A DNA stretch of 6,208 nucleotides, taken from positions 1 to 6,208 of IMG/VR virus record IMGVR_UViG_2695420382_000003; one strand, given 5' to 3'. The translations under genes were made by a program, and so were the position numbers. Shown piece by piece: positions 1 to 6,208 of this stretch (positions are counted from its first letter, which is position 1; every line of letters starts with the position of its first letter). The notes under the pieces are model-generated. The model had not been told where the DNA came from. It saw nothing but the letters and a program-made list of their open reading frames with translations, and searched no databases. This stretch comes from a virus (Duplodnaviria > Heunggongvirae > Uroviricota > Caudoviricetes).

Positions 1-1
1 C

Positions 2-109
2 ATCAGTCCGATTAGCAGGGCTTTTAAGTATGCGATTGATGGACTCACCAATAAAAAACGCCCGGTGTGGCAAACCGAGCGTTCTGAACAAATCCAGATG
101 GAGTTCTGA
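2..109 (+). CDS. cII: cII transcriptional activator, 3' end only (5' end lies outside the window)
   Basis: The frame ending at TGA 107-109 translates to ...ISPISRAFKYAIDGLTNKKRPVWQTERSEQIQMEF. The last ~16 residues match the lambda CII C-terminus as I recall it (...TNKKRP..TERSEQIQMEF). It sits directly upstream of O, as in lambdoid phages. The upstream part differs from lambda, suggesting a mosaic allele. Confidence 0.7.
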   Translation: MSPISRAFKYAIDGLTNKKRPVWQTERSEQIQMEF

Positions 110-131
110 GGTCATTACTGGATCTATCAAC
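53..131 (-). ncRNA. oop: oop antisense RNA (~77 nt), overlapping the cII 3' end and ending in an intrinsic terminator
   Basis: The reverse complement of 53-131 reads GTTGATAGATCCAGTAATGACCTCAGAACTCCATCTGGATTTGTTCAGAACGCTCGGTTTGCCACACCGGGCGTTTTTT, which closely matches lambda oop as I recall it. A terminal hairpin (CGCTCGG / CCGGGCG, with one G-U pair) is followed by a U-run (plus-strand A-run at 53-58). Confidence 0.6.
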
Positions 132-138
132 AGGAGTC

Positions 139-167
139 ATTATGACAAATACAGCAAAAATACTCAA
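139..167 (-). promoter_or_regulatory. pO promoter driving oop (sigma70-like)
   Basis: On the minus strand: -35 TTGAGT (plus 162-167), 17-bp spacer, -10 CATAAT (plus 139-144). The predicted start falls ~7 nt downstream, at the oop 5' end (~131). It lies inside the first codons of O, as in lambda. Confidence 0.5.
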
Positions 168-1080
168 CTTCGGCAGAGGTAACTTTGCCGGACAGGAGCG
201 TAATGTGGCAGATCTCGATGATGGTTACGCCAGATTATCAAATATGCTGCTTGAGGCTTATTCAGGCGCAGATCTGACCAAGCGACAGTTTAAAGTGCTG
301 CTTGCCATTCTGCGTAAAACCTATGGGTGGAATAAACCAATGGACAGAATCACCGATTCTCAACTTAGCGAGATGACAAAGTTACCTGTCAAACGGTGCA
401 ATGAAGCCAAGCTAGAACTCGTCAGAATGAATATTATCAAGCAGCAAGGCGGCATGTTTGGACCAAATAAAAACATCTCAGAATGGTGTATCCCTCAAAA
501 CGAGGGAGGTTCCCCCAAAATGAGGGATATCCCTCAAAACGAGGGAAAATCCCCTAAAACGAGGGATAAAACATCCCTCAAATTGGGGGATTGCTATCCC
601 TCAAAACAGGGGGACACAAAAGACACTATTACAAAAGAAAAAAGAAAAGATTATTCGTCCGAGAATTCTGGCGAATCCTCTGACCAGCCAGAAAACGATC
701 TTTCTGTGGTTAAACCGGATGCTGCAATTCAGAGCGGCAGCAAGTGGGGAACAGCAGAAGACCTGACCGCCGCAGAGTGGATGTTTGACATGGTGAAGAC
801 TATCGCGCCATCAGCCAGAAAACCGAATTTTGCTGGGTGGGCTAACGATATCCGCCTGATGCGTGAACGTGACGGACGTAACCACCGCGATATGTGTGTG
901 CTTTTCCGCTGGGCCTGCCAGGACAACTTCTGGTCCGGTAACGTGCTAAGTCCGGCCAAACTCCGCGACAAGTGGACCCAGCTCGAAATCAACCGTAACA
1001 AGCAACAGGCAGGCGTGACAGCCAGCAAACCAAAACTCGACCTGACAAACACTGACTGGATTTACGGGGTGGATTTATGA
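142..1080 (+). CDS. O: Replication initiator protein O (origin-binding), 312 aa
   Basis: The translation is near-identical to lambda O as I recall it (MTNTAKILNFGRGNFAGQERNVADLDDGYARL... WIYGVDL). An AGGAG Shine-Dalgarno precedes the ATG. The iteron array lies inside the coding sequence. The protein is ~13 aa longer than lambda O because of two extra iterons. The stop overlaps the P start (ATGA). Confidence 0.95.
   Translation: MTNTAKILNFGRGNFAGQERNVADLDDGYARLSNMLLEAYSGADLTKRQFKVLLAILRKTYGWNKPMDRITDSQLSEMTKLPVKRCNEAKLELVRMNIIKQQGGMFGPNKNISEWCIPQNEGGSPKMRDIPQNEGKSPKTRDKTSLKLGDCYPSKQGDTKDTITKEKRKDYSSENSGESSDQPENDLSVVKPDAAIQSGSKWGTAEDLTAAEWMFDMVKTIAPSARKPNFAGWANDIRLMRERDGRNHRDMCVLFRWACQDNFWSGNVLSPAKLRDKWTQLEINRNKQQAGVTASKPKLDLTNTDWIYGVDL
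491..614. repeat. Lambda-type replication origin iteron array: six ~17-18 bp dyad-symmetric iterons (TCCCTCAAAACGAGGGA-like) at ~20 bp spacing
   Basis: Direct repeats at 491-507, 511-527, 530-546, 550-566, 574-590 and 597-614. Each has a TCCC(T/C)C arm, an A-rich centre and a (G)AGGGA arm. The first and third copies are identical. Confidence 0.85.
615..655. promoter_or_regulatory. A/T-rich DNA-unwinding segment flanking the iterons
   Basis: ACACAAAAGACACTATTACAAAAGAAAAAAGAAAAGATTATT lies immediately right of the last iteron. This is the same arrangement as the lambda origin. Confidence 0.6.
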
Positions 1081-1778
1081 AAAACATCGCAGCACAGATG
1101 GTTAACTTTGACCGTGAGCAGATGCGTCGGATCGCCAACAACATGCCGGAACAGTACGACGAAAAGCCGCAGGTACAGCAGGTAGCGCAGATCATCAACG
1201 GTGTGTTCAGCCAGTTACTGGCAACTTTCCCGGCGAGCCTGGCTAACCGTGACCAGAACGAACTGAACGAAATCCGCCGCCAGTGGGTTCTGGCTTTCCG
1301 GGAAAACGGGGTCACCACAATGGAACAGGTTAACGCAGGAATGCGCGTAGCCCGTCGGCAGAATCGACCATTTCTGCCATCACCCGGGCAGTTTGTCGCC
1401 TGGTGCCGGGAAGAAGCATCCGTTATTGCCGGACTGCCAAACGTCAGCGAGCTGGTTGATATGGTTTACGAGTATTGCCGGAAGCGAGGCCTGTATCCGG
1501 ATGCGGAGTCTTATCCGTGGAAATCAAACGCGCACTACTGGCTGGTTACCAACCTGTATCAGAACATGCGGGCCAATGCGCTTACTGATGCGGAATTACG
1601 CCGTAAGGCCGCAGATGAGCTTGTCCATATGACTGCGAGAATTAACCGTGGTGAGGCGATCCCTGAACCAGTAAAACAACTTCCTGTCATGGGCGGCAGA
1701 CCTCTAAATCGTGCACAGGCTCTGGCGAAGATCGCAGAACTCAAAGCTAAGTTCGGACTGAAAGGAGCAAGTCTATGA
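1077..1778 (+). CDS. P: Replication protein P (DnaB helicase loader), 233 aa
   Basis: The translation MKNIAAQMVNFDREQMRRIANNMPEQYDEKPQ...KFGLKGASL matches lambda P as I recall it. Its start overlaps the O stop (ATGA) and its stop overlaps the ren start. Confidence 0.95.
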   Translation: MKNIAAQMVNFDREQMRRIANNMPEQYDEKPQVQQVAQIINGVFSQLLATFPASLANRDQNELNEIRRQWVLAFRENGVTTMEQVNAGMRVARRQNRPFLPSPGQFVAWCREEASVIAGLPNVSELVDMVYEYCRKRGLYPDAESYPWKSNAHYWLVTNLYQNMRANALTDAELRRKAADELVHMTARINRGEAIPEPVKQLPVMGGRPLNRAQALAKIAELKAKFGLKGASL

Positions 1779-2065
1779 CGGGCAAAGAAGCAATTATTCA
1801 TTATCTGGAGACGCACAAGAGCTTCTGTGCGCCGGACGTTGCTGCGGTAACAGGCGCAACAGTAACCAGCATAAATCAGGCCGCGGCTAAAATGGCACGG
1901 GCAGGTCTTCTGGTTATCGAAAGTAAGGTCTGGCGAACGGTGTATTACCGGTTCGCTACCAGAGAAGAACGGGAAGGAAAGGTGAGCACGAACCTGATTT
2001 TTAAGGAGTGTCGCCAGAGTGCCGCGATGAAACGGGTATTGGCGGTATATGGAGTTAAAAGATGA
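1775..2065 (+). CDS. ren: Ren protein (rex exclusion relief), 96 aa
   Basis: The translation MTGKEAIIHYLETHKSFCAPDVAAVTGATVTSINQAAAKMARAGLLVIE... matches lambda Ren as I recall it. It is in the canonical position after P. Confidence 0.9.
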   Translation: MTGKEAIIHYLETHKSFCAPDVAAVTGATVTSINQAAAKMARAGLLVIESKVWRTVYYRFATREEREGKVSTNLIFKECRQSAAMKRVLAVYGVKR

Positions 2066-2090
2066 CCATCTACATCACTGAGCTAATAAC

Positions 2091-2123
2091 AGGCCTGCTG
2101 GTAATCGCAGGCCTTTTTATTTG
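2091..2123 (+). terminator. Intrinsic terminator, tR2-like
   Basis: Perfect 8-bp stem AGGCCTGC (2091-2098) / GCAGGCCT (2107-2114) with an 8-nt loop, followed by TTTTTATTTG. It lies just downstream of ren, where lambda tR2 is located. Confidence 0.65.
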
Positions 2124-2243
2124 TATGTAAGCAAAATCGATTTTAAGCCACATAAATAAGCCTGTGGCGACCTAATCATTGCTCGGGCATGTAATTAGGT
2201 GGCGAGATGCAAAAGTTACGCAGAATGCGATTAAGGAGGTTTA

Positions 2244-2714
2244 ATGGTGAGGCAAATATACATGCTTCGCAACGAAGCAATCAGAAATAACGCCATAGAC
2301 GCAATACTCTCACTTCCGATCGACGACAAGTCACCTCACGAAGTCCACGTTAAAGAACCAAAGCGGAGCAATCCTCAAAACCGCCTTATGTGGGCGTTAT
2401 TGCGGGACGTATCGCGTCAGGTGCTTTGGCATGGAGAGAGACTTGCGCCGGAAGACTGGAAAGACCTGTTCACTGCCCTGTGGCTTAAGACCAAAAAACT
2501 GGAGCAACGAAGTGCGCCTGGTATCGACGGTGGCGTTGTTATGCTTGGCGTGCGTACCAGCAAAATGCGAAAGGCCAACATGACTGAGCTTATCGAAATC
2601 ATGTTCTGGTTCGGCTCAGAGCGCAACGTGCGGTGGAGTGATGACTCCCGGCGAGAGTATGAATGGTCACAACGGAAAGGTAACACGGACAATATGCGAG
2701 GGTTGAATGATTAA
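2244..2714 (+). CDS. ninB: NinB (Orf-family recombination mediator), 156 aa
   Basis: A strong Shine-Dalgarno (AAGGAGGT) sits 4 nt upstream of the ATG. The translation shares conserved blocks with lambda NinB as I recall them (NPQNRLMWALLRDVSRQVLWHGERL..WK..FTA; ..TSKM...E..ELIE....FG.ER.V.WSD). Confidence 0.85.
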   Translation: MVRQIYMLRNEAIRNNAIDAILSLPIDDKSPHEVHVKEPKRSNPQNRLMWALLRDVSRQVLWHGERLAPEDWKDLFTALWLKTKKLEQRSAPGIDGGVVMLGVRTSKMRKANMTELIEIMFWFGSERNVRWSDDSRREYEWSQRKGNTDNMRGLND

Positions 2715-3237
2715 GCATAAATCAGAAACACCAAAAGAAGTTAGAGACTGCTGGAAAACGCCGCTTTGGCTTTTTGATGCACTGGATATTGAGTTTGGAT
2801 TCTGGCTGGATTCGGCAGCGAGCGACAAAAATGCTCTGTGTGCTCACTGGCTAACTGAGGCCGACGACGCGCTCAATTCTGAGTGGGTAAGCCACGGTGC
2901 AATCTGGAATAACCCACCGTACAGCAATATCAGGCCGTGGGTGGAAAAAGCCGCTGAGCAGTGCATACAACAGCGACAGACGGTAGTTATGCTTGTGCCA
3001 GAGGATATGTCAGTCGGATGGTTCAGCAAGGCTCTGGAGAGTGTCGACGAAGTTCGCATTATCACTGATGGACGGATTAATTTTATCGAACCATCGACAG
3101 GGCTGGAGAAGAAGGGAAACAGCAAAGGCTCCATGCTGCTGATTTGGCGACCGTTCATCAGTCCTCGACGGATGTTTACTACCGTATCCAAAGCGGCATT
3201 GATGGCGATCGGGCAGGGCGTCAGGAGGGCAGAATGA
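2707..3237 (+). CDS. Phage orphan DNA N6-adenine methyltransferase (Dam-like), 176 aa
   Basis: The translation contains the catalytic NPPY motif (..[11 protein letters not shown]..) typical of N6-adenine methyltransferases. Its size and layout fit the phage Dam-type family. The start overlaps the ninB stop and the stop overlaps the ninE start. No adjacent restriction endonuclease gene is present. Confidence 0.8.
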
Positions 3238-3410
3238 GACGACAGCGACGAAGCATCACCGACATCATCTGCGAAAACTGCAAATACCTTCCAACGAAGC
3301 GCTCCAGAAATAAACGCAAGCCAATCCCAAAAGAATCTGACGTAAAAACCTTCAACTACACGGCTCACCTGTGGGATATCCGGTGGCTAAGACATCGTGC
3401 GAGGAAATGA
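3234..3410 (+). CDS. ninE: NinE, 58 aa
   Basis: The translation [58 protein letters not shown] matches lambda NinE as I recall it. The start is the ATG at 3234, internal to the longer 88-aa track ORF, and overlaps the methyltransferase stop (ATGA). Confidence 0.85.
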
Positions 3411-3451
3411 CTATTTATCCGGTGCGCCGCCAGAATGACGGCGCGGTGTGG

Positions 3452-3760
3452 TTAAACGAAGCGGATCTGGAGTTTTTTTCCAGTAGCGCGGGCGAATTTT
3501 TTTAGGGTGGCAAATGATGGGCCGCTGATACCTGATGCGAGATTACTTTCCATTCTGGTGATCGCGGTCGCTTTTGTTCCCATTCGCTCGGCAACTTCAG
3601 CCTGAGTTAAGCCAGCTTCTTTGCGTGCTGCCAGCATTTCATCAAGCAGTGCGAATTCGTCAGCGATAGCGTCGTATTCTGCTTTAAAAGCCGGGTCTTC
3701 CATCCATTTGGCTGCCATTTCGTCGTGTGTCATGGTGGGGAGAGTGCGTTTACCAGTCAT
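3452..3760 (-). CDS. XRE-family HTH antitoxin (HigA-like), 102 aa
   Basis: A perfect Shine-Dalgarno AAGGAGGT lies 5 nt upstream of the ATG, inside the toxin 3' end. The translation has a helix-turn-helix signature (GLTQAEVAERMGTKATAITRMESN) and a C-terminal tail (LKKFARATGKKLQIRFV) typical of antitoxins partnered with Gp49/HigB-like toxins. It overlaps the upstream toxin ORF by 11 nt. Confidence 0.8.
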   Translation of the reverse strand: MTGKRTLPTMTHDEMAAKWMEDPAFKAEYDAIADEFALLDEMLAARKEAGLTQAEVAERMGTKATAITRMESNLASGISGPSFATLKKFARATGKKLQIRFV

Positions 3761-4079
3761 GCTTAACCTCCTTCATTCTGGTTTCAGCTTTCTTGCGTTC
3801 GGCTGGCGGTGTTTTCTGCGTTTTCTTTACAAAACTATGCAGCATGATGATGCGTTTCCCTGTCAGAGTGCAGTAAAAAACACGCGCGATCCCATCGTTG
3901 CCTTTAATTCTGAGTTCGAAAAGCCCGTCACCAAAGGCGCTGGTGTGAGGTTCTCCGAGATTGCTGCCATATATCTTCATACGTTCAACGAGATGTTGGT
4001 ATCGGGCACGCATACTCAATGGAAGCCGATCGACTTCCAGCCTTACATCTTCACTGTAGTATTCGATAGTGTAGTTCAT
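3750..4079 (-). CDS. RelE/ParE-superfamily toxin (HigB / Gp49-like), ~109 aa
   Basis: The translation from the ATG at 4079 is MNYTIEYYSEDVRLEVDRLP...GDGLFELRIKGNDGIARVFYCTLTGKRIIMLHSFVKKTQKTPPAERKKAETRMKEVKHDW. The C-terminal H.F.KKTQKTP..E...A motif is characteristic of Gp49-like RelE-family toxins. The gene order is toxin first, antitoxin second, as in higBA. The start is uncertain: ATG at 4091 is an alternative, the 154-aa track ORF start at 4214 is unlikely, and there is no obvious Shine-Dalgarno. Confidence 0.75.
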   Translation of the reverse strand: MNYTIEYYSEDVRLEVDRLPLSMRARYQHLVERMKIYGSNLGEPHTSAFGDGLFELRIKGNDGIARVFYCTLTGKRIIMLHSFVKKTQKTPPAERKKAETRMKEVKHDW

Positions 4080-4124
4080 AGGTATCAACATAACAAAATC
4101 GTTATATGCATTCAAGGCCTGTAG

Positions 4125-4154
4125 TTGACGACAACACATATCCGGGGCTATATT
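4125..4154 (+). promoter_or_regulatory. Candidate sigma70 promoter reading rightward
   Basis: -35 TTGACG (4125-4130), 18-bp spacer, -10 TATATT (4149-4154). The predicted start is near 4161. It overlaps the left arm of the 10-bp inverted repeat. Confidence 0.35.
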
Positions 4155-4201
4155 CCTCACGCGCCAGCAAAATCTGGCGTCGGGATTGGAACCCCGGATA
4201 T
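4138..4201. repeat. Nested palindrome: perfect 10-bp inverted repeat ATATCCGGGG / CCCCGGATAT enclosing an inner 6-bp inverted repeat CGCCAG / CTGGCG
   Basis: Outer arms are at 4138-4147 and 4192-4201. Inner arms are at 4162-4167 and 4174-4179, and TTCC (4153-4156) pairs with GGAA (4188-4191). The two centres are within 1 bp of each other. This is a candidate operator, or an RNA hairpin if transcribed. Confidence 0.6.
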
Positions 4202-4214
4202 CGAAACGGTGCAT

Positions 4215-4234
4215 ACCGCGCTGGCGGTTTTTTT
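4215..4234 (+). terminator. Candidate short intrinsic terminator or attenuator (+ strand only)
   Basis: 5-bp GC-rich stem ACCGC / GCGGT with a GCTG tetraloop, followed by a 7-T run (4228-4234). The stem is short, so this call is tentative. Confidence 0.35.
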
Positions 4235-4397
4235 ATGCGCTAAGCACAGTCACATTCGCGATTTATGGCGGGCTGTGTGGGGGCACCGAAAGGTGCGCCG
4301 GATGTTTCGACCGGTAGTTCCAACCCTGCACAGTTCGCCACCCGATGATTGGAACCTGAAGGTGGTGAGGTAAAAATTATCGAAACGCGAGGTCGTT

Positions 4398-5084
4398 ATG
4401 ACTGTTCAAGTTGCTGTCAAAAACCTTTCCCCTGTCACTTATAACCAGATTCCTGTAATCACAACTGAGTTACTCGCCCGCCTTTACGGAACAGAAGCAA
4501 TCCGTATACAGCAGAATCACCATGAAAATAAATCTCGATTTATTGAGGGAAAACACTTCTTTAAAGCTGTTGGTGATGAGCTCAAAAATTTGCGACTAGT
4601 TTTAAACGAGTCGCAAAATGAGGTGAAAATTTCTCCAAAAACCCGCTCCCTCATCCTCTGGACAGAACGCGGCGCAGCTCGTCACGCGAAGATGCTCGAA
4701 ACCGATCAGGCATGGGACGTGTTCGAAAAACTGGAAGACTGCTATTTCAGCCAGACTTCGAAAAGCGCAGGTCATCACGAGAAGAAAACCAGCGAGCTTT
4801 CTGCAAAAGATGCAAACAGTCTGGTATGGTTGTGGGATTATGCCAACCGCTCACAGGCATTATTCCGCGAACTGTATCCGGCGCTAAGACAAATTCAGTC
4901 TAACTATTCCGGCAGATGCCACGACTACGGTCATGAGTTCTCGTATGTTATCGGAATGGCGAGAGACGTTTTAATCAATCACACACGAGATGTTGATATT
5001 AATGAGCCAGACGGACCAACGAATCTTTCTGCATGGGTAAGACTTAAGAACAAAGAATTACCTCCTTCACTACATCACTACTGA
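4398..5084 (+). CDS. ORF6N (KilA-N-like) domain protein with an uncharacterised C-terminal half, 228 aa
   Basis: GAGG lies 5 nt upstream of the ATG. The N-terminal ~115 aa carry an ORF6N-like signature ([36 protein letters not shown] ... [34 protein letters not shown]). The C-terminal ~110 aa match no family I recognise. Confidence 0.8.
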
Positions 5085-5102
5085 CAGATTGCCAACGCAA
5101 CG

Positions 5103-5126
5103 ACCCAGCTTCGGCTGGGTTTTTTA
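5103..5126 (+). terminator. Intrinsic terminator
   Basis: 7-bp stem ACCCAGC / GCTGGGT with a TTCG tetraloop, followed by TTTTTTAT. It lies 19 nt after the stop of the ORF6N gene. Confidence 0.75.
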
Positions 5127-5158
5127 TTGCTGAATTTTCAATATGAGAGGACATGACA

Positions 5159-5413
5159 ATGAACGAGCTGATAAATAGCAACGCCATTAAAATGACCAGC
5201 ATTGAAATCGCTGAGTTGGTGGGTAAGCGTCATGACAATGTGAAACGTACCATCGAAACGCTGGTTAAAAGTGGAGTTATCCGGCTTCCTCAAATTGAGG
5301 TTTCCGAAAGAATCAATAAATTAGGGTTCAATGTTCAGTACGAGCATTACGTCTTCGAAGGCGAACAAGGTAAGCGCGACAGCATTATTGTCGTTGAAGG
5401 AGGTGTTGCATGA
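5159..5413 (+). CDS. Stand-alone Rha-domain (Phage_pRha-like) small DNA-binding protein, ~84 aa
   Basis: The translation has the Rha-family N-terminal signature (MTSIEIAELVGKRHDNVKRTIETL). GAGAGG lies 8 nt upstream of the ATG at 5159; the track start at 5153 is too close to that Shine-Dalgarno. The stop overlaps the start of the next gene (ATGA). Confidence 0.7.
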   Translation: MNELINSNAIKMTSIEIAELVGKRHDNVKRTIETLVKSGVIRLPQIEVSERINKLGFNVQYEHYVFEGEQGKRDSIIVVEGGVA

Positions 5414-6180
5414 ATGCCGTAATTATTGCCAACGCAGAAATCGTGCCGATTGAGTTTAATGGCGAGCGTGTTGTTACGTATCAAATGATTGCTGATATTC
5501 ACGGGGTTCCAGTAGCCACTATTCAAAATGGCTATGCGCGAAACTCTGAGTATTTCATAGACAGGGAAGATACATATTTTATTGATTTTCATGAAAATAC
5601 CTTTAGAAGGGGTTTTGAAATTCCTCCTCGTGGCATGCGAGTTTTCACTGAATCAGGCTATTTGATGCTGGTTAAAACCCTGCGCGACGAGACGGCGTGG
5701 AGAGTGCAACGTGAGCTTGTTCGCAATTATTTTCGTGGCCAAAAAGAAGATAAGTCAGCCTTGCCCGACTTCACAAACCCTGCTGAAGCCGCCAGAGCGT
5801 GGGCAAACGAATATGAGCAGAAAGTGAAGCTGGAGCAACAACTCGCGATTGCCGCACCTAAAGTTGAGTTTGCCGATCGCGTTGGCGAGGCCAGCGGAAT
5901 TTTGATTGGAAACTTTGCAAAGGTTGTTGGTATTGGCCCAAACAAACTGTTTGCGTGGATGCGTGATCACAAAATCCTTATTGCTTCAGGTTCCCGGCGC
6001 AATGTGCCAATGCAGGAATATATGGATCGCGGCTATTTCACAGTGAAAGAAACAGCGGTCAACACAAATCACGGAATACAGATATCGTTCACCACAAAAA
6101 TCACCGGGCGTGGTCAACAGTGGCTGACCAGAAAGCTGCTCGATAACGGAATGCTGAAAGTAACAGGGGAGGCTGCATGA
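5410..6180 (+). CDS. Phage antirepressor-like protein, ORF6N-like N-terminal domain plus KilA-C C-terminal domain (Roi-like), 256 aa
   Basis: The N-terminal domain parallels the 4398 gene (..VVTYQMIADIHGVPVATIQNGYARNSEYFIDREDTYF...RVFTESGYLMLVKTLRDETAWRVQRELVRNYF). The C-terminal half (PDFTNPAEAARAWANEYEQKVKLEQQLAIAAPKVEFADRV...GYFTVKETAVNTNHGIQISFTTKITGRGQQWL) has the KilA-C / Ant C-terminal signature. Its nin-region position is consistent with HK022-type Roi, but I cannot confirm that identity from memory. Confidence 0.85.
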   Translation: MNAVIIANAEIVPIEFNGERVVTYQMIADIHGVPVATIQNGYARNSEYFIDREDTYFIDFHENTFRRGFEIPPRGMRVFTESGYLMLVKTLRDETAWRVQRELVRNYFRGQKEDKSALPDFTNPAEAARAWANEYEQKVKLEQQLAIAAPKVEFADRVGEASGILIGNFAKVVGIGPNKLFAWMRDHKILIASGSRRNVPMQEYMDRGYFTVKETAVNTNHGIQISFTTKITGRGQQWLTRKLLDNGMLKVTGEAA

Positions 6181-6208
6181 ATGAGTACAGATTCACGCTT
6201 CCATACCC
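6177..6208 (+). CDS. 5' end of the next nin-region gene (partial, product unknown)
   Basis: The ATG at 6177 overlaps the preceding stop in the same ATGA arrangement seen at four other gene junctions in this window. GGGGAGG lies 4 nt upstream. Only ~10 codons are visible (MNEYRFTLPY...). The ATG at 6181 is an alternative start. Confidence 0.3.
   Translation, partial: MNEYRFTLPY

Follow-up and report, generated by a model that had tools for sequence, protein, structure and literature searches.

The two-gene unit described here has its closest described relatives in genes 49 and 48 of phage N15, which founded the Pfam family PF05973 and are members of the Tad-Ata family of toxin-antitoxin systems. 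The pAMI2 tad-ata pair and the SXT homologues are also included in this family. The Tad-Ata group was tied to RelE by Makarova et al. (PMC2701414). As cited in PMC2701414 and PMC5906591, Tad-Ata is reported to be a stabilising toxin-antitoxin system (Dziewit 2007). According to Armalyte et al. (PMC5906591), the toxin gene comes first in every member of the group, and Dziewit et al. 2007 validated it. The present unit shares 46% identity with N15 gp49 in its toxin and 38% with gp48 in its antitoxin (E 2e-15). Both units have the toxin gene first and an antitoxin of the XRE-HTH type, are carried by a temperate coliphage, and are opposed in direction to their neighbours. There are differences in how the genes are joined and translated. 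N15 gp49 has a normal Shine-Dalgarno sequence (caggagg), whereas the subfamily described here lacks one, with only 7 nt between the -10 hexamer and the ATG. Genes 49 and 48 meet stop-to-start, whereas the two genes here overlap by 11 nt.

Among characterised structures, HigBA of Streptococcus pneumoniae (6AF3/6AF4) matches both partners best, in sequence as well as in structure. It differs in being the chromosomal module of a Gram-positive organism, with an identity of only about 20% by structural alignment, and the beta2-beta3 loop of its HigB is of a different length from that of the toxin described here. The HigB1 of Mycobacterium tuberculosis (7NBU/7AWK), from the TAC system, has the Gp49-like RelE fold and the long C-terminal helix in common with it. 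TAC and E. coli HigBAC are three-gene systems with a SecB-like chaperone, whereas there are two genes here. Membership of the TAC/HigBAC group was therefore rejected, as the antitoxin gene is followed by no third gene, only by a hairpin and then the ninE stop codon. The RelE/ParE fold is also shared with RelBE and with the classical HigBA systems (Proteus Rts1, E. coli K-12 HigB/YgjN, and V. cholerae HigB2), and the latter have the same reversed gene order and XRE antitoxin.

The window, which is the whole stretch of 6,208 nt that was analysed, corresponds to the early-right region in a lambdoid prophage of the Stx-phage-like type. On its plus strand are O (142-1080), P (1077-1778), an ORF at the position of ren, ninB (2244-2714), a Dam-family methyltransferase gene (2707-3237), and ninE (3234-3410), followed at a distance by antirepressor-type genes with ORF6N and P22AR_C domains (4398-5084), with an N-terminal fragment of Rha (5153-5413), and with ORF6N and KilAC domains (5410-6180). 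Between ninE and the first antirepressor gene there are two overlapping minus-strand ORFs, the flanking genes all being on the plus strand. A previous reading of this DNA, made from the sequence only, had described a two-gene module on the minus strand directly after ninE, and both ORFs are indeed present there. A plus-strand ORF of 167 aa (3621-4124), antisense to this pair, was regarded as spurious, since it is the minus-strand genes that have the family matches and show purifying selection. The window is not present intact in any of the complete E. coli genomes searched, with the best match having 86% coverage at 97.4%, and some part of it is matched in 4278 of the 5426.

Comparison with related prophages indicates that the module is a real insertion, a mobile cassette of approximately 0.7 kb (about 3411-4125). 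In phage AU5Stx1, which shares the ninB-dam-ninE and antirepressor genes, ninE runs straight into the sequence found on the right of the cassette. The proposal of the sequence-only reading that the module had been inserted convergently after ninE is thus borne out, with the module reading against the early-right operon. That reading had further equated the site with the position of ninF and ninG in lambda. The location after ninE stands, but a more accurate description of the site is the left boundary of the IsrK/C4-antirepressor unit. Most related Stx-type prophages do not have the cassette. Of 5426 complete E. coli genomes, 31 have it, in each case in the chromosome. The segment immediately to the right (4139-4394) is present in about 180 phage records; more than 140 have it without the cassette and only five have both.

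Among the carriers, the cassette is found in three flanking contexts. It follows ninE, as in the window, in FDAARGOS_943; it follows a DnaC-type replication block and a small ORF in POCJ13, 75/02 Stx, PhiR5_2, G1/2, and 2012C-4502; and it follows YmfL-DUF4222 in TUM9812. Prophages of Salmonella and Edwardsiella carry close relatives, with 74-89% protein identity. The relative in Photorhabdus is chromosomal, adjoins sbcB, and is outside of any prophage, and the nearest relative on a plasmid is 66% identical and is found on Acinetobacter plasmids. No tRNA genes that could account for the insertion site were found. A search of the junctions for a target-site duplication returned only microhomology (CAAGG / TATCCGG), and because this is ambiguous no mechanism of insertion is claimed.

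The toxin gene is on the minus strand at 3750..4079 and encodes 109 aa, starting MNYTIEYY from the ATG at 4079 and ending with the TAA at 3752-3750. An in-frame ATG is present at 4091, inside the predicted -10 hexamer, and the module had previously been taken to span 3452-4091. The antitoxin end of that span holds, and the toxin start moves to 4079. The N-terminus generated from this codon, MNYTI or MxYTI, is that of 30 homologues from many proteobacteria, and a toxin gene of 330 nt is called by RefSeq in a genome with 100% identity to the window at 3411-4140. The E. coli TUM9812 allele has a stop codon between the two ATGs (MF*LMNYTI...). The homologue starts, the RefSeq call and the TUM9812 stop codon rule out the start at 4091, and likewise the mechanically predicted ORF of 154 aa from 4214. 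The full-length match to PHROG 2523 also begins at the methionine of 4079, which is residue 5 of the 113-aa reading. The gene is truncated or mis-called in several database records, including that of TUM9812, in which a gene recorded as 'truncated' is actually full length.

The toxin scores 90.3 bits with Pfam PF05973 (Gp49), for which the cut-off is 23.9, at E 8e-26 and over positions 3-90 of the 90-position profile, which places it within the Gp49-like/Tad family. No other Pfam family was matched at E <= 0.01, and NCBIfam returned only a sub-threshold RelE/ParE match (TIGR02683, at 21 bits where the cut-off is 62.85). Assignment to the classical HigB family of the Proteus and E. coli K-12 type was rejected, since there is no match to the model of that family. 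The upstream ORF therefore gives the Gp49-like/RelE match and the downstream ORF the HTH_XRE match that the sequence-only reading had expected of profile searches. Its description of a RelE/HigB-type toxin is sound as regards the RelE/ParE fold, which is predicted, with the toxin belonging to the Gp49/Tad branch instead of the classical HigB Pfam family.

An AF2 model of the toxin, built on an alignment of the 30 homologues, has a pLDDT of 91 and a pTM of 0.83. Its elements are a strand at residues 4-7, helices at 10-17 and 21-37, four long strands, and a helix at 92-106. The predicted fold is that of RelE with a long C-terminal helix, consistent with the Gp49-like fold. The top Foldseek matches to this model were S. 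pneumoniae HigB (6AF4/6AF3, TM 0.75-0.79, with 6AF4 at 0.76-0.79), followed by M. tuberculosis HigB1 (7NBU/7AWK, TM 0.74-0.78, with 7AWK at 0.78), which was also found with the profile of the 30 homologues. At lower ranks were YafQ, RelE, YoeB, HigB2, and ParE, of which HigB2, RelE, YafQ, and YoeB had TM of 0.5-0.6.

The active-site residues differ among the Gp49-like, classical HigB, and RelE branches (PMC9098466). The catalytic pocket was read against that of HigB1, a ribosome-dependent mRNase for which there is a ribosome-bound structure (PMC9098466). In the profile alignment, 7 of the 9 pocket residues are retained, with toxin E55, R57, R66, F83, K85, Q88, and K89 aligned with HigB1 E66, R68, R77, F93, K95, Q98, and K99. 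The two that are not kept are K58 and N73 of HigB1, which are S47 and D62 in the toxin. Toxin E55, R57, F83, and K85 also align with the catalytic E66, R68, F90, and K92 of the S. pneumoniae HigB (6AF3). Across the alignment of 30 homologues E55, R57, R66, F83, K85, and K89 are invariant, and the toxin of the window has every residue that is invariant in the family. Non-toxic Gp49-like proteins exist in M. tuberculosis, where HigB2 and HigB3 lack several of the pocket residues (PMC9098466), and the pattern in the toxin is unlike theirs. Because most of the pocket residues are retained, unlike those of HigB2 and HigB3, we infer that the toxin is probably an active ribosome-dependent mRNase.

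The antitoxin gene is also on the minus strand, at 3452..3760, and encodes 102 aa with an XRE/Cro-type HTH after an N-terminal extension, as in HigA and Ata. The HTH_3 match covers residues 44-98 (E 3e-11). Its best match in the PDB is HigA (6AF3_B, E 0.001), the toxin matching the other chain of the same structure, and the protein is thus homologous to validated cognate antitoxins. With the toxin at 4079..3750 and the antitoxin at 3760..3452, sharing 11 nt, the operon is toxin-first as had been noted previously, in the manner of HigBA-type and Tad-Ata operons. The perfect Shine-Dalgarno sequence that had been described for the antitoxin within the 3' end of the toxin gene was also located. 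It is AAGGAGGT, read from the sequence at 3766..3773 on the minus strand (3773-3766), inside the toxin ORF, with a spacing of 5 nt to the antitoxin ATG at 3760, and the alleles of POCJ13 and PhiR5_2 have it unchanged.

Comparison of alleles placed the dN/dS of the toxin at 0.02-0.17 and that of the antitoxin at 0.03-0.39, dS reaching about 1.7. The toxin value stays at 0.1-0.17 in alleles that have dS up to this level. These ratios indicate that both genes are under purifying selection and, with the Pfam matches, show that the two ORFs are not paired by chance. The amino-acid differences between alleles are concentrated in toxin residues 10-47, which are helices alpha1-alpha2 of the model, and in antitoxin residues 14-25, whereas the catalytic toxin half and the antitoxin HTH domain are near-invariant. 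The two variable segments co-vary in 7 of the 7 pairs compared, giving two interface types, in each of which the toxin and antitoxin variants are always found together. One type is present in the window, POCJ13, TUM9812, and Edwardsiella, and the other in G1/2, PhiR5_2, Salmonella, and Photorhabdus. This fits with an antitoxin N-terminal segment that would grip the helical face of the toxin and set the specificity of the pair.

A potential sigma-70 promoter for the module is present on the minus strand at 4087..4115, with a -35 of TTGAAT (4115-4110), a 17-nt spacer, and a -10 of TATGTT (4092-4087). The toxin ATG is exactly 7 nt past this -10. The built-in promoter and terminator scan reported only the plus-strand isrK promoter and terminator, not the minus-strand signals of the module, for which the basis is comparative conservation across alleles. 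The layout of TTGnnn, 17 nt, TATGTT, 7 nt, and ATG is kept in E. coli, Salmonella, Edwardsiella, and Photorhabdus, with TATATT as the -10 in Photorhabdus. The 7 nt themselves are variable among these four genera and are without a Shine-Dalgarno sequence. Because the -10 is only 7 nt before the ATG, this implies that the toxin message would be leaderless or near-leaderless.

Over the spacer and the -10 is a candidate palindromic operator (4088..4107) of the type ACATAACAA-nn-TTGTTATGT, within which ATAAC-N6-GTTAT is exact at 4090-4105. It has a single match in the window, with 0.01 expected by chance. Alleles from the four genera have a 20-22 bp palindrome, AACATAACAA-nn-TTGTTATGTT, over the spacer and -10. 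The palindromes in this same place are perfect at 10+10 bp in TUM9812, Salmonella, and Edwardsiella, and match at 9 of 10 in Photorhabdus. The promoter may therefore be autoregulated through this candidate operator, with the antitoxin as the probable binder. Because the layout of operator, -10, and 7 nt is kept in four genera, including the non-phage chromosomal copy in Photorhabdus, the cassette appears to be autonomous.

At the other end of the cassette, the antitoxin stop (3452) is 41 bp from the converging stop of ninE. Between the two is a GC-rich hairpin, GCGCCGCCA-GAA-TGACGGCGC (3424..3444, inverted repeat I2), which on the minus-strand RNA has a folding energy of -16.6 kcal/mol (z -2.6). 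This hairpin is the left edge of the cassette, as homology with POCJ13, PhiR5_2, and the other alleles starts there. It is likely to be a 3'-end structure or putative terminator of the module transcript, and it has no U-tract.

Taken as molecular identity and mechanism, the module is probably a type II toxin-antitoxin 'moron', self-contained and belonging to the Gp49/Tad-Ata (HigBA-like) family. Its components are already known, RefSeq having identical proteins under the annotations of RelE/ParE-family toxin and HTH protein. The literature search found no functional study of this exact module, whether in POCJ13, PhiR5_2, or the Stx phages. In the lysogen the module would be transcribed from its own TTGAAT-17-TATGTT promoter. 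Translation of the toxin from the leaderless AUG at 4079 would be inefficient and that of the antitoxin, through the perfect Shine-Dalgarno within the 3' end of the toxin gene, efficient, so that the antitoxin would be in excess. From what is known of the family, the toxin is expected to have the RelE fold and to act as an mRNA endonuclease, cleaving A-site codons in a ribosome-dependent manner. On the basis of the co-variation and of 6AF3, the antitoxin N-terminal segment (about residues 14-25) may bind toxin helices alpha1-alpha2 and neutralise the toxin, and the HTH domain may act as a repressor of the operon through the 20-bp palindrome that covers the -10. When the supply of antitoxin stops, free toxin would shut translation down. 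The supply could be stopped by loss of the DNA, by shut-off of the host by an infecting phage, or by antisense read-through from pR during induction.

By analogy with N15, for whose gp49/gp48 pair stabilisation has been reported, the most likely role for this system is addiction, in which it would stabilise the cassette and its prophage segment, a conclusion that is much less certain than the identity of the module. The exclusion of other phages is possible as an additional effect. Phage N15 is a linear plasmid prophage with an obvious use for stabilisation, whereas the carrier here is an integrated lambdoid prophage. Two points were counted against the favoured explanation: an integrated prophage needs stabilising less than the plasmid prophage N15 does, and in the PhiR5_2 allele the toxin start codon is changed to ATA, so that a viable phage can do without the toxin. 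A serious rival to addiction, thought possible and the less probable of the two, is that the same machine has been selected for abortive-infection defence, where an incoming phage would shut off host transcription or trigger loss of the antitoxin, and the freed mRNase would halt translation before the cycle of that phage is complete. As a prophage moron with its own promoter and opposite orientation, the module is arranged for expression in the lysogen. HigB-type phage immunity also has a precedent in E. coli HigBAC, which defends against phage lambda and senses gpV (bioRxiv 10.1101/2024.02.24.581848), yet HigBAC relies on a SecB-like chaperone as its sensor and the module has no third gene in the 41 bp to ninE. 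At the level of domains, the C-terminal half of the toxin resembles the C-terminal region of the PADLOC protein NsnC (E 9e-10) and the antitoxin matches the generic HTH models capH and RmrA, but none of the defence systems catalogued in PADLOC 2.0 matches both proteins and no model fits the pair as a system. The Photorhabdus unit beside sbcB, being outside any prophage, also argues against a defence role.

It is extremely unlikely that the module is an inert, decaying passenger with ORFs that are intact through recent descent only. Its rarity (31 of 5426 genomes), the mis-called or truncated toxin genes in several database records, and the loss of the toxin start codon in the PhiR5_2 allele could be taken in this way. 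Speaking against decay are a toxin dN/dS of 0.1-0.17 at dS up to about 1.7, the presence of all family-invariant residues in the window copy, and the conservation of promoter, operator, and Shine-Dalgarno across genera, and the 'truncated' gene of TUM9812 is really full length.

To the right of the cassette is the IsrK/C4-antirepressor unit. An IsrK-family sRNA (4161-4234, 72 bits), an overlapping c4-a1b1 element, and a C4 antisense RNA (4261-4345, 75 bits) are all above the Rfam gathering score. The isrK promoter, TTGACG-18-TATATT (4125-4154), is on the plus strand, as is the isrK terminator, and the first antirepressor gene comes after the C4 RNA. In Gifsy-1, IsrK governs translation of the downstream antirepressor AnrP (PMC4825925). 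The -35 elements of the module (4115-4110) and of isrK (4125-4130) are back-to-back, about 9 bp apart. The toxin ATG and the isrK 5' end are 76-82 bp apart, with the two units divergent, in the window, PhiR5_2, G1/2, TUM9812, and Salmonella, and the left flanks differ among the prophages that share this arrangement.

The recurrence of this spacing and of the back-to-back promoters, despite the differing left flanks, could suggest that the pair are domesticated regulators, with the HTH protein and a non-toxic Gp49-like co-factor mainly controlling the divergent IsrK/C4-antirepressor operon, much as Mnt is transcribed divergently from arc-ant in P22 immI. Non-toxic Gp49-like proteins have been described (PMC9098466), and in Edwardsiella a C4-like RNA and a Rha gene are on the same side, about 330 bp away. 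Such a regulatory role is nonetheless considered very unlikely. The catalytic residues are kept and invariant. A search of the whole window, the surroundings of the isrK promoter included, found no second copy of the operator, and the single copy is centred on the -10 of the module itself, ending 18 bp short of the isrK -35. More than 140 phage records have the right-hand segment without the cassette, and in one of them, AU5Stx1, isrK and C4 were confirmed. Conversely, there is no isrK beside the Photorhabdus copy, and the POCJ13 cassette is set apart from the antirepressor by 2 kb of inserted DNA.

The simplest reading of the adjacency of cassette and isrK is therefore co-inheritance at a recombination-prone module boundary. 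Because the back-to-back arrangement is kept across diverged E. coli and Salmonella alleles with differing left flanks, it could be that the state of the toxin-antitoxin pair gates or senses antirepressor expression, and hence prophage induction, or that the toxin acts on the isrK-ant message. This is unlikely, and no description of a toxin-antitoxin pair linked to a lysis-lysogeny RNA switch was found in the literature searched.

The module described here should be seen as one more prophage-borne cassette in a well-described family, with no change to existing concepts. The annotation of this cassette can now be corrected, with the toxin starting at 4079, as several public records truncate the gene. 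The layout conserved in four genera offers a testable route by which a toxin-first operon may keep its antitoxin in excess. If the adjacency to isrK were functional, it would tie a toxin-antitoxin pair to the control of prophage induction in Stx-type phages.

Immediately to the right of the toxin-antitoxin cassette, the window carries a set of small RNA elements on the + strand. An IsrK-family sRNA (4161-4234) is equipped with a promoter (4125-4154) and a terminator of its own. Its sequence overlaps that of a c4-a1b1 element (4148-4200), and a C4 antisense RNA (4261-4345) lies on its 3' side; all three RNAs score above the Rfam gathering threshold. Directly downstream of these elements (4125-4345) is an ORF6N/P22AR_C antirepressor gene (4398-5084, +). 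The RNA elements and the antirepressor gene together are a switch of the immI-like or Gifsy-1 isrK-anrP-like type. The nin region is the site of the IsrK/C4-antirepressor unit both here and in AU5Stx1, a related Stx phage without the cassette, and a search of phage records found the IsrK/C4 segment of the window in many other Stx-type phages as well.

Gene calls for the toxin vary between public records. The toxin gene is shortened to 87 aa in the record of POCJ13 (L001 3832-4095) and to 76 aa in those of PhiR5_2 and E. coli TUM9812 (L002 and L006, 3832-4062). The TUM9812 record also places the start of a Rha gene within the toxin gene (L006 4027-5028), in a call that spans isrK and C4; the actual toxin ORF in this strain is full length at 109 aa. 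The toxin gene of PhiR5_2 is the allele of E. coli G1/2 (L007) except for its start codon, which is ATA rather than ATG (L002 4159-4161). The change may be genuine, in which case a phage propagated on K-12 has naturally lost translation of its toxin; alternatively, it may be a sequencing error.

Several other features were noted. An 86-aa ORF (window 5153-5413, +), flanked by two antirepressor genes, aligns to the Phage_pRha model over its first 27 positions alone, and the equivalent of this ORF in the E. coli genome FDAARGOS_943 is marked as a truncated pseudogene. The O protein (gene at window 142-1080, +) contains a tandem peptide repeat, IPQNEGGSPKMRD / IPQNEGKSPKTRD, at about residues 118-143; in AU5Stx1 it corresponds to the ori iterons, which the annotation of that phage places within O. 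In Edwardsiella ictaluri, the prophage region containing the cassette relative has a second Gp49 and HTH pair (L013 5778-6429), and the same region in another strain has a ParE-like/ParD-like pair (L014 258-792). This prophage seems to accumulate toxin-antitoxin modules.

The presumed toxin-antitoxin interface (toxin residues 10-47, window 3941-4052; antitoxin residues 14-25, window 3686-3721) falls into two co-varying sequence types among the alleles of E. coli, Salmonella, Edwardsiella and Photorhabdus. The antitoxin HTH domain and the catalytic half of the toxin are near-constant across the same alleles. The two types may represent insulated pair specificities.

The toxin gene and isrK are divergent, with back-to-back promoters and 76-82 bp between the isrK 5' end and the toxin ATG (window 4079-4161; PhiR5_2 and G1/2, 4161-4240; TUM9812, 4161-4237; the Salmonella allele L009, 3925-4001). 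This arrangement is kept in Salmonella and, within E. coli, in prophages that have left flanks of three different kinds. In Edwardsiella a C4-like RNA (sRNA-Xcc1) and Rha are found on the same side of the cassette. The adjacency of toxin and isrK may reflect co-inheritance or a functional link.

Follow-up and report, generated by a model that had tools for sequence, protein, structure and literature searches.

An unannotated copy of the P1 c4/Gifsy-1 IsrK RNA switch in the leader of a lambdoid prophage antirepressor gene

The window analysed here, a stretch of 6,208 nucleotides, belongs to the nin region of a lambdoid prophage and contains an intergenic gap of 318 bp between two divergent genes. 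The preliminary description of this DNA had offered two readings, a small RNA of about 70 nt with a possible attenuator role over the gene at 4398, or an operator at which the HTH antitoxin encoded next door, or some other regulator, would control the divergent units. Our analysis showed that the gap is not an operator but a copy, so far without annotation, of a phage RNA switch of known type, represented by P1 c4 and Gifsy-1 IsrK. By its sequence, the spacer probably serves as the leader to an antirepressor operon organized like P1/P7 immI and the Gifsy-1 isrK locus, in which a C4 RNA would repress and a short RNA would relieve the repression. The features on which this assignment is based are collected in Table 1.

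Table 1. Features of the spacer and of the adjoining genes (positions in the window)
Feature	Sequence or parts	Position	Strand	Remarks
Toxin-antitoxin-like pair	Gp49/HigB-like 3750-4079; HTH_3 antitoxin-like 3452-3760	3452-4079	-	divergent; Pfam
Intergenic gap		4080-4397		318 bp, between the minus-strand gene starting at 4079 and the plus-strand gene starting at 4398
Sigma-70-type promoter	-35 TTGACG 4125-4130; 18-bp spacer; -10 TATATT 4149-4154	4125-4154	+	promoter scan
Outer inverted repeat	ATATCCGGGG and CCCCGGATAT	4138-4147 and 4192-4201		perfect, 10 bp
Outer left arm	ATATCCGGGG	4138-4147	+	within the promoter spacer and before the predicted start; complementary to 4192-4201
IsrK-like short RNA	hairpin 1 4161-4180; hairpin 2 4181-4196; linker; intrinsic terminator	4161-4234	+
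Inner inverted repeat	CGCCAG and CTGGCG	4162-4167 and 4174-4179
Direct repeat a	GATTGGAACC	4184-4193 and 4347-4356
Direct repeat b	TATCGAAACG	4199-4208 and 4378-4387
Site a1	GAUUGGAACC	4184-4193	+	in the loop of hairpin 2; complementary to a' of C4
Site b1	UAUCGAAACG	4199-4208	+	single-stranded linker; complementary to b' of C4
Intrinsic terminator of the short RNA	stem 4215-4228; seven T 4228-4234	4215-4234	+
C4-type antisense RNA	long closing stem; hairpin 4283-4295; hairpin 4297-4315	4261-4345	+	Rfam C4 (RF01695)
b' element	GUUUCGA	4304-4310	+	loop of hairpin 4297-4315
a' element	GUUCCAACC	4317-4325	+	single-stranded stretch of C4
Site a2	GAUUGGAACC	4347-4356	+	2 nt past the C4 3' end; a' target; position matches P1 a2
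Site b2	UAUCGAAACG	4378-4387	+	b' target; position matches P1 b2 before icd
Shine-Dalgarno (SD) of the antirepressor gene	GAGG	4389-4392	+	adjoins b2
Antirepressor gene	ORF6N and P22_AR_C domains	4398-5084	+

The gap between the divergent genes and both nested palindromes, the 10-bp outer pair and the CGCCAG/CTGGCG inner pair, were read directly from the sequence as they had been reported. The coordinates given for direct repeat a were borne out, while direct repeat b proved real with its second copy at 4378-4387, one position away from the earlier 4379-4388. The chance level of such repeats was estimated on 2000 dinucleotide-preserving shuffles of the 318 bp, of which 2.5% contained a perfect inverted repeat of 10 bp or more, 3.75% a direct repeat of 10 nt or more and 1% two repeated 10-mers.

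The covariance-model search proposed in the preliminary description was run against Rfam and returned three families, all above their gathering scores. The isrK model (RF01394) matched 4161-4234 with 72.1 bits against a gathering score of 50, exactly the interval of the small RNA previously suggested to run from near 4161 to the T-run. This segment comprises three hairpins, the last of which is an intrinsic terminator with seven T, and folding of the single sequence returned the same three hairpins. The c4-a1b1 model (RF03163) matched 4148-4200 (50.1 bits, gathering score 46.7), with its two adjacent hairpins lying upstream of a C4 RNA. In an alignment of 50 sequences all seven pairs of hairpin 1 were changed on both sides with 96% of the cells paired, and hairpin 2 was paired in 100%; as judged by this comparison, the inner palindrome is an RNA hairpin with covarying arms.

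The third family was C4 (RF01695), matched over its full length at 75.2 bits (gathering score 45, E = 7e-14). The C4 fold has a predicted energy of -46 kcal/mol (z = -4.9), its minimum-energy structure equals that of the model, and the long closing stem around two hairpins is kept through compensatory changes, which occur in 16 of the 26 consensus pairs (RNAalifold, 34 diverse homologues). From the P1 c4 annotation and the alignment to the model, the mature C4 is predicted to span approximately 4267-4345, the 5' end falling between AU and GG and the 3' end at GCCACC, in the same context as in P1. The preliminary description had included neither the C4 RNA at 4261-4345 nor the recognition of the two direct repeats as its paired target sites.

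The promoter-like and terminator-like elements described earlier were both present. The promoter matched 10 of 12 positions in the scan, which by itself was no better than chance (1 site found, 1.5 expected), and the same held for the terminator scan (2 found, 1.1 expected). Both elements were taken as real because they are conserved among homologues and not from their scan scores. Within the -10 hexamer the A at position 2 and the T at position 6 are invariant in the alignment of 50 diverse homologues, and the hexamer shares alignment columns with the annotated -10 of P1; on this alignment, the promoter is the positional homologue of the P1 promoter P1c4 (formerly P51b). The terminator stems differ in sequence across the variants, with the pairing and the T-run kept in each. 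The transcription start is predicted at about 4161, where the match to the Rfam isrK model begins.

The a' and b' elements exposed by C4 are each complementary to one upstream and one downstream site, a' to 4184-4193 and 4347-4356 and b' to 4199-4208 and 4378-4387, so that the direct repeats are, by their complementarity, the target sites of C4. Among close relatives of the antirepressor (Ant), 40 distinct upstream regions carried 6 a-types and 7 b-types in mosaic combinations, in which a1, a' and a2 changed together each time and b1, b' and b2 did likewise. The predicted duplex energies of cognate and non-cognate combinations in these relatives were -9.5 versus -3.5 kcal/mol for a'/a2, -11.8 versus -5.8 kcal/mol for a'/a1, -9.3 versus -5.7 kcal/mol for b'/b2 and -9.5 versus -4.6 kcal/mol for b'/b1. 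The analysis was extended to 82 modules, in which a' came in 23 distinct forms and b' in 48, and for each of the four pairings the cognate mean was reached by 0 of 5000 permutations. One exception was encountered, the relative L019, whose b2 is mismatched to its own b'.

The gene that follows was identified as an antirepressor, as its product contains ORF6N (2.6e-20) and P22_AR_C (2.2e-28) domains in Pfam, matches the PHROG family "anti-repressor Ant" (4e-79) and shares 62% identity with Gifsy-1 STM2616/AnrP over residues 1-123 (E = 4e-52). The b2 site ends at 4387, adjacent to the SD and inside the ribosome footprint without overlapping the SD, and the C4:b2 duplex of 7-8 bp (about -9 kcal/mol) stops 1-2 nt short of the SD and does not cover it. 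The attenuator role proposed earlier for this region was broadly right, inasmuch as the terminator lies in the leader of the gene at 4398 and the direct repeats link that leader to the ribosome-binding site.

A comparison with the two characterized loci showed that P1 immI and Gifsy-1 match the same Rfam families in the same order as the window, except that P1 isrK scores 35.1 bits, under the gathering score of 50. The P1 record has the promoters, a1, b1, c4, a2, b2 and icd/ant annotated from experiments, and the site names used here (a1, b1, a2 and b2) were taken from it. The window order, i.e., promoter, hairpin 1, hairpin 2 (a1), b1, terminator, C4, a2 and b2 by the antirepressor SD, is identical to that of P1/P7 immI from the P51b-equivalent promoter through b2, which lies at the ribosome-binding site of the gene that follows, and the Rfam models C4 and c4-a1b1 match both loci. 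[quoted passage not shown] Unlike P1, the window has no icd, with b2 directly before the antirepressor gene, its antirepressor is unrelated to P1 Ant1, and it has neither a C1 operator nor a second upstream promoter (P51a). Moreover, P1 is a plasmid prophage, whereas the window belongs to a lambdoid prophage, where the module stands beside a HigBA-like pair. This pair is, by comparison of the loci, outside the RNA module, because the module occurs without it in P1, Gifsy-1 and many other loci.

The Gifsy-1 isrK-orf45-anrP locus (Hershko-Shalev et al. 2016; PMC4825925) is similar in its homologous antirepressor, in the sequence context of its promoter and in its scores (isrK 79 bits, C4 69 bits, c4-a1b1 48 bits), which are higher than or similar to those of the window. 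Helix b-I demonstrated in Gifsy-1 corresponds to the a1.a' pairing described here; in that system the G28A/G31A (a1) and C162U/C159U (a') mutations and their compensating combinations control AnrP translation, and partial read-through of the terminator has been demonstrated (PMC4825925). Folding of the full leader of the window returned a minimum-energy structure in which a1-b1 pairs with b'-a' (-106 kcal/mol) and a centroid with separate hairpins (-104 kcal/mol), and these two near-equal predicted folds match the structures A and B demonstrated for Gifsy-1. The loci differ in their a and b specificities, GGCGU and UCACCG in Gifsy-1 and GGAAC and UCGAAAC in the window, and in the upstream neighbour, which is antQ, a Q-like antiterminator, in Gifsy-1 and the divergent Gp49/HigB-like toxin here, with no antQ-like gene immediately upstream in the window. 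A further difference concerns translational coupling to ant, exerted by the icd ORF in P1 and by orf45 in Gifsy-1, where the 45-aa frame has a stop overlapping the anrP start. In the window the AUG at 4265 opens a non-conserved frame of 27 aa with its stop at 4346-4348, and no orf45-like ORF coupled to the antirepressor gene was found. The coupling step is not transferable to the window because this ORF stops 49 nt before ant and, among relatives, the reading frame opened by this AUG shifts and varies in length between 8 and more than 55 aa.

Two other small-RNA systems share part of this organization. The P4 CI RNA, which with seqA/seqC confers immunity by premature termination, has been named an analogue of IsrK (PMC4825925). 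In its organization it resembles C4, since it is processed out of an untranslated leader and has one complementary site upstream and one downstream on the same transcript; the P4 RNA controls replication genes and not an antirepressor. In the P22 sar/ant system (PMC12197685) a small RNA prevents the translation of an antirepressor from initiating, and a C-terminal domain of the P22 antirepressor type is present in the protein encoded in the window. [quoted passage not shown]

On the basis of these data, the most likely interpretation is that two small RNAs from the ant leader keep the antirepressor silent in the prophage. The constitutive sigma-70 promoter at 4125-4154 would initiate at about 4161 and the majority of the transcripts would end at the terminator at 4215-4234, yielding an IsrK-like RNA of about 74 nt that displays a1 in a hairpin loop and b1 in the linker. 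Terminator read-through would be required for both C4 and the ant mRNA, and read-through transcripts would carry the C4-type RNA (about 4267-4345), whose exposed a' and b' would pair with a2 and b2, respectively. Since b2 adjoins the SD, the C4:b2 pairing would block ribosome entry on the antirepressor gene; the prophage would thus hold the antirepressor off, with a sequence-specific "immunity" set by a'/b', and the outcome would be control of prophage induction. The upstream a1/b1 sites could pair in cis with the same C4 elements, giving an inactive fold, while in trans, as the short RNA, they would act as a competitor able to relieve the repression, as with IsrK. The state of the locus would then depend on the balance of activation by the short RNA and repression by C4, as we infer from the two precedents. 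In P1, C4 is released by RNase P cutting, and its pairing brings about premature Rho-dependent termination as well.

Alternatively, positive control of the Gifsy-1 type might prevail. The read-through mRNA would then be intrinsically silent, and the short RNA would activate it in trans by freeing the ribosome-binding site of a small ORF that precedes the antirepressor gene and is translationally coupled to it; the C4-like segment would be just a part of this ORF and of the mRNA structure and would not act as a repressor RNA. Gifsy-1 is the closest homologue studied experimentally, with the same RNAs and a homologous Ant, and the effect demonstrated there is activation by the short RNA and not repression by the C4-like RNA STnc1160 (PMC4825925). 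In addition, the orf45 AUG is the conserved AUG at the C4 5' end, found here at 4265, and the alternative folds have similar predicted energies. Nevertheless, the ORF is not conserved and an overlapping AUGA stop-start coupling is impossible here, conservation tracks RNA pairing and not codons, and a2/b2 co-vary with a'/b', for which a model based on orf45 only has no need. We therefore regard predominantly positive control as unlikely for the window, and the orf45 coupling mechanism itself was ruled out by the non-conserved 27-aa frame.

That the palindromes form a DNA operator for the HTH antitoxin or for another repressor of the divergent units, as alternatively proposed in the preliminary description, is highly improbable. 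Such an operator would agree with the overlap between the perfect 10-bp inverted repeat and the promoter spacer and with the HTH protein encoded by the adjoining gene, but the arms lie 44 bp apart with an RNA hairpin at their centre, the inner arms covary via G.U intermediates as RNA stems do, and the outer arms are rich in G.U and more stable as plus-strand RNA. Module and palindromes are also found without a toxin-antitoxin pair of the HigBA type in P1, Gifsy-1 and many IMG/VR loci, so that the palindrome is not specific to antitoxin loci or tied to their promoter, and for most relatives the homologous stretch does not begin until about 4139, past the toxin-proximal DNA. A more ordinary candidate for a toxin-antitoxin operator, ATAAC-N6-GTTAT, adjoins the toxin start at 4090-4105. 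It is more improbable still that the region encodes a small protein (an 82-aa ORF at 4125-4373 or a 45-aa ORF at 4106-4243) or a degenerate tRNA. Open reading frames do run over the spacer, one phage record annotates a hypothetical protein here and weak PHROG matches were obtained (best E = 3.5e-5); these matches, however, fall in the N-terminal portions of "regulator" families, and the best explanation for them is that ORFs had been called wrongly over the RNA. Indels of 1-4 nt among homologues break the frames and the variation is compensatory for RNA stems, which ruled out a coding function for the spacer ORFs of 82, 45, 43 and 27 aa. The outer and inner stems are vaguely cloverleaf-like, but ARAGORN returned 0 tRNA/tmRNA genes in the window and the tRNA-like reading of the nested stems was discarded.

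With the C4/IsrK-type leader as the preferred reading, the outer palindrome deserves separate consideration, as its arms link the promoter spacer with hairpin 2, on its 3' side, and with b1. The comparative alignment of the palindrome arms, which had been suggested as a check, revealed compensatory changes in the inner arms and also in the outer arms, whose pairing is kept in this way in about two thirds of the spacer families. In one fixed register just 60% of the cells of the outer helix are paired and the register moves by 2 nt in one large family; because of this shift, an alignment-free comparison of cognate and non-cognate pairs was used. The promoter spacer paired with its cognate hairpin 2/b1 3' side at -13.0 kcal/mol, compared with -9.7 kcal/mol for non-cognate pairs, a value reached by 0 of 10000 permutations. 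Control segments, chosen to leave out the one 15 nt upstream of the -35 where some sequences end and energies are meaningless, showed no cognate excess of this kind. The outer arms contain many G.U-type pairs and are more stable as plus-strand RNA (-13.0 versus -11.6 kcal/mol). Tentatively, and with considerable doubt, the outer palindrome might mark a conserved long-range RNA helix formed only in transcripts that enter the module from upstream, i.e., early-right operon read-through here and P51a transcripts in P1. In these transcripts 4138-4147 would pair with 4192-4201, a segment that covers the 3' half of hairpin 2 and the first bases of b1, and the pairing would dissolve the hairpin that presents a1. 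If this were true, own-promoter transcripts with a1/b1 exposed would be handled unlike lytic-growth read-through with a1/b1 masked.

Antirepressors trigger prophage induction, and in Shiga-toxin and other lambdoid E. coli prophages induction means phage spread and toxin release. Recognition of the module identifies the regulated gene, the antirepressor at 4398-5084, and allows a predicted "immunity specificity" to be read straight from the a'/b' sequences, thus providing a way to predict silencing or cross-activation of antirepressors among co-resident prophages. The principle itself is already known and follows the P1/P7 and Gifsy-1 paradigms. The comparison shows IsrK and c4 to be parts of a single widespread immunity module with dozens of specificities, in which IsrK represents the a1/b1 leader and orf45/STnc1160 the C4 RNA. 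IsrK and c4 are treated as separate systems in the literature examined, and the literature searched, whose coverage was incomplete, yielded no description of the module for E. coli phages of the Stx or lambdoid type. None of the RefSeq and phage records inspected annotates the module, the one phage record with a hypothetical protein having it placed over the RNA. Megablast searches with the 318 bp returned matches in 254 phage records and in 945 of 5426 complete E. coli genomes, some of which carry it at as many as 4 places.

The preliminary description had read the 318-bp gap between the toxin and antirepressor genes either as a small RNA locus or as an operator, and the Rfam search that it proposed, run on the whole window, returned three matches that exceeded the curated thresholds, each on the plus strand and within the gap (see table); ARAGORN found no tRNA. 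The same three families were found in the same order in the immI region of phage P1 (L083; L-numbers denote the homologous loci used for comparison) and at the isrK-orf45-anrP locus of the Salmonella prophage Gifsy-1 (L087), the isrK match of P1 immI scoring 35.1 bits, under the gathering score of 50. The window carries, in this order, a promoter, hairpin 1, hairpin 2 with the upstream target site a1, the second upstream site b1, an intrinsic terminator, C4 and the downstream target sites a2 and b2, and is collinear with both loci; the annotation of P1 immI (two promoters, a1, b1, c4 RNA, a2, b2 and the icd-ant operon) is based on experiments. This copy of the module belongs to a known kind; Rfam curates each of the three RNA families.

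Features of the gap and of its borders, with the corresponding outer arms of P1
Feature	Position	Strand	Remarks
Toxin start	4079	minus	Left border of the 318-bp gap
Promoter-like TTGACG-18-TATATT	4125-4154
Outer inverted repeat	4138-4147 / 4192-4201		Perfect, 10 bp
c4-a1b1	4148-4200	plus	Rfam 50.1 bits (gathering score 46.7)
isrK	4161-4234	plus	Rfam 72.1 bits (gathering score 50)
Hairpin 1	4161-4180	plus	Inner palindrome
Inner inverted repeat	4162-4167 / 4174-4179
Hairpin 2	4181-4196	plus	a1 within loop
a1, a2	4184, 4347		GAUUGGAAC
b1, b2	4199, 4378		UCGAAAC
GC stem and seven T	4215-4234
C4 antisense RNA	4261-4345	plus	Rfam 75.2 bits (gathering score 45)
b'	4304-4310		GUUUCGA
a'	4317-4325		GUUCCAA(CC)
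ORF6N/P22_AR_C antirepressor gene	4398-5084	plus	Right border of the gap
Outer-arm complementarity, P1 (L083)	48208-48215 / 48262-48269

The promoter-like element, both inverted repeats and the GC stem followed by seven T were confirmed in the sequence as previously described, and both 10-nt direct repeats were present, except that the second TATCGAAACG copy (4378-4387) begins and ends one base further left than stated. Shuffles of the gap gave a perfect 10-bp inverted repeat in 2.5% and two repeated 10-mers in 1% of the cases; a chance origin of the repeats is unlikely, yet the argument is not overwhelming taken alone. The -10 hexamer shares alignment columns with the annotated -10 of the P1 promoter P1c4 (formerly P51b), and its key positions A2 and T6 were invariant among 50 diverse homologues.

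The direct repeats are the target sites of the C4 RNA, the repeat at a1 and a2 being the complement of a', in the single-stranded part of C4, and that at b1 and b2 the complement of b', which the second C4 hairpin carries in its loop. The a2 site is placed two bases past the C4 end, and b2 adjoins the Shine-Dalgarno GAGG (4389-4392) of the antirepressor gene. Among 80 viral-contig loci encoding antirepressor relatives, the module was present in 79, in 40 distinct versions with mosaic combinations of six a-types and seven b-types, and in every version the C4 element had changed in step with its upstream and downstream sites. Cognate partners gave predicted duplexes of far greater stability than non-cognate ones, with values of -9.5 vs -3.5 kcal/mol for a'/a2, -11.8 vs -5.8 for a'/a1, -9.3 vs -5.7 for b'/b2 and -9.5 vs -4.6 for b'/b1. 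An independent search with a degenerate C4 pattern provided 82 usable modules, among which a' took 23 distinct forms and b' 48, and the cognate mean was reached by 0/5000 permutations in each of the four pairings. Such co-variation is the comparative signature to be expected of C4 pairing with both pairs of sites, and extends the known P1/P7 heteroimmunity logic.

The C4 segment alone folded into the family structure (-46 kcal/mol, z = -4.9), with compensatory changes in 16 of the 26 consensus pairs among 34 diverse homologues; the short RNA by itself showed no unusual stability (z = -1.4). When 50 diverse leaders were aligned without gaps, hairpin 1 had 7/7 pairs changed on both sides and 96% of cells paired, the inner palindrome being a genuine RNA stem, and hairpin 2 was 100% paired, a figure that fell to 28-49% when the partners were slid by 1-3 columns. 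Two nearly isoenergetic folds were predicted for the full leader, a1-b1 with b'-a' vs separate IsrK and C4 hairpins (-106 vs -104 kcal/mol), corresponding to structures A (inactive) and B (active) established experimentally in Gifsy-1. There, G28A, G31A, C162U and C159U singly derepress AnrP translation and compensating pairs restore repression (PMC4825925); we identify the first two as falling in a1 and the last two in a'.

The orf45/STnc1160 region of Gifsy-1 (L087 34131-34214, minus) scored 69 bits on the Rfam C4 family, and orf45 starts with the conserved AUG of the C4 5' end, where RNase P cuts in P1. IsrK and orf45/STnc1160 are two parts of one module, respectively its a1/b1 leader and its C4 RNA. 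The P1/P7 c4 system is neither cited nor mentioned in the IsrK paper (PMC4825925), and a 2025 review enters IsrK and c4 separately.

The mechanism of C4 systems is already known, being textbook matter for P1 and published for Gifsy-1. The P1 C4 RNA is reportedly cut from read-through transcripts by RNase P between AU and GG and is said to pair with a2/b2, blocking translation initiation. Partial summaries of this mechanism are available (PMC8198154, PMC12197685). By analogy with P1, RNase P would free C4 from read-through transcripts by a cut before G4267, and C4 would pair with a2/b2 and block translation initiation of the antirepressor, and thereby its transcription too. As in Gifsy-1, most transcripts would stop at the terminator, and the resulting short RNA would compete through a1/b1 for the C4 elements and could activate the read-through mRNA, with prophage induction as the outcome. 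From these steps, the lysogen default is most likely "antirepressor off", with specificity encoded in a'/b'.

Translational coupling in the style of Gifsy-1 was considered and rejected for this locus. Gifsy-1 orf45 crosses C4, a2 and b2 until its stop overlaps the anrP start (AUGA), and in P1 icd lies between b2 and ant, whereas the corresponding AUG of the window (4265) begins a frame of just 27 codons, with the stop 49 nt before ant, and the frames of relatives range from 8 to >55 codons in shifting frames. Since this frame is short and unconserved, the mechanism here cannot be coupling, and it is simpler to assume that the ribosome-binding site of ant is occluded directly. The operator reading of the preliminary description, in which the palindromes would serve the antitoxin or another regulator of the divergent units, was not supported, as the module and its palindromes are also found where no HigBA-like pair is present, in P1, Gifsy-1 and many further contexts, the homology of most relatives starts at about 4139 and the variation of outer and inner arms is of RNA type. 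The short palindrome ATAAC-N6-GTTAT (4090-4105), directly upstream of the Gp49/HigB-like toxin start, would be a more ordinary antitoxin-operator candidate, and is a candidate operator or promoter element of the toxin-antitoxin pair.

The outer palindrome has a right arm composed of the 3' half of hairpin 2 plus the first b1 bases. Its left arm falls within the spacer of the promoter, before the predicted start, and transcripts of the module itself should therefore lack it. A comparison of 77 distinct modules showed the 15 nt that precede the -10 to pair with their own right arm at -13.0 vs -9.7 kcal/mol with those of other modules (0/10000 permutations), and no cognate excess was found in the control segments (-35 region, -10 region and a downstream stretch). 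Conservation of the arms, which the preliminary description had proposed to examine, was observed for the covarying hairpin 1, and compensatory changes and G.U pairs preserved the outer complementarity in roughly two thirds of the 31 spacer families; it was missing in about 10 of them. Compensatory cases include the P1 type TTCAGGC/GCCUGAA, ATCCGGGA/UCCCGGAU and, with G.U pairs, UGAUGUUCGGG/CCUGGGCAUCA. In one fixed register just 60% of cells paired, and the pairing was somewhat more stable as plus-strand than as minus-strand RNA. The favoured, though rather doubtful, idea is that the outer helix forms only in transcripts from upstream (P51a in P1, early-operon read-through here), where it would mask a1/b1. 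This conserved promoter-spacer complementarity and the IsrK/c4 unity may be side results of modest interest.

The window is part of a lambdoid prophage and encodes, in this order, replication O and P, NinB, a Dam-type methylase, the divergent Gp49/HigB-like toxin and HTH antitoxin, which replace antQ or the C1 operator as upstream neighbour, and two antirepressor-type genes; its best matches were Stx1a-converting phages (79% coverage, 91% identity). The protein of 4398-5084 matched PHROG "anti-repressor Ant" at 4e-79 and showed 62% identity with Gifsy-1 AnrP across the first 123 residues, and is unrelated to P1 Ant1. On its 3' side lie an 86-aa Rha N-terminal fragment (5153-5413) and a second antirepressor-type gene, ORF6N + KilAC/ANT (5410-6180), so that the module may control more than one anti-repressor-like product. 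A GGGA/TCCC-rich repeat array within the replication O gene (490-621), presumably ori iterons, drew chance snoRNA-family matches in a permissive Rfam scan.

Finally, the module is frequent, with matches in 945 of 5426 complete genomes of E. coli and in 254 phage records. The inspected RefSeq and phage records bear no annotation under the match or a spurious hypothetical protein, as in Phage PhiR5_2; the copy in the window is unannotated. The plus-strand ORFs 4125-4373 and 4265-4348 over the RNA are spurious and weakly match the PHROG "transcriptional regulator" families phrog_995, 821, 6928 and 3960, some of whose members are probably gene calls wrongly extended at the N-terminus across C4/a1b1 RNAs. 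Tandem arrays of whole modules (promoter, a1/b1 leader, terminator, C4) were observed in L123 (9712-11104, minus), L108, L204 and L155, with 2-3 copies per array at a spacing of 656 nt, an approximately 120-aa gene after each and differing a/b specificities within one array. Phage VT2phi_272 (L086 2191-3450) carries a second, more divergent copy (about 72% identical), found in Stx2 phages and flanked once more by a divergent "addiction module antidote" gene on one side and an Ant-like gene on the other, and many Stx2a phage records contain two places matching the query.

Follow-up and report, generated by a model that had tools for sequence, protein, structure and literature searches.

The window analysed here is a 6,208-nucleotide stretch of DNA (positions 1 to 6,208 of IMG/VR virus record IMGVR_UViG_2695420382_000003, Caudoviricetes). 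It comes from a lambdoid prophage of E. coli/Shigella that resembles the Stx phages, and it covers the early-right/nin region but not the immunity region. Replication and nin-region genes are followed by a toxin-antitoxin pair on the minus strand, an RNA leader, the gene ant, and two ORFs related to roi (Table 1). The best complete-genome match to the window is E. coli FDAARGOS_944, with 97.4% identity over 86% of the window; in the corresponding prophage region of that genome, the cII and KilAC genes are frameshifted. The Shiga-toxin phage VT2-Sakai has the gene order ninB-dam-ninE-leader-ant-roi, and its DNA is collinear with positions 4139-5152 of the window. It has no toxin-antitoxin pair between ninE and the leader, so the HigB/HigA-like pair beside ant is not a conserved neighbour.

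Table 1. Features of the window, with positions in nucleotides of the window unless residues are given.
Feature	Position	Strand	Basis or remark
Replication gene O	142-1080	+	ORF/Pfam
Replication gene P	1077-1778	+	ORF/Pfam
ren	1775-2065	+	ORF/Pfam
NinB	2244-2714	+	ORF/Pfam
Dam-type methyltransferase	2707-3237	+	ORF/Pfam
NinE	after the Dam gene in the gene list	+	ORF/Pfam
HigA-like antitoxin	3452-3760	minus	ORF/Pfam
Gp49/RelE-like toxin	3750 to about 4031	minus	ORF/Pfam
Sigma-70-like promoter (TTGACG, 18-nt spacer, TATATT)	4125-4154	+	consensus scan, 10/12 matches
c4-a1b1 element, overlapping IsrK	4148-4200	+	Rfam, 50.1 bits (gathering 46.7)
IsrK-like sRNA	4161 to about 4235	+	Rfam isrK, 72.1 bits (gathering 50)
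Target b1, UUGGAAC, loop of IsrK hairpin 2	4186-4192	+	predicted fold
Target a1, UCGAAACG, within IsrK	4201-4208	+	
IsrK intrinsic terminator, hairpin then U-run	4215-4228	+	terminator scan
C4-type antisense RNA	4261-4345	+	Rfam C4, 75.2 bits (gathering 45)
uORF, 27 codons, from a conserved AUG at the C4 5' end	4265-4348	+	positional counterpart of Gifsy-1 orf45
Element a', GUUUCGA, loop of C4 hairpin B	4304-4310	+	
Element b', GUUCCAA, internal single strand of C4	4317-4323	+	
Target b2, UUGGAAC	4349-4355	+	
Target a2, UCGAAACG	4380-4387	+	ends 10 nt before the ant AUG
ant Shine-Dalgarno sequence, GAGG	4389-4392	+	
ant coding sequence, 228 aa, ATG start	4398-5084	+	ORF scan
ORF6N domain of Ant	residues 12-99 (nt 4431-4694)	+	Pfam PF10543
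Linker of Ant	about residues 119-135	+	
Homology to P22 Ant	Ant residues 125-228 (nt 4770-5081)	+	BLASTP
P22AR C-terminal domain of Ant	residues 128-200 (nt 4779-4997)	+	Pfam PF10548
Intrinsic terminator of ant, 8-bp GC-rich stem, UUCG loop, U-run	5102-5128	+	terminator scan; fold z -3.9
86-aa ORF, roi 5' remnant with truncated Rha-type N-terminal domain	5153-5413	+	Pfam, BLAST, DNA homology
256-aa ORF6N + KilAC protein	5410-6180	+	Pfam

A preliminary description of this DNA, made from its letters, had proposed an ORF6N-domain protein at the ant locus, and the ORF is present exactly as claimed. Its N-terminal half matches the ORF6N profile with an E value of 2.6e-20; the score is 73 bits (cutoff 27.8), and the alignment takes in positions 3-86 of the 86 in the profile. 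The same description took the N-terminal domains of Ant and of the 5410-6180 protein to be diverged relatives and the latter to be fused to KilA-C. BLASTP aligns these N-terminal domains with each other over 116 residues at 25% identity (E 1e-8), and the second protein matches Pfam ORF6N (E 1.7e-10) and KilAC/ANT (E 3.1e-33), in agreement with both statements.

The C-terminal half of Ant had been called unplaceable and its function left open between antirepressor, anti-defense protein, and defense effector; neither statement is supported. This half aligns with the complete Pfam profile P22_AR_C (73 of 73 positions) and scores 98.6 bits, the cutoff being 22.4 (E 2.2e-28). Ant as a whole aligns from one end to the other with phrog_377 "anti-repressor Ant" (E 4e-79), and its C-terminal half by itself matches both phrog_377 and phrog_245, which bears the same name. 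Against P22 Ant (AAF75059, immI), residues 125-228 align with residues 197-300 at 91 of 104 identical positions (88%, E 5e-71); ahead of residue 125, BLASTP detects no resemblance between the two proteins. In a tblastn search of phage genomes, the same segment is 87-91% identical to the Ant proteins of P22, epsilon34, and their relatives. At the DNA level, homology to P22 of 86-87% starts at ant nucleotide 379 (codon 127) and runs on past the stop codon and across the terminator hairpin, as far as position 5125 (87.4% over window positions 4776-5125). P22 Ant itself consists of P22_AR_N (Pfam E 4.6e-44) and P22_AR_C, so that the two proteins share the C-terminal module and differ in the N-terminal one (ORF6N versus P22_AR_N) and in length (228 versus 300 residues). 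The arrangement is a clean modular exchange, with the same C-module behind a different N-module. The preliminary description had invoked the shuffling of such modules in general, and here the DNA joints do fall at domain boundaries.

The gene product is already known and routinely annotated as an antirepressor. An identical protein is listed at NCBI under the name "phage antirepressor Ant" on 55 contigs, from Shigella flexneri and further Enterobacteriaceae, and a RefSeq entry of that name is 98% identical to it, although NCBIfam has no model for Ant. The Ant of VT2-Sakai (NP_050534), 73.4% identical over 100% of the window protein, has the same ORF6N + P22_AR_C architecture, as do the Ant proteins of the Stx phages 933W, Phi24B, and 2851; the GenBank record of P22 already remarks on the likeness to the ant genes of VT2-Sa and 933W. 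In the Stx phages ant also occupies the same place, after ninE and before roi, behind the same IsrK/C4 leader. A mosaic joint inside ORF6N sets the window apart from most of them, with DNA identity of 84-95% only from about ant nucleotide 227-247 onward; the window differs also by the toxin-antitoxin pair inserted upstream and by a split roi downstream. In phage Nil2, the ant gene is broken by an insertion. By its homology, the window product is probably a lambdoid-prophage antirepressor of the Stx-phage type, built from an ORF6N module and the C-module of P22 Ant.

The last 104 residues of Phi24B Ant are 82% identical to P22 Ant, which is described as binding and inactivating repressor protein (Fogg et al., PMC3064807). 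After norfloxacin treatment, Phi24B lacking ant showed lowered activity of the late promoter pR', roughly 27-56% of the wild-type level, a plasmid copy complemented the defect, and superinfection immunity was unaffected in the knock-out (PMC3064807). From this last result, the effect of Ant may be modest.

All strong similarities of Ant are thus to antirepressors, and a role as an anti-defense or defense effector is very improbable. Such a role would draw on PADLOC matches of the ORF6N half to the candidate system PDC-S05 (best E 3e-6) and on the HigB/HigA-like pair that adjoins ant. Those matches, however, are weak (E 3e-6 to 2e-3), involve only the shuffled N-terminal domain and a system that is itself a candidate, and do not extend to the C-terminal domain, for which PADLOC gave none; the toxin-antitoxin adjacency is absent at the VT2-Sakai locus. 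With no significant match to a defense model in PADLOC, this role was rejected.

Downstream of ant, the preliminary description saw two further genes with Rha/ORF6N-type modules, three in a row with ant. All three do carry such modules, but the supposed stand-alone Rha domain is a 5' remnant of roi. The 86-aa ORF reaches 30.4 bits against the Phage_pRha cutoff of 29.9 over profile positions 1-27 only, and is 64% identical to residues 1-81 of Nil2 Roi, the first 24 residues being identical; residues 125-256 of the following 256-aa protein are 89% identical to the C-terminus of Roi. DNA homology to roi covers positions 5088-5396 and 5815-6176, and between them a foreign segment of 418 bp (5397-5814) replaces 121 bp of roi and brings in a stop codon, an ATGA restart, and an ORF6N module. 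We also considered whether the two ORFs are halves of one frameshifted gene; this was rejected, because the two match one and the same part of phrog_63 and comparison at the DNA level reveals that a segment was replaced. The three modules accordingly reduce to ant plus one roi split by module replacement, with the middle gene a truncated remnant.

Upstream of ant, in the 270 bp that directly precede it, lies what is recognizably an IsrK + C4 RNA switch, which the preliminary description had missed; in annotation pipelines, the leader region appears as intergenic or as hypothetical ORFs. Between the -10 element of the leader promoter and the start of the IsrK match lie 6 nt. An alignment of the window, Gifsy-1, and E. 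coli FDAARGOS_944 shows no change in either the -35 or the -10 block, and the promoter is evidently the counterpart of the Gifsy-1 isrK promoter. IsrK carries the targets b1 and a1 ahead of its terminator. The C4-type RNA has a predicted fold with a long closing stem and two hairpins (MFE -46 kcal/mol, z -4.9) that leaves a' and b' unpaired, and the second pair of targets, b2 and a2, lies between C4 and the ant start codon in a region predicted to be unstructured by itself. Target a2 ends 1 nt before the Shine-Dalgarno sequence, which is adjacency rather than overlap. The terminator of ant stands 18 nt past the stop codon, inside the stretch held in common with P22. Thus ant forms, within the nin region, a self-contained moron (4125-5128) with its own promoter, RNA leader, and terminator.

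The order a1b1/IsrK, C4, antirepressor gene is found in the window, in Gifsy-1, and at six other phage loci (L003, L005-L009); at a further locus, L010, the true start of the downstream gene is ambiguous. The leader is present in about 250 phage records, mostly of Stx phages, and some Stx phages have two such leaders. The genes behind it vary within the Bro-network: ORF6N + P22AR-C, ORF6N with another C-terminus, Bro-N with P22AR-C or with another C-terminus, and Rha.

Pairing between C4 and its targets was analyzed by aligning ten leaders and counting covariation, with 500 shuffles and slid controls. Element b' is complementary to b1 and to b2, with 70 of 70 cells paired across the ten leaders in each case. 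Four of the 7 pairs are compensatory, none of the 500 shuffles reaches the score, and the slid controls all collapse. The b elements of these ten leaders fall into four classes: GGAAC (the window), GGCGU (most, VT2-Sakai with UUGGCGU among them), CGAAC, and GGUCU. Element a' is complementary to a1 and a2, and the a elements change in parallel among phages; the complementarity is 7-8 bp in the window, and a leader's own helices measure 6-12 bp in 9 of 10 leaders. A longest-helix cross-matrix between phages proved a crude control for the a elements, with background helices of 5-8 bp, and was too noisy to prove class specificity. Global duplex energies of C4 with the downstream region and with IsrK were no better than those of shuffles, and covariation counts were used in their place.

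As an independent check, IMG/VR leaders were picked by the b1 hairpin alone among the matches listed. The 70 listed leaders with b1 GGAAC carry b' GUUCCAA in 69 cases and b2 UUGGAAC in 56; the 52 with b1 GGCGU carry b' ACGCCAA in 51 and b2 UUGGCGU in 50. No cross-class combination of b1 and b' occurs among the leaders listed, 120 of 122 being class-matched.

These matched b1/b'/b2 triplets, over more than 120 distinct leaders, imply continued selection on the control system, and they bear on whether ant might be an unused relic, silent under its RNA leader in a decaying prophage. The split roi next to ant, the frameshifted cII and KilAC of the closest complete genome, and the interrupted ant of Nil2 would fit such decay. 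Against it stand, besides the triplets, the intact state of the ant ORF, Shine-Dalgarno sequence, promoter, leader RNAs, and terminator and the occurrence of the exact protein on 55 contigs. We consider a relic quite unlikely.

The closest parallel in layout is the isrK-orf45-anrP-isrJ locus of the Salmonella prophage Gifsy-1 (Hershko-Shalev 2016), where promoter, a1b1/IsrK, C4 (STnc1160 region), antirepressor gene, and terminator follow in the same order as in the window; the series around anrP (STM2616) reads a1b1, isrK, C4, anrP, isrJ. [quoted passage not shown] AnrP in turn raises transcription of the antQ operon and induces the prophage, and is interpreted as an anti-repressor (PMC4825925). 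It is 62% identical to the ORF6N half of the window protein and ends in an unrelated C-terminus of 67 residues with no P22_AR_C. The Gifsy-1 locus lies downstream of Q and that of the window upstream, and an Rfam search found no isrJ match after ant within the window. The uORF also differs: orf45 overlaps anrP in Gifsy-1, whereas the window uORF ends 49 nt upstream of the ant ATG and does not overlap the gene. Across eight leaders examined, the length of the uORF ranges from 15 to 45 codons, and Gifsy-1 is the only one where it overlaps the start of the main gene. Because the window uORF stops 49 nt short, the orf45-anrP coupling step cannot be transferred as it stands and probably does not apply to the window ant; direct occlusion next to the ant Shine-Dalgarno sequence, as in P1/P7 immI, would be the simpler reading.

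In the immI operons of P1 and P7, C4 represses translation by occlusion next to the ribosome-binding site, a mechanism reportedly described by Citron and Schuster in 1990 and by Biere et al. in 1992. The window shares with P1/P7 immI (c4 - icd - ant), as with P4 CI/seqA and the CA RNA of N15, a C4-family RNA that arises by processing of an antirepressor operon's leader. With P1/P7 it also has in common duplicate targets, upstream (a1b1) and downstream beside the ribosome-binding site, and the discrete pairing classes of lambdoid leaders resemble the specificity of P1 versus P7. It differs in having no icd-like gene between C4 and ant and in that its targets abut the ant Shine-Dalgarno sequence itself. 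C4 and c4-a1b1 belong to a single Rfam clan. The literature relates the profiles of C4 and isrK to CI and seqA of P4 (PMC10111431), and small-RNA control of antirepressors is known in N15, through its CA RNA, and in P22 (PMC10732415). Since both this kinship and such control are already published, the leader cassette is known in kind.

P22 ant and the window ant are both independently regulated "ant morons" under antisense-RNA control (PMC2629481), though in different places, the one in the late-operon immI region and the other in a lambdoid prophage's nin region. P22 ant is controlled by the repressors Arc and Mnt and by sar RNA, all encoded beside it. The window has none of these and carries the IsrK/C4 leader instead; no arc- or mnt-like ORF flanks ant among its ORFs and Pfam matches (O, P, ren, NinB, Dam, NinE, HigBA).

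What the two halves of Ant do can be approached from these comparisons. The C-terminal domain, whose function the preliminary description left open, is named and tied to P22 Ant, although uncharacterized in molecular mechanism. A PDB sequence search with full-length Ant returned only a chance helix-turn-helix match (E 0.87), and we found neither a solved structure nor a specific structural relative resembling the P22AR C-domain, nor a paper in which a function is mapped to it. Residues 115-228 were modelled with AlphaFold2 from a 17-sequence alignment (mean pLDDT 72.7), which predicts three helices: after a disordered linker (about 115-131) come a long helical hairpin and a short third helix. 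The family is narrow, with 33 representative clusters among 1.84 billion proteins; its members are nearly all enterobacterial, and its N-terminal partners are ORF6N, P22_AR_N, KilA-N, or Bro-N. As no solved structure resembles the domain, we can only infer its molecular role, be it repressor contact or oligomerization. Since AnrP of Gifsy-1 lacks P22AR-C and is an inducer nonetheless, the part of Ant that binds repressor may be other than its C-terminal domain.

If the C-terminal domain only oligomerizes, Ant could instead be a DNA-binding transcription regulator whose KilA-N/Bro-like ORF6N domain binds operators or promoters. We regard this as unlikely: the C-terminal domain shares 88% identity with its counterpart in P22 Ant, a protein described as repressor-binding (PMC3064807), AnrP is interpreted as an anti-repressor with the ORF6N domain that the two proteins have in common, and no DNA target is evident within the window.

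Taken with the homologues, the locus probably encodes an Ant-type antirepressor that C4 keeps off in the lysogen, that IsrK and/or read-through from pR releases, and that binds a CI-type repressor and speeds lytic commitment. The leader promoter would yield a short IsrK RNA and, by read-through of the IsrK terminator, a long leader-ant mRNA. C4, cut from this leader, would pair through a' and b' with b2 and a2 and leave ant untranslated in the lysogen, as C4 does in P1/P7. Abundant IsrK, offering b1 and a1 as decoy copies of these targets, would relieve the C4 block, in keeping with the activation by IsrK in Gifsy-1. After induction, N-antiterminated transcription from pR would also read through ant. 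Ant would then bind a CI/c2-type repressor non-covalently, as P22 Ant does, take it off its operators, and hasten lytic commitment, in line with the induction phenotype of Phi24B.

Overlapping with this scheme, Ant may act in trans on the repressors of other lambdoid prophages or satellites, as P22 Ant does on lambda repressor, and IsrK and C4 on leaders of the same class, so that induction would be coupled or insulated in polylysogens. Trans-acting antirepressors are reported to coordinate the Gifsy prophages (PMC3121763), and both the presence of two leaders in some Stx phages and the discreteness of the pairing classes, with no mixed cases, point the same way. Deletion of ant in Phi24B, on the other hand, alters the induction of its own prophage, for which a role in cis is sufficient, and we judge cross-talk of this kind to be somewhat unlikely as the principal function. 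Induction of the resident prophage through repressor binding remains our preferred reading.

In the protein itself there is little new, since what seemed a mysterious domain is known from the C-terminus of P22 Ant, a textbook protein. For locating the repressor-binding half, hybrids occur in nature: P22AR-C joined to P22_AR_N, ORF6N, Bro-N, or KilA-N, and ORF6N joined to other C-termini. As a tentative possibility, the lambdoid ant leaders might make up a class-specific RNA "anti-immunity" network, in which C4 silences and IsrK activates the same-class ant of co-resident or incoming phages while P22AR-C gives Ant a broad repressor range, the two together setting which prophages co-induce in polylysogens. 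At least four pairing classes are seen, that of the window being UUGGAAC/UCGAAAC, and the P22AR-C module is about 88% identical between P22 and E. coli/Shigella prophages. As a corollary, IsrK would act mainly as a decoy for C4 (STnc1160) and not through orf45 coupling, because the uORF is conserved in neither length nor overlap. An IsrK/C4 switch with discrete classes could influence which lambdoid prophages, Shiga-toxin phages included, are induced; if the network exists, it would bear on the choice of the prophages, Stx phages among them, that are induced together in polylysogens.

The supposedly intergenic stretch 5' of ant contains a promoter and three RNA elements, all scoring above the Rfam thresholds (see table). 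The target copies b1 and b2 and the matching element b' of the C4 RNA show three-way covariation in this leader, and the second target copy adjoins the ant Shine-Dalgarno sequence. A uORF begins within C4 and has equivalents in FDAARGOS_944 (L001) and in comparison loci L004-L009. Across these loci and the window its length ranges between 15 and 45 codons, and Gifsy-1 is the only locus where it overlaps the start of the antirepressor gene. This suggests a lack of conservation of the uORF at the protein level, and lineage-specificity of coupling of the orf45 type, in which the small Gifsy-1 ORF is coupled to anrP.

Features of the window and of Salmonella phage 118970_sal3
Feature	Locus	Position	Strand	Remarks
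Six direct repeats	Window	489-612		Inside O; ~18 nt, spacing 19-24 nt, consensus TATCCCTCAAAACGAGGG
HigA-like HTH antitoxin	Window	3452-3760	minus
Gp49/RelE-family toxin	Window	3750 to about 4031	minus	Pfam match and PGAP
IsrK-like sRNA, c4-a1b1 element, C4 antisense RNA	Window	within 4125-4397		Above Rfam thresholds
uORF	Window	4265-4348		Starts at conserved AUG at C4 5' end
IsrK RNA match	118970_sal3 (L010)	1398-1474
C4 RNA match	118970_sal3 (L010)	1499-1586

The toxin-antitoxin pair region (window 3411-4124) is flanked by ninE and the ant leader, whereas in VT2-Sakai ninE is followed directly by the leader (L005 1486 to 1501), and the pair therefore looks like a ~0.7-kb insertion. As called mechanically, the toxin ORF has 154 aa and reaches the IsrK promoter, which lies on the other strand, and overlaps it; a shorter form of 92 aa is favoured by both the Pfam match and PGAP.

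Most Stx-phage ant genes share 84-95% DNA identity with the window only 3' of 4624-4644 (gene nt ~227-247), while 5' of this point they have about 72% identity or no match. This change in identity indicates a second mosaic joint within the ORF6N domain itself. Downstream of ant, roi lies in two pieces (window 5088-6180): what remains of its 5' end is the 86-aa ORF, while its KilAC half forms the later part of the 256-aa ORF, behind a foreign 418-bp ORF6N segment (5397-5814). E. coli FDAARGOS_944 carries the same split gene (L001 9194-9888), frameshifted in addition. The repeats in O are typical lambdoid ori iterons, traceable at the protein level as a recurring IPQNEGxSPKxRD motif.

In phage Nil2 (L003 2194-3888) ant is interrupted (antA/antB), and the annotation attributes this to a bacterial retrotransposon; within the insert there is an above-threshold Rfam match to sRNA-Xcc1 (L003 3086-3169, 79.3 bits). 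The annotated 'putative antirepressor' CDS of 118970_sal3 (L010 1044-2186, 380 aa) spans the IsrK and C4 matches; its 5' part is probably an over-extension, and the true Rha-type gene probably starts after C4. In some Stx2a phages, among them VT2phi_272 (L006 1538-2450), there is another IsrK/C4 leader, which belongs to a different pairing class (UUCGAAC) and behind which lies a gene for an ORF6N protein with another C-terminus, adjoining an addiction-module antidote gene. A single phage can thus hold two leader-antirepressor cassettes.
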